A DNA stretch of 64,000 nucleotides, taken from Myxococcota bacterium (lineage in GTDB: Bacteria; Myxococcota_A; UBA9160; SZUA-336). This document shows positions 1-64,000 of the stretch, one piece after another (the stretch's first letter is position 1; each line of letters begins with the position of its first letter). The position numbers and the translations under genes were made by a program. The DNA lies in NCBI GenBank assembly GCA_965247115.1, contig CBDFGR010000002.1, positions 128,001-192,000 on the forward strand, given 5' to 3'. The notes below the pieces were generated by a model, which saw only the letters and a list, made by a program, of their open reading frames with translations, did no database searches and was not told the origin of the DNA.

Positions 1-357
1 TCCGAGATCGATACGCTCCCCGAATTCGCGTTCGACGCCGTGGTCGCGGGGTTTAGCCTCTCCGAGATGTCCACTGCCGAGCGGGGCTTTGTGCTGCGCG
101 AGGCTGCAAAGCGCCTCGCTCCGGACGGCGTGCTGGTAATCGCCGACGAAGTGCTGCCGCAGCGGGCCGCGGCTCGTCTCCTCTACCGCCTGCTCCGTTT
201 CCCGCAGGCCGCGCTCGGATGGTTGCTCGCGGGCTCACTCTCACGTCCGCTCACGCACCTCTCGAGCGAGATCTCGGATGCCGGCTTCGAAGCGCCACGC
301 GAGAGGCGCTGGCTTCTCGGGAGCCTCGGGCTGTTCGTCGCGCGGAGGCGGGAGTGA
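1..357 (+). CDS. Class I SAM-dependent methyltransferase, C-terminal part (5' truncated by window edge)
   Basis: Frame open from base 1 (SEIDTLPEFAFDAVVAGFSLSEM...LREAAKRLAPDGVLVIADE), typical post-motif-I methyltransferase elements; TGA overlaps GTG of next gene (GTGA 354-357). Confidence 0.75.
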   Translation, partial: SEIDTLPEFAFDAVVAGFSLSEMSTAERGFVLREAAKRLAPDGVLVIADEVLPQRAAARLLYRLLRFPQAALGWLLAGSLSRPLTHLSSEISDAGFEAPRERRWLLGSLGLFVARRRE

Positions 358-1475
358 TCTCGCTCGGGGACCTTGCCGCCGAAGTCGTGCAGACCGCGTT
401 GCGGCTTCTGCCCTGGCCAACCGAGCCAGGTCTGCGACGCGCGGGCAACCCGGGTCCTTCGAGTCCCGTCCTGATCACAGGGAACTTCGACCTGACTGTG
501 CGCCGCCTGATGCGGGCGCTGGAGGGCGTCGACGCCTGGGTTGTCGTCGCCTCGTCGGGCGGCATCAACGTCTGGTGCGCAGCGGCCGGCGGCCACCTCG
601 GCACACATCAGGTCGTGAGCGCGCTCAAGACGAGCGGGATCGAAGAGCACGTCTCGCACCATCGCGCGATCCTTCCTCAGCTCGCGGCGACGGGCGTGGT
701 TGCACGCGAGGTGTCGCGCCGCTGCGGCTGGCGAGTGCGCTTCGGACCCGTCCGCGCCGAGGACATCCCGGAGTATCTCGACGCGAAGGCAAAGAAAGTC
801 GACTCGATGCGGCGCGTGCGCTTCGGCGTCCGCGAGCGGCTCGAGATGGCCTGCACCTTGGGTGTGGCTCCATCCATCGTGGTGGGTGCAGTGAGCCTGT
901 TCTTCGCGCCGGGGTGGGCCTTGGCGCTCGGCCTCTGGCCGTGGCTCCTGGCTTGCGGTGTGTTCCTCTTCTACGACCGGGTGCGCGGTCCACGCCGGTG
1001 GGTCTTCACGGCCGTAGCGCTTCTGCTCGCGCTCGTCGGAGTCGCGATCGCAGGAGGCGGACCGATCGCTCTCGTGAGCGTCGGCGTCCTGACTGCGGGA
1101 CTCGTGCAGGTCCTGACGTTCGACTACGCGGGCAGCACCCCCCTCGAGGGCGGCAGCCACTTCGAGAGCCGCGATTGGAGCATCTCGCTCGATCTCGAGC
1201 GTTGCGCCGGGGTCTACTCGTGCTGGGAGGTGTGCCCGGAAGCCTGCTTCGAAAAGCGAGAGGACGTGCGCAAAGTCGACCTCTTACACGACGAGCGCTG
1301 TGTACGCTGCGGCGCCTGTGTCGTCCAGTGTCCGCAGGACGCGCTCTTTTTCGAAGCGGAAGACGGGCGCCGCATCGAGCCCGACACCATTCGGCGTTTC
1401 AAGCTCAATCTTCTGGGGTCGCGCTCGGTGGAGGTCAGCGACCCTTCGGAACGCGGGCCAGAGCGCTCCCCGTAG
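354..1475 (+). CDS. HgcAB-like fusion: CdhD/HgcA-type corrinoid-binding domain + transmembrane helices + C-terminal ferredoxin
   Basis: PVLITGNFDLTV, GINVWCAAAGG cap-helix-like motif, LPQLAATGV, FGPVRAED; hydrophobic segment; CAGVYSCWEVCP and CVRCGACVVQCP Fe-S motifs. Confidence 0.85.
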   Translation: MISLGDLAAEVVQTALRLLPWPTEPGLRRAGNPGPSSPVLITGNFDLTVRRLMRALEGVDAWVVVASSGGINVWCAAAGGHLGTHQVVSALKTSGIEEHVSHHRAILPQLAATGVVAREVSRRCGWRVRFGPVRAEDIPEYLDAKAKKVDSMRRVRFGVRERLEMACTLGVAPSIVVGAVSLFFAPGWALALGLWPWLLACGVFLFYDRVRGPRRWVFTAVALLLALVGVAIAGGGPIALVSVGVLTAGLVQVLTFDYAGSTPLEGGSHFESRDWSISLDLERCAGVYSCWEVCPEACFEKREDVRKVDLLHDERCVRCGACVVQCPQDALFFEAEDGRRIEPDTIRRFKLNLLGSRSVEVSDPSERGPERSP

Positions 1476-1504
1476 CGACTTGACGTAACGCCCGCACGAG
1501 AAAC

Positions 1505-1555
1505 CTGGAGCGCGAGACCGGACTCGAACCGGCGACAACCACGTTGGCAACGTGG
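1505..1555 (-). repeat. att site: copy of tRNA-Gly 3' end (distal island boundary)
   Basis: Matches 14003-14053 with one mismatch (position 1512). Confidence 0.92.
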
Positions 1556-1687
1556 GCGGATACCTTGAAAACGCTCACGAATCCCGCAGAAGCGTACCGA
1601 GGGATACTAGATAACCCGGAATGGGTGTGCAGAATGGGCGAAAGGTATCAGCCAGTCACGCCAAAGACCCCGGCAACCGCTCTCTTT

Positions 1688-1885
1688 CTATCTGACTGAC
1701 TTGTCAGCCGCTCGGAACGCGGTGGCCTTTCTCTCCTCGACGTCGCCCTCGTCGTCCGCGAACATCTGCGCGAAGGTCGAGTTGAACACCTCCATCCACC
1801 TGCGCTGCTGCGCTTCCGTCAGGCGCTGCTGCACGGACTCGGGGGGGTCGGAGATGCGGCTGAACAGCCCCGTAACCTTTGGCAT
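1688..1885 (-). CDS. ChaB-family small protein
   Basis: MPKVTGLFSRISDPPESVQQRLTEAQQRRWMEVFNSTFAQ...ATAFRAADKSVR resembles the ChaB pattern (DLPxSV...AQ..Y..AFNS...A...AW.AV). Confidence 0.65.
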   Translation of the reverse strand: MPKVTGLFSRISDPPESVQQRLTEAQQRRWMEVFNSTFAQMFADDEGDVEERKATAFRAADKSVR

Positions 1886-1899
1886 CCCGGTCTCAGGGC
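1775..1899. repeat. 125-bp direct repeat copy 1 (5' part of ChaB-like gene)
   Basis: Identical to 3595-3719 except 3 positions (1845/3665, 1878/3698, 1895/3715). Confidence 0.95.
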
Positions 1900-1970
1900 A
1901 AAGGGCCTGGGAGCGCGCCGACGTCACACTGACCGCATCGCGGGTGGGGTAGAGGGTTCGTCAGAGGACC

Positions 1971-2246
1971 CTACTCCCGAAGACCCCTGTTCAGGAGGAG
2001 CTTTTCGAACGCCGCCAGCCAGCACTCGTAGTAGGTCGGTGGCTGCGAGCCCTCGGACCGTGCGATCTCGGCGATCAGATGGTCGCGGAACTCGTCCCAC
2101 TCGTACAGCCCTTGCTCGGACAGCGAGACGGCCATCGCGAACAGGCGTCGTTGCCAGCGATCGTGGAAGACGAGTTCGCCGTTGGCGCGGGGTAGCGCAG
2201 CTTCGCCGTCCATGTTCGCGACGCCCGGGTCGGTAGGGCGGTCCAC
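1971..2246 (-). CDS. Nitrile hydratase accessory/activator protein (P14K/NhlE-like)
   Basis: LPRANGELVF..WQRRLFAMAV.L...GLYEWDEFRDHLI...YYECWLAAFEKLL, directly downstream of the alpha subunit. Confidence 0.88.
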   Translation of the reverse strand: MDRPTDPGVANMDGEAALPRANGELVFHDRWQRRLFAMAVSLSEQGLYEWDEFRDHLIAEIARSEGSQPPTYYECWLAAFEKLLLNRGLRE

Positions 2247-2891
2247 CTAAGCACCTCCCGCAGTCACCATCACCTTGCTCACGCCGATCATCGAGTCGCG
2301 CGTGACCAGCGCCGCGAGCTCCTCCTCGCTCATCTGCTCCGTCCCGCTCGGCCGTTCCGGAAGCACCAGGTACCGGATCTCTGCGCTGCTGTCCCAGACG
2401 CGGACCTCGACGGACTCGTCAAGCTCGAGCCCGAACTCCGCGAGCACGCCGCGTGGGTCGATCACGACTCGAGATCGATACGGCGCGCTCTTGTACCAGT
2501 TGGGCGGAAGCCCAAGGACCGGCCACGGGTAGCACGAGCATAGGGTACACACCACGACGTTGTGAACCGTGGGCGCGTTCTCGACGACGACCATGTGCTC
2601 GCCTTGCAGGCCACCGAAGCCGAGCTCCGCGATGGCGGCCGTGGCGCCCGCGAGCAGTCGATCCTTGTAGGCGAGGTCGACCCACGCCCGCGCGACGACC
2701 TTGGCGCCATTCATGGGTCCTATGTCGGTCTCGTACAGCTCGGCCAGCCGATCGAGCGCGGCGGGCGAGACGAGCCCCTTCGCGACGAGCAGCGCCTCTA
2801 GCTTGCTCACCCGCTCTTCGAGAACCTGCAGCTGTTCCGGCGAGAGCGTGTTCTCGAGCCGCGAATCGGGTCCGTCGTCGTGCGCGCTCAT
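2247..2891 (-). CDS. nthA: Nitrile hydratase alpha subunit, cobalt type
   Basis: [23 protein letters not shown] metal-binding motif (CTLCSC = Co type); [19 protein letters not shown]. Confidence 0.96.
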
Positions 2892-3568
2892 GGCCCTTCC
2901 TCAGTCCCGGACGCCGGCTCGAGGTAATCCTCCCAGAGGTCGAGGAACAGGTAGTCCGCCGCGGCGGTGCCGGGTCCCCAGAGCCCGCGTGCAGCAAAGC
3001 GGACAGAGTAGAGCGGCTGCGGCTGCTCTCCTTCGCCGTGCGCATTCGTGTCGGGATAGACGAACGTCCCGTGGACGCGAGCGATCACCCCACGCTTCCC
3101 GCGCGCATAGCGCGGAAGACGCGTGTGTCCGAACGGATGGATGTTGCGCGCCATCACGAGGTCGCCCACAGCGAAGCGCGGCGTGAGCCTGCCCGTGCTT
3201 CGTTCGAATGGAGCACCTCCCCGAACGACGGCTTCAGCCTGCTCCGGAGGCGCCGGGGTACTCGCGGGCTCACCCGTAGCCTCCGCCACTCCGGTGGCAA
3301 GCTCCTCCGCCAAGACAATCCCATGCTCGACGGCCAGGGTCTCCAGGCCGGCCAGCCAGTGCTCGTAGTACGTCGATGACAGGTAGTGGATCGGGTCCAT
3401 CCGCTCGAGCGAGTGGCGTACGGCGTCGAGCGTATCGATCTGGCCCATCCACGAGTTGAGCAGACCAAAGACACGTCGCTCCCAGGCGGCGTGGAAGACC
3501 GGCTCGTCTTCCTCCCGCTCGATCGCCCCGAAACACGTCATGCCGCCCATGTCGTGGACGCCGTTCAT
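2888..3568 (-). CDS. nthB: Nitrile hydratase beta subunit
   Basis: [10 protein letters not shown]...FHAAWERR...YYEHWL...[14 protein letters not shown]...YSVRF...LWEDYL; ATGA overlap with nthA. Confidence 0.96.
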
Positions 3569-3705
3569 CGCCGGGAGAGTTTATCAGTGCGCGGGGTCGA
3601 GTTGAACACCTCCATCCACCTGCGCTGCTGCGCTTCCGTCAGGCGCTGCTGCACGGACTCGGGGAGGTCGGAGATGCGGCTGAACAGCCCCGTAACCCTT
3701 GGCAT
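3565..3705 (-). pseudogene. Truncated ChaB-like copy whose stop overlaps the nthB start
   Basis: MPRVTGLFSRISDLPESVQQRLTEAQQRRWMEVFNST then diverges (PRTDKLSRR*); TGA overlaps nthB ATG. Confidence 0.6.
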
Positions 3706-3719
3706 CCCGGTCTCGGGGC
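3595..3719. repeat. 125-bp direct repeat copy 2
   Basis: 122/125 identical to 1775-1899; offset 1820 bp. Confidence 0.95.
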
Positions 3720-3839
3720 TCCAGACGAATCTGTCACGAGTCGACATAGTCGATGATCGCAGATCTGTTCAGATCTCGGTTGGAGCGACGGACGTCGACT
3801 TCAAACCGGTAGCGGAGAACTCCCCGCGACACCCGCAGC

Positions 3840-5245
3840 GGTGACGTCCGGGGTTTGCTGGAAACAAAGGGGGGATGCAACCTCGCGTGAATCAAACAAA
3901 ACCCGCCGGACCTTCCGGCCACGCGAGGAGACATCCCCTTGGCAACGAGAGTACTGAGCAGCGAGAGGACGAGCCAGAAGATCCGTGAGCTGATCCAGGA
4001 GCTGGAGGAAGGAGACGGCCTGGAGGGGCTGCTCCAGCTCGCGATGCGCAAGATCATCGAGGAGGCGCTGGAAGCCGAGGTCAGCGATGTCCTGGGCCGA
4101 GGCCACTACGCGCGGCGACGCGAGGGGCAAAAGGGCTACCGCAATGGATCGCGACCGGCGCGGGTGAAGAGCGCCGAAGGTCCGATCGAGTACCGGGCTC
4201 CGCAGGTGAGCGACACCGACGAACCCTTCCGTTCCGGGATCCGTCCCGAACTCGAGAAGCGGACGCGCGCCCTGGAAGAGCTGGCGGTGGAGATGTACGC
4301 GAGAGGACTCTCGACCCGCGACATCGAGGCCACCTTTCGAGGCGAGGACGGACGGTCCTTGCTTTCGCGGACAGCCGTGAGTGAGGTCACGGAGCAGCTC
4401 TGGGAAGAGTACGAGGCCTTTGCGACCCGGGACCTCTCCGAGTTCAAGCTCCTGTACCTGTTCGTGGATGGCGTCGCCGAGCGCCTGCACACCGGTCAGC
4501 GTCGCGAGATGGTGCTGTGTGCCTGGGGCATCACCGACGAGGGCGAGAAGGTTCTCCTGCACCTGAGTCCGGGCACGAAGGAGGACACGGCGAGTTGCAC
4601 GGCCTTCTTCCAGGACCTCAAACGTCGCGGCCTCGAGGATCCGCTCCTCGTCGTCACGGATGGAGCCCCCGGTCTGATCCGCGCGGTCGAGGAGTGCTTT
4701 CCCCGGGCGGAGCGACAACGCTGTTTGGCCCATCGGATGCGCAACCTCGCCTCCAAGATCTCCGAGCCCGACTGGCCGGAGTTTCGCGCCCACGCCAAGG
4801 CCTGTTACGAGGGACCCTCGCAAGAGGTCGCTCGTCTCCTGCGCGACGACCTGGTCCGACGCTACGAGAAGACGTTACCTACGGCCGTGCAGTGCTTCAT
4901 GGATGATTTTGAAGCCTGCATCGCCCACTTGCGCTTCCCGGTAAAACACCGTCGCGTGATTCGGACGACGAACTTACTCGAGCGCCTCTTCCTCGAAGAG
5001 CGCCGTCGCATGAAGGCGGTCGTACACGCCTTCGGAGAGCGTGCGGTCTTGAAGCTGATGTATGCTGCGTTGATCCGGAGCGCCGAGTCCTGGCGGGGCA
5101 TCGCGATCAGCGCCTTTGAAGCCCGACAGCTCTCTGTGATTCGGGAAGAGCTTGACCAGAACCACGAACGCCGTCAGGCTCCCGCCATCCCGTCACGCGA
5201 AGCCAATCCCCGGTCCCGCGTTTCCAGCAAGAACCGGACGTGACC
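3840..5245 (+). mobile_element. IS256-family insertion sequence (1406 bp)
   Basis: 26-bp imperfect terminal IRs (3840-3865 / 5220-5245, 22/26 match); 8-bp target duplication cccgcagc at 3832-3839 and 5246-5253. Confidence 0.93.
3939..5243 (+). CDS. IS256-family (Mutator) DDE transposase
   Basis: YRNG, MYARGLSTRDI, YLFVDG, VVTDGAPGL, QRCLAHRMRN, IRTTNLLER motifs. Confidence 0.95.
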   Translation: MATRVLSSERTSQKIRELIQELEEGDGLEGLLQLAMRKIIEEALEAEVSDVLGRGHYARRREGQKGYRNGSRPARVKSAEGPIEYRAPQVSDTDEPFRSGIRPELEKRTRALEELAVEMYARGLSTRDIEATFRGEDGRSLLSRTAVSEVTEQLWEEYEAFATRDLSEFKLLYLFVDGVAERLHTGQRREMVLCAWGITDEGEKVLLHLSPGTKEDTASCTAFFQDLKRRGLEDPLLVVTDGAPGLIRAVEECFPRAERQRCLAHRMRNLASKISEPDWPEFRAHAKACYEGPSQEVARLLRDDLVRRYEKTLPTAVQCFMDDFEACIAHLRFPVKHRRVIRTTNLLERLFLEERRRMKAVVHAFGERAVLKLMYAALIRSAESWRGIAISAFEARQLSVIREELDQNHERRQAPAIPSREANPRSRVSSKNRT

Positions 5246-5352
5246 CCCGCAGCTGCCGGGCTACCGCCGCCAGGGGTCTCCCCTGGGCCACAGCCCCAAG
5301 GTCCGCTACTTCGACGCGCTCTACGGAGATCGTCACTACCGGGGATCACCAG

Positions 5353-5562
5353 CGCCGCCAGGTCGGCCACACCACCGTCCGCACGATCACCGAGGTCTAC
5401 GACTCCTTTATCGACGCCGCCCGTTGGCCCGACGAAGAGGAGCGCCGCACCGTTGCCGAACTCTACGGCTGGGGCGTCAGCTCTGAAGATGGAGTGGAAA
5501 TCTGGAGTGCCCCCCGTGTAAACCCTGGTGCGCCCGGACAGCATACGACCCTGAAGGGCTGA
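5353..5562 (+). pseudogene. C-terminal remnant of a tyrosine integrase
   Basis: QVGHTTVRTITEVYDSFIDAARWPDEEERRTVAELYGWG aligns with TLGHANPRMILEKYDAFLGPESWPEADEVAMLRQIYGWG of the 12666-13961 integrase; same position relative to att. Confidence 0.8.
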
Positions 5563-5578
5563 CTTCGTAGATCGTGCG

Positions 5579-5591
5579 CAACTGGTTGATT
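5579..5591 (-). promoter_or_regulatory. Putative IHF site beside att core
   Basis: Minus strand AATCAACCAGTTG fits WATCAANNNNTTR, 15 bp from the att copy at 5607. Confidence 0.45.
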
Positions 5592-5606
5592 CAGTGCACG
5601 AATCGT

Positions 5607-5655
5607 TGGAGCACGAGACCGGACTCGAACCGGCGACAACCACGTTGGCAATGTG
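5607..5655 (-). repeat. att site: copy of tRNA-Gly 3' end (junction between the two islands)
   Basis: 5607-5651 identical to 14004-14048; extends to 5655 with one mismatch. Confidence 0.93.
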
Positions 5656-5712
5656 ATGCCGACCCGCGTAAGTGCACGGGAAGCCCGGAGCTGCGGCCTC
5701 ACCTGACCCAGG

Positions 5713-5752
5713 GGGTGCCACATGGGTGCCCCGGGGCTCCCACGTGGCACCC
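5713..5752. repeat. Putative integrase arm-type sites (inverted pair)
   Basis: gggtgccacatggg (5713-5726) / cccacgtggcaccc (5739-5752); same motif gggctcccatgtggcaccc at 13919-13937. Confidence 0.65.
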
Positions 5753-5836
5753 ACCCCGATGAGAGCGCTGCGCCGAACACGCACGGTCGGCGGTTGGTAC
5801 ACCCGTCGATCGGGCCGATTCCCCACAGGAGAAACC

Positions 5837-5965
5837 ATGAGCCCCCGCACCCGCAAGCGCGTTGGGAGCGGCGTCTGCCCCTGCTGTAGCCGGACCTTTC
5901 AGCAGCTCGCCCGGCACATGAAGGCGAAGCATCCCGCCTACACGGAAGTGACGGGCGGGTCTTAG
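5837..5965 (+). CDS. Small C2H2 zinc-finger-like phage protein
   Basis: AGGAG RBS; GVCPCCSRTFQQLARHMKAKHP. Confidence 0.6.
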   Translation: MSPRTRKRVGSGVCPCCSRTFQQLARHMKAKHPAYTEVTGGS

Positions 5966-5972
5966 ACCCCGA

Positions 5973-6966
5973 GTGCTGGTCCGTGGCGACGCTCGAGCGA
6001 TTCCTCTGGCCGACCAGGTGGCCGACTGCGTCGTGACCAGCCCTCCGTACTGGGGCCTGCGGACCTACGAGCTCGACGGCCAGATCGGCCTCGAGGAGAC
6101 GCCCGCTGAGTACCTCGAGGAGCTCCTGGCCGTGTTCCGGGAGGTACACCGCGTCCTGAAGCCAGAGGGGACGCTCTGGCTCAACCTGGGCGACTGCTAC
6201 GTCTCTGCCCCGAGCAGCGGCCACGGCTGGGACAAGAGCACGCTGACGCTGCCGAAGAGCCGCGAGCGCAAGATCCAGCACGCGCAGAGGGCCTCGCGGC
6301 TCAAGGGCCGGAAGTTCGAGGGCCTCAAGCCAAAGGACATGGTCGGGATGCCCTGGACGGTCGCGCTCGCGCTGCGCAACGAGGGCTGGTATCTGCGGCG
6401 GGACATCATCTGGCACAAGCTATCGCCAATGCCCGAGGCAGTGAAAGATCGCCCAACGTCTGCGCACGAGTACCTGTTCCTGCTGGCCAAGTCTCGCCGC
6501 TACTACTACGACGCAGAGGCGATCAAAAGAGCCAACCGTCACCGCCAGCCGTGTGTCTCCCCGCCCGGTCAACCCAAAGGCCAAGGTTCCAGCTGGTTGG
6601 GACACGCGATCAGGTTCCCACCGTCACCTCACAGGGCGCTATCCGGGCCCAAAGCAGAACGCCGGAACTGCCGCGCGCATCGCCAACTCTGTCGAGACTC
6701 GAAGTGCGCGCACTGTCTGGAGCCTGGCCACAGAGCCCTACCACGGCGCGCACATGGCCGTCTTCCCCACCGAGCTCGCGAAGCGCTGCATCCTCGCGGG
6801 CTGTCCGGCCGGCGGGCTTGTGTTCGATCCATTCGTCGGATCGGGGACGACTGTGAAGGTCGCGATCGAGCTCGGCCGCCGAGGCCTCGGGATGGACCTC
6901 AAGCACGACTACCTGCACGACCAGGCGCGGGAGCGGATCAAGACAACGGTGGGGATGGGGTGGTGA
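5973..6966 (+). pseudogene. Phage-type N4/N6 DNA methyltransferase with +1 frameshift at 6525-6528
   Basis: TSPPYWGLR in first frame, HMAVFPTEL...DPFVGSGTT in second; removing one A from AAAA restores YDAEAIKEP. Confidence 0.8.
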
Positions 6967-7000
6967 CGGTCATCCATCCCGGCGTTCCTGAGGAGGGAAA

Positions 7001-7324
7001 GTGAAGCGAACCTTGCTCGCCCTCGTGCTCGTCGCGTGCGGTCCGGATCTGCCAGAGCTTCCGGAGCCAGCACCCAAGAAGTTTGAGCTTACCAACGAGC
7101 GAAAGTGCGTCGCGATCCAGATGTGCGGGCGCCTCTGTGAGAAACGTAAGGGCATGGAGATGCTGGAGTTCCGTGGTGACATCGGCATCTCCTGGGCGTG
7201 TCACTGCAACGGCTACGGGCTGTTCCACTTCAAGGACCCCGAGCACATCATCTTTCCCGATGGCCTGACTGTCGCTGACTGTGCGCCGACGGGTGCCCAC
7301 AGCGTGGGTCAGGAGGAGAAGTGA
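7001..7324 (+). CDS. Hypothetical Cys-rich lipoprotein
   Basis: MKRTLLALVLVAC lipobox-like signal; GGAGG RBS. Confidence 0.55.
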   Translation: MKRTLLALVLVACGPDLPELPEPAPKKFELTNERKCVAIQMCGRLCEKRKGMEMLEFRGDIGISWACHCNGYGLFHFKDPEHIIFPDGLTVADCAPTGAHSVGQEEK

Positions 7325-7668
7325 TGACAGATCAGGAGCCCACACCGGAAGAGGCGCAATTGCAGACGGGCAGCCAACCCGGGCAGTCAATCGGACATTC
7401 CATGACGACGAACGGCGACCCCAACGATCTACGCTACGAACGCGAGACACGGCTGCTCTCCCGAGAGGAACTGGCCGAGCGGGCTGGTGTCCACTGGTCC
7501 ACCGTCCGCGCCATCGAGCGCGGCTGGCATCGACCCCAGCTCCGCACCCGCCGATGGATCTTGGGGGCACTCGACATCCCTGTCGAAGAGCATCGGCGTG
7601 TCTGCGGACCTACGCGAAGCGATGGTCCAATGACGGGCATCCATCCCGCTTGTCGAGACAATGGCTGA
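7321..7668 (+). CDS. XRE/Cro-type helix-turn-helix protein
   Basis: LRYERETRLLSREELAERAGVHWSTVRAIERGWHRPQ. Confidence 0.75.
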   Translation: MMTDQEPTPEEAQLQTGSQPGQSIGHSMTTNGDPNDLRYERETRLLSREELAERAGVHWSTVRAIERGWHRPQLRTRRWILGALDIPVEEHRRVCGPTRSDGPMTGIHPACRDNG

Positions 7669-8053
7669 TCTCCGCGAGGTCATGCGGTGGATGGCGGGTA
7701 GGGATACGGGCATGTCGTCGATGGCGCTCGCTCGATACATGGCCGGGATTGATCCCGACCGTGAGGACCCCGACGCCTGCGCCTACCCTCTTGATCCCGA
7801 CGACTTGGGCCGGTGCCTGCGACTCCTCGAGAGGTTCCCAGAGTGGAAGGAACGGCTACCCGAGATGGAGGCGCTTGATCCAGTCTGGGGCGCCTTGGCG
7901 GAGCACTGGTACGAACTCGCTGCTCTCTACCACGAGGAGGCTCGATTCCGGATGGCTCCCAAGTGCTACAAGCGAATGAGGGAGCTGATCGATCCGCTCC
8001 GGTACGTTCGACCGACGTTCATCCATCCCGTCAGTCAAGAAGGCGAACGATGA
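7661..8053 (+). CDS. Phage-associated hypothetical protein
   Basis: DTGMSS...YPLDPDDLGRCLRLLERFPEWKERL; overlaps neighbours in operon fashion. Confidence 0.6.
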   Translation: MADLREVMRWMAGRDTGMSSMALARYMAGIDPDREDPDACAYPLDPDDLGRCLRLLERFPEWKERLPEMEALDPVWGALAEHWYELAALYHEEARFRMAPKCYKRMRELIDPLRYVRPTFIHPVSQEGER

Positions 8054-9006
8054 ACGAGCCGCTCAATGTCTATGACCCGGTTCGGGAGAAATCTGGAAGC
8101 CTCGAAAGTCTGCTTGAGGCCAACCAGAGACATCGGGATAGCCAGTGGCCGGAGCCGTTCGATAAGACGACACACACGCTCCACCTGGGCGACGCGAGAA
8201 AGCTGGATCAGATAGAAGCGGGCTCCATACATCTGATTGTCACATCCCCGCCATACTGGACGTTGAAAAAGTATCCCGCTGCCAAAGACCAGCTTGGCGA
8301 TATAGAAGATTACGAGCAGTTTCTGGTGTCTCTAGATCGCGTATGGCGCGAGTGTGAGCGCGTGTTGGTGCCAGGTGGGAGGATCTGCTGCGTGGTCGGC
8401 GACGTGTGTATGTCGAGGAAAAAGAACGGGAAACACTACGTCGTGCCGTTACATGCGGATATTCAGGTCCGATCCCGCGCGCTGGGTCTGGACTGTCTTA
8501 CGCCGATCTTCTGGCACAAGATCTCTAACGGCCTCCAAGAGGCGAGCGGAAACGGGGCGCGCTACTACGGAAAGCCGTACCAGCCCGGCGGCGTGATTAA
8601 GAATGATGTGGAATACATTCTGTTCTTCAGGAAGGGAGCAGGTTACCGCTCGCCGTCCGCCGAGCAACAGGCACTCTCGATGCTGACCAAAGCGGAGGTT
8701 CGGAGCTGGTTCAAGTCGGCGTGGACGGACATTAAAGGGGCTTCGACGCGGAACGGACACCCGGCGCCCTATCCCACGGAAGTTGCTGAGCGCCTGATCC
8801 GCATGTTTTCGTTCGCTGGGGATACTGTACTAGACCCATTTGTCGGGACCTGTTCAACCCTGATCGCTGCGATGCACATGGGCCGGAATTCCATAGGAAT
8901 CGAGATTGAGCCAGCTTACCTTGAACTTGCCAAATACCGTCTTGAAGGTGAACTCGAAACACATCGCTTCAACGTAAACACCACAGCCTTGCTGATCGGA
9001 CCGTAG
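8050..9006 (+). CDS. Site-specific N4/N6 DNA methyltransferase (beta class), orphan
   Basis: VTSPPYW, HPAPYPTEVAERLIRMFS..GDTVLDPFVGT; ATGA overlap; visibly more AT-rich than host genes. Confidence 0.9.
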   Translation: MNEPLNVYDPVREKSGSLESLLEANQRHRDSQWPEPFDKTTHTLHLGDARKLDQIEAGSIHLIVTSPPYWTLKKYPAAKDQLGDIEDYEQFLVSLDRVWRECERVLVPGGRICCVVGDVCMSRKKNGKHYVVPLHADIQVRSRALGLDCLTPIFWHKISNGLQEASGNGARYYGKPYQPGGVIKNDVEYILFFRKGAGYRSPSAEQQALSMLTKAEVRSWFKSAWTDIKGASTRNGHPAPYPTEVAERLIRMFSFAGDTVLDPFVGTCSTLIAAMHMGRNSIGIEIEPAYLELAKYRLEGELETHRFNVNTTALLIGP

Positions 9007-9104
9007 TGACCTCGCAAACCGTCGGAGACGAAGCGCTGGCGGCTCGGGCGTGGAAAGTTTCAGGGATAATTCCCAAACAGAAGTAATGACGGGCAGCCAA
9101 TCCC

Positions 9105-9144
9105 TTGACATATACCGAAATAGATATATCATTCTCGGCATATG
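9105..9144 (+). promoter_or_regulatory. Sigma70 promoter with overlapping inverted-repeat operator for the TA operon
   Basis: TTGACA 9105-9110, 16-bp spacer, TATCAT 9127-9132; catataccga 9109-9118 / tcggcatatg 9135-9144. Confidence 0.7.
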
Positions 9145-9498
9145 GCAGAGGACAAGCCGATTGCTTGGCTCGCCGCAGAATGGCAGACACCGCCGATGAG
9201 TCAGGAAGCTCGCCTATGGGCAGGGTTCCTGCTCCGGCAACTGCAGCAAGGCGAGTCGCTCTCGATGCCCCACTCTCGGCCGATGCCCGCGATCGGGCGG
9301 AGGGTGCATGAGCTTCGAATCAAGGACGAAAAGGCGAAGGCGACATGGCGAATTCTCTACCGAATCGACGCCGACCGGATCGTGGTGATCCAGTGGTTCG
9401 ACAAGGATACGAAGCGGACCCCCAAGGGCGTCATCGAAACAACCAAACAGCGCCTCGCGCGCTATGACGAAGCAAAGAGGAGAGGCAGCACACGGTAG
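9142..9498 (+). CDS. RelE/HigB-like type II toxin (Gp49-like)
   Basis: PHSRPMPAIGRRVHELRIKD...WRILYRIDADRIVVIQWFDKDTKRTP. Confidence 0.88.
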   Translation: MAEDKPIAWLAAEWQTPPMSQEARLWAGFLLRQLQQGESLSMPHSRPMPAIGRRVHELRIKDEKAKATWRILYRIDADRIVVIQWFDKDTKRTPKGVIETTKQRLARYDEAKRRGSTR

Positions 9499-9582
9499 GT
9501 CGACTGAGACCCGCGATGGACTGAAGGTCCCCCCCAACGGATCCAGGTCCAGCCCCCCCCCAACTCAGGAAGAAGCCCACCC

Positions 9583-9891
9583 ATGAAGAAGAAGGAACTG
9601 GAGGCCCTTGAGGCCGACGGCTGGCAGATCGGGACGGTTCAGGAACTCCTGGATCTCTCGGACAGCGAGATGGCATTCATCGAGATGAAGGTCGCCCTCG
9701 CAAAGGCAGTGAAGGAGAAGAGAGCCAAAGGACGAGTGAGCCAGACGCAGCTTGCAGCTCGAATGGGATCGAGCCAGCCACGTGTAGCGAAACTGGAGAA
9801 GGGAGAAGCAACGATTGATCTGCTCGTGCGTGCGCTCCTTGCGATGGGAGCATCTCCGACGCAGATCGGTCGAAAAATCGGAGCAGGCTGA
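9583..9891 (+). CDS. HigA-like XRE HTH antitoxin
   Basis: LEADGWQIGTVQELLDL...SQTQLAARMGSSQPRVAKLEKG; downstream of toxin. Confidence 0.85.
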   Translation: MKKKELEALEADGWQIGTVQELLDLSDSEMAFIEMKVALAKAVKEKRAKGRVSQTQLAARMGSSQPRVAKLEKGEATIDLLVRALLAMGASPTQIGRKIGAG

Positions 9892-9982
9892 AGTCGAAGT
9901 GACCCCAGATCTTAGATGTCGGACCCAGACCGTAGGGTAAGCGGACGGACTTGACAGCGAATTCTTCGGAGAGGAGCGAAGA

Positions 9983-10234
9983 GTGGTGAGCGAAGAAGAC
10001 GACTTGCGAGCCGAGGTCGAACGGTTGCGAGCCAAGGTTGCGGAGATCGATAGGAAAAAGAAGGCTCGGATCCAACTGAAGGTCAGCCAGAAAGGGGCTC
10101 TGTCGCTCTACGGGCTCCGCCGATTCCCGGTCACACTCTACGCGGACGAGTGGGAGGAGGTTCTCGAAAGGAGCGATGAGATCCGCAGCTTCATCGCGGA
10201 GCATCCCGCCGAGCTCAAGCGGAAGGAAGAATGA
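9983..10234 (+). CDS. Small conserved-looking hypothetical protein
   Basis: GAGGAG RBS; coiled-coil N-terminus then LKVSQKGALSLYGLRRFPVTLYADEW. Confidence 0.7.
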   Translation: MVSEEDDLRAEVERLRAKVAEIDRKKKARIQLKVSQKGALSLYGLRRFPVTLYADEWEEVLERSDEIRSFIAEHPAELKRKEE

Positions 10235-10270
10235 GCCGCCCTCTCAGCCCGTGCCGCTCGCCGATCGCCT

Positions 10271-10399
10271 ATGACTCCTGGTGAGTTCATCGCCAAGTGG
10301 CGAGCGTCGGAGCTGAAGGAGCGCTCGGCCTCCCAGGAACACTTCATCGACCTATGCCGGCTCCTGGACGAGCCGACGCCGGTCGAGGCCGATCCGACA
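10271..10399 (+). pseudogene. N-terminal fragment of MmeI-like (type IIL/IIG) restriction-modification enzyme
   Basis: MTPGEFIAKWRASELKERSASQEHFIDLCRLLDEPTPVEADPT, after which similarity stops abruptly. Confidence 0.7.
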
Positions 10400-10713
10400 T
10401 CAGCAAGCTCAAGCAACACATCAAGGACGAGGAGCAGACGGCTCTCCTCAAAGCCCATGGCAAAATCGAGACGCGGAAGCGCTTCAAGCACTCTTCCGGG
10501 AACCAGTTGCTAGAGGGCCGGCCGTCGAATCGACTGTATTTCGACGAGTCCGGGAGTCCGAACGCATCCGATCATCCGAACGACCAGCCGTTCTTCGCGT
10601 TGGGTGCCATCGCGATCTCTGCCGAGGAGGAGCTCGCCTACAGGAAGCGCGCAGATGAGATCAAGATGGAGTTTCTTGGCAAGAGCTCCGTGACGTTCCA
10701 CGAGCCCAAGATG
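10400..10713 (+). pseudogene. DUF3800-family protein, N-terminal half
   Basis: LYFDESG...PFFALGAIAI...IKMEFLG...TFHEPKM. Confidence 0.75.
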
Positions 10714-10747
10714 TCATTTCGTATATTCCAATTAGGAGGGCGGTTAA

Positions 10748-11280
10748 GTGAATATCCACGCTACGCTGTCATCACTTTTGCTCGCAATGCTCACCGTGCT
10801 CAACCCACATGCGGTGGCCGCCGCCTGCGTCGAAGACAGTGCCGAGGTGGTGGTTCGCGTCTATCGCTTCAGTGAAGGCCCGCCCGCGTACGCCTTCATG
10901 GTGATCAACAACGCGAGTGCTCCAATCCGTACCCTTAGCATTGGATGGGGCACGGAGCCGTCTCTGCCTATCAATGCGGAGAACATCCCGACGAGCGTGG
11001 GTTCTCCAACGGGCTGGGAGGGGAACTATTTCTTCTCGGACAATCACCCGAGTGAGTACATGCAATACCTCTGGGAAGCCAAAGATTCGGAGAGAAGAAT
11101 TTCGCCTGGGGCGTCTCTTTCCGGATTTTCGGTACAACTACCCTACCCAAAAGCACGGAACAGCGATGGCTCTTCGGCCCACGAGGGCGTCCAGTCATAC
11201 GGGCCGATCTGCGGGATGTTCCATTTGAAGTCCTCCTAACCGGCGGCATATGTTATGCCGGTTTCATGTCGGTGGACTAA
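10748..11280 (+). CDS. Putative secreted protein (probable frameshift near 11190; ORF track ends it at 11239)
   Basis: Signal peptide MNIHATLSSLLLAMLTVLNPHAVAA; AGGAGG RBS; alternative frame continues ADLRDVPFEVLLTGGICYAGFMSVD* to 11280. Confidence 0.55.
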
Positions 11281-11306
11281 AGCGCCCACACGGGCGAAGC
11301 ACCTGA

Positions 11307-11729
11307 TTGGCTCAAGCAATGCTCCCTGTTTGTTGGTGTGCGTACATGGTTGCGCTCGCGGCTGTGCTAGTCGTCGGGTTAGGAATCTGGACGCAGTTCC
11401 ACATATCGCTGAGGTCTTTGGGGCCTGACACGCTCGTTTTCTTGTCCTTGTTTGTGTTTCTCGGAATCCCGATATTCGGGGCAACGACCTGGTTATCGAG
11501 GCGCGTACTACTAGTTGCTAATCATTTCTCTTCGGTTGTACCCCTGTATGTTTTTATGGCCGGAATGTTGTTGATGATCGCGGCCCGTCCTCCGCAGGGT
11601 GTTGGCCTTGAAGGCGGTGACATCGCTGCCCGTGTGTCAGTATTTGTAGCGGTGGTCGGGATCATCGTTGACCTTGTGCTAGGGAAAACTCTCGCGAAGG
11701 GATCGGATACCCAGGACCCGTTGCGCTGA
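11307..11729 (+). CDS. Hypothetical membrane protein (~4 TM helices)
   Basis: Four hydrophobic stretches; T-rich coding; start uncertain. Confidence 0.6.
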   Translation: MAQAMLPVCWCAYMVALAAVLVVGLGIWTQFHISLRSLGPDTLVFLSLFVFLGIPIFGATTWLSRRVLLVANHFSSVVPLYVFMAGMLLMIAARPPQGVGLEGGDIAARVSVFVAVVGIIVDLVLGKTLAKGSDTQDPLR

Positions 11730-11781
11730 GCCGCTACGCCAGGCTCAAGCCGAGATCAAGGTGGTGAAGCCGCATCGCTTA

Positions 11782-12201
11782 CCCAAGATGAGGATACGCG
11801 ACGGGATCTTCTCCTTCGACGGTGATACAGCTAAGCAGGCGGCATTCGACCGCGAGGTCGACCGGCTTGTCGGCGGGACGAATTTCGTCGCGTTCGGTGC
11901 CGGCATCCGGAAGGACGCGTTTCAGGAAGACTTTGTCGCAACGAAGATCAATCCGTACCTACCGACTGATGTGTACGCTGTCGCGATCCAGATGGTGCTC
12001 GAGCGCTACGTCGACTACCTGGCTGTGGCCACCCGAGAAAAGCCGAGAGGCCGGCTGACGTTCGAAGCACAGGGTCCTCGAGAGGACGCTGAGCACCTCA
12101 TGCACTACGCGATGACGCTGCTCGGGGGTACACAGTGGGTCCCCGAATCGGCGTTTCAGGCGAAGCTGGAGACTCGGGTCGAGTTCGTGCCCAAGCATTG
12201 A
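11782..12201 (+). pseudogene. DUF3800-family protein, C-terminal half (itself truncated)
   Basis: PKMRIRDGIFSF...VYAVAIQMVLER...LTFEAQGPRED...VEFVPKH*; the expected terminal (Q/E)xAD motif is absent. Confidence 0.7.
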
Positions 12202-12230
12202 GGCGCATCGAGACTCGGTGCCTGGAGACT

Positions 12231-12298
12231 AAAAGCGCCGGACCCCAAGGGAGTCCGGCGCCGATAGCGGGGGGGGGCGCTTCTTCTTTGTCCGCTTC
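12231..12298 (+). ncRNA. Candidate DUF3800-associated structured RNA
   Basis: 9-bp hairpin 12235-12243/12253-12261, further complementarity agcgg 12266-12270/ccgct 12292-12296 and aagcgcc/ggcgctt; immediately 3' of a DUF3800 gene. Confidence 0.5.
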
Positions 12299-12665
12299 GC
12301 CATGCTTAGCGCCAAGGATAGAGAAATGCTCGCTCCCACCTTTGCTCTAGCGGCGCGAGATCGCCAAGAAGGGCGCGGCGGCTCGCTGGGGCAAGCGTAA
12401 GGAATAATCCGAGGAATATTCCTCTTGACTTTGGGTCGCTCTCTGGCGGAACGGTAGCGTCCTAATTTGAGTGGCTACCTTTACGGATTCTGGAGCCACT
12501 TGGCATTCACGGAGACGCTCTCCACTTGCTCTACGGTCTCCGAGCAGAGGGTCTTGGACGCGATTCGACGGGCGCTGCGTGAGCAGGAAGAGCCGCAGTC
12601 GACCGAGGAACGGGCCAAGACACTGATCGAGAGAAGTGCCCAGAAGAAGCGAGCGGTGAGGTAGG

Positions 12666-13961
12666 ATGCAGTCTGAGGAGTGGGGGGTGCCCAAGGCACG
12701 ACTCTGGACGGATGACCGGGGACGGCTGAACGTCGTCGGCCAAGGCGTCCTCATGCGGGCTGGAACACGGGTCAGACGCAAGCGCCGCATGATCGTCCCC
12801 AAGGGGGATCCCGAGCTCGGCGCCGAGATCGTCAGGCAGCTCAACGTCCAGTTCGCGATGGGCGACGCCTCCTGGCTGGAGGGCCAAACGGATCCGGAAC
12901 CCAAACCGGTTCGACCGAGCACGCTGTCGGAGTGGGCGCCGCTGTGGCTGCAATCGTGCGCGCCTCCCGTGATCGGGCAGCGCACCTGGTACAACTACAG
13001 TATCCACGTGCGCGACCTGGTCGAGCGCCTCGGACAGAGATCGCTCGGCTCGATCGACACGGCCGAGGTCCTGCACCTCCGGAGCGCGCTTGAGTCGTCG
13101 AGGGGCAAGCGCGGGGCGCCACTCTCGCGTACTACCGTCAAGGACCGTCTCGGTGTGCTGGCCATGATGCTGCGTGACGCGAGGATCGAGGGCCTGATCG
13201 CCACGAACCCTCTCGCGGATCCCCTACCCCGTCGACGAACGAAGCGGGGAACCGGAACGCAGCGGGTCCGGCGCGTGCAGTTCCTCCCGTTTGAGGCCAG
13301 CGAGCTCGCTGCGCTTCTTCGAGTACTCGGAGCACCCGCCGCGCCTGTCCAGAAGGTCTACTACCCCCCGACGGAGATGCTGCTCCTCACCGGACTCCGG
13401 TGGGGCGAGGTCGCCGGCGTTCTCTGGGATGACATCTCGTGGAAGGGCCGGCGCGTGAACATCCGACGCGCGGTCGTGCGCGGACAGGACGATCCGACCG
13501 AACCGACGAAAACCGGCGCGCAGTGGGAGATCGAACTTCGCGCTCCGCTCGAGCATCTGCTCCAAACGCAGCGAACGCGAAGCTATCTCGGCCGCGTCGA
13601 TGGTCGCGTGTTCCCGGGGCGTCGTGGCTCCGTGATGAGCTACCACGAATGGCGGAAGCGCGGGTGGATCCCAGCGCTCCGCGCAGCCAAGGTCTCCCCG
13701 CGTGAGGGCGACGCGCAGAAGGCGCTGCGCAAGTCATACGTCACAGCGGCCCTCATCTGCGGCGAGAACGCGAAGCGGATCTCAGAGACACTCGGCCACG
13801 CGAACCCGCGCATGATCCTCGAGAAGTACGACGCCTTCCTCGGCCCAGAGTCATGGCCTGAGGCCGACGAGGTTGCGATGCTGAGGCAGATCTACGGGTG
13901 GGGAAACGTCCGACCCGAGGGCTCCCATGTGGCACCCCGAGGATCCCATCGTCGGAGCTGA
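12666..13961 (+). CDS. Tyrosine recombinase / phage integrase
   Basis: LLTGLRWGE (R), TKTG (K), KALRKSY (HxxR position), LGH, EKY (Y); ends 42 bp from the tRNA 3' end. Confidence 0.92.
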   Translation: MQSEEWGVPKARLWTDDRGRLNVVGQGVLMRAGTRVRRKRRMIVPKGDPELGAEIVRQLNVQFAMGDASWLEGQTDPEPKPVRPSTLSEWAPLWLQSCAPPVIGQRTWYNYSIHVRDLVERLGQRSLGSIDTAEVLHLRSALESSRGKRGAPLSRTTVKDRLGVLAMMLRDARIEGLIATNPLADPLPRRRTKRGTGTQRVRRVQFLPFEASELAALLRVLGAPAAPVQKVYYPPTEMLLLTGLRWGEVAGVLWDDISWKGRRVNIRRAVVRGQDDPTEPTKTGAQWEIELRAPLEHLLQTQRTRSYLGRVDGRVFPGRRGSVMSYHEWRKRGWIPALRAAKVSPREGDAQKALRKSYVTAALICGENAKRISETLGHANPRMILEKYDAFLGPESWPEADEVAMLRQIYGWGNVRPEGSHVAPRGSHRRS

Positions 13962-14003
13962 AACTCGCAACGAGCGCTAACTACGCGGATAACAATGGAA
14001 AAC

Positions 14004-14079
14004 TGGAGCACGAGACCGGACTCGAACCGGCGACAACCACGTTGGCAACGTGGAGCTCTACCAACTGAGCTACTCGTGC
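14004..14079 (-). tRNA. tRNA-Gly (GCC)
   Basis: GCACGAGTAGCTCAGTTGGTAGAGCTCCACGTTGCCAACGTGGTTGTCGCCGGTTCGAGTCCGGTCTCGTGCTCCA, 76 nt, encoded CCA, follows pgsA. Confidence 0.97.
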
Positions 14080-14113
14080 GTGAGGAGTGTTATGCGGCGC
14101 GTCTGAGGCGGCG

Positions 14114-14734
14114 TCAAGGGGTCGCTGGGGGTGCTCCCCGGCGACTCAGGTACCCGACGAAATAGGCGTACCCCGACCAGAGCGTGAGGCCCGTCGCGAG
14201 CACCAGCAGGAGCACTCCGATCGCGTGGGTGGGCAGCCCGAGGACCGGGTAATGCAACAGCAGCACCGTCAGCGCGGCGATCTGGAAGCCCGTCTTCCAC
14301 TTCCCCAGCGGGGCCGCGGGCAACAGCACACCCTCAGCAGAGGCCATCGCTCGCAGCCCAGTGACGGCGATCTCCCGGCCCAGGATTACGACGGCCATGA
14401 TGACGCCCAACTCGTTCAGGCGTTCCGGCACCGCGACTAGAACGACCAGCGCGGTCATGACCAGGATCTTGTCTGCCAGCGGATCGAGCAGCTTGCCGAT
14501 CCTGGTCTCCGCGCCGCGACGCCGCGCGACGTAGCCATCGAGCAGGTCCGTCAGCGACACGCCGAGGAAGCCCAGGCCCACCAGCGCAGACCACCACGGC
14601 CCCTGCCACCACAGGTTCAGCAGCAGGAGCGGGGTCGCCGCAATCCTGGAGAGCGTGATCAGGTTGGGCGCGTTCCAGATCTTCTCGATGGGCACAGACC
14701 CACTCAGCCCCGTGGTTTCAGCGGAAGTCTGCAT
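14114..14734 (-). CDS. pgsA: CDP-diacylglycerol--glycerol-3-phosphate 3-phosphatidyltransferase
   Basis: PNLITLSR, TDLLDGYVARR...GKLLDPLADK, GKWKT; start may be a few codons downstream. Confidence 0.93.
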   Translation of the reverse strand: MQTSAETTGLSGSVPIEKIWNAPNLITLSRIAATPLLLLNLWWQGPWWSALVGLGFLGVSLTDLLDGYVARRRGAETRIGKLLDPLADKILVMTALVVLVAVPERLNELGVIMAVVILGREIAVTGLRAMASAEGVLLPAAPLGKWKTGFQIAALTVLLLHYPVLGLPTHAIGVLLLVLATGLTLWSGYAYFVGYLSRRGAPPATP

Positions 14735-15317
14735 GATATCGCTTGTAGAGATTCATGACTCGCTTCACGTAGGTCCGGGTCTCCGGGTACGGCGGAATCC
14801 CCTTGTAGCGCCGCACCGGCTCCACTCCCGCATTGTAAGCCGCCAGTGCCAGCTGCGGCTCCCCAGGAAAGAGCTCGAGCATGGCGCTCAGGTACCGCGT
14901 GCCTCCATCTATGTTCTGCCACGGGTTGAACGGATCGTCCACCCCCAATGACCGAGACGTGCGGGGCATGAGCTGCATCAGTCCCTTCGCGCCCTTGCGG
15001 GAGACGGCGCGAGGATCGAAGGCGGACTCCGCGTGGATTACGGCCTTGACCAGAGCCGGAGAGACGCTCTGCTCTCGGGCCATTCGGGAGATCAGTCCAT
15101 CCCAGGCCCGCGTCGGGACGAAGGCACGCCGGGGCCGTGGCATGGGCCGGACGGGCCTCAGCTCGTGGGGCGTGAACCCGGCGTGACGCGGGTGGTCGCT
15201 GAAGTGAATCGAGCCGTCCGGATCGGTCCAGCTGTACACCTGGGCCTGCGAGGCAACCGGCAGTGCCAGAGCCGCCAGCAGCAGCAGCTTGTCCGCGAAT
15301 CCCAGCCAGCGTGGCAT
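14718..15317 (-). CDS. Lytic transglycosylase (DUF4124 + SLT domain)
   Basis: VYSWTDPDGSIHFSD; AVIHAESAF, GAKGLMQLMP, ALAAYNAG, PPYPETRTYV. Confidence 0.92.
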   Translation of the reverse strand: MPRWLGFADKLLLLAALALPVASQAQVYSWTDPDGSIHFSDHPRHAGFTPHELRPVRPMPRPRRAFVPTRAWDGLISRMAREQSVSPALVKAVIHAESAFDPRAVSRKGAKGLMQLMPRTSRSLGVDDPFNPWQNIDGGTRYLSAMLELFPGEPQLALAAYNAGVEPVRRYKGIPPYPETRTYVKRVMNLYKRYHADFR

Positions 15318-15505
15318 CCAGACACTCCCTCCCCGGCACGCCGGGGCCTAGTAGGCAGTCCCAGCTCCCGACTCCTTATCGGCGCACACCAGCGGCGGGT
15401 TGACCCTGGACCCTTGACCCGATCGGCAACAAGTCCGAGCCCTTGGGGAGCGCTTCTGCGCCCTCTCTGGCTCACCCTCCTACAGCGACTTAGAATGCCG
15501 GTCTC

Positions 15506-17104
15506 ATGGAGGTCGAGAGTCGTTTTCTGGTGCTCGGCAGCGGGATTGCGGGGCTCAGCTTCGCATTGCGCGTGGCAGAACACGGCTCCGTCGTCGTGGT
15601 CACAAAGAAGGGGACCGCGGAATCCGCCACGAACTACGCGCAGGGTGGCATCGCCGCCGTGATCGATGCGGGCGACTCGTTCGAGGCGCACGTTCGCGAC
15701 ACGCTGGAGGCAGGAGCCGGGCTGTGCGACGAAGAGGTCGTGCGCTTCGTGGTCGAGCACGGGCCAGAAGCCGTCCGCAGCTTGATCGACTTCGGCGTGC
15801 GCTTCGACGCGAGCGAGGGTGGGGACGGCTACGACCTGGGGCGAGAGGGCGGCCACTCGCGGCGGCGGGTGCTGCACGCCGCGGACTTCACCGGACAGGA
15901 GATCGAGCGGGTGCTGGTGGAGCGCTGCGAGGCGCACCCGAACATCCAGCTCGTCGCAAACTCGATCGCCGTGGATCTACTCACGACGAGGACGCTCGGG
16001 CTCGCGAACTCCACGCGAGTGCTAGGCGCCTACATCCTCGATGAGGACAGCGGCGAGATCTCCACCTTCCGCGCCCCGGTCGTGCTCCTCGCCACAGGCG
16101 GCTGCGGCAAGGTCTACGTGTACACGAGCAACCCCGACATCGCCTCGGGGGACGGCGTCGCGATGGCCTACCGCGCTGGCGCCAGCATCGCGAACATGGA
16201 GTTCTACCAGTTCCACCCGACCTGCCTCTATCACCCCGAGGCGCGCTCCTTCCTGATCAGCGAGGCCGTACGTGGAGAGGGCGGGATCCTGCGCACAAGA
16301 GCGGGCGAGCGCTTCATGCCCCGCTACGACGACCGTGCGGATCTGGCACCGCGCGACATCGTTGCGCGGGTGATCGACTTCGAGCTCAAGCGCTCGGGAG
16401 ACGACTGCGTCTATCTCGATTGCACGTCGCTGGATCCATCCTTCATCCGCTCACGCTTTCCAAACATAAGGGAGCGCTGCGCGCAGTTCGGCTTCGATCT
16501 GGCGAAGCAACCGATTCCCGTGGTCCCGGCTGCTCACTACGCTTGCGGCGGCGTCCGCACGGATCTGCGCGGCGAGACGGACATCCGCAACCTGTTCGCC
16601 GCAGGCGAGGTGACGTGTACCGGCCTTCACGGAGCCAACCGCCTGGCCTCGAACTCGCTCCTCGAGGGTGTCGTGTTCGCGCGCGCGGCGGCCGACGAGG
16701 CGATCGCGCGCAGCGGGGAGGACCTGGAGCCAGTACCGGCCCTGCCCCGCTGGGATCCGGGGCGAGCAAGCGATCCCACAGAATCGGTTCTCGTGAACGC
16801 GAATTGGGACGAGATCCGGCGCATGATGTGGAACTACGTGGGCATCGTGCGCAGCAACAAGCGCCTGGCCCGCGCCCGGCGCAGGATCGAGCTCCTGCAG
16901 CAGGAGATCCGGGACTACTACTGGGACTTCACGCTGACCCCGGGGCTGGTGGAGCTGCGCAACCTCGCGACCGTCGCGGAGCTGATCGTAGAGAGCGCGC
17001 TCCAACGCCGCGAGACGCGCGGCCTGCATTACACGGTCGATTATCCCGGGAGGGCCGAGGTCGCCAGCAACACGGTGCTGAAACGCAGCGCAGACCCCGC
17101 CTAG
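15506..17104 (+). CDS. nadB: L-aspartate oxidase
   Basis: GSGIAGL, YAQGGIAA, EGGHSRRRVLH, QFHPT, GLHGANRLASNSLLE. Confidence 0.96.
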   Translation: MEVESRFLVLGSGIAGLSFALRVAEHGSVVVVTKKGTAESATNYAQGGIAAVIDAGDSFEAHVRDTLEAGAGLCDEEVVRFVVEHGPEAVRSLIDFGVRFDASEGGDGYDLGREGGHSRRRVLHAADFTGQEIERVLVERCEAHPNIQLVANSIAVDLLTTRTLGLANSTRVLGAYILDEDSGEISTFRAPVVLLATGGCGKVYVYTSNPDIASGDGVAMAYRAGASIANMEFYQFHPTCLYHPEARSFLISEAVRGEGGILRTRAGERFMPRYDDRADLAPRDIVARVIDFELKRSGDDCVYLDCTSLDPSFIRSRFPNIRERCAQFGFDLAKQPIPVVPAAHYACGGVRTDLRGETDIRNLFAAGEVTCTGLHGANRLASNSLLEGVVFARAAADEAIARSGEDLEPVPALPRWDPGRASDPTESVLVNANWDEIRRMMWNYVGIVRSNKRLARARRRIELLQQEIRDYYWDFTLTPGLVELRNLATVAELIVESALQRRETRGLHYTVDYPGRAEVASNTVLKRSADPA

Positions 17105-17640
17105 CCTCGGTCGGCGAGGCGATCCGCCAGCACGAGATCGGCCGCGGTCTCGAGATCCGGCGCGGACGGTACCGACCTCGCTAGCGGATTGCTCGTGGCG
17201 GAGCTGAGCAGGACCGCGCCCCGGCAGCTCGCCCGTTCGGCCAGCTCGACGTCGGCCTCGCTATCCCCGATGACCCAGCTCGCGGGCAAATCGGCCCCCA
17301 GCTCGTCACGCGCTCGCTCGAGCAAGCCGGGGGCCGGCTTGCGGCAGGCACAGCCCTGGTCGGGCCGGTGCGGGCAGTGATAGGACTGCTCCACCCGGAG
17401 ACCGACGGCGGCCAGCTCGTCCAGAAGGTGTGCCTGGAAGCGCTCGTAGGCGGCCAGGTCGTAGTAACCCCGCCCGATTCCGCTCTGATTCGTCACGATC
17501 GCCAGGCGATAGCCGGCTCGCGTGAGCTTGCGCAGCCCGGCGACCACGCCCGGCAGGAGCTCGTAGTCCTCCAGCCGATGCACGTAGCCAGGGTCGCGCA
17601 CCAGCGTGCCGTCCCGATCGAGGAAGATGAAGCGACTCAC
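17101..17640 (-). CDS. gmhB: D-glycero-D-manno-heptose 1,7-bisphosphate phosphatase (HAD IIIA)
   Basis: FLDRDGTL, VTNQSGIGRG, CPH..CACRKP, IGD. Confidence 0.88.
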   Translation of the reverse strand: MSRFIFLDRDGTLVRDPGYVHRLEDYELLPGVVAGLRKLTRAGYRLAIVTNQSGIGRGYYDLAAYERFQAHLLDELAAVGLRVEQSYHCPHRPDQGCACRKPAPGLLERARDELGADLPASWVIGDSEADVELAERASCRGAVLLSSATSNPLARSVPSAPDLETAADLVLADRLADRG

Positions 17641-17744
17641 CCTCGAACAGTCTCATCCGGGGGGACGCCGGACCGCAAGCGCCGCGTGACGGCCGCCCGA
17701 CAATGGGGCACGATCCGCATAGCGCACTCTCGAGGGAGCACTGG

Positions 17745-18778
17745 ATGCCGAAGAAGGTCGCCCTGATCACGGGCGTGACGGGCCAGGACGGCTCGTATCT
17801 CGCAGAGCTGCTGCTCGACAAGGGCTACGAGGTACACGGGGTTGCCCGCCGCACCTCGATGTTCAACCGCGAGCGGATCGAGCCCGCACGCGAGAGCGCG
17901 CAGCGGGACGGAAAGGTCTTCGAGCTGCACTACGGCGATCTCGGTGACTCCAGCAGCCTGAACCGGATCATCGCGCTGGTGCGCCCCAACGAGGTCTACA
18001 ACCTGGCTGCGCAGAGCCACGTGGGCATCTCGTTCCAGCAGCCCGAGTACACGAGCGACGTCGACGCCACGGGCACGCTGCGCCTGCTCGAGGCGATCCG
18101 GAGCAACGGCCTGGACGCGCACTTCTACCAGGCCTCCACCTCGGAGCTCTTCGGGGAGGTGTCCGAGACCCCGCAGCGAGAGACGACTCCCTTCCGACCG
18201 CGCTCCCCCTACGCCGCGTCCAAGCTCTATGCCTACTGGATCGTGCGGAACTACCGAGAGGCATACGACATGCACGCCAGCAACGGGATCCTGTTCAACC
18301 ACGAGTCGCCTCGCCGCGGTGAGAACTTCATCAGCCGGAAGGTGACGAGCGGCTTGGCCAGGCTCAAGCTGCGCGGGACGCAGCCCCTCCGAGTCGGCAA
18401 CCTCGAGGCCGTGCGGGACTGGGGCTATGCGCCGGAATACGTCGAGATGATGTGGCGGATGCTGCAGCAGGACGGTCCCGGCGACTACATCGCGGCGACC
18501 GGAGAGAACCACTCGGTGCGGGAGCTGATCGAGGCTGCTGCCGCCTGCGTCGACTACGAGGTCGAGTGGGAGGGCGAGGGCGTTGCGGAGGTAGGCAGAG
18601 ACGCCCGGAGTGGCGAGGTGATCGTCGAGGTGGACCAGACTTTCTACCGCCCTGCAGAGGTCGACCTCTTGCTGGGGGATGCGAGCAAGGCCAAGGAGGA
18701 GCTCGGCTGGGCTCCCACAGTGCGCTTTGCCGAGCTGGTCCAGATCATGATGGACGCCGACATCAAGCTCTGGAGCAC

Positions 18779-18782
<4 letters not shown>
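17745..18782 (+). CDS. gmd: GDP-mannose 4,6-dehydratase
   Basis: ALITGVTGQDGSYLAE, NLAAQSHV, YQASTSELFG, FNHESPRRG. Confidence 0.97.
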
Positions 18783-20229
<1,447 letters not shown>

Positions 20230-20233
<4 letters not shown>

Positions 20234-22440
20234 TTCAGCGCCTCCGGCAGCGTTCCGCCCCATACATCGTGCGCTTCCGCGAGCGCGACGTCGACACCTG
20301 GCGCGATCCGGATGCGATCTCCGCCGGTCTCGCCGATCACTCGCGCCGGAACGCCCGAGCGTTCGGCCAGCTCGAGCAGCTCACCTCGCTCCGCCGGCCC
20401 ACAGCTCACGACAGCGCGCGAAGCGGACTCGCCGAACAGGGCGGCCTCGGGTCGCAGACCCGAGCCGGGCAGCTCGGCACGAAGTCCAACTGACGACCGC
20501 AGCGCACACTCGGCAAGGCTGACCGCGAGCCCTCCGTCGGACACGTCGTGCGCGGAGCGTACAAGCCCGTCTCTGGCAGCGGCGCGCAAGAGCTCGTGCA
20601 GACGTCCCTCTGCCTCGAGATCGAGCAGGGGGGGGACGCCGCGCTCCAGGCCATGCCGCACCGCCAGGTACTCCGACGCTCCGAGCTCCCCCAGATTCTC
20701 GCCGAGGAGGACGATGGAGTCGCCCGCCGACTGGAACGCGGCCCCGACCGCATGGGTGACATCGTCGAGCAGCCCCAGCATGCCGATGGTCGGAGTGGGC
20801 GGGATCGAGCCCTCTCCGGCCGTCTCGTTGTAGAAGCTCACATTCCCCGAGACGATCGGGACCCCGAGCTCGCGGCAGGCCGCGCCCATCCCGCGCACGC
20901 TCTCGGAGAACTCCCACATCGACTCAGGCCGCTCCGGATTCCCGAAGTTGAGGCAGTTCGTGACGGCGTAGGGGCGAGCGCCGGTCACCGCGACATTGCG
21001 CGCCGCTTCGGCCACCGCGAGCTGCGCTCCCAGGTAGGGATCCAGCGAGCAGTAGCGCGGGTTGCAGTCTGTGGAGAGCGCGATGCCGAGGTTCGACCCT
21101 GGAACCCGCATCACAGCGGCGTCGCCGCCCGGACGCAGCACCGTGCTCGATTGTACGATCTGGTCGTACTGCTGGTAGACCCACTCGCGGGAGCAGAGGT
21201 TCGGGGAGCCGAGCAGCTCGAGCAGTGCGCCAGAGGGATCGGCCTCGGGAGCGAGCGCGGCCACGTCCAGCTTGCGCCGCTCGTCCAGATCGGCGGGGCG
21301 CACGACCGGGCGGTCGTAGACGGGGGCGCTGCGAGCGATCGGGTCGACGGGAATGTCGACAACGTGGGAATGCCGCCAGCGCACCTGCATTCGTCCGGTG
21401 TCCGTCACCTTCCCCACGACGACCGCCTCGAGATCCCACTTCGCAAAGACGTCGAGCACCTCGGCCTCGCGGCCTGCCTCCGCCACCAGCAGCATGCGCT
21501 CTTGCGACTCCGAGAGCAGCAGCTCATAGGGGCTCATGCCCTCCTCCCGCTGCGGCACCAGGTCCAGATCCATCTCGATTCCGGTCCCTGCGGCAGAGGC
21601 CATCTCGAAGCTCGAGCACGTGAGACCCGCGGCTCCCATGTCCTGAATGCCGATCACGGCGCCCGTCGCCATGACCTCGAGACAGGCCTCGAGGAGCAGC
21701 TTCTCGGCGAACGGATCGCCGAGCTGCACGGTCGGGCGCATGGATTCCGTGTCAGCGTCGAACTCGCTCGACGCCAGCAAGCTGGCCCCGTGGATGCCAT
21801 CCCGACCGGTTCGCGAGCCGACATAGATGACGGGGTTGCCGGGGCCGCTCGCCTTGGCGAGGAAGATCCCGTCAAGCGGGGCGATCCCCACGTTCATCGC
21901 GTTCACGAGGATGTTGCTCGCGTAGCCGGGGTGAAAGCTGACCTCGCCACCAACGGTGGCGCAGCCAAAGCAGTTGCCGTAGTCGCCAATGCCTGCCACA
22001 ACCCCGCGTAGCAGGTAGCGCTGACGGGGATCGTCGAGCTCGCCGAAGCGCAGCGAGTTCAGACTCGCGAGAGGCCGCGCCCCCATGGTGAAGATGTCCC
22101 GCAGGATGCCACCGACGCCGGTGGCCGCGCCGCCGTGCGGCTCGATGTAGGACGGATGGTTGTGGCTCTCGATCTTGAAGACGGCGGCCCGGCCCTCGCC
22201 GATGTCGACCACGCCCGCGTTCTCTCCGGGACCGTGCAGTACCCACGGAGCCTCCGTCGGCAAGGCGGCGAGATAGCGCTTGCTGGACTTGTAGGAGCAG
22301 TGCTCGGACCACATGACCGAGAACACCCCGAGCTCAGGGTACGTCGGGTCGCGTCCCAGGAGCTCGAGGACGCGCGTCCACTCCGCATCGCTCAGGCCGT
22401 GCTCGCGCGCGAGCTCCAGGTTGACCTCGGGCTCCCTCAC
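20230..22440 (-). CDS. purL: Phosphoribosylformylglycinamidine synthase subunit PurL
   Basis: [33 protein letters not shown]. Confidence 0.97.
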
Positions 22441-23129
22441 GGGCGGCAGCTTCGCAGGAACGAGCGCAGCAGCGTGGCACCATCGGAGCTGCCGAGCAGG
22501 GGATCCACGGCGTGCTCCGGATGCGGCATCAGTCCCAGGACGTTCCCCGACTCGTTTCTGACCCCGGCGATGCCGTCGACCGCACCGTTCGGGTTTGCGC
22601 CAAGGTAGCGGAACGCGACGCGCGGGGGTCGGTCAGGATCCGGGACATACGCTCCCTGCCCGTGCTTGATCGGAATCGAGAGCGACCCGCCCAGGGGAAG
22701 CCCGGCGCCCAGCAGACCCGGATCTTCGATCTGGAGCTCCACGTCGCGACACACAAAGCAGAGATCGCGGTTCCGTACCATCGCGCCGGACAGCAGGCCG
22801 GCCTCGCAGAGCACCTGGAAGCCATTGCACACCCCAAGTACCGGCCGCCCCGATTCCGCGAGAGCGGCCACTGCCCGCATGACGGGCGAGAAGCGCGCCA
22901 TGGCTCCCGCGCGCAGGTAGTCCCCGTACGAGAAGCCGCCCGGGACCGCGACTCCGTGGAGGTTGTCCGGCAGGCGCCTGTCCTTGTGCCACACCATCTG
23001 CACGTCAGCGCCGACGCGCGAGAGAGCACCGGCCATGTCGCGATCGTCGTTGGAGCCGGGGAACACCACCACCCCGATGCGGGGTCCGGGTGTCTGGGGC
23101 AGCGTCTCCGGCTGGGCTTGCGTCGTCAC
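22437..23129 (-). CDS. purQ: FGAM synthase glutaminase subunit
   Basis: [32 protein letters not shown]; start approximate. Confidence 0.93.
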
Positions 23130-23258
23130 GCGGCTCGTCGGGCTCTGGAGGGATCGCCGGAGGCGGCGGGGGCTCACGCTCCCCCCTGGGAACGGGTACA
23201 GCCGCAGTGTGCCAGCCGCTTCACTGAGTTTCAACGCGCGGCGCGGTAAACTTGACGC

Positions 23259-23768
23259 ATGAGGGACGATCCGAAATCCCCTGGCGCGCCGCGAGACCTC
23301 GGCTACGAGGAGGTCGTCGCGCTGCTACGCCGCGAGCTGCGCGCTGTCGCACGCAACGCCCGCGTCTTTGGGCTACGCTCGCGGGCCCGGCCTTCGCTGA
23401 TGAGTGCCCGCAGCTGGGCGGAGCTCGCCCAGATCGAGGCCGAGCTCCAGGACATCCTGGAGCACACGCTGCGTCTCGAGCTGCACGTGGAGCCGTGGAC
23501 GGGGTGGGGAAGGACGGCCGTCGGAGTCGGCAGCTTCATCGATAGCCTGGCGGGCGAGCGGCGCCTGCTGACGCGCCTATTCGGCACCGCCGCTCACCAT
23601 CCGATCGAGCGCTGGCGTGCCGGCGTGCCGCAGCTGGAGGACGCCTTGTGGCCCTTCCTGAGCGGGCGAACGCGCTATCTCGCGAACACCCTGGCCCTAG
23701 CCCTGAACGAGCCGGCGCCCTTCGCCCAGCTGATCTGGCACCCTCGCCGCCGCCAGTTCACGTCGTGA
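23259..23768 (+). CDS. Hypothetical protein
   Basis: 169-aa ATG ORF filling the purS-purQ gap on the opposite strand. Confidence 0.55.
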   Translation: MRDDPKSPGAPRDLGYEEVVALLRRELRAVARNARVFGLRSRARPSLMSARSWAELAQIEAELQDILEHTLRLELHVEPWTGWGRTAVGVGSFIDSLAGERRLLTRLFGTAAHHPIERWRAGVPQLEDALWPFLSGRTRYLANTLALALNEPAPFAQLIWHPRRRQFTS

Positions 23769-23810
23769 CTTGTGGGACCCGGCCGCGAGCGTCCGCGGCC
23801 ACCCACCTCC

Positions 23811-23859
23811 GCTCAGGCCCAGGGCCTTCGCTGCGCGCGCCGCTTTCGCGGCGCTTGCA
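23811..23859. repeat. REP-like intergenic repeat, copy 1
   Basis: 47/49 identical to 62099-62147; hairpin gcgccgc-tttc-gcggcgc. Confidence 0.85.
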
Positions 23860-23969
23860 TGGGTGCCAAGCCTCGTAGCAGGGTGCCGGTTCTCCCCGGA
23901 GTCATAACTTGGGGACGGTCCTTAATCATAACTTGTTTGGCCTGAATCGAGACTTCTGGTCGCTGGGGG

Positions 23970-24209
23970 CTATGAAACGCGGATTTCGTATTGCTCGATG
24001 ACGGGGTTTGCGAGGAGCTTTTCGCACATTTCTGAGGCCAGGTGGCGAGCTTGCTCGGCGTCCGCGGCGTCCAGGTCGAGGTGAATCACCTTGCCCGTCC
24101 GTACTTCGGCGACCTGGTCGTAGCCGAGCTCGCGCAAGGCGCGCTCGACCTGGCGGCCCTCGGCGTCGAGCACGCCGGGCTTCAGGGTGACGAGAACGGT
24201 GACCCTCAC
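23970..24209 (-). CDS. purS: FGAM synthase subunit PurS
   Basis: VTLKPGVLDAEG...VRTGK...CEKLLANPVIE. Confidence 0.95.
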   Translation of the reverse strand: MRVTVLVTLKPGVLDAEGRQVERALRELGYDQVAEVRTGKVIHLDLDAADAEQARHLASEMCEKLLANPVIEQYEIRVS

Positions 24210-25513
24210 GACTCCGTGGCTCCGGCGAGCACCCGCTCAAAGATCGCGTCCACGTGCTGCAAGTGCCGCTCGAGGTCGAAGCACTCCGCGAGCTCGTCGG
24301 GCTTGAGCAGCTTCCCCAGCTCTTCGTCTGCCTGAAGGCGGTCGTAGAGGTGGCCGCCTTCGTCTCCGGTTGCGAGCGCGTGCCCCTGGACGAGGCGATA
24401 GGCCTCCTGCCGGGAGAGCCCGTGTCGCAAGAGCGCGAGCAGGACTGCGCCGGAGTAGACGAGCCCTCGGCTGGCATCCAGGTGCCGACGCATCTGCTCC
24501 GGGAACACCTCGAGTCCTGCGATGAGCTCGGCGAGGCGGTACAACATGAAGTGCACAGTTGTCGTCGCGTCCGGTCCGACGACCCGTTCGACGGAGCTGT
24601 TCGAGATGTCGCGCTCGTGCCACAGCACCGAGTTCTCGAGCGTCGCACTCGCGTAGCCCCGCACCACGCGCGCCAGCCCCGCAAGCGTCTCGAAGCGCCA
24701 GGGGTTGCGCTTGTGCGGCATGGCCGAGCTCCCCTTCTGCTCGGCGCCGAAGAACTCCTGGACCTCGCCCACCTCGGTGCGAGCGAGGTGGCGCATCTCT
24801 ACCGCGATGCGCTCGATTCCCGTCGCTGTTTGCGCGAGCGCATTGACCAGCTCGGCATGGCGGTCGCGCGAGACGATCTGCGTCGAGATGGCGGCAGGCG
24901 CAAGTCCGAGCTCGGCCATGGCCGCGGCCTCCACCTCCGGACCCAGGTGGGCGAAGGTGCCAACCGCGCCAGATGCCTTGCCCACGGCAACTGCCTCGCG
25001 GGCGCGTTCGAGACGGGTGTGGTTGCGCCGCATCTCGTCGAAGCCGTAGAGCAGCTTCAGTCCGAAGGTCGTCGGCTCCGCGAAGATGCCATGGGTTCGA
25101 CCGACGCACACGGTGCGCCGGTGCTCGAGCGCGCGATCTCGCAGCGCGTCAAGGACCCTGCGACTCTGCTCGAGAATGTGGTCCATCGCGTCGCGCAGCT
25201 GCAGGGCCAGGCACGTGTCGAGCACGTCGGAGGACGTGAGGCCGAGATGCACGTAGCGAGCGGCGGGGCCAATCTCCTCGGCCAGCGCGTCCAGATACGC
25301 GTTCACGTCGTGGTGCACCCTCGCCTCGATCTCTGCGACGCGCTCCGGATCCACCTTTGCGCGCGCCTCGATCGTCTCGAAGGCCTGGCGCGGGATCTCG
25401 CCGCGGTCTGCCAGGGCCCGACAGACCGCAACCTCGATCCGGGTCCAGAGCTCATACCGATGCGCATCGGCCCAAAGCGCCGCCATCTCGGGCCGCGTGT
25501 ACCGCGAAATCAC
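24206..25513 (-). CDS. purB: Adenylosuccinate lyase
   Basis: MISRYTRPEM, GRTHG, GSSAMPHKRNP. Confidence 0.97.
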   Translation of the reverse strand: MISRYTRPEMAALWADAHRYELWTRIEVAVCRALADRGEIPRQAFETIEARAKVDPERVAEIEARVHHDVNAYLDALAEEIGPAARYVHLGLTSSDVLDTCLALQLRDAMDHILEQSRRVLDALRDRALEHRRTVCVGRTHGIFAEPTTFGLKLLYGFDEMRRNHTRLERAREAVAVGKASGAVGTFAHLGPEVEAAAMAELGLAPAAISTQIVSRDRHAELVNALAQTATGIERIAVEMRHLARTEVGEVQEFFGAEQKGSSAMPHKRNPWRFETLAGLARVVRGYASATLENSVLWHERDISNSSVERVVGPDATTTVHFMLYRLAELIAGLEVFPEQMRRHLDASRGLVYSGAVLLALLRHGLSRQEAYRLVQGHALATGDEGGHLYDRLQADEELGKLLKPDELAECFDLERHLQHVDAIFERVLAGATES

Positions 25514-25573
25514 TTTGCTCTCCAGCGCACGTTCACACCGCGGGAGGCCACCCGCGCGCCGGGTCTCACGAGA

Positions 25574-26584
25574 CTAGCCATGACGGAGATAGTAATAGGC
25601 CAGAAGCATGTAATACATGACGGGGATCACGAGCAGAGCGGAGTCCACGCGATCCAGGACACCACCCACTCCAGGCAAGATGCTTCCCGCATCCTTCAGG
25701 TCGGCGTCGCGTTTCAGCACGGATTCGACCAGGTCCCCCAGCACGGCAATAACGGTGAGGAGTGCACCGAACAGGCCCGCCGCGGTGTAGGTCAGCTCGT
25801 TGGAGAGCCCGCCCGGAATGATCTCGTCGAAGACGAACTTGGTCAGGAGGCAGCAGAGCGTCCCGGTCACGACTCCGCCGAGCGCTCCCTCGAGCGTCTT
25901 GTTCGGACTGATAGCGGGAGCGAGCTTTCGGCGCCCGAACTTGGTTCCGACAAAGTAAGCCCCGGTGTCGGAGAAGACCGCGGCCACCAGACAGAAGATG
26001 ATGAAGAAGAAGCCGAGCTGCGGCTCGAACTCCAGCGTCGGGTAGCGGTTCGACAGATCCTTCGCGATGAAGCGCACGGAGACGGCGTGGGCGAGCAGCC
26101 AGCCCACGTAGAACACCCCGAAGAACGTGGCCGAGATGCTCATCATCGCCTCGCGGATCTGCGCATGGGTCAGCTGCAACAGCATCACCGTGAGCAGCAC
26201 AGCCGTCATGAAGCTCGTGGCGAGGAAGGCGTCGCCCACGTAAACGATGAGCGGCAGGGCCGCAGCCGCGAGCGTGCCGAGCAGCCGGTTCGGCGTGCCC
26301 CCCTTCGCCGCGATAAAGCCGTAGAACTCATTGATCGCGATGCTGCTGAACACGATCACCAGGCCCACGTACCAGAGCCCGCCCACGTAGCAAATCCAGA
26401 GCACGGGCGGCACGAGAAACGAGGTGGTCACGAGCCGCAGCGCCAGGTTGCTGGGTCGCCAGCGCGCCCTCTCGGGCTCGCGCGCCGATGGTGGCTGCGG
26501 GTGGATGCCGAGCCCCGGAGGTGACCTCTGTTCGGGCTCCGCGCTCCCCGTCACATCCTCTGGCGGTGGATCTTGAATGCTCAT
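25574..26584 (-). CDS. cdsA: Phosphatidate cytidylyltransferase
   Basis: SDTGAYFVG...ISPNKTLEG...GDLVESVLKRDADLKDAG..LPG.GGVLDRVDS. Confidence 0.93.
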   Translation of the reverse strand: MSIQDPPPEDVTGSAEPEQRSPPGLGIHPQPPSAREPERARWRPSNLALRLVTTSFLVPPVLWICYVGGLWYVGLVIVFSSIAINEFYGFIAAKGGTPNRLLGTLAAAALPLIVYVGDAFLATSFMTAVLLTVMLLQLTHAQIREAMMSISATFFGVFYVGWLLAHAVSVRFIAKDLSNRYPTLEFEPQLGFFFIIFCLVAAVFSDTGAYFVGTKFGRRKLAPAISPNKTLEGALGGVVTGTLCCLLTKFVFDEIIPGGLSNELTYTAAGLFGALLTVIAVLGDLVESVLKRDADLKDAGSILPGVGGVLDRVDSALLVIPVMYYMLLAYYYLRHG

Positions 26585-27045
26585 CCGCGACCGGTGTGTC
26601 CGAAGCGGCCCGCACCCCGCGACGTCGTGCCGAGGGCCTCGGACTGCTCGACCTCCTGGAAGACGGGCTCGGCGACAGGGGCGATCACGAGCTGCGCGAT
26701 GCGATCCCCCCGCGCGAGACGCACGGCCCGGTCGCCGGTGTTGTCCAGGATTACGTGAACCTCGCCCCGGTAGTCCGCATCGATCGTGCCGGGGGCGTTC
26801 GGCACCACTACACCGGACTCGAGCGCGAGGCCGCTCCGGCTCCGCACCTGACCCTCGAAGCCCGGCGGGATGGCGAGCGCGAACCCCGTCGGTACGGCAG
26901 CGCGCTGGCCGGGAGCCAGCTCGAGCTCGGCGTGAATGGCGGCGCGCAGATCGACCCCCGAGCTGTGCTTCGTTGCGGGCTCGGGTAGGGGCAGATCGGC
27001 GTCGGCCTCGCCCCGGACCCGCAGGATGCGGATGACGGGCTTCAT
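26581..27045 (-). CDS. dut: dUTP diphosphatase
   Basis: SGVDL, RSGLA, GTIDADYRGEV, RGAGRFGHTG. Confidence 0.95.
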   Translation of the reverse strand: MKPVIRILRVRGEADADLPLPEPATKHSSGVDLRAAIHAELELAPGQRAAVPTGFALAIPPGFEGQVRSRSGLALESGVVVPNAPGTIDADYRGEVHVILDNTGDRAVRLARGDRIAQLVIAPVAEPVFQEVEQSEALGTTSRGAGRFGHTGRG

Positions 27046-28310
27046 GTCGGCAGAGCCCAACCTGCCGTGGGCAGGCTGTCGGAATCGACGGGGCCGACGA
27101 CGGCCAGGGGGAGCGGCGCCCCGAGCAGAGAAGCGGCCAGTGCGTGGATCTCGCCGAGCGTGACTCGCTGCAGCTCGTCGAGATCCCGCTCCAGCTCGAG
27201 GTTCTCCTCGCCGAGGAGCACCTGCTCAGCGAGGTAGCCCATTCGCGCGCCGGTCGACTCGTGACCGAGCAGCAGACTGACACGCAAATGCTCGCGCGCC
27301 GCCTCGAGCTCCGCCGGGCTGATGCCAGCGTCGCGTACGTTCCCGAGCTCGCGGCTCACGACCTCCAGAGTTTCCTCGAGTTTCGCCGGTGCGACGCTGA
27401 AGCTGACGTCGAGGCGGCCCGTGTCCGTGTAGCTCACGAGCGAGGAGTAGATCGAGTAAACGAGCCCGCGCCTGTCGCGCACCTCGCGGAACAGGCGCGA
27501 GGAGTAGCCGTCCCCTACGATCGCGGAGAGCAGCTCGGCCGCCGCCCAGCGGGGATCCCGACCGGAGACACCTGGCGCGGAGAGCGTGACCTGTACCTGC
27601 TCGAGCTCCCGCTGCATCACCCGGGTCACCGGACGCGGTCCCTCCGGACTCGCAGAAGTTTGCCTCTCGCCAGTCGGGATCCGCCCGAGATGGCGGCTGG
27701 CCAGCTCGACCAGCTCTGCGTGATCAATCTTGCCGGCCGCGGCGATGACCAGCCCGCCGGCCACCAGGTGGCGCTTGTAGTGGGCCCGGATGTCGTCGAC
27801 TCCCAGGCGACCCACCGCAGGAGCCGAGCCGGCAATCGGCATCGCGAGCGGGTGGTCCCCGAAGAAGACGGAATCGCTGAGCTGTCCCAGCAGATCCTCT
27901 GGCGAGTCCTCCACGGCCCGGATCTCCGACAGGATCACTCTGCGCTCGCGCTCCACCTCCTCCTCGACTCCCGCCGGGAGGGCCTCGGTGGCGAGATCGC
28001 CAAACAGGGCCAGCAGACGCTCCAGGGTCTCGGCCAGCACGCGCGCGTACAGGCAGATGGTCTCTTTGCTCGTGTACGCATTGGAGACTCCACCGAGCAG
28101 ATCGATCTCGCGGTTGATCTGGTCGGCGCTCCGGCGCGGAGTCCCCTTGAACACCAGGTGCTCGATGAAGTGAGACACGCCGTTGTCGAGCTGGGTCTCG
28201 TGTCTGGATCCGGTCGGGAAGTACAGACCCAGCGAGATGCTCTCGACACCCGGCATCGACTCGCTCACCACGCTGGCCCCGGAGTCGAGGACGCTTCTCT
28301 CGGGAGGCAC
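27042..28310 (-). CDS. M16 family zinc peptidase
   Basis: HFIEHLVFKGT (HxxEH), NAYTSKE, SSRLFREVR; follows pnp. Confidence 0.92.
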   Translation of the reverse strand: MPPERSVLDSGASVVSESMPGVESISLGLYFPTGSRHETQLDNGVSHFIEHLVFKGTPRRSADQINREIDLLGGVSNAYTSKETICLYARVLAETLERLLALFGDLATEALPAGVEEEVERERRVILSEIRAVEDSPEDLLGQLSDSVFFGDHPLAMPIAGSAPAVGRLGVDDIRAHYKRHLVAGGLVIAAAGKIDHAELVELASRHLGRIPTGERQTSASPEGPRPVTRVMQRELEQVQVTLSAPGVSGRDPRWAAAELLSAIVGDGYSSRLFREVRDRRGLVYSIYSSLVSYTDTGRLDVSFSVAPAKLEETLEVVSRELGNVRDAGISPAELEAAREHLRVSLLLGHESTGARMGYLAEQVLLGEENLELERDLDELQRVTLGEIHALAASLLGAPLPLAVVGPVDSDSLPTAGWALPT

Positions 28311-28372
28311 TGCGGCTCCTCCTGCTCAGGCGACGCGGAGCCTTCCGCCCCCCGCCGCCCGGGCTCATCGCC

Positions 28373-30538
28373 TCAAGATCCTGCCAGCTGCTCCTCGATG
28401 GCGGCCCGACGCGAGAGTCGGATCTTCCCACTCGGATCCACGTCGAGGCACTTGACGATGACCTCGTCTCCCTCGACGCAGATGTCCTCCACGCGCTCGA
28501 CCCGATGGTCGGCCATCTCGGAGATGTGCAGCAGCCCGTCCGTGCCAGGGAATACCTCGACGAAGGCACCAAAGTCGGTCACTCGCTTCACCTTGCCGAA
28601 GTAGAGCTTTCCGACCTCCGCCTCCTGCGTGATCTCCTCGACCATCTGCTGGCATGCCTCGAGCGAGGTCTTGTCCGGCGCAAAGAGCGTACAGCGGCCC
28701 GAGTCCTCGATGTCCACCTTGGCCCCTGTGGATTCCTGGATCCCGCGGATCACCTTGCCACCCGGCCCGATCACGTCGCGAATTCTGTCCGGCTTGACCC
28801 AGAGGATGCTGACCCGGGGTGCGTTCTCCGAGAGCTCCTCGCGCGGCTTGAAGTTCGGCAGCAATGCGGCCGTCTCCCGGGCCATGCAATCCAGGATGTG
28901 CAGTCGGCCCGCGCGCGCCTGCTCGAGCGCGGTCTCCATGACCTCCCAGTTCAGCCCGTCGATCTTGATGTCCATCTGGATCGCGGTGATGCCGTCGCGC
29001 GAGCCCGCCACCTTGAAGTCCATGTCGCCCAGGTGGTCTTCATCGCCAAGGATGTCGGAGAGCACGGCGTTGCGATCGCCGTCCGTGATCAGTCCCATCG
29101 CGATGCCCGCGACGGGTGCGGTGATCTGGATGCCCGCGTCCATCAGCGCCAGGGCGCCCCCGCACACCGATGCCATGGACGAGGATCCGTTGCTCTCCAT
29201 GATCTCGGAAACGACCCGAAGCGTGAAGGGCGACTCCTCCATGTCCGGCAGCACTGCCCGGAGGGCGCGCTCCGCCAGCGCTCCGTGGCCCTGCTCGCGT
29301 CGGTTTGGCGCGCGCAGCGGGCGAACCTCGCCCACACTGTAGGCCGGGAAGTTGTAGTGCAGATAGAAGTTCCTGTAGAAGGTGTCCCGCAAGCCCTCGA
29401 TCATCTGCTCGTCGCGCTTGCCACCGAGCGTGATCGTGACGACAGCCTGAGTCTCTCCGCGCGTGAACACCGCTGAGCCGTGCAAGCGTGGGAAGGCCTG
29501 GACGTGACACTGGATGGGCCGGATCTCGGTCGCCGACCGGCCGTCCAGCCGGGGCTCGCCGGAGAGAATCGCTTCTCGCATCACCTCCGAGCGGAGATCG
29601 TGAAGGATCTCCTTGACATCGGACGCGAGCTCCTTCGCGCCATGCTGGGCCTCCTCCACCTCGGCCAGGGTGCTGAGCGTGCGCGTCTGATTCTTGTAGT
29701 CGGAGAGGAACTTCGGGAGGACCTCACCATCGATCTCGTTCAGTGCGCGGTAGCGCGCGTGCTTTTCGGGAGTACGACTCGCGACCACGATGCGCTCGCG
29801 TGCGAGCGCGTCGATCTGCGAGACGAGGTCCGGATCCGGCTTCTTGGAAGCGACCACGCGCTTCGTCTTCCCTGCCCGACGGACGAGCTCGCCCTGAGCA
29901 TCGAGGAGCGGCTGCATCTGCTCGTGTCCGAACCGGAGCGCCTGCAGCATGTCGGCCTCGGAGACCTCTCTTGCGCCGCCCTCGACCATCACGATGGAAT
30001 CCCGGGTGCCCGCGATGATCACGTTGATATCGGTCCCGTCCATCTCGTCAAAGGAACCGTTGGCGACGAGCTGACCGTCGACACGCACCACACGCACCGC
30101 GGCGATCGGCTCGGGGAAGGGGATGTCCGAAAGTGCGACTGCCGCAGACGCGCCGACGAAAGCCAGCATGTCCGTGTCGTAGCCGGGCTCGGCCGACAGT
30201 ACGGTCGCGGTCACCTGGGTCTCGTCTCGATACCCGTCAGGAAAGAGGGGACGCAGCGACCGATCGATGAAGCGCGAGGTGAGAACCTCCTTCTCGGTCA
30301 AGCCTCGCTCTCGTTTGAAGAAGCCTCCCGGAATCTTGCCGGAGGCATAGATCCGCTCGAGGTAGTCGACCGTCAGCGGGAAGAAGTCGATGCCCTCGCG
30401 CGGCCTCGCCCTGTTCGCCGTGACGAGCACGGCCGCCTGCCCACACGACACGATCGCGGCGCCGTTCGATTGCTTTGCAATCCGACCCGTCTCGATCTCG
30501 ATGACCTTCCCATCCACATTACACTCAACCTTGTCCAT
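28373..30538 (-). CDS. pnp: Polyribonucleotide nucleotidyltransferase
   Basis: FFPLTVDY, FTRGETQ, ESNGSSSMAS, GDMDFKVAG, KH and S1 domains. Confidence 0.97.
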   Translation of the reverse strand: MDKVECNVDGKVIEIETGRIAKQSNGAAIVSCGQAAVLVTANRARPREGIDFFPLTVDYLERIYASGKIPGGFFKRERGLTEKEVLTSRFIDRSLRPLFPDGYRDETQVTATVLSAEPGYDTDMLAFVGASAAVALSDIPFPEPIAAVRVVRVDGQLVANGSFDEMDGTDINVIIAGTRDSIVMVEGGAREVSEADMLQALRFGHEQMQPLLDAQGELVRRAGKTKRVVASKKPDPDLVSQIDALARERIVVASRTPEKHARYRALNEIDGEVLPKFLSDYKNQTRTLSTLAEVEEAQHGAKELASDVKEILHDLRSEVMREAILSGEPRLDGRSATEIRPIQCHVQAFPRLHGSAVFTRGETQAVVTITLGGKRDEQMIEGLRDTFYRNFYLHYNFPAYSVGEVRPLRAPNRREQGHGALAERALRAVLPDMEESPFTLRVVSEIMESNGSSSMASVCGGALALMDAGIQITAPVAGIAMGLITDGDRNAVLSDILGDEDHLGDMDFKVAGSRDGITAIQMDIKIDGLNWEVMETALEQARAGRLHILDCMARETAALLPNFKPREELSENAPRVSILWVKPDRIRDVIGPGGKVIRGIQESTGAKVDIEDSGRCTLFAPDKTSLEACQQMVEEITQEAEVGKLYFGKVKRVTDFGAFVEVFPGTDGLLHISEMADHRVERVEDICVEGDEVIVKCLDVDPSGKIRLSRRAAIEEQLAGS

Positions 30539-30603
30539 CTTCGCTCCATCGACCGCTGGCCGACGCTCTTGGGTCGACCGCAGCCTGCGTTGCCGCTTCG
30601 GTA

Positions 30604-30688
30604 CGAGATGTGGGTGGGGGCTAACTAGATGATGCGGAATGAGCGACGTGCGCAGCCTGGCTGTGCACATCGCTCATCCCACATCTCG
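30604..30688 (-). promoter_or_regulatory. Long stem-loop in the pnp leader
   Basis: Nested inverted repeats 30604-30614/30678-30688, 30639-30646/30670-30677, 30648-30657/30659-30668. Confidence 0.55.
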
Positions 30689-30700
30689 CATCCATCATTC

Positions 30701-30728
30701 AAAAGGCCGGCACACCTGGCCGGCCTTT
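30701..30728 (-). terminator. Intrinsic terminator after rpsO
   Basis: aaaggccggc-N7-gccggccttt hairpin ending in a U run on the minus strand. Confidence 0.7.
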
Positions 30729-30740
30729 GCCCCATAAAAT

Positions 30741-31007
30741 CTACCTTCGGATCTCGAGCCTATCGATGAGCTCGCGATAGCGAGCGTCATTCTTGCGCTT
30801 GAGATAGTCGAGCAGCGCGCGCCGCTGGCTAACGAGAAGCAGGAGCCCTCTGCGCGAGTGGTGGTCCTTCCGGTGCACTTTCAGGTGCTCCGTCAGGTAC
30901 TTGATGCGCTCCGTGAGAAGCGCCACTTGAACCTCGCTCGAGCCTGTGTCCCCGTCGCTGCGCTGATAGTTCTTTACGATTTCTTGCTTGCCTGCGGCGT
31001 CGAGCAA
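30741..31007 (-). CDS. rpsO: 30S ribosomal protein S15
   Basis: [13 protein letters not shown]...[15 protein letters not shown] start with GGGGAAGG RBS. Confidence 0.96.
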
Positions 31008-31074
31008 ACCTTCCCCTTTGGAATCGCGCTGTGTATAGCAGAGGCCTATCGCGGCCGCAATCCGCGTCGCACGG

Positions 31075-32010
31075 CTAACTCTCCGTCCCTTCGGGGATTT
31101 CTGCGCTCGACCCGGCCACGCGTGGCGCGGACTTCGTGCCCTCCAGGAAGACTCGAAGGGTGCGGAGCTCGGGAATGCCAAGGCGCGCCTCCGCGAGCGC
31201 CACCAGGCGTCCTTTCCTGACCAGCTGCACCGTGCCCTCCGGCGGGACGCCCTTGACCTCGTGTCGTCCGAGCTGGATCCCGTTTCCGACGCGGCGACAC
31301 GTTCGGGCGTCCACCTCGTAGGTGGGAAGATCCGTAGCGGCGGCCATGGGGATCACGCGCTGTGCTCCCCACGCCTCCAGGTCATCGAGCGCGAGCGACT
31401 GGTGCAGGTGGAACGGACCGCTCCGGGTACGCACGAGCTGCCACAGGTGCGCTCCTGTGCCAAGCGCCTTGCCCAGATCGTGAGCCACGGAGCGCAAGTA
31501 GGTTCCCGCACTGCAGTCGACCTCGATCGAGACCAGCGGAGGCTCGTAGTCCAGGAGCTCCACCCGCTGAAGCCGGACCCGCCGGGGCTCCAGGTGCACC
31601 GTCTCTCCTCTCCGGGCGCGCCGGTAGGAGGGCTCTCCGTCCTGCTTGACCGCCGAGTAGGGGGGCGGCGTCTGATCGATTTCGCCGCGAAAGCGCTCGA
31701 GCGTCTTCTCGACCACCTCGCGATCGGGCCAGGGACCCGCCATCTCTCCCGTGACCTCGCCCTCGCGGTCGTAGGTCGTCGTCTCGACGCCGAGCCGGAT
31801 CTGGCCGGAGTAGCTCTTCTCGCCGTGAGTGAGCAACCGCGAGAGCTTCGTCGCCTCCCCGAGCGCGATCGGCAACACCCCGGTCGCCATCGGGTCCAGC
31901 GTACCCAGGTGTCCAACCCTGCGCTGCTTTGCCCACTTGCGCACTCGTTGCACCACGTCGTGCGAGGTCAACCCCGCAGGCTTGTTGATTACGAGGAACC
32001 CGTCGATCAC
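31075..32010 (-). CDS. truB: tRNA pseudouridine(55) synthase
   Basis: [36 protein letters not shown]. Confidence 0.95.
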
Positions 32011-32360
32011 TCTTGCTCCTTCACCGCGCGCTCCCCCTCGACCTCGCGCAAGATCGCCTCCACCCGTTCGGCCTGCTCGAGCGACTCGTCCAGTCGGAAC
32101 TCGAGCTCCGGCACACGTCGTAGCTTGAGCTTCTCGCCGAGGCAACGCCGGATGAAGGGTCCGGCCTTCTCGAAAGCCTGCAACGCTTCCTGCGGGTCTC
32201 CCCGCGTCCAGAAGAAGACCCGGGCCAGGGAAAAGTCGGGAGTCGGCTCGACGCCGGAGAGAGTCACCGCTGCCAGGCGCGGGTCCGAGACGCGCTTGCG
32301 GAGGATCTCCGTCACCCGAGCACGCAGGTCGTGGGCGACTCGTCCGCGCCGGTGATTCAC
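32007..32360 (-). CDS. rbfA: Ribosome-binding factor A
   Basis: SDPRL, LKLRRVPELEFRLDES; infB-truB context. Confidence 0.92.
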   Translation of the reverse strand: MNHRRGRVAHDLRARVTEILRKRVSDPRLAAVTLSGVEPTPDFSLARVFFWTRGDPQEALQAFEKAGPFIRRCLGEKLKLRRVPELEFRLDESLEQAERVEAILREVEGERAVKEQE

Positions 32361-32704
32361 TCCGCGCCCCATTCCGCCGGAGTCGGGTCCTCCGGCAGCT
32401 CGATCTCCTCGAGCTCGTCCAGCCGCACGACGGCAACGTCATCCGCCACCACCTCCGCGAGGCCCAAGCTCTCCACGTACCGAATCGCCTTCTCCATCTG
32501 ACTGCGCAGGTGCTGCGGATCTACACCCACCATGACGCACCCGACACAGACCGAGTGGAGGTCGTCGTGGTCCGCGACCTCGGCGGTCGAGATGTTGAAG
32601 CGCTGGCGCAGCCGGCTCTTGATTGCGTTCGACACCCTGCGCTTGGCTTTGATCGTACCGGCTTCAGGGAGCGCCAGCTCGATTAAGGCAGCCGCGATCC
32701 GCAT
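32357..32704 (-). CDS. DUF503 (YlxP-like) protein
   Basis: IKAKRRV..AIKSRLRQRFNISTAEV; between infB and rbfA. Confidence 0.85.
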   Translation of the reverse strand: MRIAAALIELALPEAGTIKAKRRVSNAIKSRLRQRFNISTAEVADHDDLHSVCVGCVMVGVDPQHLRSQMEKAIRYVESLGLAEVVADDVAVVRLDELEEIELPEDPTPAEWGAE

Positions 32705-32737
32705 GAGGACCTCCGGAGCACTGGCACGAAGCACGCC

Positions 32738-35260
32738 CTACAGCGTGTCGGCAATCTCCTCGATCTCGAAGCTTTCGATCACGTCGCCGACCTTGACGTC
32801 GTTGAAGTTCTCGAGCCTGAGGCCGCACTCCAGCGGCGCCCTGACCTCGCGCACATCGTCCTTGAAGTGCTTGAGGGAGCCGAGTGGCCCGGAGTAGACC
32901 GGCACTGCGTCGCGCAGCACGCGTGCGGAGATGCCACGGCGGATCATGCCATCAGTCACCGCGCAGCCAGCGATCGTACCGATGCGCGGGACCACGAAGA
33001 GCTGGCGGACTTCCGCGCGACCGGCCACGCGCTCCAGCTCCTTCGGCGGGAGCAAGCCCTGCATGAGCTTGGTCGCGTCGTCCAGCACCTCGTAGACGAT
33101 GTCGAAGATGCGAAGCTCCGTTCTTTCCGTCTCCGCGAGCTTGCGCGCCGCCGGCTCCGCCCGCACATGGAAGCCGATGATCACAGCACGCGACGCGGAA
33201 GCTAGCATCACGTCGCTCTCGGTGATCCCCCCGATGCCGCTGTGGAGAATCCGCAGCTTGACTCGATCCGTCGACAGGTTCTCCATTGCCTCGCAGATGG
33301 CTTCCATCGTGCCCCGCACGTCGGCCTTGACGACCACGAGGAGCTCCTTCAGGTCCGAGTCCTCGAGCTGGGCGAAGACGTCTTCTGGCACGAGCGAGAC
33401 GGCTTCGCCGGCAGACATGCCAGCGCGTCTCTCCTCGTCGCGACGATGCTCCGTGATCCGCTTGGCCTCGCGCTCGTTCTTCACGACTGCGAGCTCGTCT
33501 CCCGCCTCTGGTACGGCAGAGAGCCCAATGAGCCGGACTGGTGTCGCCGGAAGCGCCTCCTTCACGGTCTGGCGCTGATCGTCCTCCATGCTGCGAATAC
33601 GACCGGATACGTTGCCGACCGCAATGGCGTCGCCGTGGCGCAGCGTGCCTTCCTGCACCAGGATCGTCGCGATGGGGCCGCGTGCCCGATCGAGCTGCGC
33701 CTCGATCACGATCGCGCGGGCCCGGCCCTTGCGCGACGCCTTGAGCTCCAGAAGCTCCGCCTGCAAGGCGACCATCTCGAGCAGCTTGTCGATGCCCTCG
33801 CCCTTGAGAGCAGAAACCTCGATACAGATCGTGTCGCCACCGAACTCTTCCGCGACGAGCTCGTGCTCGAGGAGGGCCTGCTTGACACGCTGGCTGTCGG
33901 CACCCGGCAGGTCGATCTTGTTGACCGCGACGATGATCGGCACGCCGGCTGCCTTCGCGTGATTGATCGCCTCGACCGTCTGCGGCATCACGCCGTCGTC
34001 GGCGGCAACCACGAGGATGACCACGTCGGTCACCTCCGCGCCGCGGGCGCGCATCTGGGTGAAGGCGGCGTGGCCGGGAGTGTCGATGAAGGTGATCTGA
34101 TGTCCGCCAGCCTGCACCTGGTAGGCACCGATGTGCTGGGTGATCCCGCCGGCCTCCGCGTCCACAACGTTCGTCCGCCGGATCGTGTCGAGTAGCGAGG
34201 TCTTGCCGTGGTCGACGTGCCCCATGACCGTGACAACGGGTGGGCGCGGCTCCAACGAGCCCTCCTGGGGAGCAGGCGTGCTCGCCGCGGCCACGGCCTT
34301 CTCGATCTGGGTCTCTACGTGCTGGACCTCGTAGCCCAGCTCCTCTGCCAGCAGGGACGCGGTTTCCAGATCAATGAGGTCGTCACGCTCGATCTCCGGG
34401 AGGAGTGCAGCGGCCTTGCGCAGTACCTCGCGCACCTTGAGGCCCGTCTGACTCGAGAACTCCTGGAAGCTGATCGAGTTGGCGATTCGCAACACCCTGG
34501 TCTTCGGCGGAGCCGTCGGCAATGCCAGCTTGGGTCGCGTCTTGGTCCGGGAGCGTCGCCCCGACTGAAGGCGCGACTGCTGGTCAACGATCATGCGACG
34601 CCGCTCCAGATGCGCCTGCACGTTGCCGCGCGCCTGCCTCGCGATGCTGTCCTGCTCCTTGAGGGTCTGCCCCTCGAGGACCTGGCGCCGCTGCAGCCCA
34701 TGACCCGTTTCCGGTCGAGACGGCGCCCTTCTCCCGTCGGTCGGGACCGGTGCTTCCGTGGGAACGCTCGGGGTCGGAACCGGCCCCGGCAGCAGCTCGG
34801 ACTCGGAGCTCTGGGCCTCTGCCGCGATGGGCTCTGGCTCGGCTTGAGCTACTGCCGCAGCAAGCGGATCCTCCACCACCACGACCGGTCGGTCCACGTG
34901 CTGGGGGATGACGGTCCCGGGTGAACCCTCCGCGGGCGCTAGCGGATCTGCCACAGGGAGCGCGGGATCGGGAGCCGCTCCCCCGGCCTCTCCGGCGGCA
35001 GGCTCGAGAGCTGCCGCGACCTCCGGCGCTGCCGCCGGCTTCTTGCGGCGACGGCGAATGACTCCCGTCCCGACGCGCTTCGATTCGGTCGGCACCTCGG
35101 GTTTGCTGCCGAACTTCTCGCGCAGTATGTCGACCTGCTCCTCGTCGAGAGAGACCATCGCCGTTCGAAGCTCGATCCCGAGCTCCCCGGCCTTCTCCAG
35201 GAACTCCTCCCGCTCGAGGCCGAACTCCTCAGCAAGCTTGTAGGCTCTGATCTTCGCCAT
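32738..35260 (-). CDS. infB: Translation initiation factor IF-2
   Basis: [32 protein letters not shown]. Confidence 0.98.
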
Positions 35261-35290
35261 GCTCGCGCCTCGCGGTGGCAGCCAGATCGG

Positions 35291-36679
35291 CTAGCCGCCC
35301 GGAGGTCCGTCCTCCGTAGTCGCTGCGGTGGGCGCAGGCGTGGGTGCAGGCGTCGAGCGGGGGGTCGTCCCCGCGACGCCCTCCTCCTGGGCTCGCGCGG
35401 CCTCTTCCTCTGCTGCCGCAGCCGCCGCCGCGGCGGCCTCGAGCTTCTCGACGTTGAGCTTCTGCGCCTCCTCCTTTACCGCTCCGGCGCCCTCTTCCGA
35501 GATCCCCGGAATGGAGGTCAGGAGGTCGACCTCTGCCGCGGCCAGCTCCTCGAGGCTCGCGATGCCGTTGTCCATCAGCACCTTCGCCTCGTACTCTCCG
35601 GCCCCTTCCACGACTCCCAGTGCGCGCGCAAGGTCCTGCTCGACCTCACGCATGTAGGACTCGCTCTTGATGTCGATCTTCCAGCGCGTCAGCTGGACGG
35701 CCAGGCGAACATTGCCGCCCTTCTTGCCGATCGCGAGGGAGAGCTGGTCGTCCGGAACCACCACGTCCATCGCGCGGTTCTCGTCGTCGACCATCACCCG
35801 GACGACCTGTGCGGGCGAAAGCGCCGAGACGACATACTTCACAGAATCGGTGCTGTACGGGACGATGTCGATCTTCTCTCCACGCAGCTCCTGCACGACG
35901 GCCTGTACCCGGCTCCCGCGCATGCCCACGCAGGCCCCCACCGGGTCGACGTCCTTGTCCTTCGACACCACCGCAATCTTCGCGCGCGCTCCGGGCTCGC
36001 GCGCCGCCGTCTCGATGCTGACGATCTTCTCGTAGATCTCGGGCACTTCCTGCTCGAAGAGCTTGCTCAGAAACTCGGTGCAGGAGCGCGAGAGCACGAT
36101 CTGCGGACCCTTCGACTCGCGTAGCACGTCGAGGACATAGGCCCGGATCCTCTCGTTGATCCGGAACATTTCGCGCGGCACCTGCTCCTTGCGCGGTACG
36201 ATCGCCTCGGCGCGACCGAGATCGACGATCAGGTTTCCCTTCTCGATACGCCGCACGATGCCGTGTGCGATCTCGCCTTTTCGGTCCTTGTACTCGTCGT
36301 ACACCATCTCGCGTTCGGCGCCGCGCACCTCCTGGATGATCACCTGTTTGGCAGTCTGCGCTGCGATCCGTCCGAACTCCGCGGTGTCGAGCTTGACGCC
36401 GATCTGGTCGTCGAGCTCCACCTCGGGGTCGTGTACGCGCGCGTCCTCGACGGAGATCTCCCCATCCTGCTGGGGTGTACTTGCGACGACGGTCTTGAAC
36501 TCGAAGAGCTCGATCTCACCAGACTCGATGTTGAACTGCGCCTCAATCTCGCGCTCGGCGCCGTACTTGCGACGCGCCGCGGTGACCAGAGCCTTCTCGA
36601 GCGTGTCGATCACCACCTCACGGCTGATTCCCTTGTCCTTTACGACCTGATCGATGATGCGGCTAAGATCGAGCTCCAT
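35291..36679 (-). CDS. nusA: Transcription termination factor NusA
   Basis: FGRIAAQTAKQVI, DPVGACVGMRGSRV, LSLAIGKKGGNVRLA. Confidence 0.97.
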   Translation of the reverse strand: MELDLSRIIDQVVKDKGISREVVIDTLEKALVTAARRKYGAEREIEAQFNIESGEIELFEFKTVVASTPQQDGEISVEDARVHDPEVELDDQIGVKLDTAEFGRIAAQTAKQVIIQEVRGAEREMVYDEYKDRKGEIAHGIVRRIEKGNLIVDLGRAEAIVPRKEQVPREMFRINERIRAYVLDVLRESKGPQIVLSRSCTEFLSKLFEQEVPEIYEKIVSIETAAREPGARAKIAVVSKDKDVDPVGACVGMRGSRVQAVVQELRGEKIDIVPYSTDSVKYVVSALSPAQVVRVMVDDENRAMDVVVPDDQLSLAIGKKGGNVRLAVQLTRWKIDIKSESYMREVEQDLARALGVVEGAGEYEAKVLMDNGIASLEELAAAEVDLLTSIPGISEEGAGAVKEEAQKLNVEKLEAAAAAAAAAEEEAARAQEEGVAGTTPRSTPAPTPAPTAATTEDGPPGG

Positions 36680-36681
36680 GC

Positions 36682-37173
36682 TTATCCTTTCGCCCGCGCT
36701 TTCGAGTCCTGTGGATAGAACGCCGTCGCTCGCTTGACCTGGTCGAAGGGAATCGAGAAGTCGCCGGCCTCGGTGCGCAGGCTTGCCTCGCCACGCTCGA
36801 ACGCCCTGAGCTCGCCTCGAAACCGCCTGCGCCCCGCCACGGGGGCCCGTGTCTCGAGCCTGAGCTCGCGCCCCACGACGCGCTCGAAGTCCACCTCACG
36901 GCCCAACGTCCGGTCGACCCCGGGGGAGCTCACCTCGAGCGTGTAGGAGCTCGCCATCAGACCCTCCGCATCGAGTCCGTGGCCGACCTCGCGCGACACA
37001 GCGGCACACTCGTCCACGGTCACCCGCCCGTCCCCGGACGGCGTGTCGAGCACGATCAGCAGTCGCGCACTCCCGCGACCCTGCTTGAGGCTCGCGTCCA
37101 CGAGCTCGAGGCCGTTCGCGGTCACGACCGGCTCGACGACCCGCAGGAGATCTGGCGGGATATCTCGGTACAT
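36682..37173 (-). CDS. rimP: Ribosome maturation factor RimP
   Basis: VTVDECAAVSR, YTLEVSSPGVDR. Confidence 0.93.
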   Translation of the reverse strand: MYRDIPPDLLRVVEPVVTANGLELVDASLKQGRGSARLLIVLDTPSGDGRVTVDECAAVSREVGHGLDAEGLMASSYTLEVSSPGVDRTLGREVDFERVVGRELRLETRAPVAGRRRFRGELRAFERGEASLRTEAGDFSIPFDQVKRATAFYPQDSKARAKG

Positions 37174-37228
37174 CGATGGATGGCTTCGCTCCTCTCTTTT
37201 TCCCACTTCGGGAACAGCCGGAAAGCAC

Positions 37229-37257
37229 AAAAAAAAAGCGGACGGGCTGCCCACTTT
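37229..37257 (-). promoter_or_regulatory. rimP leader terminator/attenuator
   Basis: AAAGTGGGC...GTCCGC hairpin followed by a long U run upstream of rimP. Confidence 0.65.
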
Positions 37258-37360
37258 CCACGAGTTCCCAGGTCGACTCGACGAGGCCAGAGGTATCAAA
37301 ATCCGCCCCGACTAGCAACTCTAGGTGCTTGATTCTAAGGGCGAATTGTCGCGCGGCCGG

Positions 37361-38284
37361 TCAGGCCGGGAAGCTCTCGAGAGCCCCCACCAGCTCACTG
37401 GCGCGCGAGATGCCGTGCTGGCGACAATAGGCGTCGAGGCCGTCGCGGACGTCGAGAGCGGCGCGCGGATTCGTGTAGGTGAGCGTTCCGACCTGAACCG
37501 CCGAGGCGCCGCAGAGCAGGAAGGCGACGGCATCCTCGCCGCTGGAGATTCCACCGATGCCGCAGATCGGGATCTGCACCGCCTGAGCCACCTGATACAC
37601 CATCCGGAGTGCGATGGGCAGGATCGCGGGCCCCGACAGCCCTCCCAGCGTATTCCGAAGGGTCGGCCGACGGGTGTGCACGTCGACCGCCATGGCCTGG
37701 ACGGCATTGATCAGCGAGACCCCATCCGCGCCCTCGTCCTGGCAGACTCGGGCCATCTCCGCGATCGAGGTGACGTTCGGCGAGAGCTTCACCAGCAGGG
37801 GCAGGCGGCTCGCGCCGCGGCAGGCCCGCACCAGCGCGCCAAGCGTTGCGGGGTCTTGCCCGAACTCGATCCCGCCGGACTTCACGTGCGGGCAGCTTGC
37901 ATTGATCTCCAACGCGCGCACTCCGGGCGCGTCGTCGAGTCGCTTGCACACTTCTGCGTAGCGCTCGATCTCCGTCTCGAAGCAACTCGCAATCACGACC
38001 AGCTCTGGGGGAAGTGCGGGAAGCCTGTCACGCAGGAAGGCGTCGACGCCAATGTTCTCGAGGCTGATCGCGTTCAGCATGCCGGCCGGGGTCTCGGTGA
38101 TCCTCGGCGGCTCGTTCCCCTCCCGGGGTTCGAGGGTCAGCGATTTCGCCACGATGCCGCCGAGCTCGGTCAGGTCGAGGAAGGGCTCGAGCTCGGCGCC
38201 GTAGCCGCAGGTTCCGCTCGCCAGGAGAACGGGATTGGCGAGCTCCACACCCGCCAGGGTCGTGCGCAGATCCGCTTCGCTCAC
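37361..38284 (-). CDS. pyrD: Dihydroorotate dehydrogenase 1B, catalytic subunit
   Basis: NPVLLASGT, INASCPHV, VKLSPNV, GGLSGPAI. Confidence 0.93.
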   Translation of the reverse strand: MSEADLRTTLAGVELANPVLLASGTCGYGAELEPFLDLTELGGIVAKSLTLEPREGNEPPRITETPAGMLNAISLENIGVDAFLRDRLPALPPELVVIASCFETEIERYAEVCKRLDDAPGVRALEINASCPHVKSGGIEFGQDPATLGALVRACRGASRLPLLVKLSPNVTSIAEMARVCQDEGADGVSLINAVQAMAVDVHTRRPTLRNTLGGLSGPAILPIALRMVYQVAQAVQIPICGIGGISSGEDAVAFLLCGASAVQVGTLTYTNPRAALDVRDGLDAYCRQHGISRASELVGALESFPA

Positions 38285-39018
38285 GCGGCGCTACTCCAGT
38301 CCAGCTGCGCGGCCTCGAAGACCGGGCCGTGGCTGCAGATGTAGCGAAAGCCTTGTCTGGTCCTGACGGCGCAGCCGAGACAGACGCCGAAGCCACAGGC
38401 CATGTGGCTCTCCAGCGAGACCTGGCAGCGGGCGCCCGTCGCGACGGCGAGATCGTGGACGCCGCGCAGCATCGGGAGGGGGCCGCAGGCCAGGACCTCG
38501 TGCTCGGCCCGGATCTCCAGCAGCTCGGTCACGAGCCCGGCGCTACCCATGGATCCGTCCTCGGTCGCCAGCCGCAGCTCCACGGGCAGGGCTCGGAAAT
38601 CGTCCAGGCCGAGGAGCTCGGCCTCCGTCGCGGCGCCGAGGGCGACGACGCTTCCCGCGGGGACCGAGCAGGCGAGCTCGTAGAGCGAGGCAATGCCCGT
38701 CCCCCCGCCCACCAGAACGGGAGCTCCGGTCGGCGTCTCGAAGCCGTTCCCGAGCGGCCCCAATACACCGATCGGTGCCCCTGCACGGAGCTCGGCAAAC
38801 AACGCCGTGCCACGTCCCACGATCTTGAAGCGAAACTCGAGGTTTTCGCCGGAACAGCGGTAAATTGCCATCGGACGCGGTAGCAACGGATCCCGCTGCA
38901 GGCCTTCGGGATCGAGCTGCAGCATGGCGAACTGGCCGGGTCGCTGGCCTGGCCAGCCCCGCACCCGCAGGGCGAGCTCGTGCGGGCCCGCGTGCAGCAC
39001 CCGTCCGATGGCCCGCAT
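38281..39018 (-). CDS. pyrK: Dihydroorotate dehydrogenase electron transfer subunit
   Basis: PGQF, GPLGNGF, GGGTGIA, ACGP, MACGFGVCLGC...C..GPVF. Confidence 0.9.
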   Translation of the reverse strand: MRAIGRVLHAGPHELALRVRGWPGQRPGQFAMLQLDPEGLQRDPLLPRPMAIYRCSGENLEFRFKIVGRGTALFAELRAGAPIGVLGPLGNGFETPTGAPVLVGGGTGIASLYELACSVPAGSVVALGAATEAELLGLDDFRALPVELRLATEDGSMGSAGLVTELLEIRAEHEVLACGPLPMLRGVHDLAVATGARCQVSLESHMACGFGVCLGCAVRTRQGFRYICSHGPVFEAAQLDWSSAA

Positions 39019-39447
39019 CACAGCGCAGCGCCCATGAGCAAAGCATCCTCCCCATCCGCGTAAAAGCCCGGACGCTGGCCCTGGATCGCGAAACCGAGGC
39101 GTTCGTACAGAGCCAGGGCACTCGCGTTGGACGAACGGACCTCGAGTGTTGCCGTCCTCACGCCCTCCTCGCGTGCCCGAGCGAGGTAGTCGCCGAGCAA
39201 GTGAGTGCCGAGCCCACGCCCCTGCCACTCAGGCTCTACGGCAACCAGCAGAACCTGGCTCTCCCCCAGTACGCGTCGCCCCAGGACGAAGCCCCGCACG
39301 CGCCCTCCGACCTCGCGGGCCGTCACCGCATGGCAGCCATCCTGCTCGAGCGCCTCGCGGAGCCCGACTTCGGACCACGGCTCCGCGAGAGTTCGGGCCG
39401 CGACACGCGCCAGGTCCTGCGCGTCCGCTGAACCCGCCAGCGAGAGC

Positions 39448-39458
<11 letters not shown>
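39018..39458 (-). CDS. rimI: Ribosomal protein alanine N-acetyltransferase (GNAT)
   Basis: AVEPEWQGRGLG, LEVRSSNASALALYERLGF, R.GFYADGEDALLM. Confidence 0.85.
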
Positions 39459-40815
<1,357 letters not shown>

Positions 40816-40820
40816 CGCGC

Positions 40821-43052
40821 TCAGCTCCGAACGAGCGGCAGCTCGACGATCACCCGCAGACCACGGGGCTGGTTCGAGCGCACGCGGATCGTTCCGGAAT
40901 GGTCGGAGACGATGCGGCTGACGATGGCGAGCCCGAGGCCTGAGCCCCGACTCTTCGTGGAGTAGTAGGGCTCGAAGAGCTGGGCGCGATCCTCGGCCGG
41001 GACGCCGCAGCCCGTGTCCGCAACCTCGAGCTGGACCGTCCCGAGCGCGCCGTCCATGCGTGTTGACACCGCAATGGCGCGCTCTGCGCCTTCGGCCTCG
41101 TCGATGGCCGCCATCGCGTTGTCGACCAGGTTCAGGATCACGCGCTTGATCTGCTCGCGGTCGAGATCGAACGGCGGGAGCGCCTCGGCCAGATCGGTCT
41201 TGAAGAGGATCGAGCGTCGGCCCTGGTACATCGACACGGTCTCCACGACGAGCTGGTTGAGATCGGTCGGCGCGGGATCGGTCGCGGGCAAGCGCGCGAA
41301 ATTCGAGAACTCGGCGAGCAGATTCTTCATCGCGCCCACCTCGCTGGTGATCGCGTCGGTGCACTGGGCGAGCAGCTTCTCGGACTCGGAGTCTGCGAGG
41401 CTACCGGCCAGCTTGCGGCGCAAGCGCTGCGCGGAGAGCTGGATGGGCGTCAGCGGGTTCTTGATCTCGTGCGCGATGCGTCGCGCGATCTCGCGCCACG
41501 CGGCCATTCGCTGCACCTTGAGGATCTCGGACACGTCGTCGATCACGACGACGTAGCCGGCGGCCGCGCCCTCGAGGTCGAGCCGCGACACGGTCCAGTT
41601 CAAGGTCCGCAGCTCTTCGCCCACCACGATCGAGAGCTGCTTGCGCACGGTCTCGTAGGCGCCCGCGCCGAGCCGCCGCTGCAGGCTGCTCAGCGTGTCG
41701 AGGGCCTCTCCTTCGATCAGCTCCCCGATCTTGTGTCCCACCGAGTCGTTGCGGGTGATGCCGAGCAGCCGGCTCACCGAAGGGTTGATGGTCAGGATCA
41801 CACCATCCGAATCGAGCGAGAGTACTCCGGCAGCGACGCTGCGAAGGATGATCTCCATCTGGGCACGGCGGCGCTCGAGGTCTTCGCGGCTGAAGGAGAG
41901 ATCCGTGGCCATCCGGTTGAAAGAGCCCATGAGTTGCGCGAGCTCGTCCCCTCCGCTGGGGTCGAGGTGGACGTCGAGGTTCCCGGCCGCGACCTCGGCG
42001 GTCGCCCTGGCCAGGCGTTGAATCGGATCGGTCACCTGCTTGGCGAGTCGAAACCCGAGCCACGTCGAGAACAGGAGCGAGAGTAGAGTGATCATCGCGA
42101 GCAACACGAGCATGCTCGCCTGGAAGGTCCCCTCACTGGGTTGCAAGCGCCGGTACGCGTCGGTGGCCGCCTGGATCGCGGCCACGTGGGTGCCGATCGC
42201 GCGCGGAACAAAGCGATTGACCACGACCACGCCCACGATGTCCGCGCGATTGAAGGTGGAGTGTACCGGCACGACCGCGCGGATCAGCTCGCCCTGCCCC
42301 GCCTTCTGGATCAGCGTGCGCGAAACGCCTTCCAGGCCTGCCGCTATGAAGCTCGAGTCCGGCGCCTCGAACGCGACGACCGCCACCTCTGGGTGAATCG
42401 CCGTCGCGAGCTCCTCGTGCTGAGCGCTGAACACCTCGACGACGCCCAGGTCGTAGTCTGCCGGTTTGGCCTCGGCGAAGGCTCGCAGCTCCTCCAGCGA
42501 GTCCTCGCGTAGGAGCCGTCGCTGCTCGATCTCCGCTGCAATGCGGCGCGCGAAGTAGAGCGCGCGATCCTCGGCATCCGAGTAGTACGCGTCGGCCACC
42601 TCCAGGGATTGATCGAGTCCGTCGGATAGCTCGAGCTCGAACCAGACGTTTATGGCGCGCGAGACCACGAACGCGGAGAGAGCAAACATGGCGATCGACG
42701 ACAGCGCGGCCGCAAAGCCGACCGACACCACGAACTTGGTGTTGAGCTTGGAGCCGATGATGCCGCGGCGACGCTCGATGACCAGCTTGGCGACGTTCCG
42801 ACCCAGGAGGAAGACAAGAACGCCGATCCCGATCACGTTCAGGTGAACGAGGGCCAGGAAGACCAGGTCGCTGCCGATCGGCAACGAGCGAGACGATGTC
42901 AGCAGGCTCTGCTCTGCAGCGACGATGACCGCCAGGCCGACCCCGACCAGCCCCGCCAGACGCCAGTCTCGGCGCCTGCGGCGCCGTTCCGCCGGCGGCA
43001 GGGTAGCCCGACCGCGCGGGGCCGGCTCCGGAGGCGTCACAGTTGCTGCCAC
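40821..43052 (-). CDS. Sensor histidine kinase (NtrY-like; TM-HAMP-PAS-HisKA-HATPase)
   Basis: AWREIARRIAHEIKNPLTPIQLSAQRL, NLVDNA, DTGCG, GSGLGL. Confidence 0.93.
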   Translation of the reverse strand: MAATVTPPEPAPRGRATLPPAERRRRRRDWRLAGLVGVGLAVIVAAEQSLLTSSRSLPIGSDLVFLALVHLNVIGIGVLVFLLGRNVAKLVIERRRGIIGSKLNTKFVVSVGFAAALSSIAMFALSAFVVSRAINVWFELELSDGLDQSLEVADAYYSDAEDRALYFARRIAAEIEQRRLLREDSLEELRAFAEAKPADYDLGVVEVFSAQHEELATAIHPEVAVVAFEAPDSSFIAAGLEGVSRTLIQKAGQGELIRAVVPVHSTFNRADIVGVVVVNRFVPRAIGTHVAAIQAATDAYRRLQPSEGTFQASMLVLLAMITLLSLLFSTWLGFRLAKQVTDPIQRLARATAEVAAGNLDVHLDPSGGDELAQLMGSFNRMATDLSFSREDLERRRAQMEIILRSVAAGVLSLDSDGVILTINPSVSRLLGITRNDSVGHKIGELIEGEALDTLSSLQRRLGAGAYETVRKQLSIVVGEELRTLNWTVSRLDLEGAAAGYVVVIDDVSEILKVQRMAAWREIARRIAHEIKNPLTPIQLSAQRLRRKLAGSLADSESEKLLAQCTDAITSEVGAMKNLLAEFSNFARLPATDPAPTDLNQLVVETVSMYQGRRSILFKTDLAEALPPFDLDREQIKRVILNLVDNAMAAIDEAEGAERAIAVSTRMDGALGTVQLEVADTGCGVPAEDRAQLFEPYYSTKSRGSGLGLAIVSRIVSDHSGTIRVRSNQPRGLRVIVELPLVRS

Positions 43053-43193
43053 TCGAGCAGAACGCTACCCCAGCCGGAGGCTTTGTTCCAACCCCATTTG
43101 TGCGCGCCTTCAGTACATAAGCCGCCGGAAAGTCTTCGCTTTGGCCTTCTTTTGGTTCAAGCGACGTGGCTTTTTTACCGATGAGCCCTAGTC

Positions 43194-46100
43194 GTGGAGC
43201 CCAACACGTCGCCGGCCATGGACGACTCGCGCGTTCAGCGTCTGCTCGAGCAATTTGCCGTCGACCCGAGCGACACCCCCGCCTTTCGCACCCTCGAGGA
43301 GCACCTGTTCTTCGTCGAGGCGTGGCAGCAGCTCGCGGGCGTGTACGAGTGTCGTATCTCGGCCACTCCTGACGCGGATCCCGAGCGCGAGCGCTTGCTC
43401 CTGCGGCTCGCGACCGTGCTCGAGGAGCGCCTTGCAGATGTCGACGGTGCGAGGCAGCGACTCGAGGAGCTGCTGCGTCAGAACTCCGAGCACGCCGAGG
43501 GCCTGGCGTCTCTGCGGCGTCTGCACACCCGGGCCGGTGAGCTGACCGCGGCTCTTCAGCTCGCCGAGATCGAGGAGGGTCTACCGCTTCGCGCGCTGGA
43601 TCGCGCGAAGGTGCTGGCCGAAATCGGCTCGCTGTGGAACCGCGCGGGAGACCCGACCGAAGCAGAGCGTCGTCTGGAAGAGGCGCTACAGCTCGATCCG
43701 AGCTGCGATCTGGCACTGGAGGAGCGCGCGAACGGAGCGGCGGAGCTCGGGAGGAACGAGGAGGCACTCCGGCTCCACGCCGTACGTGTGAAGTCCCTGG
43801 TGGGGGCCGCGCGCTGCGACGTGCTCGGTCAGATGGTCGAGCTCTTGCCCCCAGCACAGAAGGATCGAATTGGCACCCTGCTGCGCGAGATCGTGCGTCA
43901 GTTTCCCGACCGCCCGGACCCGATCCGTCGCTTGATCGAGATCGAGTCCGAAGCTCGGGAGTACGAACGGGTCGACGAGCTGCAGCGGGCTCTCTGGAAA
44001 GCCCTGCGAGATCCCGTCGAGCGTGTGCGCCTGGCACTGGAGGCGTCCGCGCTGCAGCTGCGGGAGGCTGCCGACCTGGGGGCCGCGTTCTACTGGGCGG
44101 ACCTGACAGACGAGGTAGCACCGGGAGACATCGACGTGCAGGAGCTGCGCGCCAGGTTGTTCCGGCGCACGGGCCAGAGCGAGAACCTGATCGCCACACT
44201 CGAGAAGCTCGTCCGCATAGACGGACCGACGCAAATGCGCCTGCTCGAGCTCGCCGTGCTGCAGGAGCGTGAAGGGCGACCCGAGCTGGCCACCGAGTGG
44301 CTCCAGCTACTGCTGGAGCAGAATCCCGGCGATGGCGAAGCACTGCAGGCGCTCGACCGCTGTCTCGTGACCCTCGGCCGGCACGGGGAGCGCGCTCGGC
44401 TGCTCGAGCGGCGCGCCCAAGACGCGAAGAGCCCCGGCGAGGCCGCCGACCTCTTGTGCGAGCTGGCCGACCTCTGCATCGGGCCGCTCCAGGACCTGCC
44501 CGCCGGAGAGGACGCCTATCGCAGGGCGCTCGAGCGCGTCGATCACTCGGCAGCCTCCGAAGGCCTGCGGCAGCTCCTCGCCAAAGGCGAGCGCTTTGCG
44601 GATCTCGCCCGACTCCTCGAGCAGCTGGTGGGTCGGGAGACCAGGTCGAAAGTCCGCTCCGAGCTCCTGACGGAGCTCGGAGAGGTCCGGCTCCAGTCGC
44701 TTGCCGACGCTTCCGGCGCTCGCGAAGCCTTCAGCCGGGCACTCGATGCCGATCCGGAGGCACGCTCGGCGCTCCAGGGCCTGCGCAATGTTGCGGATTC
44801 CAACGGGGACTCCGGCGCGCTGCTGGAGGCCTGTCAGCGGGAGGTCGAGCTCGAGCCCGATCCGGCTCAGCAGATCGCTCTCTTGCGGGAGCTCGTGGGC
44901 GTTGCGCGCTCGGCCGAGCAGCTGCCCCGCGCGCGACGCGCCGCCCAAGCCTGGACCGAGCTCGAGGCGTCGCGCGAGTCGCTCGAGGCGCTTGCCGACA
45001 TCGGCCGCAGCATGAACGACGAGAGCTGCGAGCGCGGTGCGCTCGAAGCGCTCGAGGCGGTCCTGGCCGACGAGCCGGGGGCGCGTGCCCGGGTGCTCGC
45101 CCGCCTCGGCGAGCTCGCTCTCGAGCTGGCAGATCCAAACGCCCTGAGCGTTGCCTGTCACTGGTATCGCGAAGCCCTGGTGCAGGCTCCAGACGAGGCC
45201 GTGCGTTCCAAGCTGATCGAGCTGTACAGGGCGGGCGGCCAGCTTGCAGAGCTGGTCCACGAGCTCCGCGCCCGACTCGAGACCCTCGCTGGCCAGGAGA
45301 CGATCCCGTGCCGAGTCGAGCTTGCCGAGGCCCTGCGCCAGCTGGGGGATCTCTCTGCTGCCATTGAGATCCTCTGGCCTGCGTTCGAGGACGATCCCGG
45401 CCATCCGGACATTGCGGAGTCGCTCGAGGTCTTGCTCCGGGAGCAGGGCCGGGACGAACAGCTCCGTGAGGTGCTCGGTCGTCGGCTCTCCGCGGAACGC
45501 GAGCCCACGCGACGCCGCGGCGTTGCACAGAAGCTCGCCGAGCTCCTGCTCGACGGGCAGGGGCGAGCCCCCGACGCTGTGGCCGTCCTGCGCGAGGTCG
45601 CGGACCCCAGTCGCAACGAGAGCCTGGAGGCGCTGTTCGAGCGCGCCCTCGAAGCATCGAGCGTACGGGGGGAACGCGAGTCCTGGCTGCGCTCGCGCAC
45701 GGCGCACGTCGACGCGCCGCAGCAGGTCGAGCTGCTTCTGCAGCTGTCCGCTATCCAGGCGGAAGACGGGCGGCGCGACGAAGCGATCGAGACCGTACGC
45801 CGCGCGCACCGGTTGCCGGCCGGCGCGGCTCTCGAGAGCGTCCAGAGCCGGCTGCTGAGCTTGCTACGCGGGCACCGCTCGTCCCGCGAGCAGCTCGACC
45901 TGCTGGGAGAGCTACTCGAAGAGACGGAAGAGCCCGCACCCCGCGCGGCTTTCCTGATTGAGCGCGCCCGCATTCAGGCGGACGACCTGGATGCGCCGGA
46001 CCGCGCGATCGAGGAGCTCGAGCAGGCGCAGCAAGAGGCGGAGCTCAGTGCGGACGAGCTCGGAGTCGTCTCGAACCTGTATGCGCGCACCGGTGCTGTG

Positions 46101-49100
46101 GTTCAGCAGGCCAGCGCCCTGGGCGCGCTCGCCAAGCTGACGAAAGATCGAGACGAGCGGCGCCGCACGCTGCTTCGGTTGGCTGCACTTCGTCTGGACG
46201 GTCCAAGCGCTGCGAGAGATCGTGACGAGGCCGAGGTTGGGTTGCGGCAGGTCCTGGAGCTGGATCCAGCGGATCGAGAGGCCTTCGATCGACTGCTCGC
46301 GCTCTACGACGAGGACTTGCGCAGCACCGACGTGTGCAAGCTCCTGCAGGCCCGCCTGGCGCTCCCCGAGCTGCGGACGAGCGAGCGTAGCTCGCTAGCG
46401 CTCCGCCTGGCCACGCTACAGATGGAGCTTGGCCAGCCGGAGACCGCTGCGGAGACGGTCCGAACCGCGCGCGCCGCGGGCATCGATCGGGCGGCACTGA
46501 ACGAGCTCCTGTTCGCGGCGCTCGAGGCCGGAGGCGAGGCCGAGGACAGCGCGGAGCTGTCCGAGGAGCGGGCCCGCGTGGAGAGTGGGACCGAGCGTGC
46601 GCGCTGGCTGAAGCGCTGGCTGGACACCCACGCGATCGATGGAGACTCCGCCCGCGAGCGGCTCGAGCGGGTCAACGAGCTGCTCGCAGAGCGGCCCAGC
46701 GACGCGGAGCTCATCGCGCTCCGCCTACCGCTGCTCCGCGAGCTCGGGCTGCTGACGGAGCTGGCCGAAGCCCTGGAGGACATCGTGAGCGGCAGGTCGC
46801 CACTTCCCGACGGACGTCGCAGCGTATGTCTGCGCGAGCTACTCCAGCTGTATGAAGGGGCGCTTTCGCTGCCGGAACGCGCGCTCGAGTGGATCGAATC
46901 CGAGGTGGAGACCGAGCCCAGTCTGCGTCTGCGCGGCGCGGACCTGGCGCGCGATCTCGGACAACCCGCGCGCGAGGCGGCGTTGCTGGGGCCGCTCGTT
47001 CAAAGCGATGGGCCAGCTACACCAGACTGCGTACGCCGTCTCGGACTCGCGCTCTGGCAGAGTGAGGATCCTGGCGCTGCGGAGCAGCTGCTCTGGCGTG
47101 CTCTCGATAACGATCCGAAAGATCGCGAAGCCCTCGAGGCCCTGCAGGCCTTGACCGAGGAGCGGGCCGACCCGGTGGGCCTGCTCCGGGTCCTCGACGC
47201 GCGCTTCTCGCTCGAGTCCGGGGCGACACGCAAGACTGTCGCCCGCGAGGGTCTCGAGCTGGCTGCTCGCGAGGGTCAGAGCCCGCTCGAGCTGCGCTGG
47301 CTTCGGCGCGTGCAGTTCCTCGAGCCGCTAGCCATCAAGGAGCGGGCGCGCTGGCTGGAGCTCGAACGCGAGCTCGGCGATCGACCCGGCATCCTCCTCG
47401 CACTCAAGGCCCTGCGTCAGACTGCTCTCTCGCCACTCGAGGTGTCGGAGCTCCTGGCGGCGGAGGCGGACATCCACGTCGAGTGCGGCCAGCTCGGGCT
47501 CGCGCGCGAGGGGTACACAGAGACGATCCGGATTTCCGCCAATCCTCCAGTAGCCTGGCTCCAGGCACTCGAGGTCATCCTCAAAAGTCGGGGCCAACTG
47601 TCTGAACGTGCTGAGCTCTTGCACCAGCTCTCGACCCATCCCGACCTCTCTCTCGAGGAGCGGCGGGTCTGGCAGGAGGGTCGCTTCGCCCTGCTCACGT
47701 CGCATCCGGAGCTCTGCGAGGCTGCTGCCGTCGAGCTGCGCAGCCTGGCGTCGAGTGCGGAGACGGATCCCGCGCTTCGAATCGAGCGGATGCGCCAGCT
47801 GCTCGGCGTCTACGAGGAGCTGGAGCGCAGCGCCGACTGGTGCGAGCTCGCTGCGGAGCTCGTGCCAATGCTGCCCGAGGACGAGCGCAGGGACCTGCAG
47901 CGTCAGGTCGCCTCCCGACTTGCGCAGCCGCTCTACGATGTCGAGCGGGCGACGGCAGCCTGGGAGTCGCTCCTATCCGAGCTGCCAGAGGACACCGAGG
48001 CGCTCGAGGCCCTCGCCTCGCTGTTGCGACGTCCCTCCACCGAAGCTCGCCTGGCCGAGGTGCTCGAACGCTGGGCGGACTGCGGCGCGCCCGAGCCTGC
48101 GGCGTGCTGGCTCGAGGCCGCGGAGCTGCGCTGGCGCGAGCTGCGTGACGCCTCCGGTGCGCTCGCCGACGCCGATCGTGCCCTCGAGATCGACACGACA
48201 CTCGAGCCGGCACATGCCCTGCGCAGCGAGCTGTGTGCGCATCTCGACCGGGTGGAGGACGAGGCCACGTCACTGGAGGCGCTGATCGAGGCGGACCCGA
48301 AGAATCCTCAGGCGACGGAGTGGTGGCTTCGTCTGGCCCAGATCGCAGCCCGAGAGCCCACGGGTCGGGAGCGGGCCGAGGAGGCGGTCGACCGTGTCCT
48401 GGAGCTCGGCGCTACCACCATGGCCCAGGCGACCGGGCTCCGAGCGGTTCTGGAGCGCCTGGGAGATTGGTCCAGGGCAGCCGACCTGCTCCACACGGAG
48501 ATCGATGCGGCGGAACCCGCGGACAAACCCGACCTCCTGCGCCGCCTGGCGCGCGTCAGCTGGGATGAGCTCCACCACGCCGAGGACACCTCGAGCGCGT
48601 TGGCCGCACTGTCCGAACACACAGCGCTCGACGCGGAGGAGCACGAGCGCTGGGCCGAGGCGCTGGCGAGCCTGGGGAGCTGGCCCGAGACGATTGCGCA
48701 ACGGCGCGCTGCTCTCGAGGCCGCGGGCGAGCAGACCACCGCGCGCGCCTGGCTCGAGCTGGCCCAGCAGATCCTCGAGAAGCTCGACGACCTCTCCCAG
48801 GCGTGCGAGGCCTGTGATCGGGCGCTGGCCCTCGAGTCGGACGACGTCGAGGCCTTGAGACTGCGGGCCACTCTTGCAACCCGGCTCGACGATCCGCTGA
48901 GAGAGCTCGAGATCCGCGAGCGACTCGTCGACCTGCTCGTCGACGAGAGGGCGGCGGCGCGCTCTAGCGCGCGGGCCGGGGACCTCGTTCGGGAACACAC
49001 GGACGATATCGGTCGCGCGATGAACCTGTATCGCCTCGCCCTGCGCCGGGATCCTTCGCTCCTGACCGCACTGCTCGGGGCTGGCGAGCTTGCGTTGCAG

Positions 49101-50924
49101 CTGGGGGAGTGGGCCGAGGCGGAGCGGCGTCTCGGAACCGCATGCTCCATCTTGCCGGAGAGCGAGCTCTGCGAACGCCTGGCGGACACCGCCCTCGGCG
49201 CGGCGACGGCCGCCGCACAACTGCAGCGGCATGCAGAGGCATTTCGCTACCTCGAGCTCTCCCTGCAGCAACAGCCCGAGCACCCGGGCGCGCTCGATGC
49301 GATGACGGAGCTCAGCCTGCGGCTCGGATCCTATGAGCGCGCGCTCGATTGCCTGCGCGCGCGCCTGGACACGGGTGCGCTGGAGCCCTATACGCGTGCC
49401 GATCGCCTGGTCCAGCTCGCCCAGGCCTACGAGGGCGTCGGGCGTCGAGAGGAGGCCGCGAACGCGCTCGAGGAAGTCCTCTCGATCCGGCCTCAAGACG
49501 AGATCACCCGGGCACGAACCGTCGACCTACTCGAGCAGCTTGGCGAGACCGAGCGCGCCATCGCCCAGGTCGAGGACTGGATCGAGCGCTCCGCCTCCGA
49601 GTTCGTGCCCCGCCTGGAGCTGCGCGCGGCCCGGTTGGAGCGCACGCTCGAACGCCGCACGGAGGCCCGCCGACGGCTCGAGCGGGTCGTGGAGGCAGAC
49701 GATCCCCCGGCCGCTGCCTGGGTGGATCTGGCGGAGCTCACGCTGGCGGACCTCGAGCCCGAGAGAGTCCTCGCCATCGCGCGCCGGGGACTCGACCGGG
49801 TCGAGACCCTGAGCGATCGGGCGGCTCTGCTCTGGACGGAGACCCGCGCCCTCGACGCGCTCGAACGCGAAGATGAGACCGCCGAGGCGGCCATGGAGAC
49901 GCTGACCCTCTACCCGGGAAACGTCGCGTGTGCCGAGCTTCTGGCCGGGAAGCTGTCCGCCCCCATCGACCGAGAGCGAGCGGTACGAGAGATCGAGCGC
50001 TCCCTCGATACGGGGAACGCAAGCCCCGCCGCAGAGGCGGCTCTGTGGGAGGCGATCGGACGAGCCTACTCCGGTCCGCTGCAAGCCATCGAGCGCGCCC
50101 AGCTCTGCTACCGGCGAGCACTCGAGTGCAATCCGCACCGCTCCAGCACCACCGAGGTGCTGGCAGACACCGCGGCCCTAGACCCCTCCTCCCACCACGA
50201 GTCGATCCACATGCATCGCAAGCTGCTGGACGAGTTCCCCGCCCGGCTGGGTAGCTGGAACGCCATCAGGCTGATTGGCGCGCATTGGAAACGGGAGCGC
50301 AGCCAGTCGACCAGCGAGCTCGTGCTGCGTGCGCTCGGTGTTCGCTCGGACGAGTTCGGGAGCAGACGCGCTCGGCCGCTGGTCGACGCCGGGCCTCCGG
50401 CTCAGGCCGAGCTACGCGCAGCGAGTCTGCTGCTGCGCACGCTCGCGGGTCGTGGCTCCGAGGATCCCGCGCCCCGCAGCGACGACGCAGGACTCCCCGA
50501 GGAGCTTCGCCGCGAGCTCACCAAGATCGCCGGTCCCCTCTGGAACCTGCCCGACGAGACCCTTTCCCAGGTCTGGCGAGAGCCCCTCGGCGAGGATCGG
50601 GATCCTGCACACTGGCTGACGCGGCGCACGCGCCGCCGCCTGCGCCGCGTTCTCGATGCGGTCGAGCTCGACTCTCTCCACTCCGTTGAAACAGCGAGCT
50701 GGCGCGCTGAGGTCCTGGCAGAGGCGGCCGCACGCACCCTGGAGCGGGGCCACCTCGACCTCGACGATCTCCTCCACGCCCTCCTGGGCGTCTGGCCAGC
50801 CACCCGTCACCTCGAGACAAAACCTGCCGACAACTCCGGCGCCGTCATCCAGATCTGCCCCCCCGCCCGCCGCCTACTCCTCCGCATCGCCACCGCCACC
50901 CTAAGCGGACTGGGCCTCTCCTAG
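43194..50924 (+). CDS. Giant (2576 aa) TPR/alpha-solenoid repeat protein
   Basis: Uninterrupted ORF with host codon pattern; recurring A...ALELDP....AL..L helical repeats. Confidence 0.88.
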   Translation: MEPNTSPAMDDSRVQRLLEQFAVDPSDTPAFRTLEEHLFFVEAWQQLAGVYECRISATPDADPERERLLLRLATVLEERLADVDGARQRLEELLRQNSEHAEGLASLRRLHTRAGELTAALQLAEIEEGLPLRALDRAKVLAEIGSLWNRAGDPTEAERRLEEALQLDPSCDLALEERANGAAELGRNEEALRLHAVRVKSLVGAARCDVLGQMVELLPPAQKDRIGTLLREIVRQFPDRPDPIRRLIEIESEAREYERVDELQRALWKALRDPVERVRLALEASALQLREAADLGAAFYWADLTDEVAPGDIDVQELRARLFRRTGQSENLIATLEKLVRIDGPTQMRLLELAVLQEREGRPELATEWLQLLLEQNPGDGEALQALDRCLVTLGRHGERARLLERRAQDAKSPGEAADLLCELADLCIGPLQDLPAGEDAYRRALERVDHSAASEGLRQLLAKGERFADLARLLEQLVGRETRSKVRSELLTELGEVRLQSLADASGAREAFSRALDADPEARSALQGLRNVADSNGDSGALLEACQREVELEPDPAQQIALLRELVGVARSAEQLPRARRAAQAWTELEASRESLEALADIGRSMNDESCERGALEALEAVLADEPGARARVLARLGELALELADPNALSVACHWYREALVQAPDEAVRSKLIELYRAGGQLAELVHELRARLETLAGQETIPCRVELAEALRQLGDLSAAIEILWPAFEDDPGHPDIAESLEVLLREQGRDEQLREVLGRRLSAEREPTRRRGVAQKLAELLLDGQGRAPDAVAVLREVADPSRNESLEALFERALEASSVRGERESWLRSRTAHVDAPQQVELLLQLSAIQAEDGRRDEAIETVRRAHRLPAGAALESVQSRLLSLLRGHRSSREQLDLLGELLEETEEPAPRAAFLIERARIQADDLDAPDRAIEELEQAQQEAELSADELGVVSNLYARTGAVVQQASALGALAKLTKDRDERRRTLLRLAALRLDGPSAARDRDEAEVGLRQVLELDPADREAFDRLLALYDEDLRSTDVCKLLQARLALPELRTSERSSLALRLATLQMELGQPETAAETVRTARAAGIDRAALNELLFAALEAGGEAEDSAELSEERARVESGTERARWLKRWLDTHAIDGDSARERLERVNELLAERPSDAELIALRLPLLRELGLLTELAEALEDIVSGRSPLPDGRRSVCLRELLQLYEGALSLPERALEWIESEVETEPSLRLRGADLARDLGQPAREAALLGPLVQSDGPATPDCVRRLGLALWQSEDPGAAEQLLWRALDNDPKDREALEALQALTEERADPVGLLRVLDARFSLESGATRKTVAREGLELAAREGQSPLELRWLRRVQFLEPLAIKERARWLELERELGDRPGILLALKALRQTALSPLEVSELLAAEADIHVECGQLGLAREGYTETIRISANPPVAWLQALEVILKSRGQLSERAELLHQLSTHPDLSLEERRVWQEGRFALLTSHPELCEAAAVELRSLASSAETDPALRIERMRQLLGVYEELERSADWCELAAELVPMLPEDERRDLQRQVASRLAQPLYDVERATAAWESLLSELPEDTEALEALASLLRRPSTEARLAEVLERWADCGAPEPAACWLEAAELRWRELRDASGALADADRALEIDTTLEPAHALRSELCAHLDRVEDEATSLEALIEADPKNPQATEWWLRLAQIAAREPTGRERAEEAVDRVLELGATTMAQATGLRAVLERLGDWSRAADLLHTEIDAAEPADKPDLLRRLARVSWDELHHAEDTSSALAALSEHTALDAEEHERWAEALASLGSWPETIAQRRAALEAAGEQTTARAWLELAQQILEKLDDLSQACEACDRALALESDDVEALRLRATLATRLDDPLRELEIRERLVDLLVDERAAARSSARAGDLVREHTDDIGRAMNLYRLALRRDPSLLTALLGAGELALQLGEWAEAERRLGTACSILPESELCERLADTALGAATAAAQLQRHAEAFRYLELSLQQQPEHPGALDAMTELSLRLGSYERALDCLRARLDTGALEPYTRADRLVQLAQAYEGVGRREEAANALEEVLSIRPQDEITRARTVDLLEQLGETERAIAQVEDWIERSASEFVPRLELRAARLERTLERRTEARRRLERVVEADDPPAAAWVDLAELTLADLEPERVLAIARRGLDRVETLSDRAALLWTETRALDALEREDETAEAAMETLTLYPGNVACAELLAGKLSAPIDRERAVREIERSLDTGNASPAAEAALWEAIGRAYSGPLQAIERAQLCYRRALECNPHRSSTTEVLADTAALDPSSHHESIHMHRKLLDEFPARLGSWNAIRLIGAHWKRERSQSTSELVLRALGVRSDEFGSRRARPLVDAGPPAQAELRAASLLLRTLAGRGSEDPAPRSDDAGLPEELRRELTKIAGPLWNLPDETLSQVWREPLGEDRDPAHWLTRRTRRRLRRVLDAVELDSLHSVETASWRAEVLAEAAARTLERGHLDLDDLLHALLGVWPATRHLETKPADNSGAVIQICPPARRLLLRIATATLSGLGLS

Positions 50925-50964
50925 CCGTCCCGTCGCGCATCGGCAGAAGTCCGACGGCGCTACG

Positions 50965-51879
50965 TCAGCGAGCGAGAGCGAGCGGTCGGACCCGTGCGGG
51001 AACGCCCACCGGAACCGGACCGTGGGCACCGGGCACTTCCACCGTCCAGCAGCCCGGGTTCGCGCGGATCTCCGCGACGAGCGCCTGATGCAGCGCGTGC
51101 CCGCTCCGCATCGCCTTCACATGGCCGCGCAACCTGAGTCCGAGCAGCGCGAGGTCGCCCACCAGATCGAGCGCCTTGTGGCGCACGAACTCCTCGGGAA
51201 AGCGCAGCCCCTCGCGGTTGAGGACCCTGCGGTCGTCGAGCACGATTGCGTTCTGAAGAGAGCCACCCAGTGCGAGGCCGACCGCCTGCATCTTCTGCAC
51301 GTCGGCGAGGAAGCCGAAGGTCCGCGCCGGCGCGATCTCTCGCGAGTAGACCTCTGGTGTCACCTTCACCGTCGGGAACGACTGACGGCCGATCGAGGGG
51401 TGCGCGTAATCGATCCCCAGCGAGACCTTGAAGTCGCGGGAGGGCAGGACGCGGACCCAGCGATCGCCGTCTCGCACTTCGATCGGCTTGGTGATCACGA
51501 GCCTGCGGCGCATGCGCCGCTGCGGCTTGAGCCCCGCGTGCTGGATCATGTAGACGAACGGCGCCGCGCTGCCGTCCATGATCGGGAGCTCCGCGCCTCT
51601 ACACTCCACGGTGCAGTTGTCGACGCCCATACCGTAGAGGGCGGAGATCAAATGCTCGACCGTGGACAGGCGTGCATCCTGGTTACCGAGGGTGGTTGCC
51701 AGAGTCGTGTCGACGACCCACTCTGCCCGCGCCGGGAAGCGCACCGGCCGCGGCAGATCAGTCCGCAGCAGCAGGATCCCGGTGCCAGCAGCAGCGGGGC
51801 GCAGGACGAGGTCCACGGGCTTTCCGGAGTGCAGCCCGATCCCCGTACACTGCACTCGAGACGCGAGCGTGTGCTCCAC
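50965..51879 (-). CDS. lpxC: UDP-3-O-acyl-N-acetylglucosamine deacetylase
   Basis: GIGLHSG, STVEHL, PIMDGSA, ARTFGF, RHKALD. Confidence 0.96.
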   Translation of the reverse strand: MEHTLASRVQCTGIGLHSGKPVDLVLRPAAAGTGILLLRTDLPRPVRFPARAEWVVDTTLATTLGNQDARLSTVEHLISALYGMGVDNCTVECRGAELPIMDGSAAPFVYMIQHAGLKPQRRMRRRLVITKPIEVRDGDRWVRVLPSRDFKVSLGIDYAHPSIGRQSFPTVKVTPEVYSREIAPARTFGFLADVQKMQAVGLALGGSLQNAIVLDDRRVLNREGLRFPEEFVRHKALDLVGDLALLGLRLRGHVKAMRSGHALHQALVAEIRANPGCWTVEVPGAHGPVPVGVPARVRPLALAR

Positions 51880-52167
51880 CGGTCTCAAACGACAACCCCT
51901 CCCCTCATCCCAGCGACGCGTTCCCTGACACGCCGCCCGCAGGACACTAGCAACGGACATGCCAAGCCTGCGCCACCGCGTAATTTTTCTGCCGAAGACT
52001 GGTACAGGCCCGGATTCTATGACGATTTTGGTTCCCGATCGCCTACCTCCTGGCTCGACGCAACCATCCAGGACGGGCTGGAGGATGGCCTCCCGGTGAC
52101 GTTTCGATTACGGCGTGACGTTTTCGTCACGATCCGTCGAACGTTCCGGCGGCTGGAGGCCCGCTGT

Positions 52168-54801
52168 TCACGCGGCCGGCGGCGCGCCGCTCAGGCGCTC
52201 GACCTCCTCGATGATCTCTCGCGCGGAGGCGAAGCGCTGATCGGGATCCTTCTCGAGACAGCGCAGGATGATGGCGGCGAGCGCCGGAGGGAGATCGGCC
52301 TTGACCGTCAGCGGATCCGGTGGTGCCGTGTGTACGTGGTGGTAGGGCACGTTGCCCTTCTGGAACGGGAGCTCTCCCGTCGCCAGCTCGAACAGCGTGA
52401 CACCGAGCGAGTAGATGTCGGTGCGATGGTCGATGTTCCGCCCCAGCGTCTGCTCGGGCGACATGTAGAACGGGGTGCCAGAGACGAGCGTCGTCGCCTG
52501 GCGGACCTCTTCCATGAGCTTGGCCAGACCGAAGTCCATGATCTTCACCTGCTTCTCCGTAGTCCACATCGTGTTGGCCGTCTTCACGTCGCGGTGGACT
52601 ACGCGCCTGCTGTGCGCGTAAGAGAGAGCCTCAGCCATCTGCTTGAGGATGTAGATCACTCCGCCCGGAGCGATCGGCCCGCGTCGATGCAGGATCTCCT
52701 TGAGCGTCGTTCCGTTCACCAGCTCCATCGCCAGGTAGAAGCCGTCGTCCGACTCGCCGGCGTCGTAGACCGTGACGATATTCGGGTGGTTCAGCTGCGC
52801 CGCAGCCTTTGCCTCCCGCAGGAAATTGCGTAACGCGTTCGGGTTCTCGCGCAGCCCCTCGGGCAGCACTTTGTATGCCACCTCGCGCTCGAGCACTGAG
52901 TCCCGGGCCAGGTACACCACACCCATTCCCCCGCGTCCGAGCTCGCGCATCCTCTCGTAGCGACCTGGCTGGGCCTGCGCGTTGGGCGACGAGGTCGGGA
53001 CGGGATCCGCGTTGCGTTGCTCCTCGAGGCCTTCCCTGGCCGCAGCAAGACGGTCCGCGACGTCGCGATAGTGGTAGTCGAAGCTCATGACCTTCTCGTA
53101 GATCTCGATGCTGCGCTCGAAGTCCTTGCGCTGGTCGAGCGCCTTTCCGAGCTCGTAGTGCGCCTCGACGGTCGCCCGGCTCATACCCTCCGCACCCGCA
53201 GCCTGCTCGAACTTCGTGATCGAGAGAGCCGCCATGCCCTTGTTCGCGAAGATGCGGCCGAGCAAGGAACAGGCTTCGGTGTAGTGCGGGTTGCCGGACT
53301 CGACCTGCTGGAACAGGCGAATCGCCTCGTCGTACTGCTCGAGATCCGCGAACGCGGTGCCCGCCTCGAATACCTTTCCGGCCTTCTCCAGCATCTCTGC
53401 GCGGCGAGGCGTGTTTCCCGCCAGCGCGTAGCAGTCCGCGGCCTGCTCGAATTGGTGGTTGGACTCGAAGGCCTCGGCAGCGCGCTCGGGCTGCTCAGCG
53501 GCGCGGAACATCTCGGCCGCGGAGGCGTGGTCTCCCCCCTTCATGTAGCACTCTGCCGCCTCCCCAAAGCGCTCGAGCTTTCGGTAGAGGTCACCCGCGG
53601 CCGCGAATTCGCCGGCGTTCTCCAGGTGCGTGACGGCCTGGGCGTCATCCCCCTTGTCGCGCAGGTACTCGCCAAGCGCGCGCTCCGCGGCCTCAGTGTT
53701 TCCCCCCTTCTCGAGCGCCTTCGCGGCCAGATCGCCGCGACCGACGCGGAGGAACAGGTCGGAGGCGCGGTCGTAGGCCTCGAGCTGGTACGCCACCTTG
53801 GCCGCCCGACCGAACGCACCCGCGCGTACGAGGACCGCCTCAGCCTCCTCGTAGAGCTCGAGCTTGGTGAACAGCTCGCCGGCCTTGCGGGCGAGCCCGC
53901 GCAGCTCGCGCGCCTTCGCTTCGTTCTGCGCGGCAGCCCCCCCTCCCTCATCGTCGAACGCGGCCAAAAGGGCGCGCGCAGCCTCGAGGTCAGAGCCCGA
54001 TTTCAGGAAGGACTGGGCCGCGTGACGATGGAAGCCGACCTCCTGATAGCAGCGGCCCGCCTCCCTGAAGTTCTCCGCGCGCTCGAACATCTCGCCCGCA
54101 ACCGAGTACTTGTCCACCGATAGGTAGCATTGCGCGGCATCCTCGAAGCGCCCGATCTGCGCGTAGATCGTGCCAGCCGCCTCGGTCATGTCGCCACGAC
54201 GATAGAGCTCTGCGGCTTCCTCGAAGCGGTTCTGGTCGTGTCGGACCTCCGCTGCGCGGTCGAACAGCTCTCCCGCGATCAGGAGCTCGGCCGCCTCGTC
54301 CTTGAGCTCCTGATCGAGCAGGTAGCGCGCGGCCGCCTCGATCCCACCCGCCTCGCGGATCGACGCCGCGACCCGCGCGTGCTTCTTCCGGTCCCGGCTC
54401 GAATACGTCGGCGCGGCCTGGGTGTCGGCGGCGTACCCGGGCAGCGCCTCCGGCTGTGCGGAGGTCATCCCGTTCGCCTCAGGACCGGTGGGCCAGACCG
54501 CGAAGCCCAGCAGGCAGAGGCTCGCGGCGAGCAACGCCGCGGAAAGCGGCAGCACGGAGATCTCCTCCAGCTTGGAGAACACCGCCTCCATATTTTCCAA
54601 ATGCTCGCGAGCGCTGACCGGGTCCGGACTCTCCCTTGCCGTGCTCCTTGCTTGCTCGCGCAGCGAATCGATCAGCTCGGGACCCTTCTGGTACAGCACG
54701 ACCCCCCCGATCCCGGCCAGGAGCAGCGGGACCGCGACGCAAAACGCAAGGATCCTTAGGGCGATTCGCACCTCTGGCTCATCGTCCGGAGCACTCCCCA
54801 C
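52168..54801 (-). CDS. Membrane-anchored TPR-repeat Ser/Thr protein kinase (kinase domain C-terminal)
   Basis: Two N-terminal hydrophobic helices, helical repeats, GRGGMGVVY, VAYK, HRDVK, DFG, GTPFYMSPE. Confidence 0.92.
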   Translation of the reverse strand: MGSAPDDEPEVRIALRILAFCVAVPLLLAGIGGVVLYQKGPELIDSLREQARSTARESPDPVSAREHLENMEAVFSKLEEISVLPLSAALLAASLCLLGFAVWPTGPEANGMTSAQPEALPGYAADTQAAPTYSSRDRKKHARVAASIREAGGIEAAARYLLDQELKDEAAELLIAGELFDRAAEVRHDQNRFEEAAELYRRGDMTEAAGTIYAQIGRFEDAAQCYLSVDKYSVAGEMFERAENFREAGRCYQEVGFHRHAAQSFLKSGSDLEAARALLAAFDDEGGGAAAQNEAKARELRGLARKAGELFTKLELYEEAEAVLVRAGAFGRAAKVAYQLEAYDRASDLFLRVGRGDLAAKALEKGGNTEAAERALGEYLRDKGDDAQAVTHLENAGEFAAAGDLYRKLERFGEAAECYMKGGDHASAAEMFRAAEQPERAAEAFESNHQFEQAADCYALAGNTPRRAEMLEKAGKVFEAGTAFADLEQYDEAIRLFQQVESGNPHYTEACSLLGRIFANKGMAALSITKFEQAAGAEGMSRATVEAHYELGKALDQRKDFERSIEIYEKVMSFDYHYRDVADRLAAAREGLEEQRNADPVPTSSPNAQAQPGRYERMRELGRGGMGVVYLARDSVLEREVAYKVLPEGLRENPNALRNFLREAKAAAQLNHPNIVTVYDAGESDDGFYLAMELVNGTTLKEILHRRGPIAPGGVIYILKQMAEALSYAHSRRVVHRDVKTANTMWTTEKQVKIMDFGLAKLMEEVRQATTLVSGTPFYMSPEQTLGRNIDHRTDIYSLGVTLFELATGELPFQKGNVPYHHVHTAPPDPLTVKADLPPALAAIILRCLEKDPDQRFASAREIIEEVERLSGAPPAA

Positions 54802-54920
54802 GTTGAGAACGCAGCGCGCTCGGGGAAGCGCCAGCGGGCGACAGCAACGAACAACTTCGCGGTCGGAGCGGAGCCGCGAGGCGCTCTACTCAAGCTGGCT
54901 ACACGCTCGTGAGAGAGCTC

Positions 54921-55955
54921 CTAGAACAGCTTCTCCTGGGCGACTCGGTCGGGCTGCAGGGGATCGATCCCGAAGTGCTCATACGCGCGCTTCGTGGCGA
55001 CGCGTCCGCGCGAGGTGCGATCGAGATAGCCCTCCTGGATCAAGAAAGGCTCGTAGATATCCTCGATGGTGCCCTTATCTTCTGCCGTCGTCGCCGCAAG
55101 CGTCTCGAGACCGATCGGTCCGCCGTCGTACTTCTCGATCAGCGTGAGAAGGATCTGTCTATCCATCCGGTCGAAGCCGGCCTCATCCACCTCCAGGCGA
55201 GCCAGAGCGTGGCGGGCCTGGGCAAGCGTGATCCTGCCGTCTCCCTTGACCTCGGCGTAGTCGCGCACGCGACGCAGAAGTCGGTTCGCGAGGCGCGGCG
55301 TACCCCGCGAGCGCCGGGCCAGCTCGAGCGCGCCCTCGGAATCCATCGGGATGTCGAGGATGCGGGCGCTGCGCCGCAGAATCTTCACGAGCTCGGCCGG
55401 CGCGTAGTACGAAAGCCGCGCGATGATGCCGAAGCGGTCGCGGAGCGGAGATGTCAGCAGACCGGCGCGCGTGGTGGCGCCGACGAGAGTGAAGCGGGGG
55501 ATGTCGATCTTGACGCTCTGCGCGGAGGGCCCGTGACCGATGATCAGGTCCAGCTTGAAGTCCTCCATGGCCGGGTAGAGGATTTCCTCGACCGTGGGGT
55601 TCAACCGGTGGATCTCGTCGATGAAGAGCACCGAGTCCGGCTCCAGGTTCGTCACCACCGCGGCCAGGTCGCCGGCACGCTCGATCACCGGACCTGACGT
55701 CACGCGCAGGGGCGCACCCATCTCGCGTGCGATCACGTGAGCGAGCGCCGTCTTGCCCAGCCCGGGAGGGCCGTGGAAGAGCGTGTGATCGAGAGGTTCC
55801 CGTCGCTCCCGTGCGGCCTCGATGAACACGGAGAGGTTCTCGCGGAGGCTATCCTGACCGACGAACTCTTCCAGCGTGAGCGGTCTCAGCCGCGCCTCGA
55901 GCGCGCGCTCGGATTCGAGCGCTGTCGGGATCAAGGTGTCATCCGGCCGCGACAC
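54921..55955 (-). CDS. ruvB: Holliday junction helicase RuvB
   Basis: [28 protein letters not shown]. Confidence 0.97.
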
Positions 55956-56532
55956 GCAAGGCCTCTCGTATCAGCTCTTCGAGTTGCAGCTCGCCCTCCG
56001 GGACCTGTTCGAGCGCCCGGCGGACAGCCTTGTCGGCGTGGCTGCGAGGGTAGCCCAGGTTGACGAGCGCGGAGACGGTCGCCTCCTGTGCATCCGTGGC
56101 ACCCTCGCTCTGCTCCTCGATCAGCTCGAACAGGGCGACCTTGTCGCGCAGCTCGATCAAGATCCGCTCGGCCGTCTTTGGGCCGACTCCGGGGACACCC
56201 GTCAGCGAGGCGACGTCCTTGCGGCGGACGGCCAGGAGCAGGCGTTCCACCGGCAGGCCGGACAGGATCGCCAGCGCCACCCTCGGCCCGACACCGGCGA
56301 TCCCGATCAGGAGCCGGAAGCCGAGGCGCTCCTCCGGGCTGAGAAAGCCGTACAGCTGGAGCGTGTCCTCTCGAACGTGCGTGTGTACCTCGAGACGTAC
56401 GGTCTTCCCTGGATCCGGGAGCTCCACGAAGGTCGAGAGCGGCACGCGCAACTCGTAGCCGACCCCACCGACGTCGAGCACGAGCGCGTCGGGCGCCTTC
56501 TCTGCCAGCACCCCCTCGAGTCGGCCGATCAC
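55939..56532 (-). CDS. ruvA: Holliday junction protein RuvA
   Basis: [27 protein letters not shown]. Confidence 0.96.
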
Positions 56533-57047
56533 GGGCGGGGCTCCCGCTGCTCGCGAGCATTCGCGCCCGCCAGCCTCGAGTCGAGCCGCTCGGAGAGCGC
56601 GTGGCAGATCGACACGGCGAGCGCATCCGCCTCATCGGGGCCAGGGAGAGCGTCGAGCTGCAGCAGATGCTGGACCATGTGCTGGACCTGTGCTTTGTCC
56701 GCGCGCCCGTAGCCGCTGACGGCGAGCTTGACCCGGGTCGGGGCGTACTCGGCAGCTCGCAGACCGGCGCCACCGCAGGCGGCCAGGGCTGCACCCCGCG
56801 CATGACCAAGTAGGATGGCCGAGCGCGGATTGCGATGACTGAACACCGCCTCCAGGGCGACCGTATCTGGCGCGCACTCGACGATGATCTGGGAGATCGC
56901 CCCGTGGATGTGGCCGAGCTTCGCGACCAGGCTCGGCTCGCTGGCTCGGATCACCCCGCTCCGCACCCAGCGGAGCCGGGAGCGCTGCAGGTCGACGATG
57001 CCCCAGCCCGTCCTCCGAGAACCCGGATCGATGCCGAGTACACGCAT
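56529..57047 (-). CDS. ruvC: Crossover junction endodeoxyribonuclease RuvC
   Basis: MRVLGIDPG, LGHARG, GYGRADKAQV, DEADALAV. Confidence 0.96.
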   Translation of the reverse strand: MRVLGIDPGSRRTGWGIVDLQRSRLRWVRSGVIRASEPSLVAKLGHIHGAISQIIVECAPDTVALEAVFSHRNPRSAILLGHARGAALAACGGAGLRAAEYAPTRVKLAVSGYGRADKAQVQHMVQHLLQLDALPGPDEADALAVSICHALSERLDSRLAGANAREQREPRP

Positions 57048-57081
57048 GCTCACCCCCGCCTGACAGGGGGAGTCTAGCGCG

Positions 57082-57837
57082 TCAGCTGGTCTCGGCCGCC
57101 TCTCGCAGCTCTTCCTCGGAAATATCGAAGTTGCCGTAGACGCCGCGCACGTCCTCGTGGTCGTCGAGCGCCTCGAAGAGCCCCAGGACGACCTGCACGT
57201 CCTTACCCGTGACCGTGACCGTGGTCTGAGGCAGCATCTGGATCTCCGCGCCCGCGGGCCGGAAGCCTGCGCTCTCCAGCGCCTCCTTGACGGTTGCGAA
57301 GTCCTCCGGGGAGGTCTGCACCCTGACAGCGTCCTCATCCTCGACCACATCCTCCGCGTTGGCGTCGATGGCGGCCTCCATCAGCGTCTCGACGACGAGC
57401 CCCTCAGTATCGAACTCCAGCACCCCTGCGCGGTCGAACAGGTACGCCACGCAGCCCGACGAGCCAAGGTTTCCAGCGTGCTTGCTGAAGATGCGTCGCA
57501 CCTCGCCGACCGTGCGGTTCCGGTTGTCCGTCAAGGCATCGACGATCACCGCGACGCCGCCGGGGCCGTAGCCCTCGTAGCGGATCTCCTCGAAGGACTC
57601 GCCTTCCAGCTCGCCGGTCCCCTTCTTGATCGCGCGCTCGACGTTGTCCTTTGGCATGTTCGTCGCCCTGGCCTTCGCCATGGCCAGGCGCAGGCGTGGG
57701 TTCGCGTGGGGATCCCCGCCGCCGAGGCGCGCCGCAATGCTGATCTCCCGGATCAGCTGCGTGAACACCTTGCCCCGCTTGGTGTCCTTCGCGCCTTTCT
57801 TGCGCTTGATCGTCGACCACTTGGAGTGCCCGGACAT
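57082..57837 (-). CDS. yebC: YebC/PmpR family protein
   Basis: [29 protein letters not shown]; upstream of ruvC. Confidence 0.95.
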
Positions 57838-57976
57838 GAGGTTTCGGGGATACCACCAGAGCCGCGAGCGGTCAATCCAGAATTGGCAACTTCCTTTGGC
57901 CTTCGCGTAAACCCGCCATCGCTGCGTGCCGATGGGAGGGGCACGAGCCGGAGGCGCCTCGGCTTCGGAGGCGGGA

Positions 57977-59854
57977 ATGAGCGACGCGATCACGATCGGA
58001 ATCGATCTGGGCACGAGCAACTCGTGCGTCGCGACGGTTGAAGACGGAACCCCGCGTGTCCTCCCGAACCGTAGCGCCGAGCGAACCACGGCCTCGGTCG
58101 TGGCGTTCCGCGAAGACGGCAGCATCGCGGTCGGGAACCAGGCCAAGGCCCAGATCATCCTCGATCCAAAGCACACTGTCAGCTCCGCCAAGCGCCTGAT
58201 CGGGCGCTTCTACTTCAGCGAGGAGCTGCGCAAGGCCCGCGCCATCTGCAACTACGAGATCGTCCCCGGCGAGAATCACAGCGTCCGCATTCAGATCCGT
58301 CAGGAGCAGTTCAGCCTGCCCGAGATCTCGGCCTTCGTTCTCAAGGAGATGAAAGAGATCGCGGAGAACGACCTCGGCCGCGAGGTCACGCAGGCCGTGA
58401 TCACCGTACCCGCGTACTTCAATGACAACCAGCGCCAGGCGACCAAGGACGCGGGGCGCATCGCTGGTCTGGACGTGCTGCGAATCCTGAACGAGCCAAC
58501 GGCCGCGGCCCTCGCCTACGGCTACGGACGCGATCTCGCCCAGAAGGTCGTTGTCTACGACTTCGGTGGCGGAACCTTCGACGTTTCCGTCCTGGAGATC
58601 GGTCGTGATGTCTACGAAGTGCTGTCGACCTGCGGCGACACTTTCCTCGGCGGCGACGACATCGACGACCGTCTGATCGACCTGCTGGCGGACAAGGTGC
58701 AGGCCGCCGAGGACATCAACCTGCGCAGTGATCCGGTAGCGTTCGAGAGGCTCAAGCAGGCTGCCGAGCGCGCGAAGATCGAGCTCTCCACGAACGACTC
58801 CGCGCACGTGTCCATCACGGATCTCGCCGAGGTCGACGGGCGCCAGGTCGGGGTGGAGTACACGATCACGCTTGATGAGTTCAACGCGCTGATCAGCGAC
58901 CTGATCCAGCGCACCTTCAAGGTGTGCGACGAGGCGATGCAGGACGCGGGCCTCACCAACAGGGACATCGAGGCGGTGGTGCTGGTCGGAGGACCGACAC
59001 GACTGCCGACGATCCGCGAGGCCGTCGAAGCGTACTTCCAGAAGGCCCCCGAGACCGAGATCAATCCCGACGAGGTCGTCGCGCTCGGGGCCGCGATCCA
59101 CGCCGACTCACTGGCCTCGACGCAGTCGAGCACGTACCTGCTCGACGTCACGCCGCTCACGCTGCGCCTCGGAATCGCGGGTGACATGACCGAGCCGATC
59201 ATCGAGCGCAACAGCCCCGTGCCGATCGACCACACGCGCACCTTCACCACCGCCCGCGACTACCAGGAGGCGATCGCGGTGAAGATCTACCAGGGGGAGT
59301 CGCGCGCGATCGACGCCAACGAGCTCCTAGGCGAATTCGAGTTCAAGGGCTTCGAGCCCGGACAGAGGGGCGTCGTCCAGATCGAGGTGACCTTCGAGAT
59401 CAACACGGAAGGGATCGTGAACGTGCGCGCACTCGATCCTGCCACGGGCACGGCACAGTCGACCACAGTCCGACTGTCGAGCGGGCTCTCCGACGAAGAG
59501 ATCGATCGCATCGTGACGCGGGGCCGCGCGGCGGATGTCGCGAAAGGCCACAAGCCCGATGCGACGGGATCCAAGGCCCCCAAGCCCGCTCCGACCGCCG
59601 CCGCTCCCGACCGCGAAGAGCTGATCCTGGACCTGGACGACGACGAAGTGGATGGTGAGATCGTCTCCATGAGCTCCTCTGGCACGTTCGCAGAGGGTGT
59701 GCAGGAGGAGGAGCTATTCGGCGCGATCGACAGCGACCTGGCGGAAGAGGACTTCGGCGCCGACGGAACACAGGGCGGACGGCTCATGGACCTGGAGGAG
59801 CCGGAAGCAAAGCCTGACACCTCCAAGTCTGGTGACAGCGACAAAGGCGGCTGA
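57977..59854 (+). CDS. Hsp70 (DnaK paralogue) with acidic C-terminal tail
   Basis: [37 protein letters not shown]; after the beta substrate-binding domain, a D/E-rich tail replaces the lid. Confidence 0.9.
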
Positions 59855-59868
59855 GGCACACCCCCCCG

Positions 59869-60384
59869 ATGACCGAGGAAGAGATCAAGGCACTCACCCG
59901 GATCCTGGACCGGGTGGACTACTACCGCCTGCTCAAGACCGAACGCGGCGCCTCGAGCGCCGAGATCCGCTCCGCCTATCACGAGGCTCGGCGCCGGTTT
60001 CATCCGGATAGCTTTCTCCGCCACGACGACGAGATACGCTCGGCGGTCGACCGGATCGCCCGACGCATCACCGAGGGCTACGTGGTGCTGCGCGACAGCC
60101 GAAAACGCTCGGCCTACACGGCTGGGCTCGAGTCCGGCGCGCTGCGATACACCAGCGAGATGGACGAGCAGGCCAAGGCCAAGGCCAGCAACAAGCGCGG
60201 CGAGACTGCCAACGGCCAGAAGTTCTACACGATGGCCCAGGAGGAGGAGCGCGGCGGCGACACGGCGAAAGCCGTCGGGCACCTGCGTATGGCCCTCACC
60301 TTCGAGCCGGCGAACGATTTCTTCAAGCAAGAGCTCGAACGTCTCCAGCCACCCAGGAAAAAGAAGAAGAAAAAGCAGGCCTGA
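59869..60384 (+). CDS. J-domain protein with TPR-like C-terminus
   Basis: DYYRLL...EIRSAY....RRFHPD. Confidence 0.85.
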   Translation: MTEEEIKALTRILDRVDYYRLLKTERGASSAEIRSAYHEARRRFHPDSFLRHDDEIRSAVDRIARRITEGYVVLRDSRKRSAYTAGLESGALRYTSEMDEQAKAKASNKRGETANGQKFYTMAQEEERGGDTAKAVGHLRMALTFEPANDFFKQELERLQPPRKKKKKKQA

Positions 60385-60507
60385 GCCTCGTTTGACCTCG
60401 GCCTCCCCCGCGTGCAGAATCGCCGCTGGACGCGGCCGTCACGAGCAGACTCGTGCGCCTGCCGTGCGCCGACCCGGCGCGATCCTGGACGAAAAGGGGA
60501 CTCGACA

Positions 60508-60939
60508 ATGGCGGAGGAAGCAGCGGCCTCGAAGCCGCTCCCAGTGGTTCCATTTCTGAAGCTCCCCGACGACGGGGACCCCTACCTCGAGGGGCAAAAG
60601 TGCAAGAGCTGCGGATCGGTGTTCCTCGGCGAACGCTCCGTCTGCTCGAACTGCGCCGCCAGAGATCAGATCGAGGCGATCAAGCTCTCGAATCAGGGCG
60701 AGCTCTACGTGTATTCGATCACGCACCGCTCGTTCCCCGGCATCGAGACGCCCTACATCTCGGCGGTCGTCGACCTCGACGGTGGGGGGAGCGTCAAGGG
60801 AAACCTGATCAACATCGACCCGGACCCCGAGAAGATCAAGATGGGTATGCGCGTCGAGGTGGTCTACGGGATCGCTCCGCGCAAGGATCGCGATGGCAAC
60901 GAGTACATGGCCTACTACTTCCAGCCGGCAGCGGCGTAA
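60508..60939 (+). CDS. Zn-ribbon/OB-fold (DUF35) protein
   Basis: CKSCG...CSNC, PYISAVVDL, GMRVEV; next to a thiolase. Confidence 0.9.
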   Translation: MAEEAAASKPLPVVPFLKLPDDGDPYLEGQKCKSCGSVFLGERSVCSNCAARDQIEAIKLSNQGELYVYSITHRSFPGIETPYISAVVDLDGGGSVKGNLINIDPDPEKIKMGMRVEVVYGIAPRKDRDGNEYMAYYFQPAAA

Positions 60940-60952
60940 GGGGGGAATTCAG

Positions 60953-62098
60953 ATGAGCAACGACGTCTACATCATCGGAACCGACATGATCAAGTTCGGG
61001 AAGTTCCCGGACGTCAGCATTCAGCGCCTGGCCGCCCAGTCGTCACTCGGCGCTCTGGACGACGCGGGAGTGACCATCAAGGACTGCGAGGCGCTCTACT
61101 GCGGAAACCTGATGCAGGCGAGCGGAATGGTTGGCCAGCGCCTGTTGCAGGAGATCGGCCAGACCGGCATCCCCGTGATCAACGTGGCGAACGCCTGCGC
61201 AACGGGAGCCACCGCGTTCCGCGAGGGCTGGACCGCCATCAAGGCAGGCCTCTACGACGTGGTGCTCTGTGTCGGCGTCGAGAAGATGGCCGGAGCCGGC
61301 CTGCTCGGTGGTGGCGGTGGTGGCAAGGGCATCCCGACCGAGGGCCTGCTGGGCTCCGGCACGATGCCTGCGGTGTTCGCGGAAGCCGGGATGGAGCACG
61401 CCCGCAAGTACGGGACAACCTTCGAGCAGTTCGCGAAGATTTCCGTCAAGAACCATCACCACTCCACGAAAAATCCCAAGGCGCGCTACCAGATCGAGAC
61501 GCCGCTTCCGGAGGTGATGAACTCCGAGATGATCGCCTACCCGAACACGAAGCTCATGTGCTCCGTGAACGTGGACGGCTCCGCCGCGGCAGTCATCTGC
61601 TCGGAGAAGAAGGCCCGCGAGCTCGGCATGCAGCGCGCGGTCAAGGTCTCGGCTTCCGTGCTGACGAGTGACCGCTATACCGAGCGTGATCTCACCATGC
61701 CGGACGTGAACACCTGCACGCGCGAGGCGGCGGCCAAGGCCTTCGAGATGTCCGGGCTCGGGCCGGATGATCTCGACCTGGTCGAGCTCCACGACTGCTT
61801 CGCAACCGCAGAGATGCTCCACTATGAGAACCTCGGCCTCTGCAAGGACGGAGAGGCGGGGCGCATGATCGACGAGAAGGAGGTCTACAACGGGGGCCGT
61901 ATTCCGGTGAACGTCTCCGGTGGCCTGCTGTCGAAGGGGCACCCGCTCGGCGCGACGGGCATCGCGAACATCTACGAGGTAGCCACGCACCTGCGCGGCG
62001 AGGCCGGCGAGCGCCAGGTCACCGACGCCAAGGTGGGTCTGACCCACGTGATCGGCCTCGGCTCCGCCTGCGGCATCCACATTCTCGAAAAGGTCTGA
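60953..62098 (+). CDS. SCP2-type thiolase family protein
   Basis: NACATG, ELHDCFA, NVSGGLLSKGHPLGATG. Confidence 0.92.
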   Translation: MSNDVYIIGTDMIKFGKFPDVSIQRLAAQSSLGALDDAGVTIKDCEALYCGNLMQASGMVGQRLLQEIGQTGIPVINVANACATGATAFREGWTAIKAGLYDVVLCVGVEKMAGAGLLGGGGGGKGIPTEGLLGSGTMPAVFAEAGMEHARKYGTTFEQFAKISVKNHHHSTKNPKARYQIETPLPEVMNSEMIAYPNTKLMCSVNVDGSAAAVICSEKKARELGMQRAVKVSASVLTSDRYTERDLTMPDVNTCTREAAAKAFEMSGLGPDDLDLVELHDCFATAEMLHYENLGLCKDGEAGRMIDEKEVYNGGRIPVNVSGGLLSKGHPLGATGIANIYEVATHLRGEAGERQVTDAKVGLTHVIGLGSACGIHILEKV

Positions 62099-62147
62099 GC
62101 TCAAGCCCAAGGCCTTCGCTGCGCGCGCCGCTTTCGCGGCGCTTGCA
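62099..62147. repeat. REP-like intergenic repeat, copy 2
   Basis: 47/49 identical to 23811-23859. Confidence 0.85.
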
Positions 62148-62179
62148 GGGGAGTCGTGTCGGTCCCGCTCGAATTGGGG

Positions 62180-62611
62180 CTAGCCCCCTGCTTCTTTGAG
62201 GGCGTCTTCCAGCGCCTCCCAGGGGAGGAGGGCGCAGCGTTGGCGGGAGGGGAGCTGGGCAACTCGATGGAAGGCGCGGAGGCGTTCGTCTAGTTGCTCG
62301 CCGGCGTCGTCGCCGCGGACGACCAGTTCCACATCTCTAGCCAGAGCGGCGATGGCGGCGCGGTCCATGCCCGCCACGATCTCGGTCATGACGCTGCCGG
62401 AGGCCACCGCGATGCTACAGCCCCGGGTACGCGACGAGGTGCTCGAGACACGGCCGTCTCTCAGCTTGACCTCGACCCGCACCTGATCGCCGCAGACCGG
62501 GTTCACGACGAGCGAGCTCCCGTCCGGGGCGTCGAGTGGGCTGCGGTTTCGGGGGTGCCGGAAGTGCTCGAGGACGACCTCTTTGTAGAGGGCCTCGATC
62601 GTGTCCTTCAC
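62180..62611 (-). CDS. SufU/IscU-like Fe-S assembly sulfur-transfer protein
   Basis: LYKEVVLEHFRHPRN, NPVCGD, GCSIAVAS, R.RCALLPW. Confidence 0.88.
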   Translation of the reverse strand: MKDTIEALYKEVVLEHFRHPRNRSPLDAPDGSSLVVNPVCGDQVRVEVKLRDGRVSSTSSRTRGCSIAVASGSVMTEIVAGMDRAAIAALARDVELVVRGDDAGEQLDERLRAFHRVAQLPSRQRCALLPWEALEDALKEAGG

Positions 62612-63468
62612 CGAGACGAGGGCTTCGCGGTCCCCGCCTCGCGCTCCTGGCCGGCCAGGTCGACGCCCTTCACCTCGACGAGCGGTCGGCCGCTGAAGCC
62701 GGCCCCGCGGTAACGCGCGAGGATCTCCGAGAAGATCGAGAGCGCGATCTCCTGCGGCGTTCTCGCCCCCACGTCCAGACCCGCCGGCGCGGAGACCCGC
62801 TTCAGCAGCTCGAGCTCGAAGCCGTCCTCGTGTAGGCGCTCGAACAGGAGCGCGCTGCGCTTGGGGCTCGCGACCAGGCCAACGTAGGCCGGACCCTGTC
62901 GCAGCACCCTCTCGAGCGCCTCGTAGTCACTCTTGTGCTGGGTTGTAATGACGACGTAGGTCTCCTCGTCCGCTTCTAGCTTGGCGTATTCCAGGTCCTC
63001 GGTGATACGAACGTGGGCGTGAGGGAACGCCTCCTCGCTCGCCAGTGCGTCGTTCACCGTAACGTGGAACTCGAGCAGCTGGCCGATCCTCGCAACGGTC
63101 TCGGCAATGGTCCCATGACCCACGACGAGGAGCTTCGGCTCTGGTGTCATGGGCTCCACGTAGACGCTCATGTAGCCGCCACACGGCATGCCCACACCGA
63201 GCACCTCGTCGTCCAGATCAAGCCGAATGACCCTCGGGTGGCGCTCCGCCAGCGCCTCGAGTGCAGCGTCCCGAACCGCGCTCTCCGCACAGCCCCCTCC
63301 GATCCAGCCATAGACCAGCCGCCCCTGCTCGTCGAAGAGAGCCTTCGATCCCGGACGCGCCGACGCACTTCCATCGATCGAGACGACCGTGGCCACCACG
63401 ACCTTCTCGCCGGCCGCGACGCGTTCCGCCAGCTGCTTGGTGAACTCTCTTGCCGAAGGTCCGCCCAT
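62608..63468 (-). CDS. XdhC/CoxI family molybdoenzyme maturation protein
   Basis: GWIGGGCAE, GMPCGG, YVGLVAS, PAGLDVGARTPQEIALSI. Confidence 0.9.
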   Translation of the reverse strand: MGGPSAREFTKQLAERVAAGEKVVVATVVSIDGSASARPGSKALFDEQGRLVYGWIGGGCAESAVRDAALEALAERHPRVIRLDLDDEVLGVGMPCGGYMSVYVEPMTPEPKLLVVGHGTIAETVARIGQLLEFHVTVNDALASEEAFPHAHVRITEDLEYAKLEADEETYVVITTQHKSDYEALERVLRQGPAYVGLVASPKRSALLFERLHEDGFELELLKRVSAPAGLDVGARTPQEIALSIFSEILARYRGAGFSGRPLVEVKGVDLAGQEREAGTAKPSSR

Positions 63469-63528
63469 GCGTTCTCCCTGGCCAGAGTCTACGTAGCGGG
63501 AGGCTCCGCGTAAACGCCGCAGCCGAGA

Positions 63529-63556
63529 TTGACAGGTGGAGAGCCCTCCCTACCAT
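63529..63556 (+). promoter_or_regulatory. Putative sigma70 promoter
   Basis: TTGACA 63529-63534, 16-bp spacer, TACCAT 63551-63556, upstream of ATG 63584. Confidence 0.55.
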
Positions 63557-63583
63557 CGGCCCTGCCCCGCTTGCCGAGGATCC

Positions 63584-64000
63584 ATGCCGATACACTCCGC
63601 GCCCCTGTCTGTCCGACTGGCCGCACTCACGGTCGGTGTCCTGGTCCTCGTGCTGCTGAGCTGGGCGGGCCGCCGGGCGCTGGCCCAGGAGGAGTCCCCG
63701 AGAGTCGGCAGAACGTTGCCCCGCTTCGAGGGCACGCTCTTGCACGGCGGGCGCGCCGGGACCGAGCTTCTGCAGTCGAAGCGCGGCGTGATCTTCGTCT
63801 TTGCGACGACGGATCGGCAGGTGGAGCGGATGGCCGCGATCATGGCAAGCCTCATCCCCGAGGCGAACGCGGCGAATGTCCAGCTCCTGGGCATCAGTCG
63901 CGACCGGCAGCCCGCGAGCGCCGTCCGCTTTGCCAGCACGCACGGGCTCGACTTCCCCATTCTGATCGATGCGGACGGGGGAATCGGCCGCAAGTTGAAG
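63584..64000 (+). CDS. Exported redoxin/AhpC-TSA-fold protein (3' truncated by window edge)
   Basis: Not in ORF track (no stop in window). Signal/TM N-terminus, VGRTLPRFEG, LLGISRD, FASTHGLDFPILIDADG. Confidence 0.75.
   Translation, partial: MPIHSAPLSVRLAALTVGVLVLVLLSWAGRRALAQEESPRVGRTLPRFEGTLLHGGRAGTELLQSKRGVIFVFATTDRQVERMAAIMASLIPEANAANVQLLGISRDRQPASAVRFASTHGLDFPILIDADGGIGRKLK

Follow-up and report, generated by a model that had tools for sequence, protein, structure and literature searches.

A nitrile hydratase operon between 125-bp direct repeats of a chaB-like gene: probable insertion with long target duplication in a decayed tRNA-Gly island

The window analysed here (64,000 nucleotides of a Myxococcota genome) contains, near its left end, the genes nthB and nthA and an accessory gene of nitrile hydratase (NHase). 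The three genes lie between two long direct repeats derived from a small chaB-like gene, inside the remnant of an island bounded by duplicates of a tRNA-Gly end (Table 1).

Table 1. Coordinates of the features at the repeat-flanked locus and around it (positions in the window)
Feature	Coordinates	Strand	Basis or remark
49-bp duplicate of tRNA-Gly(GCC) 3′ end, distal att remnant of island B	1506..1554	-	
chaB-like gene, 3′ half and 3′ flank	1635..1774	-	Empty-allele homology stops at 1635; 8 differences in 140 nt
Predicted ChaB-fold ORF, 65 aa from ATG 1885	1688..1885	-	Regenerated by downstream repeat copy; Pfam, PDB, model
Direct repeat copy 1 (duplicated target)	1775..1899	.	Repeat search and comparison with empty allele
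Last 16 codons and stop of TPR-protein gene, ragged left cargo end	1900..1952	+	
Nitrile hydratase accessory protein	1971..2246	-	TIGR03889, above cut-off
nthA, Co-type nitrile hydratase alpha subunit (predicted)	2247..2891	-	NCBIfam, above cut-off; motif
nthB, nitrile hydratase beta subunit	2888..3568	-	NCBIfam, above cut-off
Original chaB-like ORF, insertion-truncated	3565..3747	-	Stop overlaps nthB start
Right junction, 26 bp upstream of nthB	3569..3594	.	6-nt match to target beside repeat (8 nt in other strains)
Direct repeat copy 2	3595..3719	.	Repeat search and comparison with empty allele
Serine resolvase/invertase gene 3′ end, left of IS	3748..3839	-	Comparison with empty allele
IS256-family element	3840..5245	+	8-bp target duplication 3832-3839 / 5246-5253
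Resolvase remnant right of IS	5246..5288	-	Empty-allele homology stops at 5288
C-terminal remnant of tRNA-Gly-targeting tyrosine integrase	5289..5562	+	
Second 49-bp tRNA-Gly 3′ duplicate, island B / island A boundary	5607..5655	-	
Intact integrase of neighbouring island A	12666..13961	+	
Intact tRNA-Gly(GCC), integration target	14004..14079	-	

All three NHase genes exceed their NCBIfam cut-offs (TIGR03888, TIGR01323 and TIGR03889). The alpha subunit carries the motif VCTLCSCY, and its best PDB matches are Co-type. On this basis, nthB–nthA–accessory is predicted to be an intact Co-type nitrile hydratase operon, as the first-pass annotation had proposed. That annotation had also reported that the island lacks an amidase, a cobalt transporter and a regulator, and this was borne out: no amidase match was found in positions 1–15000 of the window, and the ORFs listed for 1555–5606 include neither a transporter nor a regulator. 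The missing neighbour amidase is not distinctive, because just 3 of 80 related NHase loci have one close by and 18 amidase-family matches are present elsewhere in the genome; the operon does not require one at its side. A search of the genome with the cobalt transporter families NicO and CbiM gave no match to either, and no sigma-70 site was detected upstream of nthB in a promoter scan. The gene order beta–alpha–accessory is that of the closest loci from Binatia and marine Pseudomonadota. In a quick tree of nthA (112 rows, 5 dropped as too short or broken), the gene groups with these loci (SH-aLRT 93, unstarred) and stands apart from all included class members and from a paralogue at C2:221 kb. 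Earlier horizontal entry of the operon into the genus is likely on these sequences and not proven. The genome encodes a second NHase operon (C2:220984-222508), which is vertically shared with the same-genus genome G002, exhibits 62% alpha identity and is likewise without a neighbouring amidase.

The repeat codes for the N-terminal two thirds of a small ChaB-like protein. Profile scores of the ORF, the suggested Pfam check among them, fall below the family cut-offs (20.6 bits against 27 for PF06150; 20 against 120 for NCBIfam ChaB), which sets it apart from the ChaB family. The best PDB match by sequence is E. coli ChaB, 1SG7 (E 0.06), which is also the top Foldseek match (prob 1.00, TM 0.71, E 0.12) of a single-sequence model with a pLDDT of 80.8; these matches bear out the earlier description of the repeat as the 5′ part of a ChaB-like ORF. 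Atlas look-alikes of the ORF point to ChaB as well (0.84; a lead only). The modelled structure thus indicates a ChaB fold despite the sub-cut-off scores. The likeness to E. coli ChaB (1SG7, PF06150; PMC514712) comprises a three-helix fold and 34% identity over 58 aligned columns, whereas the gene follows a resolvase in a mobile element instead of standing beside a cation antiporter. It had been described as complete downstream and truncated upstream. The upstream copy is indeed truncated; its counterpart downstream forms a complete ORF only from ATG 1885 onwards and lacks the first 28 nt of the 79-codon ORF found in an empty allele (see below). A natural homologue, P0003, begins at the same methionine. 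This chaB subfamily is rare (4 proteins), and an intact homologue, P0001, is found on 2 other contigs.

A repeat search together with the NCBIfam matches confirmed the claim that 122/125-identical direct repeats, spaced 1820 bp apart, surround nthB, nthA and the accessory gene. The copies differ at 1845/3665, 1878/3698 and 1895/3715, their longest perfect run is 70 bp, and they form the sole long direct repeat in positions 1–12000, the 49-bp tRNA-Gly ends excepted. The genes had been said to lie exactly between the repeats; however, 1900–1952 is the tail of a foreign TPR gene. A near-identical third copy in the genome, and the lack of a short-read contig that covers the whole structure, might suggest an assembly artefact in which the repeat was mis-duplicated from the paralogous element. 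Short-read contigs were compared from 5 of 22 runs (X1, X4, X5, X6 and X8), with 31 letters on each side as the bridging rule. A contig in X6 bridges the left junction (72/78 letters on either side), and contigs in X5 and X8 bridge the right one, with 38 letters inside the repeat. The contigs of X1 and X4 extend just 30 letters into the repeats, one below the rule, and no single contig in the five runs crosses both junctions with at least 31 letters on each side. Because the junctions are bridged separately in runs from other studies, each copy carries private substitutions and the assembly consists of just 3 contigs, the artefact that the first-pass annotation had named as a possible refutation is extremely unlikely.

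The third copy proved to be an empty allele (C2:1274213-1274633), in which a single 125-bp copy and both flanks run without interruption. There, a serine resolvase gene ends in an overlap with the 79-codon chaB-like ORF, and a tyrosine integrase, an excisionase-like gene and RusA are found in the neighbourhood. The left and right halves in the window sum to one such allele plus the 125-bp overlap. Given an uninterrupted single-copy allele in the same genome, the 125-bp repeat is therefore most likely a duplicated target, in agreement with the earlier proposal of a duplication. The uninterrupted copy belongs to a paralogous element elsewhere in the genome, and the orthologous tRNA-Gly site yielded no empty allele. 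The host DNA is a phage-like integrative element, as had been proposed; its integrase tail resembles the tRNA-Gly integrase of relatives. Island B is a decayed integrative element with no full recombinase at the locus. The IS256 element, of which the genome has 5 identical copies, is missing at this site in runs X4 and X5 and is a later insertion.

The cargo is a 1695-bp segment with ragged ends that holds the three NHase genes and the TPR tail and no mobility gene; its GC content is 66.7%, against 65.7% for the genome. Its ends are unique in the genome, and its sole other match is the distant NHase paralogue. The TPR tail encodes a C-terminus that is kept across orthologues. The gene family occurs in 88 of 151 class genomes, and no full orthologue was found in this 98%-complete genome. 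In G002, by contrast, the whole TPR gene is present and is followed by an NHase scar of 160 bp, composed of an accessory-gene tail (87% identity) fused to a piece of nthB of ~54 bp that beat 300 of 300 shuffles. The scar identity falls in the range of its neighbours (79-90%). The TPR region of G002 is syntenic with C3:287-306 kb, where the TPR–NHase block is missing here at ~C3:300850. With the TPR gene and an NHase scar still present in G002, and the syntenic site empty here, the lineage's own chromosome is the most likely source of the cargo; the NHase operon most likely stood at this position in the common ancestor and was moved later. What the donor site has lost exceeds the cargo by ~1.7 kb, so that a simple cut and paste does not account for the transfer. 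Outside the genus, TPR–NHase adjacency was found at none of 30 TPR loci (1.5 kb flanks, a test for which the G002 scar is too short), and a TPR gene stands beside NHase at none of the 80 closest NHase loci, 51 of which exceed 10 kb. A comparison of NHase phylogeny with that of the host had been proposed with vertical inheritance as a refuting outcome; the quick tree separates nthA from the included class members.

The junctions offer a view of how the segment may have been inserted. In X4 and X8, 8 nt at the right junction match the target and one extra base follows them; the left junction is blunt when G002 serves as proxy donor. One microhomology join and one blunt join fit break repair or template switching. 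A Ku gene lies next to LigD in the genome. We consider it probable that the 1695-bp NHase piece was inserted from the genus's own chromosome by one repair-type event, with long target duplication. A target copy would have been broken or stalled and then extended through 125 bp. The extended end would have been joined bluntly to the TPR-tail end of the donor fragment, a join that we propose host Ku and LigD could make, and the other end of the fragment joined 125 bp further back through the match of ~8 nt. The same product could result from an alternative route, in which target and cargo were circularised and integrated by one crossover. No dedicated recombinase would be needed, and chaB would be a bystander, preserved through the downstream copy, in which an ORF is restored from ATG 1885. 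At an earlier stage, the operon would have entered the genus from an NHase clade of Binatia and marine Pseudomonadota and settled beside the TPR gene. Non-homologous end joining (NHEJ) can capture foreign DNA in bacteria (PMC6379672); a duplication is nowhere mentioned in that report, which counts against the proposed route.

The flanks and strain variants bear on a different history, in which a larger island once had two resolvase–chaB elements around the TPR–NHase block and underwent two independent deletions. One deletion would have brought the upstream chaB up against the nthB leader, and the other would have joined the TPR tail to the downstream chaB, so that the 'repeat' would be merely the stretch retained by both truncated copies. 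Two such elements are present in the genome today, and island B contains other fusion points (5288/5289 and 1634/1635). The contigs of X4, X5, X6 and X8 diverge from the window at 1927, so that four runs carry a second allele that departs there; the X5 flank at this point is unrelated sequence, and a contig in X8 ceases to match the repeat after 1857. The flanks have a mosaic appearance in X4, X5 and X6: on the right, X4 and X5 resemble the C2 allele, and on the left, X4, X6 and X8 run into C2-like sequence past 1635. All of these observations are in keeping with deletions. However, the halves complement exactly to one allele plus the overlap, the copies have just 3 differences in 125 positions, fewer than the flanks do between element copies (8 of 140, and 7 plus one indel of 120, ~6-7%, against the empty allele), and a second event in an Smr gene, described below, exhibits the one-step layout in this lineage. 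Two independent deletions are thus unlikely, and a single insertion with target duplication is the reading that we favour.

Measured against the empty allele, the two repeat copies have no derived site in common. This absence, together with the mosaic flanks, indicates that later recombination blurred the history of the duplicated target. No match to the alternative left flank at 1927 turned up in this genome (G000), G001 or G002. The strain variants point to continued recombination; a strain that has the right junction and lacks the left repeat also fits a two-step origin. Between the window and X4, positions 3690-3831 differ at 9 sites plus one gap, and the adjacent NHase sequence at just 7 of ~1300; one of these two strains has had this flank replaced. 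The depth of contigs with the cargo is near that of single-copy neighbours (6.4 versus 7 in X1; 6.1-6.6 versus 5.8 in X4), where contig depth is not copy number. A perfect run of 70 bp should permit RecA-type deletion or amplification. Excision or amplification by ordinary recombination is possible, neither having been observed in the contigs, and the repeats would now allow RecA-type loss or amplification of the cargo. The resulting 1820-bp circle has no origin or integrase, and its junction would be the repeat itself, which assembled contigs can neither phase nor reveal.

The second event was found in an Smr gene (C3:302253-303352), 1.4 kb from the NHase donor site, where a 190-bp duplication of the gene start surrounds a 720-bp cargo of the SnoaL family. 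The same stretch is single-copy in G002, which provides an empty site. Both repeat copies share 24 differences from G002 and have 4 private differences each. The cargo ends in a small repeat element found throughout both genomes, which points to DNA of the same lineage. This element is an ~85-bp dispersed repeat (C2:1081047-1081130 and ~10 other sites, common in G002), of which a 40-bp fragment ends the insert. The comparison with G002 covered 1.27 of 5.8 Mb. Within it, 3 of the 16 clean segments that are extra in this genome had overlaps of at least 49 bp, namely the Smr case and two of tRNA att type, and 0 of the 44 clean segments extra in G002 had such overlaps. A 229-bp overlap at C2:783714 is a tRNA-derived att-type repeat of 81% identity. 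A genome-wide scan returned 65 repeat pairs, 13 of them low-copy. For four other low-copy pairs of this genome, no clean empty site was found in G002 or G001, and for four low-copy pairs in 1.2 Mb of G002 none was found here. Insertion sequences that generate long duplications were considered as a cause and rejected, since none of 19 inspected repeat pairs had a multicopy IS as the whole insert. The genome therefore offers two verified insertion events and not a proven general process. A further locus (C2:2097214-2099194) has a 338-aa ORF flanked by a perfect 99-bp direct repeat; ahead of the second repeat copy stands the reverse complement of the start of the first, a fold-back junction typical of template switching.

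The repeated chaB stretch might alternatively belong to a dedicated cassette system, in which the serine resolvase acts on a res-like site in chaB and moves repeat-bounded circles of cargo. The resolvase gene stands directly upstream of chaB in the empty allele, and a res site is about 125 bp in size. No closely spaced inverted repeat (6-11 nt, arms within 20 nt) was detected inside the 125 bp, however; only a resolvase tail and an integrase tail are left in island B, and the cargo ends in a ragged gene fragment. Searches for a second cargo were also negative. The ChaB protein matched 2 of 32 family genomes, its own and one with a weak match containing stops. PF06150 gave one match in each of 3 of 225 class genomes, at a threshold insensitive enough to miss the genome's own divergent copy. 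Among the 80 closest NHase loci, none had flanking repeats of at least 60 bp around it, and none a chaB, resolvase or TPR gene nearby. Neither a relative nor a ChaB-bracketed cargo was found in viral contigs or in 50,697 phage records, and none of 120 metagenome loci held NHase or chaB, a search in which the 16-nt pattern was too unspecific. Reuse of the site by different cargoes was not found, with low power in so rare a subfamily. Listings of openly accessible literature included no report of a ChaB- or repeat-flanked NHase cassette. A dedicated system is therefore highly improbable. The idea of a ChaB-specific cassette gave way before the lack of a second such cargo, the same layout in the unrelated Smr gene and the ragged chromosomal ends of the cargo: ChaB is incidental to the insertion, and this locus does not establish a ChaB-based cassette system.

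The first-pass annotation knew of no described ChaB-flanked cargo cassette; the layout of the locus is that of an insertion with long target duplication, described by Furuta, Abe & Kobayashi 2010 (PMC2853133) and in PMC3457768, which cites Nobusato et al. 2000. In the accessible parts of these papers, restriction-modification cargo is the screen criterion of the former, the latter extends the term to other DNA, and double-strand breakage is merely suggested as the mechanism (PMC2853133). In the terms of those parts, the insert here is shorter than the 20-kb limit (1695 bp), the direct duplication exceeds 30 bp (125 bp), and a single-copy empty allele with both flanks exists, in a paralogous element. 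Like the described cases, the insert has no mobility gene and has potential for amplification through its repeats. It differs from them, as far as the same parts go, in that the cargo is a metabolic operon and not a restriction-modification system, the target lies within a decayed integrative element and the donor site is traceable in the same genus.

Other known arrangements resemble the locus in part. tRNA-targeted islands and prophage remnants are represented by island B itself, with its 49-bp tRNA-Gly 3′ duplicates and integrase remnant; however, the 125-bp chaB repeat is not an att core, the cargo has no integrase and it is a small accessory ORF that forms the target. Campbell-type insertion-duplication, including the ISCR1 complex class 1 integrons, likewise places cargo between partial target copies, one intact and one truncated, whereas no ISCR, IS end or rolling-circle gene is found at the cargo ends here. 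Unlike a composite transposon, the cargo is bounded by no IS copies or terminal inverted repeats. As a Co-type NHase operon, it passes the NCBIfam cut-offs with all three genes, carries the Co-type motif and has the gene order of the closest Binatia and marine Pseudomonadota loci; none of the 80 closest loci is repeat-flanked or beside a chaB or TPR gene.

The main value of the NHase locus is that its target, its donor scar and its strain variants can all be traced. It adds a non-restriction, metabolic cargo with a donor locus traceable in the same genus, and a second clean event in the same genome together with strain variants, in a host with Ku and LigD. A nitrile-degrading operon can reach an island and become easily lost or amplified without a mobility gene. 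A broader proposal would be that this lineage relocates its own genes without a transposase by recurrent break-repair, combining one-sided copying of 100-200 bp with Ku/LigD joining, and that NHase was thereby loaded onto the tRNA-Gly island as a copy-number-variable module still spreading into new flanks among strains. We regard this proposal as quite doubtful. If it were true, the locus would offer a natural instance in which the still unexplained mechanism of long target duplication can be followed, from the target and the donor scar to the emptied donor site and the second event nearby.

Several features of the surrounding islands were recorded as well. Genes of island A at 5955-9893 (two DNA methyltransferases and neighbours) are 96-99.7% identical at no fewer than 5 other places in the genome and belong to a family of related integrated elements. 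A block of ~14 kb (G002:C29:172188-189898 versus C2:1275418-1289103) is 92-98% identical between the species against a background of ~87%, and adjoins a tRNA-Gly integrase remnant in G002 and the empty chaB element in this genome; its identity and placement therefore mark it as a recently shared island. Two IS256 copies, at C2:773916-775322 and C3:767398-768804, have swapped flanking duplications, which suggests a rearrangement between them. Finally, an ORF at window 354-1475 (+), which has no match in G001 or G002 and lies downstream of a methyltransferase-like ORF that extends to 357, combines a CdhD-like corrinoid domain, a membrane segment and a 4Fe-4S ferredoxin in one frame, and presumably resembles a fused hgcA–hgcB-like protein.
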